Origin: Kiritimatiellia bacterium
Lineage (GTDB): Bacteria; Verrucomicrobiota; Kiritimatiellia; RFP12; UBA1067
Direction: 5' to 3'
DNA length: 44,113 bases
NCBI GenBank assembly: GCA_017646325.1
Contig: JAGCMU010000061.1
Coordinates: 1-44,113 of the forward strand
Shown: positions 1-44,113 of the stretch, piece after piece
How positions within the stretch are numbered: the stretch's first letter is position 1
Layout of the letters: every line of letters begins with the position of its first letter
Notes under the pieces: model-generated
Databases searched by the model: none
The model's input: the letters and a program-made list of their open reading frames with translations, nothing else
Told to the model about the DNA's origin: nothing
Position numbers and translations under genes: made by a program

Positions 1-4
1 CCAC

Positions 5-1528
5 TTGAAAAAGAAACTTTATGACTGGGGAGCATGGACACCTCGTGGAAACAATCATTCAACTAAATCAATCATTCGCTTTGAAAATGTTCGTTCGGGA
101 CTTGAAGTCCCAGGAAGCTGGTTTTATGATGGAGCGAATAAAAAGATATTTTATAGGCCGCTCGCTGGCGAAAAGATTTCTGAGTTTAAGCCTTATGCTC
201 CGACATCTGGTCTCGTCAATTTAATCCGCATGCAAGGCGATGTCGAAAAAGGTGATTTCGTCCACGACATCAATTTTAAGAATATCGCATTTACGGGAAC
301 AACAAGCGCAGGGGAGAGGCTTCCTTCAGGACTTGTTCAGCAATATCAGCTTCAAGCGGCGTATTTGTCAAGTGCCGCCATCTTCGGTGAAGGTGTGCAT
401 CGTGTGACGTTTGACAAGTGTCAAGTCCGCGATACGGAAAATTACGGTATCTTTCTCGGCAGAGGATGTGTTTCAAATAAAATAACGAATTCAAAATTCA
501 CCAATCTTGGCGCCGGTGGGATTTGGCTTGGTGATACAATCGCAGGTCCCCAATGGATGACTAAAACAAAGTCGCCTGGATTAATCGCGCCTGCTCAAAA
601 CCGTATTCCGCTGTTGACTGAAAAAATACATTATATGGATAATCCCGCCAATGCTTTCAACGTGATTGACAATTGCGAGGTTTCCCTTTGCGGACGCGTA
701 AATCCTGAAGGCTGCGGCATTGTATTTACGCATGTTTCCGATTCAACCATTACACATTGTGATATTCACGATCTTTACTATACGGGAGTAAGTCTTGGAT
801 GGACATGGGGCTTTTTGGGGTCTGTCGCCCAAAGGAATACAGTTTCATTCAACCGCATTTGGGATATAGGCAAGGGCATAATGAGCGATATGGGCGGAGT
901 ATACACTCTCGGAGCAAGTTTCGGAACGAGCATATCAAATAATATAATCCATTCTGTAAAGGCATTTGCGTATGGAGGATGGGGGCTTTACAACGACGAA
1001 GGAAGCGAAGGTATCGTGATGGAAAATAATCTCGTTTACGATACGTCTAACGCTTCTTACAATATGCATTACGGCCGCGAGAACGTCGTTCGCAACAACA
1101 TCCTTGCGTATGCCGACACGCATCAGATTTCTTTCACATGCGCATTTGCGCAGCGTCTTGTGACGTTTGAAAACAACATCATCTATTCGCATGGCAAAAA
1201 CGGTAATGCCGTATTCAAACCGCCGCGCGTATTTTACGATACGACATACGCCGATATTCATTGGTCGTCAAATATAATCTGGAGCGCGTCGGGAGTCGTG
1301 AATTCAACGTACGAACCGTATTCGCCGCTGTTTTTCGGAATGGATCGCATTAAAGAAAAGACTCCTCCATACCCGTTGCATTATTCAAACATTACTGGAT
1401 TTTTTACAGATCCGAAGTTTGAAAATGTAGAGAAACGCGATTTTAGAATTAAAGATGATTCTCCTGTGCTTAAATATGGATTTAAGCCTTGGGACTTTTC
1501 GCTTTCTGGTTTGAGAAAAAATAAGTAA
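5..1528 (+). CDS. Right-handed parallel beta-helix repeat protein (GH141-like glycan enzyme), 5'-truncated by the window edge
   Basis: Beta-helix repeats with YYTGVSLGWTWG, SDMGGVYTLG and GWGLYNDEGS motifs; C-terminal DPKF...DFR; the frame is open from the window start. Confidence 0.8.
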   Translation: MKKKLYDWGAWTPRGNNHSTKSIIRFENVRSGLEVPGSWFYDGANKKIFYRPLAGEKISEFKPYAPTSGLVNLIRMQGDVEKGDFVHDINFKNIAFTGTTSAGERLPSGLVQQYQLQAAYLSSAAIFGEGVHRVTFDKCQVRDTENYGIFLGRGCVSNKITNSKFTNLGAGGIWLGDTIAGPQWMTKTKSPGLIAPAQNRIPLLTEKIHYMDNPANAFNVIDNCEVSLCGRVNPEGCGIVFTHVSDSTITHCDIHDLYYTGVSLGWTWGFLGSVAQRNTVSFNRIWDIGKGIMSDMGGVYTLGASFGTSISNNIIHSVKAFAYGGWGLYNDEGSEGIVMENNLVYDTSNASYNMHYGRENVVRNNILAYADTHQISFTCAFAQRLVTFENNIIYSHGKNGNAVFKPPRVFYDTTYADIHWSSNIIWSASGVVNSTYEPYSPLFFGMDRIKEKTPPYPLHYSNITGFFTDPKFENVEKRDFRIKDDSPVLKYGFKPWDFSLSGLRKNK

Positions 1529-1545
1529 AAAGAAAGGTAAATCGC

Positions 1546-4050
1546 ATGAAAAAGCATATTGGAAAGGTGATGGCTCTATTGGGGTGTTTAGTTTTTATGG
1601 CTATTTCAAATGTAGCATGCACTCCAAAAGAAAGAGTAGAACTCGTAAAAGACGGAAAGGCGTTGGCTCAAATTGTCGTTGCCGACAAGGCGACTCAAGC
1701 CGCTCAATTCGCCGCTTCGGAATTGCAGCTCCATCTGAAAAAGATTACCGGTGTTGATTTTGAAATATCATTGGAATCGAAAGCGGGTCCAGGATTCAAG
1801 ATTTTTGTCGGCGAGTCGTCCGCTACAAAAACGAAAGCGTCTGATCTCGTCGACCAGCAATACGTAGTCGATATCAGAAAAGATGCAATTGAACTTATTG
1901 GCCGCGACGAACAGATTTTCAAGAAGGCGTTTGTCGAAGAAAAGAACGGAAGTGTTTATTCAAGAAATAAACCGTCTCTTTATTCTGAACAAGGGACAAT
2001 GTATGCCGTATATGAATTTTTGGAACAGAATTGCGACGTTACATGGGTCGACGGTTCTGATTACGGCACTGTTATCAAGCCGAATAAAAATCTGGCGGTA
2101 ACTCTTGGCCGCACCCAATACGAACCTTTTATGTCGTATCGCGGTGGAACGATTTCATATAATCCAAGTCCTCTCCTTTGGAAACAATCAAATGCCGGTT
2201 ATAAGGAATATCTTGCCGCTGCATTTAAGGATCCCAAAAACGCCAAAGCGTCATGGGAGCTTTATTTGGCCCGTTCCCGCGCAGGTGGATATTTGGCAAG
2301 TGCAAACCATTCGTTCTATTGGTGGTATTCGCGTTTTTGGAATGAAAACGACAAGTGCTTCGAAAGAAAAGCACCCGAATATTTTGCGCAAGGTTACGAC
2401 AAGCTGCCTCCGCAACTTTGCTACATGCATCCTTTTGTAATCAAGCAGACGGTTGAAGATATTCGCGCGTATCTCGATAATAACGGATACACAAATACGT
2501 ATCATGGTATTGGAACAAAGGGTCCGTCATGGGGCAAGAACCGTTATTGCTTAGAGCCGATGGACAACAACTCTTTCTGCAAGTGTTCACGTTGCGCAAA
2601 GTATTACGAGAGCGAACGCAAGGACGATAATTCGGAGCACTCGACGTATTGGTTTACATTTGTGAAGATGGTTGCGGAGGAAGTGAAGAAATCTCATCCG
2701 ACTGCAAAAATTTCAACTCTTGCGTATATGTCGCATGAAGGCCTTCCTACTAACGTAACACTTCCTGATAACGTAGAAGTTTATTTCTGCCTTAGCGGCA
2801 ACCGCGAAAATCCTCGTGGAAAATTGTGCAAGGAACAAAGTGCGCGTATGGAGGAATGGCATAAGGCGTATCCGAATATGAAACTCGGAATGTGGCTTTA
2901 TAGCGGCTTCCCGTTGGAATTCGCCCACAATGGAAATTACCAATGTGTCCCTGGATATTTTGCACGCGAGAATGCAAAGCAATTTCATTTCTTCAAGAAG
3001 ATGAATGCCCGCGTAGGTATTTTCAACTGCGGTCTTACCGGCGAGGTTTGTCAATTCATGACATTCGCGCTTATGCGCAATCCGGATTTGGAAGCCGAAT
3101 ATTTGCTCGATCGTTACTTCTCTCAATACGGCGCGGCGGCAAAGCCTCTCAAGGAATTTTACAATCTCGTTGAAGAGCGTTATTGCGATACTGCCCTTTG
3201 TCCGAAGGGTGTTTCTCGCAGAACGACTGCATATAACTGGCTGCATTGTTGCCCGGTAGAGATTGTTGAAAAGCTTGAAAAATATATGAATGAAGCCGAA
3301 AAGCTTGCTCAAACTCCAGAAGAAAAAGAGAGAGTTAAACTTTTCAAGCTTTCTCAATGGAATTGGATGAAACTCGGTTCGGATACGTACAATGTTCGAA
3401 TGAAAGCGCCAATGCCCGAATGGACGGCTGTGAAAATTGCTGAAGTTCCAGGTGGCGATATTGAAAAGGTAGAATGGGATAAGATTCCTCTCATCAAAAC
3501 GCCAATGTATGAAAGAGGCGGCAATGTTGACGTATCAGACATTGTCGGGCTCGAAGCGCGTTTTGCCAATGACGGAAAATATTTCTATCTTGAATTAGTC
3601 CAAAAGCGCGATTTGTCAAAAGTCCAAATCTCAGGTCACGTTTGTCCTTTTGACGATTGGGAACTTTATATGGCTCGTCAAAGAGCACAGCCTTACCGTT
3701 GCTATTTTGCCGACCCTGACAACCGTATGCATGCGGCAAGTTGGGGCGAGGTTAACTGGCGTCAGCACGTTCCTTCCATTGAAGGGTGTCCGGATCCGGC
3801 ATATTTCGCAAAAACAAAGACGATTCTCGATAAGAAAAACAATCGCTGGATTCAACGCTTTTCATTCCCTCTTGACAAGTTTCTTGACGCCCCGATGAAA
3901 CCAGGCGATACTTTCTATTTGACGCCCGTTTCAGTTCTCAATAACAAAGTTCCGCCAAAGGCCGATTCTGTATTTTATATTATTTCAGCTGTTTCCTATT
4001 CTACCGTACATACAATTGACCGGTCTGCGTCAGTAACTCTTGAAAAGTAA
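1546..4050 (+). CDS. DUF4838-type secreted glycoside hydrolase-like lipoprotein with a CBM9-like C-terminus
   Basis: Signal peptide with lipobox-like VAC; AASELQLHLKKITG N-terminal module; GTMYAVYEFLE; QLCY; MDNNSFCKCSRC; TLAY motifs. Confidence 0.75.
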   Translation: MKKHIGKVMALLGCLVFMAISNVACTPKERVELVKDGKALAQIVVADKATQAAQFAASELQLHLKKITGVDFEISLESKAGPGFKIFVGESSATKTKASDLVDQQYVVDIRKDAIELIGRDEQIFKKAFVEEKNGSVYSRNKPSLYSEQGTMYAVYEFLEQNCDVTWVDGSDYGTVIKPNKNLAVTLGRTQYEPFMSYRGGTISYNPSPLLWKQSNAGYKEYLAAAFKDPKNAKASWELYLARSRAGGYLASANHSFYWWYSRFWNENDKCFERKAPEYFAQGYDKLPPQLCYMHPFVIKQTVEDIRAYLDNNGYTNTYHGIGTKGPSWGKNRYCLEPMDNNSFCKCSRCAKYYESERKDDNSEHSTYWFTFVKMVAEEVKKSHPTAKISTLAYMSHEGLPTNVTLPDNVEVYFCLSGNRENPRGKLCKEQSARMEEWHKAYPNMKLGMWLYSGFPLEFAHNGNYQCVPGYFARENAKQFHFFKKMNARVGIFNCGLTGEVCQFMTFALMRNPDLEAEYLLDRYFSQYGAAAKPLKEFYNLVEERYCDTALCPKGVSRRTTAYNWLHCCPVEIVEKLEKYMNEAEKLAQTPEEKERVKLFKLSQWNWMKLGSDTYNVRMKAPMPEWTAVKIAEVPGGDIEKVEWDKIPLIKTPMYERGGNVDVSDIVGLEARFANDGKYFYLELVQKRDLSKVQISGHVCPFDDWELYMARQRAQPYRCYFADPDNRMHAASWGEVNWRQHVPSIEGCPDPAYFAKTKTILDKKNNRWIQRFSFPLDKFLDAPMKPGDTFYLTPVSVLNNKVPPKADSVFYIISAVSYSTVHTIDRSASVTLEK

Positions 4051-4060
4051 AGGAGATAAA

Positions 4061-6049
4061 ATGCGAAAATTGTTTTTACTTGCCTTAAGCACGCAATTGG
4101 CAGTTTCTGCGTTTTCGGCTGATTTCTTGGTTCGTGATGACGGTACGAAGGCTTTTAATGTATTGTCATGGAAGCCTCGAATGCTTGAAATTACTCGTAA
4201 GTTCGAGCGTGAAGTGTTCGGGATGATGCCGTCGATTCCCGAAAAGCTGAAAATGGAATGTATTTCCACGGATGAAAATTTCCTGAACGGCAAGGCTACA
4301 TTGAAGCGAATCAAGTTTACATGGCCACGCCTTTACGATAAAGGCGAATTTGTTGCAACTGTTGTTCTTCCAAATCGTCCTGGAGCCATGGCGTCCTTCG
4401 TTCTTGTAAGGTCTGAGCCTATCGCCGAAAAGCCTGAACCTACAGAGGATTGGCCATTTGATGAATTAGTCTCGCGTGAATACGCAACAATTGCATTTAA
4501 CGGAAATGATTTGACTGCCCCATCAGCGGTAGATGCAATCTCTCAACGCGCACTTGCCTTCAGAATGATTTACGAATGGATTTTGACGGAACCGCGTATG
4601 GAGGCTATGAATACAAGTCCTGTCGGCTGCGGGCCGCTTGACGGCGTATCTGCTTTTTGGGCAAGTTCGTTTGATTGGCGTTTTTATTGTGTAGTTGCCG
4701 CACAAACGGGACTTGGCGAAAAGTTTATCGAACTTGCGGCAAACAATACTCCTGGAATGTTGTATACGTGTTCTTGCACTGAGCAGACAAAGGAGGAGAT
4801 TGCAAACGACAAGGCTCTTGCAGAAAAAACGTTTCCTGCTTGGAAGCTTTACGACGCAGTGAAGCCGTTGGGCGGCAGTACCGATTACCATTGCCGTGAA
4901 GGTAAGAAGGGGCTTGTACGCGAAGACTGGAAAAATATCCTCGCCTTTACCGATCGCCATTTTTGGGGGAAGAGTTTACAAAAGAAGCCTCTTGATTCAA
5001 TGCCAGGACTTCCTGATATGACGAGGGAAGAAATAGTCGACTTTTTTAGGAAGAACGTTTATGGATACGCTCCGCCGCGTCCAGCGGATTTACACTTTGT
5101 GCCGACGTCTCCCGATGTGGAAATCGTTCTTGATGATGGAACTAAGGTTATCCGCAGGCAGATGATGGCGAAGTGGAGCGGGAAGTTAGGCAAGGGCGAA
5201 TTCCCATTCCATCTTTTCATCCCGAAAAAAGCAGGAAAAGTTCCTGCGATTGTGGGGCTTCAATTAAGAAAGCCTGAGATTGGGGACGAAAAGAAAATCA
5301 ACTCCGAAAGATGGTGGGATATCGAACAGATCGTCAAGCGTGGATATGCCGCGATAGGTGTTTGGTATAAAGGTATTTCACCTGATTCATATCACGAGTT
5401 TGATGTAAAGCCTTTTAATGTTTTTGAAACACCTAAAGAGCGCACGAATGAAAGTTGGGGTGCAATATCCGCTTGGGCGTGGGGGCTTCATCGTATAGTC
5501 GACTACATTGTTACTCTTCCTGAAATTGATTCAAAGCGCATTATCGTGACGGGTCATTCGCGTGGCGGAAAGACGGCTCTTTGGGCGGGCGCGCAGGATG
5601 AGAGAATCGCTCTCACCGTTCCGTTGGGATCTGGCCGCGGCGGCATGTGTGTTTATCACATGACGTTTGCAACGCCCGCGGAAACGATTGCGATCATGAA
5701 CTCTGCATACCCGTATTGGTGCTGTGGAAATTATAAAAAATGGAACAATCGCGATTTTGAAATTCCGTTCGAACAATTCTGGCTCGTATCTGCAATCGCG
5801 CCACGCCGCATATACGTGTGCGAAGCGCTGGGGGATGCTACGCGATATGGCGACTGGTATACGCTTACAAAGGCCGCACCTGCATGGGAAAAGTATGGAA
5901 TGAAGGCTTTGCCTGTCGGTCCTATCCCTGAAACGGGCAAACCTGCGTGGTCTGAGGGGACGGGATTCCATGTCCGCACAGGTCCTCACAGCGTGTATTC
6001 GTACGATTGGCAGGAAATTATGAATTATGCAGACGCTTATTTGAAGTAA
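4061..6049 (+). CDS. Secreted CE15-like (glucuronoyl esterase-like) alpha/beta hydrolase with a degenerate N-terminal duplicate domain
   Basis: ATG at 4061 after AGGAG; signal peptide; WGAISAWAWG, GHSRGGKTALWAGAQDERI, IAPR and terminal HVRTGPH motifs. Confidence 0.8.
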   Translation: MRKLFLLALSTQLAVSAFSADFLVRDDGTKAFNVLSWKPRMLEITRKFEREVFGMMPSIPEKLKMECISTDENFLNGKATLKRIKFTWPRLYDKGEFVATVVLPNRPGAMASFVLVRSEPIAEKPEPTEDWPFDELVSREYATIAFNGNDLTAPSAVDAISQRALAFRMIYEWILTEPRMEAMNTSPVGCGPLDGVSAFWASSFDWRFYCVVAAQTGLGEKFIELAANNTPGMLYTCSCTEQTKEEIANDKALAEKTFPAWKLYDAVKPLGGSTDYHCREGKKGLVREDWKNILAFTDRHFWGKSLQKKPLDSMPGLPDMTREEIVDFFRKNVYGYAPPRPADLHFVPTSPDVEIVLDDGTKVIRRQMMAKWSGKLGKGEFPFHLFIPKKAGKVPAIVGLQLRKPEIGDEKKINSERWWDIEQIVKRGYAAIGVWYKGISPDSYHEFDVKPFNVFETPKERTNESWGAISAWAWGLHRIVDYIVTLPEIDSKRIIVTGHSRGGKTALWAGAQDERIALTVPLGSGRGGMCVYHMTFATPAETIAIMNSAYPYWCCGNYKKWNNRDFEIPFEQFWLVSAIAPRRIYVCEALGDATRYGDWYTLTKAAPAWEKYGMKALPVGPIPETGKPAWSEGTGFHVRTGPHSVYSYDWQEIMNYADAYLK

Positions 6050-6058
6050 TAAGCGTCT
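6031..6058. terminator. Hairpin between convergent genes, probable terminator
   Basis: Perfect 11-bp inverted repeat AGACGCTTATT-tgaagt-AATAAGCGTCT over the esterase stop codon; no strong U-tract. Confidence 0.4.
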
Positions 6059-6070
6059 ATGTAAGGAGAG

Positions 6071-6910
6071 TTACTTTATCTTGGGCGGCATCGTATCTTT
6101 CATGCCTAATGCGAGATATTTTGATCTTGCGTAATCAAGATACTCAAGTTCCACCATTGAAGTCTCGGCAATGCCGAGACTTTTTAAGTATGCACGCCTT
6201 GCCTTCAAATCCTCGCCGTCATTGTGGTTGGGGACGACGAGCATGCGCACTTCAATTTTTGCGTTTGCGGCAACTAAACGCTCAAGGTTTTTCTTTATAA
6301 TTTTATTCGATACACCAGTTAATTTTTCGTGAAGACCATCATCGAACGCTTTAAAATCGGGTAGCCACATATCTGTCACTTCGAGCATTTTTTCGACAGC
6401 GATTGGCGGAGCGTAAAGGGAAGTGTCAAGGCAAGTTGAAAGCCCGGCTTCTTTGCAAGCCGAGAAAAATTTATACGCCCATTGCCAGAAATAAAGAGGT
6501 TCGCCGCCCGAAAGAGTAATCCCGCCGCCGGTTCGTTTGTAAAAGGGCGTGTCTTCAAGGGCTTTTTTGACGAGATCTTCGATTGACCAGGGTTTGCCGT
6601 AAACCTTAAATGCGCGAGTAGGGCAAGTCGCCTCGTCCATCGTGCATTTTTTGCACTTTTGGCAAAGGTGTTTAAAGCGGGCGATTTGACGTTCCGGGCT
6701 AATCGATTCGGGATTATGGCACCAAATGCATTTTAACGGGCATCCTTTTACGAAGAAGGTGGTGCGAATACCAGGACCGTCATGAATAGCCATGCGCTTA
6801 GTGTCAAGCATCAACGGAGTTTTTATGACAGGATCTTTGGCGATAAGCATGTTTGGCAATATACCAGCAGCTATACCGCTTCCAATAAAAAGACGTCTAT
6901 TAATGTTCAT
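6071..6910 (-). CDS. Glycyl-radical enzyme activating protein (radical SAM, PflA/PflC-like) with an N-terminal Tat-like signal
   Basis: HDGPGIRTTFFVKGCPLKCIWCHNPES, GGITLSGGEPL and CLDTS motifs; CxxCxxC...CP insert; likely start MNINRRLF at 6910 (alternative 6937). Confidence 0.9.
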   Translation of the reverse strand: MNINRRLFIGSGIAAGILPNMLIAKDPVIKTPLMLDTKRMAIHDGPGIRTTFFVKGCPLKCIWCHNPESISPERQIARFKHLCQKCKKCTMDEATCPTRAFKVYGKPWSIEDLVKKALEDTPFYKRTGGGITLSGGEPLYFWQWAYKFFSACKEAGLSTCLDTSLYAPPIAVEKMLEVTDMWLPDFKAFDDGLHEKLTGVSNKIIKKNLERLVAANAKIEVRMLVVPNHNDGEDLKARRAYLKSLGIAETSMVELEYLDYARSKYLALGMKDTMPPKIK

Positions 6911-6973
6911 TTTACTAAAACCTTTTAAATTTCTCATTCTCGTTGTTTGAAAATACAGGACTTGCTTACCGAC

Positions 6974-6997
6974 TTACATTATGTAAATAGTATACCA
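6974..6997 (-). promoter_or_regulatory. Extended -10 promoter and palindromic operator candidate upstream of the activase
   Basis: Minus-strand TGgTATACT (6997-6989) followed by the palindrome TTACAT-T-ATGTAA (6974-6986). Confidence 0.4.
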
Positions 6998-7087
6998 AAT
7001 ACATCGATATTACACACGAAAATTTCGTTTTTTTGATAAATGACGAGATAAGGTGTTTTTCGATTACAGAAAAGTGGAAATGAGCTA

Positions 7088-7116
7088 TTGATAGATTTCT
7101 CATTTTTTGATAAAAT
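7088..7116 (+). promoter_or_regulatory. Sigma70-type promoter of rpoZ
   Basis: TTGATA-17bp-TAAAAT with TG extension. Confidence 0.6.
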
Positions 7117-7141
7117 ATTTATTTAACATTTTGGAGGAAAA

Positions 7142-7417
7142 ATGAATACAGAACTTTTGAAAAAAGCACATGAGCGGATTCCATCCGTGCCTGTTCTCGT
7201 GAATCTCATTTCAAAGAGAACCCGTGAACTTATAGAAGGTAAAAAGCCTCTTATCAAGCCTGAGAGCTTTGATGAAGAAAAGGTTGATACCGTGTTGCGC
7301 GAGATTGTTGAAGGTCGCTTGATTTCAGAAGTTGATTTCGATGCAATTGCCCGTGCAGAAGACGCAAAGAATCGCTGGGATAAGCATGCATTGACCAAGC
7401 CCTTTTATGCGGACTAA
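7142..7417 (+). CDS. rpoZ: RNA polymerase omega subunit
   Basis: LVNLISKRTREL...KPLI...VLREIVEG pattern; 91 aa; GGAGG RBS. Confidence 0.8.
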   Translation: MNTELLKKAHERIPSVPVLVNLISKRTRELIEGKKPLIKPESFDEEKVDTVLREIVEGRLISEVDFDAIARAEDAKNRWDKHALTKPFYAD

Positions 7418-7444
7418 TTTATTCATTTCATTTTTATAATGGTG

Positions 7445-7484
7445 AAAAAATAGCCGAGGGGCGCTTCCTTCGGCTTTATTTTTT
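7445..7484 (+). terminator. Intrinsic terminator-like hairpin between rpoZ and smpB
   Basis: AGCCGAGGG-gcgctt-CCTTCGGCT followed by a T-rich tract and preceded by an A-tract. Confidence 0.6.
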
Positions 7485-7487
7485 GAT

Positions 7488-7952
7488 ATGGCAGACAAGC
7501 AGAAAAAAACTAAACCACTTGGCGATTTTGCCGTGAACCGCAAGGCATGGCACGATTATGAGATATTGCAAAAGTTGGAATGTGGTATTGTTTTGACGGG
7601 GACGGAGGTCAAGGCAATCCGCAATGGTGGTGTCAGTCTTGCGGGGTCTTATGCGTCTGTTTTGTCAAATGAGTTATATGCCGTTGAAATTCACATTCCC
7701 GTTTATGAGTTCGGGAATCGTTTTAATCACGAGCCGAAGCGCAAACGCAAATTGCTTGTTCATCAAAAAGAAATCTTGTCCTTAAAAATGAAATCAGAAG
7801 CGAAGGGGTGCACTTTGATTCCTCTTCGCCTTTACCTCAAAAAGGGAAAAATCAAATTGGAAATCGGGGTTTGTCGAGGCAAGGCATTGCACGACAAACG
7901 TGAAACCTTGAAGAAAAAAGCTCTTAAGCGAGACATGGAACGAGGGTTTTGA
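7488..7952 (+). CDS. smpB: SsrA-binding protein
   Basis: NRKAWHDYEI, GIVLTGTEVKAIR, RKRKLL and GKALHDKRE motifs. Confidence 0.97.
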   Translation: MADKQKKTKPLGDFAVNRKAWHDYEILQKLECGIVLTGTEVKAIRNGGVSLAGSYASVLSNELYAVEIHIPVYEFGNRFNHEPKRKRKLLVHQKEILSLKMKSEAKGCTLIPLRLYLKKGKIKLEIGVCRGKALHDKRETLKKKALKRDMERGF

Positions 7953-7954
7953 TT

Positions 7955-10900
7955 ATGTATTTAAAACAGTTGGAAATTCAAGGATTTAAATCCTTCGCCG
8001 ATCGTACGCGCCTCTCATTCGAGCCGGGCATGATTGCAATTGTCGGGCCGAACGGATGCGGTAAATCGAATGTTTCAGACGCTATCCGCTGGGTTCGCGG
8101 TGAACAACGCCCAACGGCAATACGCTGTTCGAAACTTGTAGATGTCGTATTCAACGGAACAGACACCCGTAAGCAATTGGGCTTGGCGGAAGTATCCATT
8201 ACCTTTGCCGATTGTGAAAAATTATTAGGCACTGATTATCACGAGGTTACTGTCACGCGCCGTGTCTACCGTGACGGATCAGGTGAATATTTCATCAATA
8301 AACAAGCGTGCAGATTGAAAGACGTGCACCGCCTCTTTATGGGTACGGGTATTGGTACGACATCGTACTCCGTTATGGCGCAGGGGCAAATCGACCAAAT
8401 CCTTTCATCAAAACCAGAAGACCGCCGCGCCGTTTTCGAAGAAGCCGCCGGCATCACAAAATTCAAGGCAGACCGCAAGGAAGCTCTCCGCAAGATTGAG
8501 CAGACTGAACAGAACCTTCAGCGCGAAGAAGACATTCTCCGCGAAATGAAGCGTCAAATCGGATCCTTGCAGCGTCAAGTAGGCAAGGCGGAAAAGTATC
8601 GCAAACTTCGTGACGAACTTCGCGGTCTTGATATTTACGTTTCGCGCGATAAGATTAAAATGTATTGCGATATGCTCGAAATCAATGCGAAAAACCGCAT
8701 GGATACGGAAGGCGAAATTGAAAAATGCGTAAATGATGTCAATGCCGCGGAATCTGCGTTGCAGCAACTTCATGCGGACCTTCACTCGATCGAGGAACGC
8801 CTCGCGACGCTTGCAAGCGCCGCCGCAGGAGCAGACAACGCCTACGCCCGCGCCCGCGAAATGATTGCGATGAACGAGCAGCGCATTTTGGAATATAAAG
8901 CGTGGAGCGAACGCGATGGACGCGAAATCAGCGCGACGCGTCAGCAAATCGAAGAAATAAAAATGCAGGCGGAATCGCTTACGCAAAAAACGGCGCTCCT
9001 TGAGGAAGGCTTGGAAACGGCGCGTGAAGCGTTGGAAGATGCAAATGCCGCATTCCGCGAATCGTCCGCAAAAATAGATTCAATGCGCCAAGCTTTGCAG
9101 GAAGAACGCGCTCAATCAGTTGCGTGCGATCGCCATGCCGCCGAAGTTCGGGATGAGATTGCACGCCTTGACGAACAAGTTCGCGCAGCGCTTTTGGCCC
9201 GTGAAAGGTTGACTGCAGAAGAGGTCCAGCTTAGCAATTCTGTTTTCGATGCGGAAGCGACGCTTGCAGCCGTTTTGGAACGCCTTGAATCCGCTCGCGC
9301 GGTGGAAGCGGATGCCCTTGCCGTAAATGAAGCTGCGGAAGAAGCCCGTGCCCAGCTCGCAGCGGAATTGGAAGATTTGCGTGCGAACTTCGGCGCAATG
9401 CAAAGCGAGGCGGCCGCGAAGGAAGCCCAACTTAATCTTCTTAACGAGGCGGCAGCTGCCGGCGATTCTTTTGCGGCAGGCGCTCAGGCCGTTCTTGATG
9501 GCAATTTGCAAATCGAGCCAGGCTCTGTGATAGGTCCGCTTGCGAATATGTTTGATGCGCCAAGTGATTTGAGAATTGCCCTTGAAGCATCTCTTCGTTC
9601 GTGGCTTGATGCTGTGGTTGTAAAAGATGCGGCAAGCGCAAAGGCTGTAATGGCGGCGGTAAAAGCAGGGGACGCAGGATCGATTCGCCTTATCGCTTCG
9701 GAATTTGCTGCAGATGAAAAAACTTGTGAAAACGTTGAAGTGAAAGGGAAAAGCATCCTTTCTTTGATTAGCGTTTCAGCGGGATTTGAAAATGCCGCCA
9801 AGCGACTTTTAGGAAATGTATATGTCGTTGAATCATTGGACGAGATCGGTGAAGGATATGAAAATACGGGGCTGATCTTTGTCACTAAGGATGGCGGCGT
9901 AGTGCGTGCAGACGGAATATCTGAAGTGTGGATGCCTGGCAGCGCGGCAGCATCACCTCTTTCGCGCCGTATGCTTCTCAATGAAACGGAACAAGCTCTC
10001 GAAGAGTTAAAGCGTAAAATCGTCAATGGACGCCAAACGCTTGAAACGGGAGCTGAAAAGTCCGCTGCGCTTGCCGCACAGGCAAAAGAGTCTGCGGTGA
10101 AATTGGCCGAGGCTCGCCGCACGGCCGCTCAGGCAGAAGGTGAACACGCAAGCGTTATGCGTGATGCGACACTCGTCCGTGAACGCCTTGAAAAAGTCCG
10201 CACGGAATTGCAGGCGATGAACAATGCAAACGCAGGTGACGATGCCAAGCGCGAAGAACTTGAAAGGGACTTGGAAGAAACTGTCGCCCGCCGCGATGCA
10301 CTCATGGAAAGAAGTTCATTGCATCAAGAAGAGTTGCAACGCCTTGAAATTTCTCATAGCGAAGAGAGCAGGATTCTTACAGAGCGTCGCATTGCAACCG
10401 CTCAAATGGAGAACGAGCTTCAATTGACATCGCGTCAGCAGTCTGACGCCGCTCGCCGCCGTGATGATTTGTTGAAGATGATCGAAGGGCGTGAAGCAGG
10501 TATTCGCGGATACGAAGATTCAATTAGAAATCTTAAAGAGGATTCTGCCGAATTGATGGCGTCGCTTGACGATTTGAAGGAAAAGGCCGTTGCTCTTCAC
10601 AATCAGATTGAAGAGGAAAAAGAAGGCCGCACATCAGTTCAAACCCGCCTTTATCAAGCAGAAGGCGGTGTTGGCGCAATTCGTCAAACTCTTGACAAGG
10701 CTCGCGAACGCAAAGGCAAGCTTGAAGTTGCGGCAACTGAACTTTCCTTCCACCGTCAAAATATTTACGACCATTTGAATCAAGAATACAGCCTTGATGC
10801 AAATGCCGTGATGCGTGAACCGGATCCCCAATGGGCGGGCGGTGTCGTCCCTCCAATTGAAGAACTTGAAAAGCGAGTTTCTCAGCTTAATGGCGAAATC

Positions 10901-11521
10901 AATGCTCTTGGGCCGGTTAATATGGTTGCAATTGACGAATTCCGCGAGCTTGAAGAGCGTTATACCCGTGAGAAGGCGCAAGAAGCGGATTTGATTGCCG
11001 CCAAGGAGCAGATTCGTGAACTCATCAATAATTTGAATGCGAAGAGCGGAGAATTGTTCCGTTCGACATTTGAAAAGGCAGATGAGAATTTCAGAAAGAT
11101 GTTCACAAAGCTTTTCAACGGCGGCGAGGCTCGATTGGTTCTTTTGGAAAATGCCGAAGATCCTCTCGAATGCGGTATTGATATTATCGCCCGTCCTCCA
11201 GGTAAGCGTCCACAAAGCGTCACGCTCCTTTCCGGTGGTGAACGCACGATGACGGCAGTCGCATTGCTTTTCGCAATCTTTATGATCAAGCCTGCACCGT
11301 TCTGTATGCTCGACGAATTGGATGCTGCTCTTGACGATGCGAATATTGGACGATTCGTTGAAGCGTTGAAAGAATTTCTTGACCGTTCTCAATTCCTCAT
11401 CATTACGCATAACCAGCACACAATTGCAGGTTCTGATATTGTCTATGGCGTAAGTCAGCAGGAAAAAGGTGTTTCAAGAATCATTTCAATGAAGCTTGCC
11501 GATATTGGCGTGAAATCATAA
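7955..11521 (+). CDS. smc: Chromosome segregation protein SMC
   Basis: GFKSF, Walker A GPNGCGKSN, coiled coils with central hinge, LSGGE signature, LDELDAALD Walker B/D-loop. Confidence 0.97.
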   Translation: MYLKQLEIQGFKSFADRTRLSFEPGMIAIVGPNGCGKSNVSDAIRWVRGEQRPTAIRCSKLVDVVFNGTDTRKQLGLAEVSITFADCEKLLGTDYHEVTVTRRVYRDGSGEYFINKQACRLKDVHRLFMGTGIGTTSYSVMAQGQIDQILSSKPEDRRAVFEEAAGITKFKADRKEALRKIEQTEQNLQREEDILREMKRQIGSLQRQVGKAEKYRKLRDELRGLDIYVSRDKIKMYCDMLEINAKNRMDTEGEIEKCVNDVNAAESALQQLHADLHSIEERLATLASAAAGADNAYARAREMIAMNEQRILEYKAWSERDGREISATRQQIEEIKMQAESLTQKTALLEEGLETAREALEDANAAFRESSAKIDSMRQALQEERAQSVACDRHAAEVRDEIARLDEQVRAALLARERLTAEEVQLSNSVFDAEATLAAVLERLESARAVEADALAVNEAAEEARAQLAAELEDLRANFGAMQSEAAAKEAQLNLLNEAAAAGDSFAAGAQAVLDGNLQIEPGSVIGPLANMFDAPSDLRIALEASLRSWLDAVVVKDAASAKAVMAAVKAGDAGSIRLIASEFAADEKTCENVEVKGKSILSLISVSAGFENAAKRLLGNVYVVESLDEIGEGYENTGLIFVTKDGGVVRADGISEVWMPGSAAASPLSRRMLLNETEQALEELKRKIVNGRQTLETGAEKSAALAAQAKESAVKLAEARRTAAQAEGEHASVMRDATLVRERLEKVRTELQAMNNANAGDDAKREELERDLEETVARRDALMERSSLHQEELQRLEISHSEESRILTERRIATAQMENELQLTSRQQSDAARRRDDLLKMIEGREAGIRGYEDSIRNLKEDSAELMASLDDLKEKAVALHNQIEEEKEGRTSVQTRLYQAEGGVGAIRQTLDKARERKGKLEVAATELSFHRQNIYDHLNQEYSLDANAVMREPDPQWAGGVVPPIEELEKRVSQLNGEINALGPVNMVAIDEFRELEERYTREKAQEADLIAAKEQIRELINNLNAKSGELFRSTFEKADENFRKMFTKLFNGGEARLVLLENAEDPLECGIDIIARPPGKRPQSVTLLSGGERTMTAVALLFAIFMIKPAPFCMLDELDAALDDANIGRFVEALKEFLDRSQFLIITHNQHTIAGSDIVYGVSQQEKGVSRIISMKLADIGVKS

Positions 11522-11637
11522 AAATATGGTGCGGTTGGACTGCCGGAGGGGTAGGCTTGACGTCAGGGAATTTCAAGTCTGCCAGAATCAACCCGTCCAA
11601 TCCGCACCGTTCATTTAGTGCGCTCTAAACGTCAATA
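11503..11637. ncRNA. Rod-like structured RNA candidate (6S-like architecture) or extended terminator element
   Basis: Nested stems 11528-11540/11595-11608, 11550-11560/11573-11583 and 11503-11511/11629-11637; GC-rich island in an AT-rich intergenic region. Confidence 0.4.
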
Positions 11638-11675
11638 ATATTAACAAATCGCTATAAAAAAATAAATACGAAGCG

Positions 11676-11777
11676 TGTAAAATCTATGTAAAATCTTTGT
11701 AAAAAAATTACACTGTTTTGTAAAATTTCTACATGGTTTTGTATGCGATTTGTAAAATGATAATGAGGAATTTTACA
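11676..11777. repeat. Helically phased TGTAAAA(T) direct-repeat array
   Basis: TGTAAAA at 11676, 11687, 11698, 11719 and 11751; partial TGTA at 11740; inverted copies TTACA at 11708 and ATTTTACA at 11770. Confidence 0.65.
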
Positions 11778-11904
11778 CCATGCAAACCTCAAAAAATGGT
11801 ATAATATTTAAGTATGTAGACTTTCAGAGCGAATATTTTTAACAAGGAAAGCACTTTGTGTGGAAATTTGGTAAGATATACTCTGTTCACGAAAGGATTA
11901 TAAA

Positions 11905-12891
11905 ATGAATGTTTTCAAAGGATTTCTAATTGCGTCTGCACTTCTGTCGGTTTTTATTGCAGGATGCGCAAACGATGACGGCAGTAAAGATTACGGCGCA
12001 GCCCGCCAGGCAATAGAAGAAGGGCGTTATGAAGATGCTGTTTCATTTCTTGAAAGAGCGTGTGTGAAGTGTCCGACTAATTTTGCGGCTTTCCTCGATT
12101 TGTCTGTTACCCACTTGCGTTTAGGGAATAAGGTAAAGGCAGAAGGGGCTATCACAAAAGCGTTGAAAATCAATCCTGAATCTGCAGAAGCCGTCATTGT
12201 CGAAGGGCAAATCGCATACGAGAAAGAGGATTATACCCACGCGTACGCTAATCTTGATTATGTGATTGAAGAGAAGTCCTTGCCAAATAAAGTCCGTTCG
12301 ATCGCATACGTTTCTCGTTCAGTCGTGAAGTATGTGGAAAAAGATTTTGACGGAGCGAAAATCGATGCGCTGATGGCGTTGTCTTTAAACCAGCGCAATG
12401 CCGCTGCGTGGAATCAAATCGGAATTATTTCAAGGGATTCCCGTTATTTTGAAGCGGCTAATTTGCAATTCGCAATGGCGGGGCGTTGTCTTCCCGTCGG
12501 TGATTTGCGCAGAGAAAGAATTGAAAATAAAGTGTTGGGCGATTTGCGCAAGCGTTTGGAGATTGAAGCTTCAAAGGGTGCTAAAAAGGTAACGTTTGCA
12601 GAAGCTAAAAAACTTGCTTCGCTTGCAAAGAAGGCTGCGGCCGTCGATAAGGCTCTTGCGGCTTATCGCGGAGCGATGAACAGCGAGCCGTTTAATCAGG
12701 ATATTTACGTTTCCGCAATCAAGTTTGCCAAGCAGAACGGGCGTTGGCCTGCGGTTGTCGAGTTTGCTCAACGCTCTTTGTTGCATGAGCCGGGAAATAA
12801 GGCGTCTGCAAAGCAAATGAAAGAAGCTCTTTATAAGGTCGGGCGTCGTTCAGAAGTTGCCGCTTGGGAAGAATATATTTCAACATTATAA
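11905..12891 (+). CDS. Tetratricopeptide-repeat lipoprotein
   Basis: Lipobox IAGC; TPR helices such as ALKINPESAEA and NAAAWNQIG. Confidence 0.85.
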   Translation: MNVFKGFLIASALLSVFIAGCANDDGSKDYGAARQAIEEGRYEDAVSFLERACVKCPTNFAAFLDLSVTHLRLGNKVKAEGAITKALKINPESAEAVIVEGQIAYEKEDYTHAYANLDYVIEEKSLPNKVRSIAYVSRSVVKYVEKDFDGAKIDALMALSLNQRNAAAWNQIGIISRDSRYFEAANLQFAMAGRCLPVGDLRRERIENKVLGDLRKRLEIEASKGAKKVTFAEAKKLASLAKKAAAVDKALAAYRGAMNSEPFNQDIYVSAIKFAKQNGRWPAVVEFAQRSLLHEPGNKASAKQMKEALYKVGRRSEVAAWEEYISTL

Positions 12892-12906
12892 AATCGGCGA
12901 TAAACG

Positions 12907-13362
12907 ATGGAAGCTTTTACGGTAACAGATCTTGCTATTGGTGTTATGACCGTTATCTTTATGGGTATCGGTCTTTGGCGTGGCATTTCAGGCGAAATAG
13001 CTTCATTTGTCGGTTTGCTCGTTTCTATTTTTTCATCTTACCTGTTTTATGGAGTTTCATGTACGCTTGCAGGGAATTTCGGTTTTACAGGAACGACTCA
13101 TATTGTTATTGCCGCTCTGATTACCGTTTTATTTGGGATTTTAGTTTACGGCATAACGTGGTTTCTCGTCAATAAATTCATATCGATATGCGTGCGTCAG
13201 CCGACAAATGCGATTTTAGGCTCGTTAATAGGTTTCGGGAAGGCTCTTGCAATTGTTGTCATCCTCATTTGGTTTAATATTGTCGGTGTTGACGGTTCTG
13301 GATGGTTAGATGTAAAAACGCCGCCTCTTAATGCTATTTTTAATTTAGTGCATCAGTTTTAG
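12907..13362 (+). CDS. cvpA: CvpA family (colicin V production) membrane protein
   Basis: GLWRGISGEI and NAILGSLIGFGKA motifs; about four TM segments. Confidence 0.8.
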   Translation: MEAFTVTDLAIGVMTVIFMGIGLWRGISGEIASFVGLLVSIFSSYLFYGVSCTLAGNFGFTGTTHIVIAALITVLFGILVYGITWFLVNKFISICVRQPTNAILGSLIGFGKALAIVVILIWFNIVGVDGSGWLDVKTPPLNAIFNLVHQF

Positions 13363-13379
13363 CGGAGGAGTCTACTTTT

Positions 13380-13952
13380 GTGTCGGACGATGATTCCCAA
13401 TTGATGGTGCTTGCTTCTCGTGGCTCGCAAGTAAGTTTTTCAAAATTAGTTGATAAATACAGCGATGTATTGTTGAACTTTTTTATGCGTAAAAACATTT
13501 CGTATGAAAATTCACAAGACCTTGCACAACTTACTTTTTTAAAGCTGTGGAATTATCGAAAAAAATATACGGCGCAATCTAAGTTCCTGACATTCCTTTT
13601 TTTGTTGGCAGGACAGGTGGCGATTGATTTTTTCCGTCGGGAAGGGCGTCAGAAGATAATTCGCGAAGAACTTGAACGGGACGCAGATTTAGTCGCAAAT
13701 GAACTTAATCCCGTTAATGAAATAGATGAAAAAGGTGCGATGGTGCGCAAGGCTATTTCCGCTTTGCCGGAAGGCTTGAGAGACGCCGTGGAACTTGGAA
13801 TTATTCAAGAGTTGAAGTATGTCGAGGTTTCTAAAATTTTGGGAATCCCCGAAGGTACGGTAAAATCAAGGATTTTTACGGCGATGAAAAAGTTAAAAGA
13901 AATTTTGCTTTCATCAGGATACAAAATCAAGGCTCAAGGGGGCGACAAATAA
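13380..13952 (+). CDS. ECF-family RNA polymerase sigma factor
   Basis: Region 2 QDLAQLTFLKLW; region 4 LKYVEVSKILGIPEGTVKSRIF; GGAGGAG RBS before GTG. Confidence 0.93.
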   Translation: MSDDDSQLMVLASRGSQVSFSKLVDKYSDVLLNFFMRKNISYENSQDLAQLTFLKLWNYRKKYTAQSKFLTFLFLLAGQVAIDFFRREGRQKIIREELERDADLVANELNPVNEIDEKGAMVRKAISALPEGLRDAVELGIIQELKYVEVSKILGIPEGTVKSRIFTAMKKLKEILLSSGYKIKAQGGDK

Positions 13953-13955
13953 AAT

Positions 13956-15218
13956 ATGAAGGGTGCTTTTAAATTAGCGTGGCGCGCGTTGGTCCGTGGC
14001 GGAAGTTTTTATGCATTGATTGTCGCGACGTTTGGAATTTATTTTTTAATGCCGTCATTGATTCGCTCCGACGGAACTCTTTCAGGTGCGGAAGAGATGT
14101 TTATCCGTGTTATCACGGGTGGGGCGTATGGCGTATTGTTGATTTCAATTTTATGCGCAGCGTCGAGTTTCTTTTCAAATGAGCGTGTCGCAGGGCGCTT
14201 GTCACTTTCGTTAGTCCGCCCGGTATCGGCATTTTCATCGATGGTTGGAGTATGGGGCGCATTTTGTTCAATTGCGCTTTGTGTACTTGTCTGTTCCGGG
14301 GTTTTGACTTTAATGCTCTCTCCATTTAAATCGGGTGCGCCATGCAATCATCACCATGCTCCGATTTTGCCGCCTCCGGAAGTCGCGGCACGGCAGATAA
14401 TGGACGCGTATTTGAACAATCCCCAAACGCCTGAAGAAGTCCGCAACGCCCCTAAGGCGACAGTTCTCGCGTTTTTGGCAACGAAGGAAGCGGACAGATA
14501 TGAATCAATACGGACTAATGCCGTGCAGGCATGGGAGTTTGACGCGGGGGTGTTGAATGCAGACGAGATTAAGGTGCGAGTCCGATTTTCTACTGCGATG
14601 GAGATGCGCTCTGATGTTGTCGGCCGCTTTGCGATAGATTCGTGGGGCGTTGCGTTTTCAAATAAAACGCAAACGGCGATTGATGTTCCATTGGAAAAGG
14701 GAATAGTTAAAAATGTCGCTCCGGTAAAAGACGGGAAGTGTTTACTTGCTTTTTCAAACAAGGGTGATGCGTCTGTGATGTTGCGTCCGCGCAAAGACAT
14801 TGAACTTCTCACCCCTGCAGATCCTTTCGAGATGAACCTTGTCCGTTCAATTATTATGCAGTTTTTCGTGATTTCATTGGTGGGGGCGTTTGGGCTCTTT
14901 TTATCTTCTGGGCTTTCTCGTCCAGTCGCGATATTCACTTCTTTAGTTTCGTTGTCTGTTGTAACGATGTCGCCAAGCGTAGTTGATCAATATCCGAATG
15001 AGTTTGAAACGACTTGGGCTGACAGATTCGGCCTTTGGATATCGCGAGCCGTTCATGATATGACTAAATGGATTGAATCTCCTTCTCCCATAGAGTCTCT
15101 TTCAATAAACAGGTGTATCGAATGGACGGATATCTGCGAGGCCGGTATTACGTGCATTGTGGTTTCAATCGTCTTGCTATCCCTCGGATCGATGACACTT
15201 AGAAAAAAGATATCATAG
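13956..15218 (+). CDS. ABC-2-type permease-like membrane protein with a large extracytoplasmic loop
   Basis: N-terminal TMs with ERVAGRLSLSLVRPVS (ABC-2-like motif), soluble middle, C-terminal TMs. Confidence 0.55.
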   Translation: MKGAFKLAWRALVRGGSFYALIVATFGIYFLMPSLIRSDGTLSGAEEMFIRVITGGAYGVLLISILCAASSFFSNERVAGRLSLSLVRPVSAFSSMVGVWGAFCSIALCVLVCSGVLTLMLSPFKSGAPCNHHHAPILPPPEVAARQIMDAYLNNPQTPEEVRNAPKATVLAFLATKEADRYESIRTNAVQAWEFDAGVLNADEIKVRVRFSTAMEMRSDVVGRFAIDSWGVAFSNKTQTAIDVPLEKGIVKNVAPVKDGKCLLAFSNKGDASVMLRPRKDIELLTPADPFEMNLVRSIIMQFFVISLVGAFGLFLSSGLSRPVAIFTSLVSLSVVTMSPSVVDQYPNEFETTWADRFGLWISRAVHDMTKWIESPSPIESLSINRCIEWTDICEAGITCIVVSIVLLSLGSMTLRKKIS

Positions 15219-15231
15219 TCACGGCAAATAA

Positions 15232-15240
15232 TGGTATAAT
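15232..15240 (+). promoter_or_regulatory. Extended -10 promoter 8 nt before the uppP ATG
   Basis: TGgTATAAT, then ATTTCGGT, then ATG; no Shine-Dalgarno. Confidence 0.55.
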
Positions 15241-15248
15241 ATTTCGGT

Positions 15249-16028
15249 ATGCAAAATTTTATAGATGTTACAATTCTTTCTGTCTTGCAAGGTGTTGCAG
15301 AATTTCTCCCTATCTCAAGTTCAGGTCATCTTGTGATAGGGCAGCACCTTCTTGGGGTTAATGCTCCTGGAATGCGTCTTGATACTTTCCTTCATCTCGG
15401 GACGCTTTTGGCTATTTTTGTATACTATCGGAAAGTCGTTTTTTCTCTTCTTTCAGGGATGTTTCGAAGAGATTTGTCTTCATGGAAATACATTGCGAAG
15501 ATTTTAATTTCATCTGTTCCCGCCATAGTAATTTACGTCTTCTTTAAAGAAAAGATAGAGGGACTTTTTGAAAACGCAAAAATGACAGGCGCGTTATTGA
15601 TGTTTACGGCGGCTGTTTTGTGCATTACGAAATACTTGCCGCAAGGGAAGAAGGATATTTCTTTTAAACGCGCATTCTACATGGGCGTAGCTCAGGCTAT
15701 TGCTCTTTTACCAGGCGTTTCCCGCAGCGGAATGACGCTTACATCTTCAAGAATGACGCATATCGAACCGGAAAAGGCGGCGGAATTTTCCTTCCTTATG
15801 TCGGCTCCGCTTATCGCAGGCGCAGCGGTTTTGCAAACCGTAAAATCATTTTCAGAATCTCAAGCAAATGAAATTTCATGGTCACTTACTATTTACGGGC
15901 TTATTGTTGCCGCCATCATAGGTTATTTTTCACTTGCCGTTCTCGTTAAAACTTTAAAGAGCAGCAAGTTTTGGCTTTTTGGCGTATATTGTTTTGTCGC
16001 GGGTTTGTTGACACTTTGTTTTTGTTAA
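15249..16028 (+). CDS. uppP: Undecaprenyl-diphosphatase (BacA)
   Basis: QGVAEFLPISSSGHL and LLPGVSRSGMT motifs. Confidence 0.96.
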   Translation: MQNFIDVTILSVLQGVAEFLPISSSGHLVIGQHLLGVNAPGMRLDTFLHLGTLLAIFVYYRKVVFSLLSGMFRRDLSSWKYIAKILISSVPAIVIYVFFKEKIEGLFENAKMTGALLMFTAAVLCITKYLPQGKKDISFKRAFYMGVAQAIALLPGVSRSGMTLTSSRMTHIEPEKAAEFSFLMSAPLIAGAAVLQTVKSFSESQANEISWSLTIYGLIVAAIIGYFSLAVLVKTLKSSKFWLFGVYCFVAGLLTLCFC

Positions 16029-16043
16029 TTAAAACTTCTTCAC

Positions 16044-16072
16044 TTGAAGATTTTGCCGTAAAATAGTATACT
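16044..16072 (+). promoter_or_regulatory. Sigma70-type promoter of grpE-dnaJ-rsmE
   Basis: TTGAAG-17bp-TATACT. Confidence 0.6.
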
Positions 16073-16120
16073 TAATAATTCAAATTTTCACTTTTTAAAA
16101 AAAGAGAAATAGGATTTAAA

Positions 16121-16696
16121 ATGGAAAAAGAAAATAAAGTTGAGGAAATGAACGATAGCAAGGTTGAGGAGGCCCAAGCAATGTCAAATGCTGCTCCTCA
16201 AGGTGATGCTGCAAGCGAAACGCCTGAAGAAAAAGTTCAAAATGAAGAGGTGAAAGAAGAAAAGGCGGCAGAACCAGATTGGAAAGATCAATATGCCCGT
16301 ACGTTAGCCGATTTTGACAACTTCCGTCGCCGCACGATTCGCGATAGAGAGGAGCTTTTAAAGCAGGCGTCTGCCGATATCATCAAACAGATTCTTCCAT
16401 CTGTCGATAATTTGCTTCTTGCATTAAGCAAGGCGGAAAATTTAGAGGACCCCTTTGTTGCAGGCGTAAAACTTGTATACGACGGTATTTTAAAAACGCT
16501 TGAATCGAATGGCGCTACGCCAATAGATTCTTTGGGAGAACCCTTTGACACGTCTTACCACGAAGCCCTTGCTCAATTGCCAAGCGAAGAAGTCGAAGAG
16601 GGCCATGTGATGACAGAGGTTAAGCGTGGATGGCTTTTAAACGGAAAGCTTCTTCGTGCTGCGCAAGTTGTGGTTTCCTCGGGTAAGGGAGAATAA
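16121..16696 (+). CDS. grpE: Nucleotide exchange factor GrpE
   Basis: ADFDNFRRR, GEPFDTSYHEA and GWLLNGKLLRAAQVVV motifs. Confidence 0.96.
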   Translation: MEKENKVEEMNDSKVEEAQAMSNAAPQGDAASETPEEKVQNEEVKEEKAAEPDWKDQYARTLADFDNFRRRTIRDREELLKQASADIIKQILPSVDNLLLALSKAENLEDPFVAGVKLVYDGILKTLESNGATPIDSLGEPFDTSYHEALAQLPSEEVEEGHVMTEVKRGWLLNGKLLRAAQVVVSSGKGE

Positions 16697-16698
16697 CG

Positions 16699-17898
16699 AT
16701 GGCAGAGAAGAGAGATTACTATGAGGTGCTGGGCGTTGATAAAAGCGCTACGGCAGATCAGATAAAAACGGCTTATCGCAAGCTCGCGATGAAGTGGCAT
16801 CCGGATCGTAATCCCGATAATCCGGAGGCGAAGGATAAATTCTCTGAAATTTCCGAAGCTTACGAAGTCCTTTCGAATGAAGAAAAGCGCGCTCGCTACG
16901 ATCAGTTCGGCCATCAGGGAATTAATTTCGGGCCAGGCGGATTTGATTTTGGCCGCGATTTCTCGCACTTCCAAGACGTTGATTTGGGCGATATTCTCGG
17001 TTCTATTTTTGGCGGTGGCGGCGGCTTCGGCGGCTTTGGCGGGTTTGGTGATTTCTTTGGCGGTTCGCGCCGTCAGCAGACAGATCCAAATGCTCCACAG
17101 CGCGGCGAAGATATGTCAATTGAGATGCAAATCGATTTTGACGAGGCTCTTTTCGGAAGTGAAAGAACTCTTGAATTAAAACTTCCTGAGCAATGCTCGC
17201 ACTGTAAAGGAACTGGCGCGGCAGAAGGCTCTTCTCGCGTGACGTGTAAGACTTGTGGCGGTAAGGGTGTCGTTATCGGCGGCGGCGGAATTTTCCAACT
17301 CCGTCAAACGTGTCCGACGTGCCACGGCGCGAGGACGATGGTTGAAAAGCCTTGCAAACACTGCGATGGCACGGGTCACGTCCGCACTCCTAAAAAGATT
17401 GCTTTGCGTATTCCTAAAGGTGTTGACACAGGTTCAAGATTGCGCCTTTCCGGCAAGGGCGGCGGCGGATTGCGCGGCGGTCCAGCAGGTGATTTGCTCG
17501 TCGTAATCAACGTAAGAAAATCTAATATCTTTGAGCGTGAAGGAATGATGCTTTACGTAGATGTTCCCGTATCGCCATTCTTGGCGGCATTGGGCGGCGA
17601 CCTTGATATCCCAACTCCAGAAGGTACGGCAACAGTTAGGCTTTCTGCAGGAACGCCAAACGGTAAAGTTTTGCGTTTGCGCGGGAAAGGCGCGCCAGAT
17701 ATCCACAGCGGTCAATCAGGCGATCTTTTCGCGCGTATTGTTTTCGATGTTCCCGTGAACTTGAGTTCTGCGCAGAAGAAGCAACTCGAAGAGTTTGAAG
17801 CATCTTTGAAACTTGAAAATTATGCGTCGCAAAAAGAGTTCAAGAATAACGTGAAAACATTTTACGCACACAAAGAAGTGTTGCAGAAAAACAAATAA
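16699..17898 (+). CDS. dnaJ: Chaperone DnaJ
   Basis: J-domain HPD, G/F-rich region, four CxxCxG zinc-finger repeats. Confidence 0.97.
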   Translation: MAEKRDYYEVLGVDKSATADQIKTAYRKLAMKWHPDRNPDNPEAKDKFSEISEAYEVLSNEEKRARYDQFGHQGINFGPGGFDFGRDFSHFQDVDLGDILGSIFGGGGGFGGFGGFGDFFGGSRRQQTDPNAPQRGEDMSIEMQIDFDEALFGSERTLELKLPEQCSHCKGTGAAEGSSRVTCKTCGGKGVVIGGGGIFQLRQTCPTCHGARTMVEKPCKHCDGTGHVRTPKKIALRIPKGVDTGSRLRLSGKGGGGLRGGPAGDLLVVINVRKSNIFEREGMMLYVDVPVSPFLAALGGDLDIPTPEGTATVRLSAGTPNGKVLRLRGKGAPDIHSGQSGDLFARIVFDVPVNLSSAQKKQLEEFEASLKLENYASQKEFKNNVKTFYAHKEVLQKNK

Positions 17899-17900
17899 GC

Positions 17901-18614
17901 ATGCATCGCCTTTTTGAAACTGCGCTTGAAGATGTTGTGACGCTTTCAAAAGAAGCGTCGCATCATTTAAGTGTAGTTCGTCCTAAAAACGGAGAAGAAA
18001 TAGAACTCTTTGACGGTAAAGGGCGAGTGCGCACATATAAGGTAGAATCGCAAAAAGCGCCTTTAGTTGCAACGGGCGAAGTTCGAAATGTCGAGCGTCA
18101 AAAAACTGAAATAACTCTTTTCGCCTGCGTTACGAAGGGGTCGCGTTGGGATTGGACTATTGAAAAAGCTGTCGAACTTGGAGCGACGCGAATAGTGCCG
18201 GTGATTTCCGATCGCTCCATCGTCCGCTTGGCGGCGAATGAGCGTCCAGCAAAGGCTGAAAGGTGGCGTCGTGTCGCGTTGGATGCCGCAAGGCAAAGCG
18301 ATGCTGCATGGCTTCCGGAAATTGTTGAAGCCGTCGATTTTGAAGATTCGCTTAAGATCGTGAAAGATTGCGACGTGGTTTTTACCGGAGCTTTGACGAA
18401 TCCGCCGCCTAAATCATTCCTTGATGAATTAAATGCACAAAAAGATTTATCTTCAGTCGGTGTGTTCGTAGGTCCAGAAGGGGATTTTACTCCGCAAGAA
18501 ATGGAAGCTCTCTTGTCTTGTACTATCCCTGTTACATTCGGTCCGACAATCCTGAGGGCGGAGACGGCGGCAATATTTGCACTAAGCGTACTCTCCGCAT
18601 TTTTCCGCAAATAA
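17901..18614 (+). CDS. rsmE: 16S rRNA m3U1498 methyltransferase
   Basis: EKAVELG, VGPEGDFT and ILRAETAA motifs. Confidence 0.95.
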   Translation: MHRLFETALEDVVTLSKEASHHLSVVRPKNGEEIELFDGKGRVRTYKVESQKAPLVATGEVRNVERQKTEITLFACVTKGSRWDWTIEKAVELGATRIVPVISDRSIVRLAANERPAKAERWRRVALDAARQSDAAWLPEIVEAVDFEDSLKIVKDCDVVFTGALTNPPPKSFLDELNAQKDLSSVGVFVGPEGDFTPQEMEALLSCTIPVTFGPTILRAETAAIFALSVLSAFFRK

Positions 18615-18620
18615 AAAGAT

Positions 18621-18652
18621 AAAAAAAGACCAGCAAACGCTGGCCTTTTTTT
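18621..18652. terminator. Bidirectional intrinsic terminator
   Basis: A7-GACCAGC-aaac-GCTGGCC-T7; pairs fully (with one G-U) on the minus strand. Confidence 0.8.
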
Positions 18653-18659
18653 GCGGATC

Positions 18660-18878
18660 GTATTGAATTCAACCTCACCGCCTCAGTCGCGCAAGGCAAC
18701 TGAAATTTTACTTTCCAAACAGATTTTTCTTTTTCGCCCACCTCGACGTGTCGCTCGCTGTCATGCGGAAAAGTCGTAATGTTTGTTACGAGACCGTCGG
18801 CTAATGTGCTTAATTAAGGAAAACCTTGTTTTTCCAGTTTCTAAGAGCCTGCCTAAACAAGCTCTACCGAATTCATAC
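18660..18878 (-). ncRNA. Stand-alone structured non-coding RNA of unknown family (~220 nt)
   Basis: Own promoter and terminator; 5'/3' closing stem GUAUGAAUUCGG / UUGAAUUCAAUAC; four internal hairpins; G-U pairs form on the minus strand only; no credible ORF. Confidence 0.65.
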
Positions 18879-18882
18879 AACT

Positions 18883-18911
18883 ATACTAACAAAAAAAATG
18901 GTGATGCGCAA
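18883..18911 (-). promoter_or_regulatory. Sigma70-type promoter of the ncRNA candidate
   Basis: Minus-strand TTGCGC(18911-18906)-17bp-TAGTAT(18888-18883), overlapping an alternative TATAGT. Confidence 0.55.
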
Positions 18912-18931
18912 GTGTTCTGCAGAAAAATATT

Positions 18932-19684
18932 TTAAATTTCCTTATGCTTTTCCGCAGGCGTGTCAGGAGCGAAAATCACGTGAGACTGGATGATTGCAAG
19001 AACTGCAAAGATTGCCATTAAAAGTTCTCCGCCTTCTTCTATTGCCGTGAAAAGGGCGGTGACAGCACCAGAAGAAGCGTCAAGCAATTCCGGAGTAAAA
19101 AGGTTTGCCTTGCGGCATGTTTTCGTAAGCCCGTCACACGCCTGAGACATAACGCCAGAGATGCCGAAGAATGCGACAGACCATGCAACAGGGTGCATTT
19201 TGAAAAAGCCTTTGAAAAGTTTTTTGAAGTAAAATACGAGAGGTGTCAGAACGGCAAATCCAAAGAGAATAAAGAATGCAATCACGAACAGTTTCGGCAT
19301 GAAAGGAATGTCGGGAGATGTTAAAAAGCGCATTTTGAAAACAGTGCCTTTAAATGTGATTTCAGGCCAAATCATGCTGAACCATTGCTTGTGCCAGTCA
19401 AGCTGGCGTACGAGTGCCATAAAGCCGAGAAGGGAGAAGATGGAAGAGAAAAATATTTTTTTCTTCATCGAGCCGCTTACCGGGCAGCATAACCATGCAA
19501 GAGGAATAATCATTGCAAATACTGGAAGAGTTAAAATCTCGACTAATGAATGTCCGTCGTTGTCAAATGAGATGATCAAAGTTCTTGGATCTATTGTGAG
19601 CCAACAGAACACAAAACTTACGATGCCGATGAAGAAGATTATTGGTGCAATCACCCACGAGTTTTTTGATGATAATAAGTTCAT
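18932..19684 (-). CDS. Hypothetical multi-pass membrane protein
   Basis: Probable ATG at 19684 after AAGGA (the listed ORF's upstream part overlaps the ligase gene); about six TM helices; RQLDWH and EEGGEL motifs. Confidence 0.75.
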   Translation of the reverse strand: MNLLSSKNSWVIAPIIFFIGIVSFVFCWLTIDPRTLIISFDNDGHSLVEILTLPVFAMIIPLAWLCCPVSGSMKKKIFFSSIFSLLGFMALVRQLDWHKQWFSMIWPEITFKGTVFKMRFLTSPDIPFMPKLFVIAFFILFGFAVLTPLVFYFKKLFKGFFKMHPVAWSVAFFGISGVMSQACDGLTKTCRKANLFTPELLDASSGAVTALFTAIEEGGELLMAIFAVLAIIQSHVIFAPDTPAEKHKEI

Positions 19685-19698
19685 ATTTGTTATCCTTT

Positions 19699-21375
19699 TT
19701 ATTTTTCGTCTAAAGTACCTTTGTATTCTCCACGACGGATTTTTTGTGTAGAAGTTCTCAAGAGAGGAGTTTTTGAAATAACGACTTTTCTGACGCGCTT
19801 GTAGTCGGCCATATTGTGACATCTTGCCTGTACGCGTTCTTTTGTGATTTTTTCGATATCCTCCCAGCTTGGAAGATTTCCGTTCGTTTCTTCTTTCAAC
19901 ACTTCAAGATTAGGGCAAACAATACAGCCTACTTTTTCTCCGGGCAAATCACCTGTCGTATATCCAACTACGATACAATCGGAAACGAAAAGATCTTCTG
20001 CGATATAGTTTTCCACTTCTTCAGGATAGATGTTTTTGCCTTCGCGGTTTACGATGAGGGCTTTTTTTCTTCCGCGTATTGTGATGTAACCATCATCGTC
20101 AATCGTAGCCAAGTCGCCGGTCATAAACCATTCGCCGTCAAAAGTTGCTGCGGTCGCCTCGTCGTTTTTCCAATATCCCTTCATAGTGATAGGGCCTTTA
20201 ACCTGCAACTCTCCAATTCCGTTTTCGTTGGGATTGTCAATGCGTACATCAATGCCCGGGATTTTCTTTCCGATAGTTCCGACTTTTCCTGATTGGGCAC
20301 CGGAAATAGAAACGATTGGAGCACATTCCGTAAGACCATACCCTTCAATCATTTTTATTCCAAACTTGTTAAAGCCATTAATGATGTGTAACGGGCATGG
20401 AGCGCCGCCAACTAACATGAAGCGGATATTGCCGCCAAGAGATGAGGTGAGCTTTTTCTGAACGAGAGATTTTAAACCACAGGCTATGAGCAGTTTCGCC
20501 AGTTTTGAAGAGTTGATTTTCTTTTCAATTTTTTCGTAGAACTTTTCCGCCATGAGCGGTACGCACATGATGACAGACGGTTTTAGATTGCGTGTGTCTT
20601 CGGCGACCGTGTAGAGAGATCTGACGAAATAAAGCGCGCTTGCCATTTGGAGAGCGACAACAAAATTTGCCGTGAATGAGAAGGCGTGGAAGAGGGGAAG
20701 TACAACCAAGAATGAATCTCGCTCATCAACATCGGCTTCAAATCCTTCAATAGAGCCTTTTGCATCTTCAATGAAGTTTTTATGCGTGAGCATCGCGCCT
20801 TTTGGCTTGCCCGTAGTTCCCGATGTGTAGAGAATGGACGCTATGTCGTCTTCTTTCGCCACATTCTGGGAGTACCAGGAAGTTTCGGTTTCTTTAAATT
20901 GCTCATAAAAGGCTTCATACGAATATACTTTTACATTACCGATTTGCTTCAAATCCTCTTCTTTTACGGCTCCAATCAAAACGAGAGAACGGACAGACGG
21001 AAGGTTTGGTAAAATATTGCGCATCATTTCAAGGTGAGCAACATCTGTTGTGACGATTGTCGCTTGAGAGTTTGATATTATCCAATGCGCTTCCTCGTCG
21101 TGAAGCTTTGGATCTACCGTTACAACGCCTACACCCGCGCCGCTGCAAGAAAGATAAGAGGTTACCCATTCAGGATTGTTGGGGAGAATCAACGCGACGT
21201 TTTCTTCTCGCGGTTTTGCCCCTAAAACCGTTCCGTAAGCCTGGGCGATTATGTGGACATTTTTCAAGAATTGGGCATAAGAGCAAGTTTGCCATCGCTC
21301 GTTTTTGAAAAATTTTAAAGCAACAGCATCGGGATGCGTTTTTGCACTGTTTTCTAAAAGAGTACGAATTGTCAT
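19699..21375 (-). CDS. Long-chain fatty acid-CoA ligase (AMP-binding)
   Basis: YTSGTTGKPKG, EGYGLTE, WFMTGDL and GKNIYPEEVE motifs. Confidence 0.92.
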   Translation of the reverse strand: MTIRTLLENSAKTHPDAVALKFFKNERWQTCSYAQFLKNVHIIAQAYGTVLGAKPREENVALILPNNPEWVTSYLSCSGAGVGVVTVDPKLHDEEAHWIISNSQATIVTTDVAHLEMMRNILPNLPSVRSLVLIGAVKEEDLKQIGNVKVYSYEAFYEQFKETETSWYSQNVAKEDDIASILYTSGTTGKPKGAMLTHKNFIEDAKGSIEGFEADVDERDSFLVVLPLFHAFSFTANFVVALQMASALYFVRSLYTVAEDTRNLKPSVIMCVPLMAEKFYEKIEKKINSSKLAKLLIACGLKSLVQKKLTSSLGGNIRFMLVGGAPCPLHIINGFNKFGIKMIEGYGLTECAPIVSISGAQSGKVGTIGKKIPGIDVRIDNPNENGIGELQVKGPITMKGYWKNDEATAATFDGEWFMTGDLATIDDDGYITIRGRKKALIVNREGKNIYPEEVENYIAEDLFVSDCIVVGYTTGDLPGEKVGCIVCPNLEVLKEETNGNLPSWEDIEKITKERVQARCHNMADYKRVRKVVISKTPLLRTSTQKIRRGEYKGTLDEK

Positions 21376-22304
21376 GCGGCTAATCCTTTAATCCATTTGA
21401 GAGGGTCCCGTAATTTGTCAAATATCGGTGACTGTTTTCGTGCGATTAAAATATCTGAGCGTAATTCTTTTGCGGCATTTGCAATTTCTTTTTCGCTCAT
21501 AGAAAGAACTGCAGTTGAAAGAGCGTCGGCAATTGTCGCATTAGGAGCAACTACCCAAGCATGCTCCCAAGAGGAAGCGGCTTCGCATTTGCGAGGGTTT
21601 ATCACGTGTTGCCCCTGCGCTTCAAATCCGGAGGCGGACAATGCTCCATTTTTTATTTCAATGTATGCTTTGTGTTTTGAGCGGCTTTTCCATTTTCCTC
21701 CGACGCCAAGTTTTTGCGGAATTGTTCCGCTTGCCAAAACGGTGGAGGAACCGGCATCAATCATAAAGTCGGTTATTTCAAATTGTTCGCCTTTTATGAC
21801 TTTCTTGCATTCGTCAAGGGCGAATCCTTTTCCAATGCCGCCGAAATCAAGCTCGACGGGTGTCGGTCTTCCCAATTTGTCTTCAGTTACGGAAATGCGA
21901 GTATGTTCTATGTCTATGACGAGGCGCTGCATTCCACACCTTGCAAAGGCATCTTCAAAATCCTCTTTTGAGATGTTTTCCCAATTCATGCCATTGTCGC
22001 GCAAGAGTTTCATGACCGGTGCGAGGGAAGGGTCGAAGGCGCCTTGTGTCGCCGCGCAAACATTGACTGATTCAAGAATCACAGCCATCGTTTCAGGCGC
22101 AACTACGGCGACTTCTCCTGGCTTTAAACTGCGTATTACCGCTACGTCGCTAGTGTCATTAAAAGTACTTAAGAGACGTTCAATATCGTCAATCTTTCTG
22201 AATGCTTCAACAGAAGCCGCTTCAGAAATCGAACGTTCCGCTCCATCGGCAAATGTAATTGCGAATTGACAATTCATTGCTCTATGTGTGTAGATTGACG
22301 ACAT
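21372..22304 (-). CDS. apbE: FAD:protein FMN transferase (ApbE), no signal peptide
   Basis: TQGAFDPS, LDFGGIGKGFALD, HVINPR and ADALSTA motifs. Confidence 0.9.
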   Translation of the reverse strand: MSSIYTHRAMNCQFAITFADGAERSISEAASVEAFRKIDDIERLLSTFNDTSDVAVIRSLKPGEVAVVAPETMAVILESVNVCAATQGAFDPSLAPVMKLLRDNGMNWENISKEDFEDAFARCGMQRLVIDIEHTRISVTEDKLGRPTPVELDFGGIGKGFALDECKKVIKGEQFEITDFMIDAGSSTVLASGTIPQKLGVGGKWKSRSKHKAYIEIKNGALSASGFEAQGQHVINPRKCEAASSWEHAWVVAPNATIADALSTAVLSMSEKEIANAAKELRSDILIARKQSPIFDKLRDPLKWIKGLAA

Positions 22305-22313
22305 TGTGAAAAC

Positions 22314-24503
22314 TTACTTTCCTTGTTTCTCTTTCCTCATCTTACAGTAGCAACGAACCTTCTTTGATACGCAAACCATAATCGAAGCAAAGACAAAAGC
22401 GAGGGAAGATATTCTATGCAGCCAAAGGAGCGCGAGTTGGTCAACCCCTCCAAATACGGTCATCATAGGCATTACCGCGCTGAACAATACTACCGCTGCC
22501 AAGATACACCAAATGCTCCAATTCCCCGCCTTGCAAATACATTCCTCGTTTGGATTGGTCGAGAACATCGCAAGGACGGGAACGCACGCTGCAAAAATGC
22601 CGCCTGCTACCATGTGAAGAATCAACGCATAAGAAGTCATCGTTCCCGAAATCCATCCAATGATGCCGGATGAGGCAAGGTAAAGGAGGGAAAGAATGAA
22701 GGTAATGCGAGTCAATACTCTTACCAATTTGCGCAATGAGCAATCTTTCTCTGCTATTCTTTCAATAAGCAATTTGAGAAGGACAAACGACATTGCAATT
22801 GCAAATACAGCCATAAATCCAAATACCGCCCAAAGGAATACCTTGAATAAAGGACGCATTGCAAATGTCGTTCCTAAGAGTTTCTGATAACATCCATCAA
22901 GTCCCATAAGAGTGTAATTTGAAATTGCTTCGCTATGAGCATCTGTAATAGGGCCTGTGGGCGTAATCTTTCCTAAGAAGAATTTTGAGTCACCCGTGTG
23001 GCAGTCGGCACATTTGGCAGGGGCTGCGCCTCTTGCCTGGCGGCGAGGACGGATGTCGTGAGTAAAGCCCCAATAGATCGGCTCTGCGGCAGAATGCGCA
23101 GAGGCAACGAGATTCGTTCCATCAACCTTCCAAAGTTTTCCGTGACCGATGAAGGCGAATTCTTTCGATTTATCTTTCTGTGATAAATTATTAAGTGTTT
23201 TTGCTACCGAAGATTTTGTCAATGCGCCCTTGATGGCATTTGCGCCGTTTAAAAGAGCATCGTCAGGACGAATAGGTTCAACGTTTTCACCTTTGACAAC
23301 AGCAAAGAAACTTGGCCATGTCATACGGTAGGGAGAAATTTTTCCGCCAGGACTTGTCTTCATATAAATTGGTTCAAGAATGTTTGGAATATCCGTTGCC
23401 CATTGCGCTCGTCCATAAATTCCAATCCTGTTGGCGCGCGACGTGCGTACTTGAGCGACCTCGCCGTTTGCTGTTACGCCGGAGTGGCATACCCTGCAAG
23501 AAATCTTCTTGAAGTGAACGAGCGGAATGCCTTTATGAGCGGGCTTTGGACCTGCCCCTTTAGGGTCGATATGGCAATCGCCGCAGGATTTTGTTTGAAC
23601 GCGGTGGTCGATTCCGTTGTAGTGGCAATCAACACATTTCATTCCCGCGCGCAAGTGTACGTCTCCTGCAATCGCGTGAGAAGGCATATCCTTTTGCGTA
23701 ACAGAGTGGCATGCGAAACAGCGCTCGTTACGAGGCTTTCCGACTTTGAAGAGACAGCGGTTTTTATCGTCAAAACGCTTCAAGTCGTACTTGATGCGCT
23801 GTGGAACTTTGAAGAGCTTGTCATCGGGGTTTACTTTCTGAACGGCGCCGCTCCAAGTTGCCCCCATGCGAGCGTTCATACCTTCAACCTGCGCGATACC
23901 CGAGGCGGCGCTTGCAGCCCCGCTAAAGTTTTCGCGGGCAATTTGACGGGCCCATTCGCTGGAATCGTATTCGTCGTCTTGCTGGTGGCAGGCAAGACAG
24001 TTTTTCTCAAGTGGTCCTGTTACTAACCAGCGCGACTTTGCGCCGCACACTTCTTCCATCGCATTAGTATCAGAGCCGATGCCTCCGCCAGGAAAGTTTC
24101 GTGCAAATTCTTTCGTCCATTGCCACGCAGACATTCCGATGGCAGCTGGCGTATAAATGCCTTTTTGCGCGGAAAAGGAAAGGGGGATTGATGTGCCGAG
24201 TTTTTCATCGACTAAAAACCAAGGTTCGGTATACGCTTTATTGACTGCTTCATTTGTGTAAAGCCCCGTTCTGAAGTGAGAGGCTCCATTCATTGCAGAT
24301 ACATCGTGGCATTGACCGCACGTCTTTTCAAATGAAATTCCGGAAGGGGAGATTTCAGATGGGGAAATGGCGGTAGAATCGCCGTCGACAGGTGCGAGGC
24401 GATGAACAGGCGGAACTCTTCCGCCGTTCCAATGGGATGCTGCAAGAGTTAATGTTGTAACGGTTATAAAAGCGAATACGGAAGTGCTGCTTGGTTTAAA
24501 CAT
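22314..24503 (-). CDS. Multiheme (7 CxxCH) c-type cytochrome with a C-terminal ~5-TM membrane domain
   Basis: Signal-like N-terminus; CGQCH, CLACH, CFACH, CVDCH, CGDCH, CRVCH, CADCH; TM helices containing two His; GGAGGAG RBS. Confidence 0.88.
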   Translation of the reverse strand: MFKPSSTSVFAFITVTTLTLAASHWNGGRVPPVHRLAPVDGDSTAISPSEISPSGISFEKTCGQCHDVSAMNGASHFRTGLYTNEAVNKAYTEPWFLVDEKLGTSIPLSFSAQKGIYTPAAIGMSAWQWTKEFARNFPGGGIGSDTNAMEEVCGAKSRWLVTGPLEKNCLACHQQDDEYDSSEWARQIARENFSGAASAASGIAQVEGMNARMGATWSGAVQKVNPDDKLFKVPQRIKYDLKRFDDKNRCLFKVGKPRNERCFACHSVTQKDMPSHAIAGDVHLRAGMKCVDCHYNGIDHRVQTKSCGDCHIDPKGAGPKPAHKGIPLVHFKKISCRVCHSGVTANGEVAQVRTSRANRIGIYGRAQWATDIPNILEPIYMKTSPGGKISPYRMTWPSFFAVVKGENVEPIRPDDALLNGANAIKGALTKSSVAKTLNNLSQKDKSKEFAFIGHGKLWKVDGTNLVASAHSAAEPIYWGFTHDIRPRRQARGAAPAKCADCHTGDSKFFLGKITPTGPITDAHSEAISNYTLMGLDGCYQKLLGTTFAMRPLFKVFLWAVFGFMAVFAIAMSFVLLKLLIERIAEKDCSLRKLVRVLTRITFILSLLYLASSGIIGWISGTMTSYALILHMVAGGIFAACVPVLAMFSTNPNEECICKAGNWSIWCILAAVVLFSAVMPMMTVFGGVDQLALLWLHRISSLAFVFASIMVCVSKKVRCYCKMRKEKQGK

Positions 24504-24512
24504 TACTCCTCC

Positions 24513-24956
24513 TTATTTAGACTCGTTTGAACTTTTTGCTTCTTGATTGTCTTTTGTGGCAAGAGAGAAATTCCACACGTCGGCACTACGGCAAGCGTCG
24601 ATTACATTCATGAGAGCTTCGTAATCAGTTGCTTTGTCTGCGCGGATAATAACGCTCTGCCCTGGATAGATTTTCGCTATACGGGCAAGACGCGTAGTTA
24701 CCTCTTCAAGCGTGAGCGCAAGTCCATTTACGGAAACTCCACCTTTTTCGTCCACGTTAAGAATTACCTGCCCGGGAAGTCGACCTTGGATAGTAGCCGA
24801 CTTTGCTGTGGGCAAGGAAATCTCCACTTCTGTTTCCCATTGCGAAAAAACGCTTGAGGTTACGAAGAAGCACAAGAGCAGGAAGATGACATCCATTAAA
24901 GACGTCATCGGGATGACTGCGCTCTTGGAAGATTTTTTTTCTTTGTTGAAAATCAT
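24513..24956 (-). CDS. exbD: ExbD/TolR family biopolymer transport protein
   Basis: MTSLMDVIFLLLCFF TM with conserved Asp; VIIRADK. Confidence 0.9.
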   Translation of the reverse strand: MIFNKEKKSSKSAVIPMTSLMDVIFLLLCFFVTSSVFSQWETEVEISLPTAKSATIQGRLPGQVILNVDEKGGVSVNGLALTLEEVTTRLARIAKIYPGQSVIIRADKATDYEALMNVIDACRSADVWNFSLATKDNQEAKSSNESK

Positions 24957-25564
24957 TTGAATACCTTGATAAGCTTATCGGAAAGTGTTTCAAGTTCAGA
25001 AATTCTCTTTGCCGTGCGACGACGCAAGAAAGCATGGATTGCAATACAGGGGATTGCAACGACAAGACCGAAAATAGTCGTGACGATCGCCTGGGAAACG
25101 CCTTGCGCGAGCACTACCGGACGGGCGTTTGCCGCTACGTCGCTTGCAATGCCGCCGAAAGCGCTGAACATGCCGAGGACAGTACCAAGAAGACCTACGA
25201 GAGGAGCGATTGCCGCAATATCCGCAAGGTAGTCAACGACGGCGTTGAGGCGTTCGGAAACGTGCGAGCCGATTGTTGCAATAGAATCTGCAGATTTGGC
25301 GCCGGAACTCATCGCCTCCAATGCGACAGCGGAAAACGGGCAAGGCTTGCGCAAGCACGCTTGATACGCATCTTCCACTTTGCGTTTGTTGAGAAGGTCG
25401 AAAACCTCACTAATCAATTCTTGAGGGCATATTGCCTGACGGCGCTGCGTAATCAAGACGATTAAAAATATTGCGAAAGCAATGACGGAAAGAGCCGCCA
25501 TAACCCACATAATCCAACCACCATATTCCCACGCTTGCGAGAATTGAATACTTATTTCTTTCAT
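24953..25564 (-). CDS. exbB: MotA/TolQ/ExbB proton channel protein
   Basis: APLVGLLGTVLGM and GVSQAIVTTIFGLVVAIP motifs. Confidence 0.9.
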   Translation of the reverse strand: MKEISIQFSQAWEYGGWIMWVMAALSVIAFAIFLIVLITQRRQAICPQELISEVFDLLNKRKVEDAYQACLRKPCPFSAVALEAMSSGAKSADSIATIGSHVSERLNAVVDYLADIAAIAPLVGLLGTVLGMFSAFGGIASDVAANARPVVLAQGVSQAIVTTIFGLVVAIPCIAIHAFLRRRTAKRISELETLSDKLIKVFK

Positions 25565-26919
25565 CCTAATAATTCCTCCATTTTTTTGTTGAAATCGTTG
25601 CGACGATCTGTCACAGACTTTGAAATATCCGAAATCCTGTTTTCATAGAAATTCCAATTGAGCCCGGCCGTTGCGCCTTCATGCGTTTTTGCTTGTACGG
25701 CGGCATCGGGATCTTCTGAAGAAAGGGCCTCAAGGTTGTCGCGCACGGCATGGTACGCTTCACGCCAAGGAGTTCCTTCTGCAACTTTGCGCAGAGCGAC
25801 GTCCGTAGCAAACACGCCAGGGATAAATCCTGCGCGGAGTTTTTCTTCGTCGATTCCCATTCCGTCAATAAATTTCGCCATGATACGCAGCGTCGTGCGG
25901 GTGATGGAAAGGCCCTTCATATACAAACCTTTGCAATCCTGAAGGTCGCGGTTGTATCCGCCTGGCATTGCGTGGAGCATTGAAAGGGAACTTGTCGCAA
26001 GGCCTAACACCGTTGCCGTTTTTGAGCGAACGAGTTCCATTACATCAGGGTTGTATTTTTGTGGCATAATCGAGCTTCCCGTACAATATGCACGGGGAAG
26101 GGTGAAGTAGCCAAATTCAGGCATTGAGAAAATTATGACGTCTTGAGCGAGACGCGAAAGAACGGCCATCAATTGGGCAAGAGCACAAAGGAGGGCTGAT
26201 TCATCCTCGCCGCGCGCCATGGATGCTCCAAACACATTGTGCAATGGGCGGGCGAATCCAAGAAGCGAAGATGTCCGTTCGCGGTTAAGCGGCAATGGTA
26301 CGCCATAGCCGGCGGCGCTGCCTAACGGGCACGCGTCGTTTATTTTGTATGCCGCTTCAATGTTCGAAATCTGATCGAGAATCATTTCCGCATGTCCCGA
26401 CGCCCAAACTCCAATGCTGCTTGGCATTGCAGGCTGAAGGTGTGTACGCCCGACCATAGGAACGAGATTGTACTTCTTTCCGAATTCGACGAGAGAATTT
26501 GAAAGGGCGGCAACTTCTTCTTCAAGAGCAAGAATTTGATCTTTTATGTGAAGGCGCACGTCAACTGCCACTTGGTCGTTGCGACTGCGGCCGGTGTGGA
26601 TTTTTTTGCCCAAATCTCCAAGCGTTTCCGTAAGGCGGCGTTCGACTGCCATGTGAACGTCTTGATCTGATTCTTCGATTGTAAAATCGCCAGCCTTTGC
26701 GGATTCAATGATTTTAGCGAGTTCTTTTTTGACTTTAGATGCCTCGTCGGCCGTCACAACACTCGGGGTGACGGACATTTCGGAAAGCATAGTTACGTGT
26801 GCTGCCGTTCCGATGCAGTCCCAAACTGCAAGTTCAAGATCCAGAATGGGGTCGTCCCCAACTGTATAGGAAAGAACGTCTGGGTCGACATTCCCTGTTA
26901 TGGTTTTTTCAGTTTTCAT
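25561..26919 (-). CDS. argH: Argininosuccinate lyase
   Basis: HTGRSRNDQV, GRTHLQPAMP, TGSSIMPQKYNPD and GYNRDLQ motifs. Confidence 0.96.
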   Translation of the reverse strand: MKTEKTITGNVDPDVLSYTVGDDPILDLELAVWDCIGTAAHVTMLSEMSVTPSVVTADEASKVKKELAKIIESAKAGDFTIEESDQDVHMAVERRLTETLGDLGKKIHTGRSRNDQVAVDVRLHIKDQILALEEEVAALSNSLVEFGKKYNLVPMVGRTHLQPAMPSSIGVWASGHAEMILDQISNIEAAYKINDACPLGSAAGYGVPLPLNRERTSSLLGFARPLHNVFGASMARGEDESALLCALAQLMAVLSRLAQDVIIFSMPEFGYFTLPRAYCTGSSIMPQKYNPDVMELVRSKTATVLGLATSSLSMLHAMPGGYNRDLQDCKGLYMKGLSITRTTLRIMAKFIDGMGIDEEKLRAGFIPGVFATDVALRKVAEGTPWREAYHAVRDNLEALSSEDPDAAVQAKTHEGATAGLNWNFYENRISDISKSVTDRRNDFNKKMEELLG

Positions 26920-28130
26920 CGTTTTGAAGCTTCCGCTCCCGTTGTTGTTTCTGCTGTTACTTTGAGCAGCTTTTTGTCTGCAATGTCCAACAAGCTGTTG
27001 AGAGTTGCGGGAGACGTTTCTCCTTTCCCAAGAGCTTGCAAAAATACCGCATACGCACGAGACGCCTCGACTAACGCTTCGCCACGCCCCATCGCATAAA
27101 AGGGAAGGGTCTTTGCCTTTGAGATGGCGGCTTCTTTAATCCAATCCTCTTTTTGCGAACGAGAAATGGCGTCACGAAAAGAACATGGCGCCTCATTGAC
27201 ACAGTTATTTTTACCAAAAATGGGCGAAAAAAGCAAGAGACGCGAAGAGAAAACCTTAGTGTCCCACTCGTTGATTTCTCCTGGAGAAAGAACGGATCTC
27301 GATAATTTTATCAATATTTCATCGTGAATGCGATCCTGCTCGGCATGACCGTCTACACCTGTAAGGAGTTTTGCGATTTCTTTCCCGTCATATCCCTTGC
27401 CTGAAATTATTTTTTCAAGAAGAGGCTTTATCAATCCTTTTTTCTTCAGTTCAAATGCTATGTATCCCGCCACTTGCGGAGAGATAGTATGAGAAGAATA
27501 GACGTCTTCGCAAATTTCATGCAATGGCGGCAAGGCTGCTTTGGACCACAAATCAAGGACGAAACGGATGTCTTTTACAACTAAATCCCTATTGGTGGCA
27601 CGCATGAGGCCAACTATCAAAAGCTTTGGCAGGGCGTTAGGTGGAATGTTTTCGTTTGATTTTGAATCAAGCCACGAATGTAAAAAGGCGGAGCCGATTT
27701 CGTATTTCAATGTTTCTATGTCGGAATAGCCTGGCGAAGGGAGCGTTATTTTCGTTACTAATCTGCGGCGTGACGATCTAAAAGTGTTGACTACGACCCG
27801 CGTGTCGTTTGAAGTGCCGGAAAGGGCATTTATGATTAAGCCCGCTTCCCCGCGAGGAATGTCAAGGTCGTACGTTTTTGCAAGTTCTCGAATGTTGCGT
27901 GTTGCGAAGTTGAGAAGGGGAAGACGAAAGCCGACGGTGTCGTCCGCTTTGTCGGCAGCCATTACGGAAATGAACCCCTCGGATGAAGTTGCTATTTTCG
28001 GTACGTTGATACGGCGCGAATTTACGGCATTGGCGGAAAGTTTATATGGTTCGTTCGCTCCAACGAAAGATGGAGCGAATAAACATATAGATGAATATGC
28101 GATAAAAAGAGTATTTTTCAATAATTTCAT
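26916..28130 (-). CDS. Hypothetical secreted protein
   Basis: Likely start MKLLKN at 28130 just after the mraY stop; signal peptide-like; coupled to argH by an ATGA overlap. Confidence 0.7.
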   Translation of the reverse strand: MKLLKNTLFIAYSSICLFAPSFVGANEPYKLSANAVNSRRINVPKIATSSEGFISVMAADKADDTVGFRLPLLNFATRNIRELAKTYDLDIPRGEAGLIINALSGTSNDTRVVVNTFRSSRRRLVTKITLPSPGYSDIETLKYEIGSAFLHSWLDSKSNENIPPNALPKLLIVGLMRATNRDLVVKDIRFVLDLWSKAALPPLHEICEDVYSSHTISPQVAGYIAFELKKKGLIKPLLEKIISGKGYDGKEIAKLLTGVDGHAEQDRIHDEILIKLSRSVLSPGEINEWDTKVFSSRLLLFSPIFGKNNCVNEAPCSFRDAISRSQKEDWIKEAAISKAKTLPFYAMGRGEALVEASRAYAVFLQALGKGETSPATLNSLLDIADKKLLKVTAETTTGAEASKR

Positions 28131-28132
28131 TC

Positions 28133-29290
28133 TTAGCGGATTTTTATCAATATGAAGAAAATCAACGGTACGAGGAAAATTTGTAAAAGCATAAAACGCA
28201 TTAACACCTGTGCATTCGACCATTTTAAGTTTCTTTTGCAATGGTCGTGAAGAGGGAAGCGGATTTTAAAGAGGGCTTTTACGAGCGGGCTTTGTTTCTT
28301 CGCGTCTTCCTCTGGTAGGTCGTTTGTAGGACGTGTATCGAAGCCCATTTTTTTGAGTACTCTCAACAGGATAAGTTTTACTAGGCCCATTCCGCCGTTT
28401 ATAAGGACGACTGGCGCAAAGGCGAGAATGAGAACGGGATTACCGGTAGCCAAAACGCCAGCACCTACGAGCAGGCCTAAGAAACGCGAGCCTGCATCTC
28501 CCATCAATACCTTCGAAGGTTCTGCATTCCACCACAAATATCCTGCTACGCCGCCTGCTACAATGGTGAGGAATATTGCCCAGCGGGCGGCAAGGCGGGC
28601 GGCCGTTCCGCCAATTGGAATCAAGAGGTATTTTGCCGCCGGCATATTACCGATGACGAGGTAAAGGAAGATTGCAAGACTTGCCAAGGATACGGCCGAA
28701 AGAGAACCTGCAAGCCCATCGACTCCGTCAGAACAATTTGTGGAGTTGAGGGAAACCCAAAGGATGAAAGTCGCTATCGGGATGTAATAATACCAGGGAA
28801 CGAGCCAAGCCTCTTTTGAAAGCGGGAACCAAAGTGTGATTGTTTCGTAAACACCAGTTCCTTGGGCGATACTTAAGTAGATGCACGATGCAACACCGGC
28901 AGAAACGATCGTATCGAGAAGCCCTTTCTTTAATTGCCCCCATGCAATTTTTGCGCGGTCATCAAGATAACCAAAAAGCATAGAGATGTATAGGAAAAAG
29001 ATGACGCCTAAAAAGGGGATGGAAAGAGGTACGAACAAGAGAATGACGGGAAGAATCAAGAGCGTGATAAAAAAGCCTGCTCCCGTGGGTTTGCCTTTTG
29101 AAACCATACCGTCTTTACCTAAAATTGCCTTGCCCTGATCGCTTGGAAGCTTGTGCCAAAGTTTTGGCAAAAGAACAAGAACTGTTATTGCCGCCAAAAA
29201 AGTTCCTATAGCGAGCAATGTCGCATGGGACCGTAAAAGGCGAAACGGCCCCCATATCATTTCAAGGTACGAAGATATGTGGTAAAGCAT
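28133..29290 (-). CDS. mraY: Phospho-N-acetylmuramoyl-pentapeptide transferase
   Basis: GYLDD, NSTNCSDGVDGL, MGDAGS and PLHDH motifs; multi-TM. Confidence 0.9.
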   Translation of the reverse strand: MLYHISSYLEMIWGPFRLLRSHATLLAIGTFLAAITVLVLLPKLWHKLPSDQGKAILGKDGMVSKGKPTGAGFFITLLILPVILLFVPLSIPFLGVIFFLYISMLFGYLDDRAKIAWGQLKKGLLDTIVSAGVASCIYLSIAQGTGVYETITLWFPLSKEAWLVPWYYYIPIATFILWVSLNSTNCSDGVDGLAGSLSAVSLASLAIFLYLVIGNMPAAKYLLIPIGGTAARLAARWAIFLTIVAGGVAGYLWWNAEPSKVLMGDAGSRFLGLLVGAGVLATGNPVLILAFAPVVLINGGMGLVKLILLRVLKKMGFDTRPTNDLPEEDAKKQSPLVKALFKIRFPLHDHCKRNLKWSNAQVLMRFMLLQIFLVPLIFFILIKIR

Positions 29291-29319
29291 TTAAAAACTC
29301 CTTAAATTTATTAGGAGAT

Positions 29320-29348
29320 ATTGTACCAAAAAAAGAGGGAAAACTCAA
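29320..29348 (-). promoter_or_regulatory. Sigma70-type promoter of the mraY operon
   Basis: Minus-strand TTGAGT-17bp-TACAAT with TG extension. Confidence 0.6.
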
Positions 29349-29407
29349 TAAAATTGCGTGGTAAGACGGTAATTGAAGAAGGAAAGATTTTTTTATAAAA
29401 GATAAGA

Positions 29408-29465
29408 TTGACACGGGAAGTTAGTTTTAGTAAACTTATACTCGTCTAACTTATATTAGACTAAC
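29408..29465 (+). promoter_or_regulatory. feo promoter overlapped by tandem operator-like repeats
   Basis: TTGACA-17bp-TAAACT; three 15-bp units AAGTTAGTTTTAGTA / AACTTATACTCGTCT / AACTTATATTAGACT; palindrome GTCTAA-N6-TTAGAC at 29444-29461. Confidence 0.65.
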
Positions 29466-29485
29466 AAAAGAAGGATCAAATAGAA

Positions 29486-29731
29486 ATGACAATGGCAGAA
29501 TTAAAAGCTGGCGAAATTGCCGAAATTACGGGATATACGCTAGGAAATGCAGCATATAGAGCAAAGTTGTTGGCTCTTGGTCTTACTCGTGGCGTACAGA
29601 TTCAGATTATCAATGTCGCTCCTTTGGGAAATCCATTTGAAATAGCTGTTCGCGGATATCATCTTAGCCTGCGTAAGGATGAGGTTGGTGTAATCAAGGT
29701 GAAGAAACTTACGGTAAACGATGTTCGTTAA
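29486..29731 (+). CDS. feoA: Ferrous iron transport protein A
   Basis: LLALGLTRG, APLGNP and LSLRKDE motifs. Confidence 0.95.
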   Translation: MTMAELKAGEIAEITGYTLGNAAYRAKLLALGLTRGVQIQIINVAPLGNPFEIAVRGYHLSLRKDEVGVIKVKKLTVNDVR

Positions 29732-29744
29732 TTTGGAGAAAAAT

Positions 29745-32030
29745 ATGAAAACGATAGGATTAATTGGAAACCCCAATAGTGGTAAAACTACACTTTTTAA
29801 TGCAATTACCGGTGCAAATCAACATATTGGCAATTGGCCAGGAGTGACGGTAGAGAAAAAGGAAGGTACGTTTACATTAGGTGGCGAGAAGGCGACTTTA
29901 GTTGATATTCCTGGCATTTATTCTTTGACTGCAGCGAGCGAGGACGAGAAGGTTTCTCTCGAATATGTGTTGAGTAGAGAGGCGAGCGTATTTATCAATG
30001 TAATTGACGCAACAAACCTCGAGCGCAATCTTTATTTGACTCTTTTGTTGTGCGAATTGAAAGTTCCAATCATTGTCGTGGTGACGATGATGGATTTGGC
30101 AAAAATCCGCGGTATTGAAATAGATCTTGACCACCTTTCAAAGCATTTATGCGTACCTGTCATAGGGATAAATGCAAATGATTCCCGTGACGTAAAGCGG
30201 TTATGCGGAGTTTTGGAAGAGGCGTCAAAAAATCCACGCGTGCCAAAGGTTTCATTGGAGTATCCAAATGAGCTTGAACAGGAAATTGACATCCTCTCAT
30301 CTGCATCGATAAAAACAGCCGAGCATTTTAAAGTCGATCCGCGCTGGGTAGCGTTAAAGATGATAGAAGGCGATCCGATGATTCGCAAGGCGTTGATTGA
30401 TTTTCATGATATGGCGCCAGAGGTTATTGACGGCGCGATTGACAGGTGTTCAAGTATTTTGGGCGATTCTCCTGATGTCGTGCTTGCCGATACGCGTTAT
30501 GGCGTTATCGCAGGTTTGACACGAGACGTTTTGAAAATAACGAAATGCAAGCGTCAATGGACGGAGAAAATCGACAAGTTCGTCCTTAATCGTTTCCTTG
30601 GCATTCCCGTCTTTTTAGGCCTCATGTATATCGTCTTTTGGATTACACAAGTTGTTGGAGGCGCGTTTATCGACTTTTTCGATATTGCTGGCGATACGAT
30701 TTTTATTTCGGGCTGCGAACATCTGCTCGGGAAAATGAATGCTCCTCAATGGCTTATAGCACTTCTTGCAAATGGGGTAGGGGGAGCGATAACGACAGTC
30801 GGAACCTTCTTGCCTCCTGTAGGGTGTATGTTCCTGTGTCTTGCAATTCTTGAGGATTCAGGCTATATGTCGCGAGCGGCGTTTGTCATGGATAGGTTTA
30901 TGCGCTGGATTGGTCTTCCAGGGAAGAGTTTTGTTCCGATGCTTGTAGGCTTTGGATGTTCTGTCCCTGCGATTATGGCAACGCGTACGTTAGAGTCTAA
31001 GCGCGACCGCTTCGTTACAATATTTATGATTCCGTTTATGAGCTGCAGCGCGAAATTGCCGGTGTGGGTGATTTTCTCGTTGGCGTTTTTCCCGGAAAAT
31101 CCAGGCAAAATGATTTTCCTCCTTTATCTCGCAGGTATTATAATCGGCATCGTTACGGGGCTTTTAATGAAGTCGACTCTCTTTCAAGGTGAACCGACGC
31201 ACTTTATTATGGAGTTGCCTCCATACCATTTGCCACGTCCAAAACACATCTTTTTACATACGTGGGAACGCCTTAAAATCTTTATGCTTCGTGCGGGCAA
31301 GTTTATTATTCCAATGGTGCTAGTGCTCGGCGTTCTCAATACAATCGGCACGGACGGCTCAATTGGAAATGAAGACTCTAAAAATTCCGTGCTTTCGGCG
31401 GCGGGTAAGGCTATTACGCCGATTTTTGAGCCGATTGGAGTTGAAAAAGAAAACTGGCAGGCAAGTGTTGCCATTTTCACAGGACTCTTTGCTAAAGAGT
31501 CTGTAATTGGAACATTGAACGGTCTTTATGGTCAAGTTGACGCGAAAGATGTTGCCGAGGAAGAAAAAGAGTATTCGCTCATCGGCGGAATAAAAGAAGC
31601 GTTTTGTTCGATTGGAGAGAATTTGGGCGGAATTGTGAGCGGGATTGGAGATCCGTTAGGCTTTTCAACCTTCAAGGAGGACGCTGTCGGCGACGAAGCC
31701 GAGGAAAAGGAATCGAACGAGGCGACGATCAAGAGCCTTCGCAAGCACTTTTCAAAAGGCTATCATCAAGCCTTCGCCTATCTTTTGTTTGTGCTCTTGT
31801 ACGTTCCGTGCTTAGCTGCAACGGGGGTAGTGTTCCGTGAAATAGGCAAGTTGTACGGAGCAATTTTCGTCGGGTATCTTACAGTATTAGGTTGGAGCGT
31901 ATCAACTATTTATCATGCTGTGATGGTTACCCAAAGCTTGGGCTATTTGTCAGTCGGTATTGGATTAATTGCCGCTATGTTTGGCGGATTTTATCTCTAC
32001 GGTCGCAAGAACCGTATCGATATGGTGTAA
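29745..32030 (+). CDS. feoB: Ferrous iron transport protein B
   Basis: GNPNSGKT, NWPGVTVEKK, EDSGYMSRAAF and PFMSCSAKLP motifs; ATG at 29745 after GGAG. Confidence 0.97.
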   Translation: MKTIGLIGNPNSGKTTLFNAITGANQHIGNWPGVTVEKKEGTFTLGGEKATLVDIPGIYSLTAASEDEKVSLEYVLSREASVFINVIDATNLERNLYLTLLLCELKVPIIVVVTMMDLAKIRGIEIDLDHLSKHLCVPVIGINANDSRDVKRLCGVLEEASKNPRVPKVSLEYPNELEQEIDILSSASIKTAEHFKVDPRWVALKMIEGDPMIRKALIDFHDMAPEVIDGAIDRCSSILGDSPDVVLADTRYGVIAGLTRDVLKITKCKRQWTEKIDKFVLNRFLGIPVFLGLMYIVFWITQVVGGAFIDFFDIAGDTIFISGCEHLLGKMNAPQWLIALLANGVGGAITTVGTFLPPVGCMFLCLAILEDSGYMSRAAFVMDRFMRWIGLPGKSFVPMLVGFGCSVPAIMATRTLESKRDRFVTIFMIPFMSCSAKLPVWVIFSLAFFPENPGKMIFLLYLAGIIIGIVTGLLMKSTLFQGEPTHFIMELPPYHLPRPKHIFLHTWERLKIFMLRAGKFIIPMVLVLGVLNTIGTDGSIGNEDSKNSVLSAAGKAITPIFEPIGVEKENWQASVAIFTGLFAKESVIGTLNGLYGQVDAKDVAEEEKEYSLIGGIKEAFCSIGENLGGIVSGIGDPLGFSTFKEDAVGDEAEEKESNEATIKSLRKHFSKGYHQAFAYLLFVLLYVPCLAATGVVFREIGKLYGAIFVGYLTVLGWSVSTIYHAVMVTQSLGYLSVGIGLIAAMFGGFYLYGRKNRIDMV

Positions 32031-32076
32031 AAAACCAAAACAAAAATAAAAACAAAACAAAATAAGGAACAAAGAA

Positions 32077-32970
32077 ATGAACTCAAAGTACATCCCGATG
32101 GTATGTGCAGCTGTATTGTGCAGCAGTGTTTATGCCCAAGAAGAAAAAATAGAAGAAAAAAGCCTTGAATCAAAAATCAAGGAGTATGTTTCGTTTGAAG
32201 CGTCTCTTATGTTTGATTCAAAATTTATGAGCTATGGCTTAGTGGATAATAAGGATTCGATTATCACTCCTTCTGCGACGGCTACTTTTTTTGATATTTT
32301 CTCTCTTGGAGTTTCTGCGATTTTTGATACGACTAAATACGGGAAAAAGGCAGGGTACAGCAATCGCGGCGGACGTTATACGGAACTTGATCCGGCGGCC
32401 AATATCTGTTACGACTTCTCGCCCGAGGATTTTTCCTGGCTCCCGACGACATTTTCATTTTGCCTCGGCTATATGTATGAATACCATCCGCGTTCAATGG
32501 GGGAGGCTGGCGAGGATACGCAATTTGTAACGTTGGAAATGAGCCTTCCCGACGTGTTTCTCGAGCCGTGCTTTTTATATGAACGCGATATCGATCGTGA
32601 CGACGGTACGTATTTAAATCTTGAGCTCGGCCATACGTTCGCAATCATCGACGCGAAGGAAGAAGGAACAGACCCGATACTTGATTTCCGTCTTTCCGTG
32701 GCGCAGGGCTTCGGTAATGCGCAGCGAGTAAAAGGGTATCTTACGAAGTTGGACGGAGAGGCGCTTGATCACGCCGGCCTCATGGATACGTGTTTTAAAG
32801 GCGAGATAACTTACCGTATGTGCGAGATGTTTTCTGTTTCTGGATATGTCGCCTATTACGATTATCTTTTAGATCAAGAAACGCGTTCCGCCTCAAATGT
32901 TTACGAAGCAACAGGCAAGGATGATCACAATAATTTCGTTTGTGGAGTAGCATTAACCGCTTCGTTTTAA
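32077..32970 (+). CDS. Putative outer-membrane beta-barrel (TorF-like porin)
   Basis: Sec signal (VYA-Q); alternating beta-strand pattern; SKFMSYG; C-terminal ALTASF with terminal Phe. Confidence 0.7.
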   Translation: MNSKYIPMVCAAVLCSSVYAQEEKIEEKSLESKIKEYVSFEASLMFDSKFMSYGLVDNKDSIITPSATATFFDIFSLGVSAIFDTTKYGKKAGYSNRGGRYTELDPAANICYDFSPEDFSWLPTTFSFCLGYMYEYHPRSMGEAGEDTQFVTLEMSLPDVFLEPCFLYERDIDRDDGTYLNLELGHTFAIIDAKEEGTDPILDFRLSVAQGFGNAQRVKGYLTKLDGEALDHAGLMDTCFKGEITYRMCEMFSVSGYVAYYDYLLDQETRSASNVYEATGKDDHNNFVCGVALTASF

Positions 32971-32981
32971 AATTTTTCTTG

Positions 32982-33010
32982 TTGCGGGAAAACCCGTTAA
33001 GGGGTATAAT
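32982..33010 (+). promoter_or_regulatory. Sigma70-type promoter of argG
   Basis: TTGCGG-17bp-TATAAT. Confidence 0.6.
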
Positions 33011-33067
33011 TTTAAGACTTAAACGGCGAAAGTGTCGCCATTTCGTAGAAATTAAGGAAGATGAGAT

Positions 33068-34303
33068 ATGAAATTAGCAGATCTTAAAGGGAAAACCGCT
33101 GGCGTTTGTGTTTCTGGCGGGCTTGATTCAAAGACAATTTGCTGTGTCTTGAAAGATGCAGGCGTGAAGGTTGTTGCGTTTTCTGCAAACGTAGGCCAGC
33201 CTGATGAAAAAGACATCAATGATATCAAGACTCGCATGGCTCCTACCGGCGTTGATACACACATCGTAGACGTTACAAAGCCAATGGCCGAAATCTGTTT
33301 TGAAACGGTGAAATGCCAGGCAATGTACGACGGCGGATATTGGAACTCTACAGGTATTGCTCGTGCAGTTACTGTGCAGGCTCTTCTTCCTGCTATGAAA
33401 AAGGCAGGCTGCTCCGTTCTCGTTCATGGCGCAACGGGCCGCGGAAACGACCAAATGCGTTTTGAACGTTATACGAACGTTCTCGATCCGAAGTTTGGAG
33501 TTTATGCTCCGTGGCGTGATTCCGATTTGTTGAAACTTTTCCCGGGACGTACCCAAATGGTTGAATTCCTCGCTAAGCGCGGAATCAAGGCGTTCGTCGG
33601 CACGAAGAAAAAATATTCAACGGATGCAAACCTTGCAGGTCTTTCCCACGAGGCTGAAGATCTTGAATCCATGGAAACTTCAATGCGCATCGTAAAGCCT
33701 ACGATGGGCGTGTGGCCGGAAAAGGCTCCAAATAAAGTCGAAAAGGTGACGCTTAAGTTTGAAAAGGGACGTTGTGTTGCAATCAACGGCAAGAAGCTCA
33801 CTCCATACGAAGTGATGATTACCGCAAATGAAATCGGCGGCCGTAACGGTATCGGAATGAAGCACGCTCTTGAAAACCGCATCATCGGAACGAAGAGCCG
33901 TGGCGTTTATGAAGCACCAGGTATGGAAGTCCTTTCATGGGGTCTTAAGTACATTTATGAAGCTGTGATGGATCGTCGTTCAATGCTTCTTTTCCAAGGC
34001 CTTTCAAAGTTTATCGCCGATCAGATTTACGATGGTCGCTGGTTCGATCCTGCTACTCGTGCTGCCCGTGCCGCCGTTCAGGTTTGGGCTGATAAGGCAA
34101 CTGCAGAAGTCACGCTCGGCCTTTACAAGGGCAACATCTTCTTTGAATCGCTTACAGGCTGCAAGGCTACGATTTACAATGAAGCAGACTCTTCTATGGA
34201 AGAATCAAACGGTTTGAATCCTCATAGCTCGCAGGGCTTTGCGGAAATCCAATCTGTTGAAGCTCTCATGCTTGCAAAGTCTGGTCAGATCGTGGCAAAG
34301 TAA
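33068..34303 (+). CDS. argG: Argininosuccinate synthase
   Basis: SGGLDS, HGATGRGNDQMRFE, YSTDANL and KSRGVYEAPG motifs. Confidence 0.96.
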   Translation: MKLADLKGKTAGVCVSGGLDSKTICCVLKDAGVKVVAFSANVGQPDEKDINDIKTRMAPTGVDTHIVDVTKPMAEICFETVKCQAMYDGGYWNSTGIARAVTVQALLPAMKKAGCSVLVHGATGRGNDQMRFERYTNVLDPKFGVYAPWRDSDLLKLFPGRTQMVEFLAKRGIKAFVGTKKKYSTDANLAGLSHEAEDLESMETSMRIVKPTMGVWPEKAPNKVEKVTLKFEKGRCVAINGKKLTPYEVMITANEIGGRNGIGMKHALENRIIGTKSRGVYEAPGMEVLSWGLKYIYEAVMDRRSMLLFQGLSKFIADQIYDGRWFDPATRAARAAVQVWADKATAEVTLGLYKGNIFFESLTGCKATIYNEADSSMEESNGLNPHSSQGFAEIQSVEALMLAKSGQIVAK

Positions 34304-34322
34304 AACGATAAAGCCAAAATAC

Positions 34323-34364
34323 AAAAACGCGATTGCTCTTAAAAAAACGGGCAGTCGCGTTTTT
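34323..34364. terminator. Bidirectional intrinsic terminator
   Basis: AAAAACGCGATTGCTC...GGGCAGTCGCGTTTTT between convergent genes. Confidence 0.8.
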
Positions 34365-35799
34365 ATTTCATGGACGGGAGAACGATACCGCGCAAAATCA
34401 CCTTTTGGCAGAGGAGAAATACGACTGCCGTCGGGATGGACACTAATACAAATCCAGCCATTATGCACCACGGCTGTCCTCCGAATTGGATGCTCATTTG
34501 ATACATCCATACGGCTAAAGTCCAATGAGATTCTTTTTGGCAGACAAGGAACGCCCATTCCCACGAGTTGTACGCGGCGATAAAGGAATTGAGCGCGTTT
34601 ACGGCGAGAATGGGAGTCGTCATCGGCAATGTTATTTTTCTGAAAACAAGCCATTCGCTGGCGCCGTCAATCGATGCAGCTTCATAAAGTTCGCGAGGCA
34701 TTGCATCGAAAAATCCTTTAAGAATAAATATGGACATTCCGCTTGCAAGAGTTGGAAGAATGAGTGCTGCAAAAGTGTTGAGAAGCCCCAAATCTCTTAC
34801 GAGCAAAAATCCAGGGATGGCAGTAACGGCAGCGGGGAATGCCATCGTCGCAAGTAAAAACAGAATTATTTTTTCCGTCCCCTTGATGTTGAATCGTGAT
34901 AGAGCATACGCTGCAAGAGGATTGATCGTGAGGTGCGCGAGTACTGAAAGGATTACTAATATCAAGGTGTTGAGAAAAGCTCTTCCCCTCATAAAGAGGT
35001 ATTCGCCGACCATTTTGTAGTTTGCGGAAGCGCTGTCAAAAAAATCACTCCAGCCGTTATCGTGGAATTGCATTATTAGAGCTTCGCGAATACCCGAATC
35101 CTTTTCCAACGGATATGGCATAGTTCTGCAAACCCAATTGCCGCCAGGCTTTAGAGACGAGCGGTAGTGTTCTTTGAATTTCAGCCACATGTCGTACTTG
35201 GGATTGCCGATATCGGGCTTCCATGATTTGTGCCAGAGAGCTTCTTTTGATTCAACGGAAAAACTTACGTCGAAGAGACTTCGATACTTTACCGGCCACG
35301 TTTTATTTACCTCGTCAAGAGTTGTTTGAGAGGCGATGAATTTTGCAACGTCGCGACTGTCGTATGCGCAAGTGGTGCGCGTTATATCGTGAGACTTTGC
35401 AAGCGTGCGAAATTTTTCAGCCTTTTCTTTTACTTGAGCGAATGTCGTTTCGTTTGTGAGGGGATTAAGAAGAGAGTCTGCAAATTTGTTTATTCCTTCG
35501 ACGTCTTTGGCGACGGTAATCCAACTTCCCCATGTGTCGGGAGCTTCAGGGAAAATGTCACGAGGGAAGCGGGTAAAATTGTATGAGATCGACCGCATAA
35601 AACGGTCGTTTCTATCGAAGAGCGCTTTGACAACAGGCGAGTGGCGATTGTAGTCGTAGGAAGAGGAAACACTGGATACTAGCATCACGAGGAATGGATA
35701 TACCATGGTGATTCCGCCGATGATGAGTAAAAGATAAACCAGTGAGAGAAAAATTTTCCCCCACACCGTTTTTCGTTCTGGTTCTAACAGGATGCTCAT
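34363..35799 (-). CDS. Carbohydrate ABC transporter permease (MalG-type) with a large periplasmic insertion
   Basis: EAA loop ELYEAASIDGAS; AAYALSRF; ~230-aa soluble insert after TM1. Confidence 0.9.
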   Translation of the reverse strand: MSILLEPERKTVWGKIFLSLVYLLLIIGGITMVYPFLVMLVSSVSSSYDYNRHSPVVKALFDRNDRFMRSISYNFTRFPRDIFPEAPDTWGSWITVAKDVEGINKFADSLLNPLTNETTFAQVKEKAEKFRTLAKSHDITRTTCAYDSRDVAKFIASQTTLDEVNKTWPVKYRSLFDVSFSVESKEALWHKSWKPDIGNPKYDMWLKFKEHYRSSLKPGGNWVCRTMPYPLEKDSGIREALIMQFHDNGWSDFFDSASANYKMVGEYLFMRGRAFLNTLILVILSVLAHLTINPLAAYALSRFNIKGTEKIILFLLATMAFPAAVTAIPGFLLVRDLGLLNTFAALILPTLASGMSIFILKGFFDAMPRELYEAASIDGASEWLVFRKITLPMTTPILAVNALNSFIAAYNSWEWAFLVCQKESHWTLAVWMYQMSIQFGGQPWCIMAGFVLVSIPTAVVFLLCQKVILRGIVLPSMK

Positions 35800-35836
35800 A
35801 TATGCCTTTAATTATACCAAAATTAAGCCAATAGAG

Positions 35837-35865
35837 TTGCTTTTTTTGCCTTTTTACGATATAAT
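35837..35865 (+). promoter_or_regulatory. Sigma70-type promoter of the Sel1-ilvB operon
   Basis: TTGCTT-17bp-TATAAT. Confidence 0.55.
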
Positions 35866-35911
35866 TTTATGAAAAACAATTTTAAAAAAAGTTTTAAAAA
35901 GAGGAATTTTA

Positions 35912-37027
35912 TTGAAAAAAGCAATAACAATATTTGCTGTTTTGGTTGCCATTGTGTCTTTTGGCGATTCTACTTCAGTCAATGCGATTGAGCGTTTGCT
36001 GAATTCCCGCGTTTCCGGCTCGAGGAATTCTTATCTCAACGCCGCTGATGAGGTGATGTCTCAAGCGAAAAAAGGCAAAAAACTTTACGGCTATGTAGCT
36101 GCTATTTTGTCGACAGAGCCAGATGCGCCGCCGAATTTGAGGATGGATGACGAAACGCGCAACAACTACATTAACGCGTGCGAAGGTCTTTTGAAGACGC
36201 AGGCTACTTTGAAAAACAATCCTATGGCATGGTACTTGTTATCCTTGCGCACGGGCGATACGAATACTTTGAAGAAAGCCGTTGATGCGGGTAATGTCCA
36301 GGCTTTGAATGCGTGGGGCACTCTCCTCGTAAACAAAAGAAGCGCATTGGCAAGTTCGACCAATGAAGTAAATACACTTCTTTTAGAGGCGTTCAATTGT
36401 TTTAATTCTGCGGCAAACAAGAAAGACGTTAATGGAATTTACAATACGGGCACTTGTTATTGGATGGGGATAGGCGTGCCAAAGGACGAGCATCGGGCAT
36501 TTGAGTATTTCAAGGCTGCCGCAAAAGAGGGACATCCAGAAGCAATCAACAATATCGGTGCGTTTTTTAGAGAAGGTATAGTTGTCGACAAGGATCTTGA
36601 AACATCCGTAAAATGGTTTGCTAAGTCTGCAAGTTATGGCAATCCTTATGGGCAATTTAATTATGCTCTTGCCTTGAGAAAGGGCGAGGGGATTTCAAAG
36701 GATTTACATGAAGCAGCAAGGCTTATGCAAATTGCTGCCGCGTCAGGGTGCGTTGAGGCTATTGACGCATACGGATGTATGCTTTGGAAGGGTGAGGGCG
36801 TTTTAGAAGATACTAAAAAAGCGTTTTCTCTTTTCTTGCAGGCGGCAAAGGCTGATTATCCTCCTGCAATGGAAAATCTTTCAACTTGCTACCAGCAAGG
36901 AAAGGGCGTTGAAGCAAATCAACAGAAATCTATTGAATGGAAGATTCGTTCACGCGCCGCCCGTGGCGATAGAAATGCGCAATTGTGGTTGATACAAAAT
37001 AACAAATTGAAAATAGAAGAACACTAA
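35912..37027 (+). CDS. Secreted Sel1-repeat protein
   Basis: Signal peptide; repeated GxGVxKD...A.xWF/YFxKAAxxG units. Confidence 0.9.
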   Translation: MKKAITIFAVLVAIVSFGDSTSVNAIERLLNSRVSGSRNSYLNAADEVMSQAKKGKKLYGYVAAILSTEPDAPPNLRMDDETRNNYINACEGLLKTQATLKNNPMAWYLLSLRTGDTNTLKKAVDAGNVQALNAWGTLLVNKRSALASSTNEVNTLLLEAFNCFNSAANKKDVNGIYNTGTCYWMGIGVPKDEHRAFEYFKAAAKEGHPEAINNIGAFFREGIVVDKDLETSVKWFAKSASYGNPYGQFNYALALRKGEGISKDLHEAARLMQIAAASGCVEAIDAYGCMLWKGEGVLEDTKKAFSLFLQAAKADYPPAMENLSTCYQQGKGVEANQQKSIEWKIRSRAARGDRNAQLWLIQNNKLKIEEH

Positions 37028-37044
37028 GAAAGAAAAATCGTAAT

Positions 37045-38778
37045 ATGAAAAAAGAAAACAAAAAGACAGGTGCTCAAGTATTGGTTGACTCATTGGCCAA
37101 AGCCGGAACGAAAGTATTGTTCGGCTATCCAGGCGGAACTGTCCTTGATATTTTCAATTGTCTTCCTGAAGCTCCGTTTCAATTTGTATTAGGCCGCCAC
37201 GAGCAGGGGTGTGCTCACATGGCAGACGGATATGCCCGCGCGACAGGACGCGTGGGTGTGTGTCTTGTGACTTCAGGCCCTGGCGCGACAAACACGGTGA
37301 CGGGGCTTGCCACCGCCAATATGGACGGTATTCCGCTCGTGTGTATCACGGGGCAGGTTCCTCTTGATTACATCGGTACGGACGCCTTCCAAGAAGCCGA
37401 CGTGTGCGGTATTTGCCGCGCGGTGACAAAGCATACTTTCCTCGTGAAGAGTGCAGATGAAATTCCAGAAACCGTTGCGGAAGCTTTTTATATCGCCTCT
37501 CACGGAAAGCCAGGCCCCGTTGTTATTGATGTTCCAAAGAATGTTCAGCGCGAATTGACATCCGCTCAATATCCCGAGCGCGTTTCACTCCGCGCATACC
37601 ATCCAGAATCAATGGCAACAGCCACGCAAATGGCAAAGCTTGCAAAGCTCATCAATGAAGCAAAGCGTCCAGTCATTTATGCCGGCGGCGGCGTGATTGC
37701 CTCTGGCGCCGCTAAGGATGTAGCGCAGCTTGCAGAAAAGGCTCAAATTCCTGTCGCTACTACGATGATGGGGCTTGGCGCGTTTGATGAAAATAATCCG
37801 CTTTCTCTTCGCATGGCCGGAATGCACGGCAATGCCGCGGCAAACTATGCAATCAACAAGACTGATTTGCTTATCGCTTTAGGCGTCCGTTTCAACGATC
37901 GTATCACGGGGCAGCTTTCGAAATATGCACGTAATGCGAAAATCATTCACGTTGATTGCGATCCTGCTTCGATTTCAAAGAATGTCCATACTCATTTAGG
38001 AATCGTTGCAGACGTAAAAGATGTTCTTACGACGGTCAACTCCCGCATAAAGACGGCGGAACATAAAGAATGGCTTGCGGAAATCGGAGAGTGGAAGAAA
38101 AAATATCCCGTGAGCTATCGTAAGATGCACGAAAACGTGATTATGCCTCAACAGGTTATTGAAGCGATTGATAAGCATTCAAAGGGAGAGGCTGTTATCG
38201 TTACTGACGTCGGGCAAAATCAAATGTGGTCTGCCCAATTCTTCCGTCACAACCTTCCACGCCACTTCATTTCTTCTGGCGGTATGGGTACGATGGGCTT
38301 TGGTATTCCTGCTGCAATCGGTGCGGCGTTTGGAAACGATTCGTCGAAAATCGTTTGCGTTTGCGGCGATGGCGGCGCGCAAATGACGTTTGAAGAAGTC
38401 GTTGTCGCCGTTGAGCACAAGCTTCCGATCGTATTTGTCGTCATCAATAACGGCTGTCTTGGAATGGTTCGTCAATGGCAGGAGCTTTTCTATTCAAAGC
38501 GTTATTCAGGTTCGATCCTCACGGTGAAGGATCGTCTTGCAAACGAACGTCTTGAACAGGATTTGAATTATGACTATCTGCCTGATATCGTCAAGCTTGC
38601 ACAAGCTCACGGCGCGAATGCAATGCGAGTCATTGATCCTGCAAAGCTCGATTCTACGATTGCAAAGGCGATCGCGTCTAATAAGACGACGCTCATTGAG
38701 GTTATCGTTGAGCCGCGTGCAAATGTGTATCCGATGCAGCCAGGTGGTCAACCTGTTGAAAGTATGATTTTTGAATGA
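37045..38778 (+). CDS. ilvB: Acetolactate synthase large subunit
   Basis: FGYPGG, RHEQG, TSGPGATN and GDGG...NNGCLGMVRQWQ TPP motif. Confidence 0.96.
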   Translation: MKKENKKTGAQVLVDSLAKAGTKVLFGYPGGTVLDIFNCLPEAPFQFVLGRHEQGCAHMADGYARATGRVGVCLVTSGPGATNTVTGLATANMDGIPLVCITGQVPLDYIGTDAFQEADVCGICRAVTKHTFLVKSADEIPETVAEAFYIASHGKPGPVVIDVPKNVQRELTSAQYPERVSLRAYHPESMATATQMAKLAKLINEAKRPVIYAGGGVIASGAAKDVAQLAEKAQIPVATTMMGLGAFDENNPLSLRMAGMHGNAAANYAINKTDLLIALGVRFNDRITGQLSKYARNAKIIHVDCDPASISKNVHTHLGIVADVKDVLTTVNSRIKTAEHKEWLAEIGEWKKKYPVSYRKMHENVIMPQQVIEAIDKHSKGEAVIVTDVGQNQMWSAQFFRHNLPRHFISSGGMGTMGFGIPAAIGAAFGNDSSKIVCVCGDGGAQMTFEEVVVAVEHKLPIVFVVINNGCLGMVRQWQELFYSKRYSGSILTVKDRLANERLEQDLNYDYLPDIVKLAQAHGANAMRVIDPAKLDSTIAKAIASNKTTLIEVIVEPRANVYPMQPGGQPVESMIFE

Positions 38779-38786
38779 GGTGTAAA

Positions 38787-39038
38787 ATGAAGAAAGATGA
38801 ACTTCATAGATTGAATTGTTTCGTGGAAAATAAGCCTGGTGTTTTGGCGAGAATTGTCGGGCTTATTTCCGGACGCGGTTATAACATTCAAACGCTCAGC
38901 GTCGGTCCTACTGAGGATGGTACGGTTTCTCGCATGAAGATTGATGTTTTGGGAAATGACAGTGTCATTAACCAGATTATTCTTCAGCTCCGCAATCAGG
39001 TAAATGTGATTGAAGTAACATCAAGAAGAAAGAGCTAA
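38787..39038 (+). CDS. ilvN: Acetolactate synthase small subunit (short, ACT domain only)
   Basis: VENKPGVLARIVGLISGRGYNI; GAGGTG RBS before ATG at 38787. Confidence 0.9.
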   Translation: MKKDELHRLNCFVENKPGVLARIVGLISGRGYNIQTLSVGPTEDGTVSRMKIDVLGNDSVINQIILQLRNQVNVIEVTSRRKS

Positions 39039-39041
39039 AAA

Positions 39042-39467
39042 GTGAAGCTTGGGTTTTATTGCGTTTTATCCGCATTAATTCTCTTTCCTTTCATCTCAGG
39101 GTGTACGCATCAAAAGATTGTTTTTGACGCGAAGCATCCTGAGATTGAAGTTACTAATCTCGGGATTACCTTCCGAGGAAAATTTGTCGAGGCTCAAGAC
39201 GTTCCTGATATTTTAGAGGATTATGATGTTACGAAAACGGACACGATAAATATTTTTGTTGATGACAATGTCAAGGATTTGCGTCTTGCTTATAGATTGA
39301 TGGGCTCGTTAGTCCAAAAAGGATATCGCCGGCCAATCATTGTCGGTAAGGAAAAAGCATATTCGCAGGTCGTTGAAAAAAAGAAAAATCAGCAAAATAT
39401 CGATGTGAGAAAAACGACCCCCGCGTCGACAGAAAAGAAACAGCGTCGAACAATCCGATACAAATAA
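39042..39467 (+). CDS. Hypothetical lipoprotein, possibly ExbD/TolR periplasmic-domain-like
   Basis: Lipobox ISGC; tight spacing between ilvN and aroE. Confidence 0.65.
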   Translation: MKLGFYCVLSALILFPFISGCTHQKIVFDAKHPEIEVTNLGITFRGKFVEAQDVPDILEDYDVTKTDTINIFVDDNVKDLRLAYRLMGSLVQKGYRRPIIVGKEKAYSQVVEKKKNQQNIDVRKTTPASTEKKQRRTIRYK

Positions 39468-39470
39468 GCT

Positions 39471-40250
39471 ATGCAAAAGTTTGCAGTATTAGGTCATCCG
39501 ATATCACATTCTCTTTCCCCAAGAATGCATCTGGCGTCTTTTGCGTCTTTGGGTTTTGACGGATCTTATGATGCCTTTGATGTTGCTCCAGAATTGCTCG
39601 GGGAAAAATTTAAAGAATTGATTCAGCAGGGCTATCGTGGTTTAAATATTACAATCCCGCATAAAAAGGCGATAATGCCTTTTCTTAGCCGACTTGATGA
39701 AAGTGCCGAAAAATACGGTGCGGTAAACACTGTTGTGATCGAAGGCGATGGAACAACAATTGGATACAATACAGATGTGTATGGATTTCTTACCGATTTA
39801 AAATGTAAGGATGTTACGGTTAAAGGCGCAAAGATTTTGATGCTCGGTTACGGCGGCGCGGGTGCTGCGCTTGCCTGCGGCTTGAAGAATGCCGGCTGTG
39901 GAGAACTGAAAATCGCGAACCGCACAGTGAGAGAAGAGGGGATGTTGCCTCTTTCTTCAAACGAATGCATCGCGTATTCAAGAGAGGTTGATTTAATCGT
40001 CAATGTTACGCCTGTGGGGCTTAAGGAAGGGGATGAGCCCGTTTTGCCGATAGAGGCATTTCGTCAAGGGCAGGTATTTTACGATTGCGCTCCTACATCT
40101 CACGAAACCTCCAGTATTAAATGCGCAAAAATAGCAGGTGCAAGAGCATTTGACGGCAAAGGCTTTTTGATACATCAAGGCGCAAAGGCCTTTGAGTTAT
40201 GGACAGGCCTTTGCGCCGATACGGCGGCGATGTATGCCGCAATTAAGTAA
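39471..40250 (+). CDS. aroE: Shikimate dehydrogenase
   Basis: HSLSPRMH, GLNITIPHK, GAVNT, GYNTD and NRT motifs. Confidence 0.95.
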   Translation: MQKFAVLGHPISHSLSPRMHLASFASLGFDGSYDAFDVAPELLGEKFKELIQQGYRGLNITIPHKKAIMPFLSRLDESAEKYGAVNTVVIEGDGTTIGYNTDVYGFLTDLKCKDVTVKGAKILMLGYGGAGAALACGLKNAGCGELKIANRTVREEGMLPLSSNECIAYSREVDLIVNVTPVGLKEGDEPVLPIEAFRQGQVFYDCAPTSHETSSIKCAKIAGARAFDGKGFLIHQGAKAFELWTGLCADTAAMYAAIK

Positions 40251-40262
40251 CGAAGAGGACGC

Positions 40263-41105
40263 TTACTTTTTGATGCCCTTCATGAGCTTTTCCGCATAGT
40301 CGGTAGTGATGCGGTCAGCGCCTTTTTCTTTGAAGAGATACCACAATTTTACTTCGTTTGTCATATACAAGCAGACGGTAAGTCCCATGCTATGAGCCTT
40401 ATCAACCATTTCCTTCGTTGATTTTACGCCGTTTGCGGCAACACCTGCGCAATTCAGTTTCTTGGCGGCGAGAAGATGATCGTCAGAAAGAGCCCCTCCC
40501 GTGATAAGCCCAAGCGGAGCATTCTTATCTACCTTACGCATCATGGCGAGCGTGCCTTCGTTAAAGCATGTAAAAGTATATGTCCCTGGCATCAAGGTTT
40601 CCTTTGCCAGATTGTTCAAGTCTCTGCAATACTTTTCCAAAACCTCAGGTGTATGGAATTCATTTGGGTATGATTTCATTTCGATTTCAACGAAGATATC
40701 GTCTCTTGAGCGAAGTAGATCAAGACATTGCTTTGCGGTTGGAACGAGATCGCCTGACTTTTTCAGCTGCAATTTGCAGATTTCTTCACAGGTCATATCT
40801 TCAACCTTTCCCGTGCCTTTTGTTGTGCGGTCGACGGTAGTGTCATGCATGACGACAAGCTTGTGGTCTTTCGTGTAGCGGATATCGAGCTCAAATCCGC
40901 GAATACCACGCTCCAAGCACCAGGGGATACCGGCGGCGGAGTTGTCATCGTATTCAGATTTGCCAAGGCGATGGGCTTGAATCAATGGGCCGTCTGCCGT
41001 TTTGATAGCTCCATTTTTAGGAAAAGGACCGTATTCCTCATTTTTGCATGTACATCCAATCATTGAAAACATCGCAAGAGCGGAAACAATAAGTATTTTC
41101 TTCAT
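40263..41105 (-). CDS. Glycerophosphodiester phosphodiesterase family lipoprotein
   Basis: Lipobox-like MIGC; AHR, ELDIRYTKD..LVVMHD..VDRTT, IEMK and ITTD motifs. Confidence 0.9.
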   Translation of the reverse strand: MKKILIVSALAMFSMIGCTCKNEEYGPFPKNGAIKTADGPLIQAHRLGKSEYDDNSAAGIPWCLERGIRGFELDIRYTKDHKLVVMHDTTVDRTTKGTGKVEDMTCEEICKLQLKKSGDLVPTAKQCLDLLRSRDDIFVEIEMKSYPNEFHTPEVLEKYCRDLNNLAKETLMPGTYTFTCFNEGTLAMMRKVDKNAPLGLITGGALSDDHLLAAKKLNCAGVAANGVKSTKEMVDKAHSMGLTVCLYMTNEVKLWYLFKEKGADRITTDYAEKLMKGIKK

Positions 41106-41195
41106 TTATTCTACCTTTCTTTTAAGCAATTTTCTAGATTATCTCATTTTTCGTCCTTAAAAGCAAGAAACTTATTTTTATATTTTCACCATAGG

Positions 41196-41225
41196 GCGCA
41201 TCTGCGGTGAATTACGCAGATGCGC
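41196..41225. repeat. Perfect GC-rich inverted repeat between divergent genes
   Basis: GCGCATCTGCG-gtgaatta-CGCAGATGCGC. Confidence 0.7.
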
Positions 41226-41253
41226 GACGCAGAAAAAGGGTTAAATCTTATTG

Positions 41254-41282
41254 TTGCGTTAAAGAACATAAAATGATATAAT
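41254..41282 (+). promoter_or_regulatory. Sigma70-type promoter of the rpmH operon
   Basis: TTGCGT-17bp-TATAAT with TG extension. Confidence 0.65.
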
Positions 41283-41317
41283 ATTTGCTCAAATTTTATA
41301 AGGAAGGAATAACAAAA

Positions 41318-41455
41318 ATGAAAATGACATGGCAACCATCTAAGATCAAGCGTGCACGCAAGATCGGTTTTCGCGCTCGTATGGCAACTAAGGGCGGTCG
41401 CAAGGTTCTCGCAAGCCGCCGCGCAAAGGGCCGCAAGCGTCTTACTCAGGTCTGA
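41318..41455 (+). CDS. rpmH: 50S ribosomal protein L34 (missing from the ORF track)
   Basis: Translates to [45 protein letters not shown]. Confidence 0.97.
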
Positions 41456-41472
41456 TAAATAACGGTGGAAAT

Positions 41473-41808
41473 ATGACCACGAGACTTCCCGGATCAAAGT
41501 ACAAGATTGTCTTTGACCGGGGGTTTTCGTGTCGTGGACGTTTGTTCTCGTTGTGGGTTCTCCGTTCAACACACGCCAGCAGGCAGGCTGGTGTTGTTAT
41601 TTCTAAGAAGAGTTTTCACGACGCTGTCGACCGCAATCGGGCAAAGCGCATAATGAGAGAAGGCTTTCGTTTATGCGCGAATGAATTTGCCGAAGATGTT
41701 TCGGTGATTATGGTGGGCAGGGCGTCGCTCGCAAATAAGAAAGTGCAAGACGTCCAGTCGGAGTTGCGTTATTTGGCCCGCAAATATGGTTTTCAGAAAA
41801 GCGAATAA
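41473..41808 (+). CDS. rnpA: Ribonuclease P protein component
   Basis: GVVISKK..AVDRNRAKR RNR motif; canonical synteny. Confidence 0.93.
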   Translation: MTTRLPGSKYKIVFDRGFSCRGRLFSLWVLRSTHASRQAGVVISKKSFHDAVDRNRAKRIMREGFRLCANEFAEDVSVIMVGRASLANKKVQDVQSELRYLARKYGFQKSE

Positions 41809-41817
41809 TTTTTTTAT

Positions 41818-42057
41818 ATGAAGACCTTTTTAATTTTGTGTGTGCGGGCTTATCAGGTAACATTATCGCCTCTGTTTCGAGGATGCTGCAGATTTGAACC
41901 GAGTTGCAGCAATTATGCGATAGAGGCCTTGCAGGTTCACGGTGTATTTAAAGGTTTATGGTTAACAATACGTAGGCTTTTGAGGTGTCGACCATTTGGA
42001 GGTCATGGATATGACCCCGTACCGCCCAAGGGCTGTTGTTTGAAAAGGAAAAAGTAA
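41818..42057 (+). CDS. yidD: Membrane protein insertion efficiency factor
   Basis: CRFEPSCSNYAIEAL and RCRPF..GYDPVP motifs. Confidence 0.95.
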   Translation: MKTFLILCVRAYQVTLSPLFRGCCRFEPSCSNYAIEALQVHGVFKGLWLTIRRLLRCRPFGGHGYDPVPPKGCCLKRKK

Positions 42058-42059
42058 AA

Positions 42060-43742
42060 ATGAATAAGCAAGAAAAGTTCATATCGCTTCTTTTTGGTTT
42101 GGCGATTATTGGATACTTCTTTTTTAATGCAAATTCCAAAAAGGCAGATGTACTTGAAGATGTGCCAGTAGCACAAACGCAAACGGCTGTCGAACAAGCT
42201 CCCGTACAAGCCGCACAAGTGCAAGTAGCTCCATCATCTACGGTCGTAGAGAAAAAGGTTTCGCATGTAAAGCCTGAAAAGATTGTCGTTTTAAAGAATA
42301 ATCTCGTGGAGGTGGAGTTCTCTTCATGGGGTGCAGTCGCGAAGAAAGCGACTCTTTTGAAGTATGCGACTTCACCTGGTAAAATTTCCGAGTCTAATCC
42401 TCCCGTATGCTTAGATTTTAAAGACGCTCCTGCCTTTGCACTTGACGGTATCGACAATTTAGCTTCTGACGCTGATTATGATGTCGTAAATCAAACGTCA
42501 AACTCTGTCACTTTTGCAAATGCTTTTATTTCCCGTACGTTTACACTCAAAGATAATTATGGAATCGCTCTTGAAGAAAAGCTTGCCGGCGAAGGAGTGA
42601 ATCGTGCGAACACCATTTCAATCGGATCTCTTTCTATGGGGACGTCAAAGAACGACATCCTTTCTGTTGACTCATGGGTAAATAAAATTGGAGCGGATGG
42701 AGATACGGTCGAACACCATAGCGAAACAGAGCCGCTTAAAGGATTGCTCGTTTCTGGCGCCGGCGGATGTGGCGGCTCTCCAAGCGGAGAAAATAAAGAC
42801 AGAATCGAACGCACTATCCTGGGTTCGCGTAAGTGGGTTGCTTTAAAGAGCCGCTTCTTTGTAACGGCCCTTGCAAAATCCTCTGATGTAAACAACGGTT
42901 TTTCTGTCGTCATAAACAACGACACAACTAAGCAAACATATTCTCCTAAATCAATTTCAGCTGCGATTTCTTTTGATAAACTTGAAAAGTCTCGATCAAT
43001 GGAATTTTTCGTAGGTCCAAAGAAGCAGTCTCTCCTTTGGGATTTAGGAATGAAAGACGTGATGGAATTTGGAATGTGGCGTTGGGTTTGTTATCCTATC
43101 GTCTGGTTCCTCAATGCATGCAATGACTTTATTATCTCAGGCTTTGGCATCGCCATTTTGATTTTGACTTTGATTCTACGCGTTATTTTCTGGCCTCTTA
43201 CCCACAAGTCTACCGTTGGTATGCGTAAGATGCAGGAGATTCAGCCAAAGATCAAAGAAGTGCGTGAAAAGTTTAAAGACAATCCTCAACGCATGAATAT
43301 GGAAATGATGGCTCTTTATCGCGAACATAAGGTAAATCCAATGTCGAGCTGTCTTCCTATGCTCGTTCAAATTCCTATCTTCATCGCGCTTTTTACGGTA
43401 CTTCGTTCCGCGGTAGAATTGCGTTATGCTCCATTCCTTTGGATTGCAGACCTTTCAGAACCTGAATGTCTCTTCCCTGAATTGTTCTCTGCAATTGGCG
43501 GGCTTAACATCCTTCCTATTCTTATGGCATTGACGATGGGGGTTCAAAGCGCATTAACCCCCAGCACGGGTGACAAGAATCAACAGCGTATGATGATGGT
43601 CATCATGCCTATCATGATGCTCGTGATGTTCTATTCCTTCCCGTCGGCGCTCTCGCTTTACTGGACGGTTTCTCAAGTCCTTTCCATTGCTCAAATGTGG
43701 TGGATTAGAAAAAACTACAACCCTGAAAATGCTCAAGCATAA
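42060..43742 (+). CDS. yidC: Membrane protein insertase YidC
   Basis: N-terminal TM, periplasmic domain, MQEIQPKI, CLPMLVQIPIF, FLWIADLS and SLYW motifs. Confidence 0.96.
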   Translation: MNKQEKFISLLFGLAIIGYFFFNANSKKADVLEDVPVAQTQTAVEQAPVQAAQVQVAPSSTVVEKKVSHVKPEKIVVLKNNLVEVEFSSWGAVAKKATLLKYATSPGKISESNPPVCLDFKDAPAFALDGIDNLASDADYDVVNQTSNSVTFANAFISRTFTLKDNYGIALEEKLAGEGVNRANTISIGSLSMGTSKNDILSVDSWVNKIGADGDTVEHHSETEPLKGLLVSGAGGCGGSPSGENKDRIERTILGSRKWVALKSRFFVTALAKSSDVNNGFSVVINNDTTKQTYSPKSISAAISFDKLEKSRSMEFFVGPKKQSLLWDLGMKDVMEFGMWRWVCYPIVWFLNACNDFIISGFGIAILILTLILRVIFWPLTHKSTVGMRKMQEIQPKIKEVREKFKDNPQRMNMEMMALYREHKVNPMSSCLPMLVQIPIFIALFTVLRSAVELRYAPFLWIADLSEPECLFPELFSAIGGLNILPILMALTMGVQSALTPSTGDKNQQRMMMVIMPIMMLVMFYSFPSALSLYWTVSQVLSIAQMWWIRKNYNPENAQA

Positions 43743-43754
43743 GGAGAATCAAGA

Positions 43755-44113
43755 ATGGCACAAGTAATTTCGACGGAAAACGCTCCAAAGGCATTGGGGC
43801 CTTACTCTCAGGCATTGAAGGTTGGAAATTTCATTTTTTGTTCAGGTCAAATTCCAATCGACCCAGCAGTAAACGATGTTGTTGCCATAACCGTAGAAGA
43901 TCAGACTCGTCAGGTTATAAAGAATCTTTCCAATGTTCTTGAAGCTGCCGGATCTTCCTTGTCAAAGGTTGTGAAGACGACTGTGTTTATTTCAGATATG
44001 AATGACTTTGCTGCAATCAACGGCGTTTATTCCGAATTGTTCGGCGATACGAAACCTGCACGCTCTTGCGTTCAGGTTGCACGTCTGCCAAAAGACGTAA
44101 AGCTTGAGATTGA
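43755..44113 (+). CDS. ridA: RidA (YjgF/YER057c/UK114) enamine/imine deaminase, 3'-truncated
   Basis: MAQVISTENAPKALGPYSQA...SGQIPIDP...KPARSCVQVARLPK; AGGAG RBS; runs off the window end. Confidence 0.92.
   Translation, partial: MAQVISTENAPKALGPYSQALKVGNFIFCSGQIPIDPAVNDVVAITVEDQTRQVIKNLSNVLEAAGSSLSKVVKTTVFISDMNDFAAINGVYSELFGDTKPARSCVQVARLPKDVKLEI

Follow-up and report, generated by a model that had tools for sequence, protein, structure and literature searches.

A gap without genes in a contig of an uncultured gut bacterium of the Kiritimatiellia raises the question of what is encoded on its minus strand at positions 18621-18911 of the window, the whole stretch of 44,113 nt that was analysed. 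An initial annotation had proposed a stand-alone, lineage-specific structured RNA, possibly undescribed, at this place. On comparative sequence evidence, the locus is a real and presumably independently transcribed non-coding RNA gene of an uncatalogued family, separate from the genes around it. As to its function, the best explanation as a whole, to which we assign a probability of roughly 0.5, is a genuine ncRNA gene of a new family whose product would act in trans through a fold that binds a protein or ligand.

Transcription unit in the window

Transcription would run leftwards from the sequence TTGCGC-17-TAGTAT, with a predicted start at about 18876-18874, and would stop at a bidirectional terminator common to the RNA and rsmE (Table 1). 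All strings quoted in the initial annotation were found on the minus strand at their positions, among them this promoter and, at 18652-18621, the hairpin with U-tract named as the terminator. The promoter geometry had been likened to that of grpE, where TTGAAG-17-TATACT was indeed found. On the plus strand the terminator was called at 18630..18643 and also ends rsmE, the last gene of a grpE-dnaJ-rsmE row. Apart from frames running into rsmE antisense, no open reading frame of at least 40 amino acids was present inside the unit, in agreement with the claim that it contains no credible ORF, and no gene follows the RNA on the same strand. The predicted length is ~250-255 nt with the terminator, and the conserved domain comprises ~176 nt; a discrete RNA unit is thus retained from the initial annotation, but its size of ~220 nt has to be revised to ~255 nt.

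Table 1. Features of the RNA locus and of the two adjacent genes, in window positions.
Feature	Position	Strand	Basis
-35 element TTGCGC	18906..18911	-	sequence; generic sigma-70 scan without a call
-10 element TAGTAT, 17-nt spacer after -35	18883..18888	-	sequence
Conserved 5' domain, match to family model R3	18700..18875	-	80.9 bits, E 4.5e-15
P1, long hairpin with UUC/GAA extension	18839..18871	-	both-side changes, 35-sequence alignment
5' strands of outer helices P2-P4, closing the central domain	18803..18838	-	model alignment
Three-way junction core P5/P6/P7	18744..18800	-	highest conservation in the family
3' purine-rich strands of P2-P4	18710..18742	-	model alignment
Hairpin UCAGUUGC-loop-GCGACUGA	18683..18703	-	sequence and fold; outside the conserved domain
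3' strand UUGAAUUCAAUAC of the terminal stem, complementary to 18878-18867	18660..18672	-	sequence, minimum-energy fold
Intrinsic terminator: A-tract, GC stem, U-tract	18621..18652	-	terminator scan, 14 pairs
Upstream membrane-protein gene, no Pfam family	18932..19822	-	stop 20 nt before -35
rsmE, 16S rRNA methyltransferase family, convergent	17901..18614	+	Pfam Methyltrans_RNA 2.5e-42

Taken alone, the sequence of the window rejects chance only weakly; the real support comes from homologues. A generic sigma-70 scan of 18000-19500 returned no site, and the pattern TTGC-N18-20-TAnnnT matched 26 times in the window as compared to 22.2 expected matches, hence this generic promoter pattern is not enriched. 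Folding of the 271-nt version of the RNA, which includes the terminator, gave z = -4.05, and none of 200 shuffled sequences folded as well; z was -2.99 for the plus strand of the same unit. The core alone (228 nt) reached z = -2.0, which is not exceptional, as 6 of 200 shuffles were as good.

Homologues in related genomes

Homologues were sought by sequence, by synteny and by structure. A BLAST search of 40 relatives with the 301-nt unit returned only the unit itself. Synteny of rsmE was followed at 80 loci in genome contigs and 80 in metagenome contigs, with protein identities of at most 62-64%; at the 80 loci in genome contigs nhmmer found nothing, the best blastn match had an E-value of 1.2, and other frames directly follow rsmE. 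The RNA sequence alone served as the seed of a covariance model, which after two rounds of refinement (model R3) was searched against 150 genomes of the same Kiritimatiellia family. One copy per genome was found in 39 of them, distributed over genus g16 (26 of 33 genomes), g17 (11 of 13), g10 (one of two) and the genome of the window itself, that is, over four of the 27 genera of the family. E-values from this custom model are rough, and with ~17 candidates scored per genome the narrow distribution may be an underestimate. A strict core-motif scan independently landed on the same places, and among 319 genomes of the order and 401 of the phylum it found the motif only in g10, g16 and g17. The carriers related to the organism of the window are gut and rumen bacteria, and their loci have 47-72% G+C as compared to 45% in the window. 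Searches of phages, plasmids and viral contigs gave no match; with no such copies and one match per genome, the RNA does not resemble those of phages or mobile elements.

As an observation in its own right, these relatives escaped BLAST, nhmmer and synteny and were reached with a covariance model started from one sequence and iterated twice. Homologues with covariation, named in the initial annotation as a check on its proposal, came to light in this way and not by BLAST or nhmmer.

Each of the 28 loci inspected has TTGC(G/A)-17/18-TAnnnT just upstream of the conserved 5' end of the RNA, so that the promoter form noted in the window recurs in all of them. The spacing between TTGC(G/A) and the 5' end of the RNA is constant in all 28, the -10 position has (TG)nTAnAnT, and GAAAUUC follows ~7 nt later; the 5' end itself reads GAAUUC or GAAAUUC throughout. 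The genes upstream, which include GFO_IDH, radical SAM, RecO and Y_phosphatase3, are not related from one locus to the next, and some are divergent; the RNA therefore needs a promoter of its own. In relatives, the RNA is followed by terminator hairpins that show covariation (alignment columns 258-299).

These data also decide whether the locus could be the 3' untranslated region of the upstream membrane-protein operon, with a structure due to chance and no function of its own. The RNA starts ~55 nt past the upstream stop codon with no terminator between, and the folding z of the core is only -2.0, as such a tail would lead one to expect. This reading is nevertheless refuted: the homologues lie behind unrelated, sometimes divergent genes and have the same promoter, covariation is far above controls, and homologues of the upstream gene occur in relatives without such a tail. 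The latter were found in 94 of 120 other genomes of the family, where the RNA is not adjacent. At membrane-protein loci with downstream sequence, long open frames start within tens of bases of the stop codon, which leaves no gap comparable to that of the window, a rough comparison since GC-rich DNA gives spurious frames.

Additionally, parts of the 44,113-nt stretch occurred in 20 of the 22 listed sequencing runs, mostly from bovine or other gut metagenomes. Runs X9, X10 and X14 contained short identical pieces only and are therefore not informative. The RNA-library run X15 yielded one contig of 1414 nt over 18100-19280 with 146 differences, which represents a relative ~12% diverged with the same gene order; the 40 differences listed all lie at or below 18572, and there is no indel between 18619 and 18916. 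Within 18600-18940, X15 keeps a fraction of 0.29 of the 31-letter words as compared to ~0.02 expected at 12% evenly spread divergence, which would speak for selection on the DNA of the RNA locus. As both convergent genes are likewise on the contig, it may stem from DNA or from read-through and is no proof of transcription of the RNA.

Fold and covariation

The conserved domain was aligned with 34 homologues, giving 35 sequences in total. Its fold consists of the long hairpin P1 and a closed multi-helix domain that ends in a three-way junction with invariant bases. In the sequence-only alignment, 29 of 59 pairs showed changes on both sides, and the covariation score was 0.329 as compared to at most 0.134 with slid partners. 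In the model-fitted alignment, the corresponding values were 38 of 59 pairs and 0.415 as compared to at most 0.110. None of 500 shuffles reached the observed score in either case. RNAalifold applied to a MAFFT alignment returned 64 pairs, and compensatory changes were present in 35 of these. A conserved structured RNA of an uncatalogued family is thus real almost beyond doubt.

P1 pairs 18865-18857 with 18844-18852, and its extension UUC/GAA pairs 18871-18869 with 18839-18841; 13 of 16 pairs of the helix show both-side changes in the 35 sequences, and the extension is invariant. The helix AGAGCUUGU/GGCAGGCUCU of the initial annotation is part of P1 and is kept in relatives through compensatory changes. 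The long-range helix P2 closes the central domain, which narrows through P3 and P4 to the junction of P5, P6 and P7; the partners of 18803-18838 lie at 18710-18742. In the model alignment, helices 2-5 have both-side changes in 14 of 14 pairs, several of which are mismatched in G000. P5 pairs 18800-18792 with 18744-18752, contains a bulged A and shows both-side changes in six of 12 pairs, P6 is a hairpin at 18791-18774 in which g17 swaps CGUAA/UUACG for CGAUU/AAUCG, and P7 is a hairpin at 18773-18753 whose loop contains an invariant UGAC. Two further helices of the initial annotation belong here and are likewise backed by compensatory changes in relatives, namely CGACG-GUC/GAC-A-CGUCG in P5 and UCGUAA/UUACGA in P6. 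The invariant bases are GUUAGC between P4 and P5, CUCUUCUG and UGAC in the 5' strand and loop of P7, and GAGGCG after P5.

Other pairings seen in the window do not extend to the family. The terminal stem GUAUGAAUUCGG/UUGAAUUCAAUAC, thought to join the ends of the RNA, is present in the minimum-energy fold of the window, but the relatives inspected, including other genera, have no conserved 3' partner for it. The local hairpin GGAAAA/UUUUCC is replaced in the family model, where the pyrimidine strand has a 3' purine strand as its partner. The suggested pseudoknot CUUUUCC/GGAAAG found no support in relatives; CUUUUCC is the 5' strand of P7. The hairpin UCAGUUGC/GCGACUGA exists in the window but is not part of the conserved domain; its place is taken in g16 by a GNRA hairpin of 8 bp that covaries (columns 205-235), and g17 has none. 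The A/U-rich stretch before it stands where relatives have a run of six or seven U, and in g16 and g17 P2 lies directly 5' of this run.

A search for extra covarying pairings returned only invariant candidates, GUUA/UGAC and the 5' GAAA with the U-run. As these elements never vary, a tertiary pairing of GUUA with UGAC has no covariation behind it, and no pseudoknot is demonstrated. Three g16 genomes (G086, G113 and G063) have GAUA at the place of GUUA without a compensating change in the P7 loop.

Comparison with known RNA families

The RNA family is absent from Rfam 15. A scan of the whole window gave no match, so that the covariance-model check proposed in the initial annotation left the RNA without a family. 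At 18500-19050 there were only terminator-type matches below threshold, the best being Thr_leader with 26 bits as compared to a threshold of 55. Nine homologous loci produced one irrelevant match (E 0.78), and the best match of one g16 RNA scanned alone was TLS-PK3 (22 bits as compared to 80). Together with the covarying homologues in four genera, these results bear out the notion of a lineage-specific, possibly undescribed RNA. Large motif catalogues (e.g. PMC11109978, PMC8632094) could carry it under another name in their supplements.

The initial annotation had set the RNA apart from RNase P RNA, tmRNA, SRP RNA and 6S RNA, and none of these models matches at the locus. In the genome of the window, RF00010 (RNase P RNA) matches contig C73 with 198.3 bits and RF00013 (6S RNA) matches C76 with 40.7 bits, as compared to a cut-off of 46.4. 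RF00013 also matches other loci in all five g16 genomes; tmRNA was located elsewhere in four of these five, and ARAGORN detected none in the window. The RNA is similar to 6S RNA in being single-copy, stand-alone, presumably abundant and of similar length, yet its consensus is multi-branched and not a rod with a central bubble.

SRP RNA occurs in essentially every bacterial genome, and a strongly diverged universal RNA of this kind would likewise be a single-copy structured RNA with a strong conserved promoter. Models of SRP RNA (RF00169, RF01854) are blank in these genomes: the small SRP model matched in none of five g16 genomes and in one of 121 genomes of the order, a search that scored 30 candidates out of hundreds in each genome, and the large model in none of five. 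Five g16 genomes also lack a convincing canonical domain IV motif. Despite these gaps, identity with SRP RNA is extremely improbable. The domain IV hairpin (AGG-stem-GNRA-stem-AGCAG) is missing from the RNA, whose GNRA hairpins are plain helices and differ from the canonical form seen in G206. Four of 27 genera, and none elsewhere among the 319 order and 401 phylum genomes, is far too narrow a distribution for a universal RNA; 6S RNA, tmRNA and RNase P RNA are accounted for at other loci, and the miss by the SRP models is probably a limit of the tool. Pattern scans for SRP RNA with guessed 4-bp and corrected 3-bp stems gave no more matches than controls, and the lone self-complementary match, L264, belonged to no SRP family in the Rfam scan.

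Retron RNAs carry a UAGC motif. No reverse-transcriptase Pfam family was found among 131 flanking frames of 35 loci, which does not fit a retron.

The raiA motif RNA occurs in Firmicutes and Actinobacteria. Three-way-junction riboswitches such as those for TPP, purines and THF have invariant bases in junction and loop, a closing helix and a terminator, and the RNA described here shares these features, with a gene close behind in g16. The raiA RNA, an orphan structured bacterial ncRNA (PMC10861870), resembles the present RNA in an elaborate conserved fold of ~200 nt with invariant bases in junctions and GNRA loops, often in a separate unit that is independent of any single downstream gene; it differs in being listed in Rfam and in its helix layout. 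Our RNA matches no such family and is confined to four genera among the genomes searched.

Gene context and possible modes of action

Neighbouring genes differ between genera. At 35 loci, the downstream gene encodes a HAD hydrolase on the same strand (10 loci), an SDR on the same strand (five) or a convergent HTH-cupin regulator (eight), and the rest are diverse. The next gene is convergent in eight of 11 g17 loci, a layout like that of the window with rsmE. In g16, a same-strand gene lies close behind the terminator at 15 of 22 loci.

As the mechanism, we favor an RNA that would act in trans, compactly folded, and bind a protein or small ligand via its invariant junction core; the variable 3' hairpins and the terminator would mainly serve 3'-end formation and stability. 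We put such a trans-acting binder slightly below even odds; no conserved neighbouring gene points to a partner protein or ligand. Probably, the RNA is neither an Hfq-type base-pairing sRNA nor a CsrA sponge nor a dedicated leader of one gene.

The main rival is a riboswitch-like leader, in which the junction domain would bind a metabolite and set read-through past the terminator. In g16, read-through would reach a HAD phosphatase or an ACP-like ORF with an SDR; in the window and g17 it would proceed antisense into the convergent gene, and the RNA ending at the terminator may have a role in trans as well. We regard such a leader, in general and in these details, as rather unlikely, although several features speak for it. 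The core is aptamer-like, with ~75 nt, a three-way junction, invariant bases in the junction strands and one loop, and a candidate loop-junction pairing GUUA/UGAC. A terminator always follows, and in g16 and g17 the covariation-backed P2 is directly succeeded by the U6-7 run. In g16, HAD genes start 76-113 nt after the model match at 10 loci and SDR operons follow at five. At least two loci, G115 and G101, have only ~10-25 nt with a Shine-Dalgarno sequence between U-tract and start codon; a separate promoter could not be accommodated there, which speaks rather for a leader.

Against the leader stand the genes themselves: HAD, ACP/SDR, SecA and others are functionally incoherent, so that the conserved aptamer-like structure with invariant junction bases is not found as leader of functionally related genes at the 35 loci. 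The next gene is convergent in most g17 loci and in the window, and six of 11 HAD-type loci read have their own TGnTATAAT-like -10 element between terminator and start codon. In g16, the core and the terminator are set apart by one or two extra hairpins, and an antiterminator pairing was not found. From the three-way-junction riboswitches named above, the RNA thus differs in its lack of a coherent regulon, in the convergent or absent gene in the window and g17, in the extra hairpins before the terminator and in the lack of an Rfam riboswitch match. The initial annotation had called a cis riboswitch unlikely as no same-strand gene follows; this holds for the window and the convergent g17 loci, but not for the 15 g16 loci with a gene close behind.

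In Listeria, the SreA and SreB RNAs go back to known SAM riboswitches. An RNA that resembles a terminated leader and possibly works in trans, as these do, would reconcile the layout in g16 with that in the window and g17. The junction domain would then be a ligand sensor, be it the aptamer of a novel riboswitch class or of some other kind, kept as a free-standing terminated RNA that acts in cis in g16 and in trans or by antisense read-through elsewhere; we consider this, too, a minor possibility of about the same weight as the leader.

Alternatively, the 5' GAAA, the UGAC of the P7 loop and the U-run could pair with mRNAs and alter their translation or stability. Such a base-pairing sRNA is improbable. 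Its size, the stand-alone promoter-to-terminator unit and the narrow lineage distribution are typical of sRNAs, and the internal U-rich stretch with terminator is like sRNA 3' modules, but Hfq (PF17209) was found in none of five carrier genomes (93-97% completeness), and the conserved bases lie mostly in or beside helices and not in a long single-stranded seed. CsrA (PF02599) was likewise found in none of five carrier genomes at least 93% complete, and the stretch rich in GGA is paired, as the 3' strand of P3. A self-cleaving or other catalytic RNA of an undescribed class is very improbable: in its compact junction, its invariant unpaired bases and a candidate pseudoknot the RNA looks like small ribozymes, but it matches no Rfam ribozyme, is a single copy with promoter and terminator and no obvious substrate or processing role, and no conserved cleavage-site context was recognised.

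Significance

The Kiritimatiellia of gut and rumen are abundant and have hardly been cultured; to our knowledge, no regulatory RNAs have been described from them, and a record-level search found no literature joining Kiritimatiellia with sRNA. The locus provides a new family of RNAs whose fold is well supported and whose promoter is defined; with about 40 members, it suffices for submission to Rfam and for a start of biochemistry. Furthermore, two iterations of a covariance model from a single sequence recovered relatives that had escaped sequence search and synteny. Our best guess for the function is a trans-acting binder of a protein or ligand, with the riboswitch-like leader as its main rival. 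Should the core sense a ligand, the phylum, for which few riboswitches are known, would gain a further class of them; if the RNA has a protein partner, it would point to a ribonucleoprotein new in these organisms.

The transcription unit and its surroundings

The minus-strand sequence quoted for 18621-18911 in the initial annotation is present in the window. Approximately 225 nt without a credible ORF separate the -10 element from the terminator. A generic sigma-70 scan of 18000-19500 called no promoter, and the -35 element is identical to TTGACA in three of six letters. A promoter-like site of comparable geometry, TTGAAG-17-TATACT, was found upstream of grpE (16029-16120), as had been remarked for that gene. 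The 271-nt unit folds with an energy of -85.3 kcal/mol (z = -4.05; none of 200 shuffled sequences was as good), the opposite strand yields z = -2.99, and the 228-nt core devoid of the terminator yields z = -2.0, with six of 200 shuffles as good. Taken by itself, the window sequence provides modest evidence for an RNA gene.

Coordinates of the predicted RNA gene and neighboring features in the window
Feature	Position	Strand	Remark
-35 element	18911-18906	minus	TTGCGC
-10 element	18888-18883	minus	TAGTAT, 17 nt after the -35 element
Match to covariance model R3 (conserved 5' domain)	18700-18875	minus	80.9 bits
Hairpin of the 3' part	18703-18683	minus	followed by a tail
Terminator hairpin with flanking A-/U-tracts	18652-18621	minus	reported on both strands by the terminator scan
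rsmE, convergent	17901-18614	plus	ended by the same bidirectional terminator as the RNA
Upstream gene, membrane protein without Pfam family	18932-19822	minus	ORF stop at 18932
AMP-binding gene	19699-21375	minus	overlapped by the membrane-protein frame (124 nt)

Alignments of the 296-aa membrane-protein frame with its homologues begin only at about residue 37-50; translation therefore probably starts at the Met at residue 46 (MNLLSSK...), which would give a protein of ~251 aa. The window has a G+C content of 45% as compared to 47-72% in 80 related rsmE loci, hence the genome is AT-rich for its family. It is small (1.40 Mb, 121 contigs, 63.5% complete), and its genus has no second species among the genomes searched; in the rsmE comparison, its proteins reached at most 62-64% identity to the nearest public relatives.

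Conservation in a close relative

Of the 22 public sequencing runs listed, 20 contain part of the stretch. They are for the most part metagenomes of bovine or other guts and stem from 11 studies; perhaps four of the runs are the source of the assembly. One RNA-library run, the gut metatranscriptome X15, contains a 1414-nt contig over 18100-19280 with 146 differences and four gaps (~12% divergence) and the gene order of the window, rsmE / RNA / membrane protein. Insertions in this contig are located at 18612, 18618, and 18917 only, none of them inside the RNA. Of the 31-letter words sampled from 18600-18940, X15 retains a fraction of 0.29, compared to ~0.02 expected for evenly spread divergence of 12%; thus, the intergenic RNA has long unchanged blocks. 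In this relative, the RNA region appears to have changed less than the coding DNA on either side. The contig spans both convergent genes as well, so it gives no sign of transcription of the RNA on its own. The X15 relative is absent from the genome collections searched; it would be the best sequence for a covariation test close to the genome of the window.

Distribution of the RNA

A BLAST search of 40 relatives with the unit as query returned the unit alone. Of 120 other genomes of the family, 94 encode homologues of the upstream membrane protein; behind these homologues, the RNA is absent and other frames adjoin directly. Relatives of rsmE in public genomes and metagenomes are at most 62-64% identical, are labelled Kiritimatiellae/Kiritimatiellia, Lentisphaerae, or Verrucomicrobia, and originate from assemblies of rumen, gut, and faeces; nhmmer and blastn detected no trace of the RNA in 80 rsmE genome loci.

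Successive covariance models were used for searching. R1, made from the single RNA sequence of the window with its predicted fold, was run on 149 other genomes of the family and returned a single weak full-length match (G051, 23 bits), which showed the promoter form of the window and a strikingly similar central stretch. With the two-sequence model R2, 30 of 150 genomes were matched at E≤1, 28 of them at E≤1.7e-4. R3, derived by aligning these 28 sequences with MAFFT, matched 39 of 150 family genomes, each of them once, with misses possible as the search scored ~17 candidates per genome. The matches comprised 26/33 genomes of genus g16, 11/13 of g17, one of two of g10 (24 bits), and the genome of the window; genus g20 gave none in 46 genomes. 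A strict core motif (GTTARC, 20-50 nt, CTCTTCTGYTGA), scanned exactly in all 319 genomes of the order, was found in 26 genomes of g16, g17, and g10 and in three unrelated-looking matches; its reversed control gave two matches. In a sample of 401 phylum genomes, it was confined to g10, g16, and g17 plus two stray matches. The RNA of the window departs from this strict motif. Phage records, plasmid records, and viral contigs contained no match. Altogether, the RNA occurs in 4 of the 27 genera of the family.

Fold and covariation

All 28 first-collected loci carry TTGC(G/A) at -35, followed after 17-18 nt by (TG)nTAnAnT; the conserved RNA 5' end GAAAUUC (GAAUUC in the window) lies ~7 nt past the -10 element. 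The family fold comprises helices P1 to P7. P1 is a long hairpin flanked by invariant UUC/GAA and capped in most members by a GNRA loop. The long-range helix P2 alternates between GCCG/CGGY and GUCG/CGAC in g16 and consists of the 8-bp CUGUGCAA/UUGCGCAG in g17; in P3 and P4, a pyrimidine strand pairs with a 3' purine-rich strand. P5 has nine pairs and a bulged A, and the hairpins P6 and P7 branch off it. P6 is kept as CGUAA/UUACG within g16 and the window, and g17 swaps the whole helix to CGAUU/AAUCG.

RNAalifold predicted 64 pairs, 35 with compensatory changes, from the MAFFT alignment, which was fitted to no model. In a sequence-only alignment of 26 distinct rows, 29 of 59 pairs showed changes on both sides, 91.2% of cells were paired, and covariation was 0.329 versus 0.134 for the best slid partner; the respective values for the model-fitted alignment of 35 sequences were 38 of 59, 90.5%, and 0.415 versus 0.110. 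None of 500 shuffles reached the covariation of either alignment. These figures represent strong support and not probabilities, because the model-fitted alignment is biased towards structure and the sequences are related. The multi-helix RNA is thus supported by covariation, and the chance that it has no function is considered negligible.

Invariant bases are GUUAGC between P4 and P5, CUCUUCUG and the loop UGAC in P7, and GAGGCG after P5. That the RNA is a ribozyme appears very improbable. A scan for further pairings yielded invariant candidates only (GUUA with the P7 loop UGAC, 5' GAAA with the U-run), without covariation, and three g16 genomes (G086, G113, G063) have GAUA for GUUA without a compensating change in the P7 loop; we therefore regard a pseudoknot as possible. 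A U6-7 run follows P2 in g16 and g17, with AAAAUUUC at this place in the window. Ahead of the terminator, the 3' part contains two small hairpins with GNRA loops in g16 and one hairpin in the window; in g17, the terminator follows almost directly.

Mapping the family model onto the window recovered the initially proposed helices now named P1, P5, and P6; it lends no support to a GGAAAA/UUUUCC hairpin or a CUUUUCC/GGAAAG pseudoknot. The long terminal stem proposed along with them has no counterpart in relatives and uses the tail found in the window together with bases at or before the likely start.

Neighboring genes

From 35 loci, 131 flanking frames were translated and scanned against Pfam. 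Upstream genes are unrelated among loci (OEP, S41 peptidase, MFS, rhamnosidase, aldolase, RecO, radical SAM, GFO_IDH, and others), and several are divergent from the RNA, which thus needs its own promoter. Downstream, g17 has a convergent HTH_3-Cupin_2 regulator (eight loci) and the window has convergent rsmE. Reverse transcriptase, Cas, and transposase families were not found among these frames. One locus with a convergent HTH-cupin gene (L297, genome G096) contains a short tandem repeat of about four copies of a 7-nt unit between this gene and the RNA terminator, ~60-95 nt after the R3 match.

The layout in g16 keeps alive a serious rival, namely that the RNA is a riboswitch-like leader: a HAD hydrolase gene (10 loci) or an SDR gene (five loci) follows in the orientation of the RNA. 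In two g16 genomes (G115, L269; G101, L278), an ACP-like ORF (MQEFL...WGSLT...) with a good Shine-Dalgarno sequence starts ~10-25 nt past the terminator U-tract, leaving no room for a separate promoter; the genes seem to depend on read-through from the promoter of the RNA. In six of 11 HAD-type loci read, a TGnTATAAT-like -10 element lies between terminator and start codon. Given also the convergent layouts, we consider the leader unlikely overall. The ACP-like ORF is followed by SDR, related loci in G113 and G086 add a PglD_N-type acetyltransferase, and together the genes resemble an operon for the modification of sugars or lipids.

Known RNAs and RNA-binding partners

No Rfam 15 family reached its gathering score on the whole 44,113-nt window. 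A permissive scan of 18500-19050 gave 14 weak matches, the best being leader/sRNA models aligned to the terminator (top match Thr_leader, 26 bits versus a threshold of 55), and neither tRNA nor tmRNA was detected in the window by ARAGORN. Literature searches returned nothing joining Kiritimatiell* with sRNA, nothing on structured-RNA terms mentioning Kiritimatiell*, and, for the taxon with Rfam, unrelated titles (at title level); large motif catalogues might hold the RNA as an unnamed entry.

The RNase P RNA of the same genome is located on contig C73 (198.3 bits), and a probable 6S RNA on contig C76 (1858-2009, L002; 40.7 bits, just below the 46.4 cut-off); failure to find tmRNA and small SRP RNA carries little weight at 63.5% completeness. 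Five g16 genomes (90-97% complete) all contain 6S RNA, three over the cut-off, and four contain tmRNA over the cut-off; the Rfam small and large SRP models matched in none of the five. A diverged universal RNA is regarded as highly improbable. In the window genome and these five (L233-L237), 6S RNA starts a few bases past the stop of an upstream ORF (ending ...VRDN/VRDS) and is therefore probably co-transcribed with it.

The SRP survey covered G051, G015, G080, G117, G063, and 121 other genomes of the order; the small SRP model gave one partial match in 121 genomes, in G206 (G206:C31:2540-2574 = L253:1501-1535), with a canonical domain IV. Scans of the five g16 genomes with exact domain IV patterns revealed no convincing site. 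We rejected the idea that our RNA is the missing SRP RNA, since no hairpin resembling domain IV is present in it and its genera are so few (4/27). The SRP miss more likely reflects a limit of the pre-filtered search; otherwise, this family would have an unusual SRP RNA.

Hfq and CsrA were found in none of five carrier genomes at 93-97% completeness, and a base-pairing sRNA is considered improbable.

The initial observation is confirmed, and its interpretation as a lineage-specific structured RNA, possibly undescribed, is supported by covarying homologues in few genera. The RNA is encoded by a conserved single-copy gene with its own predicted promoter and terminator, has no Rfam 15 match, and is confined, among the genomes searched, to few genera of one gut/rumen Kiritimatiellia family; it is a new RNA family of the general kind of orphan structured bacterial ncRNAs. 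No neighbor is constant, the gene layout is convergent in the window and g17, the fold is elaborate with invariant bases in its junction, and Hfq and CsrA were not found; together, these points favor, at a probability of about 0.45, an RNA that would act in trans, bound to a protein or a small ligand.
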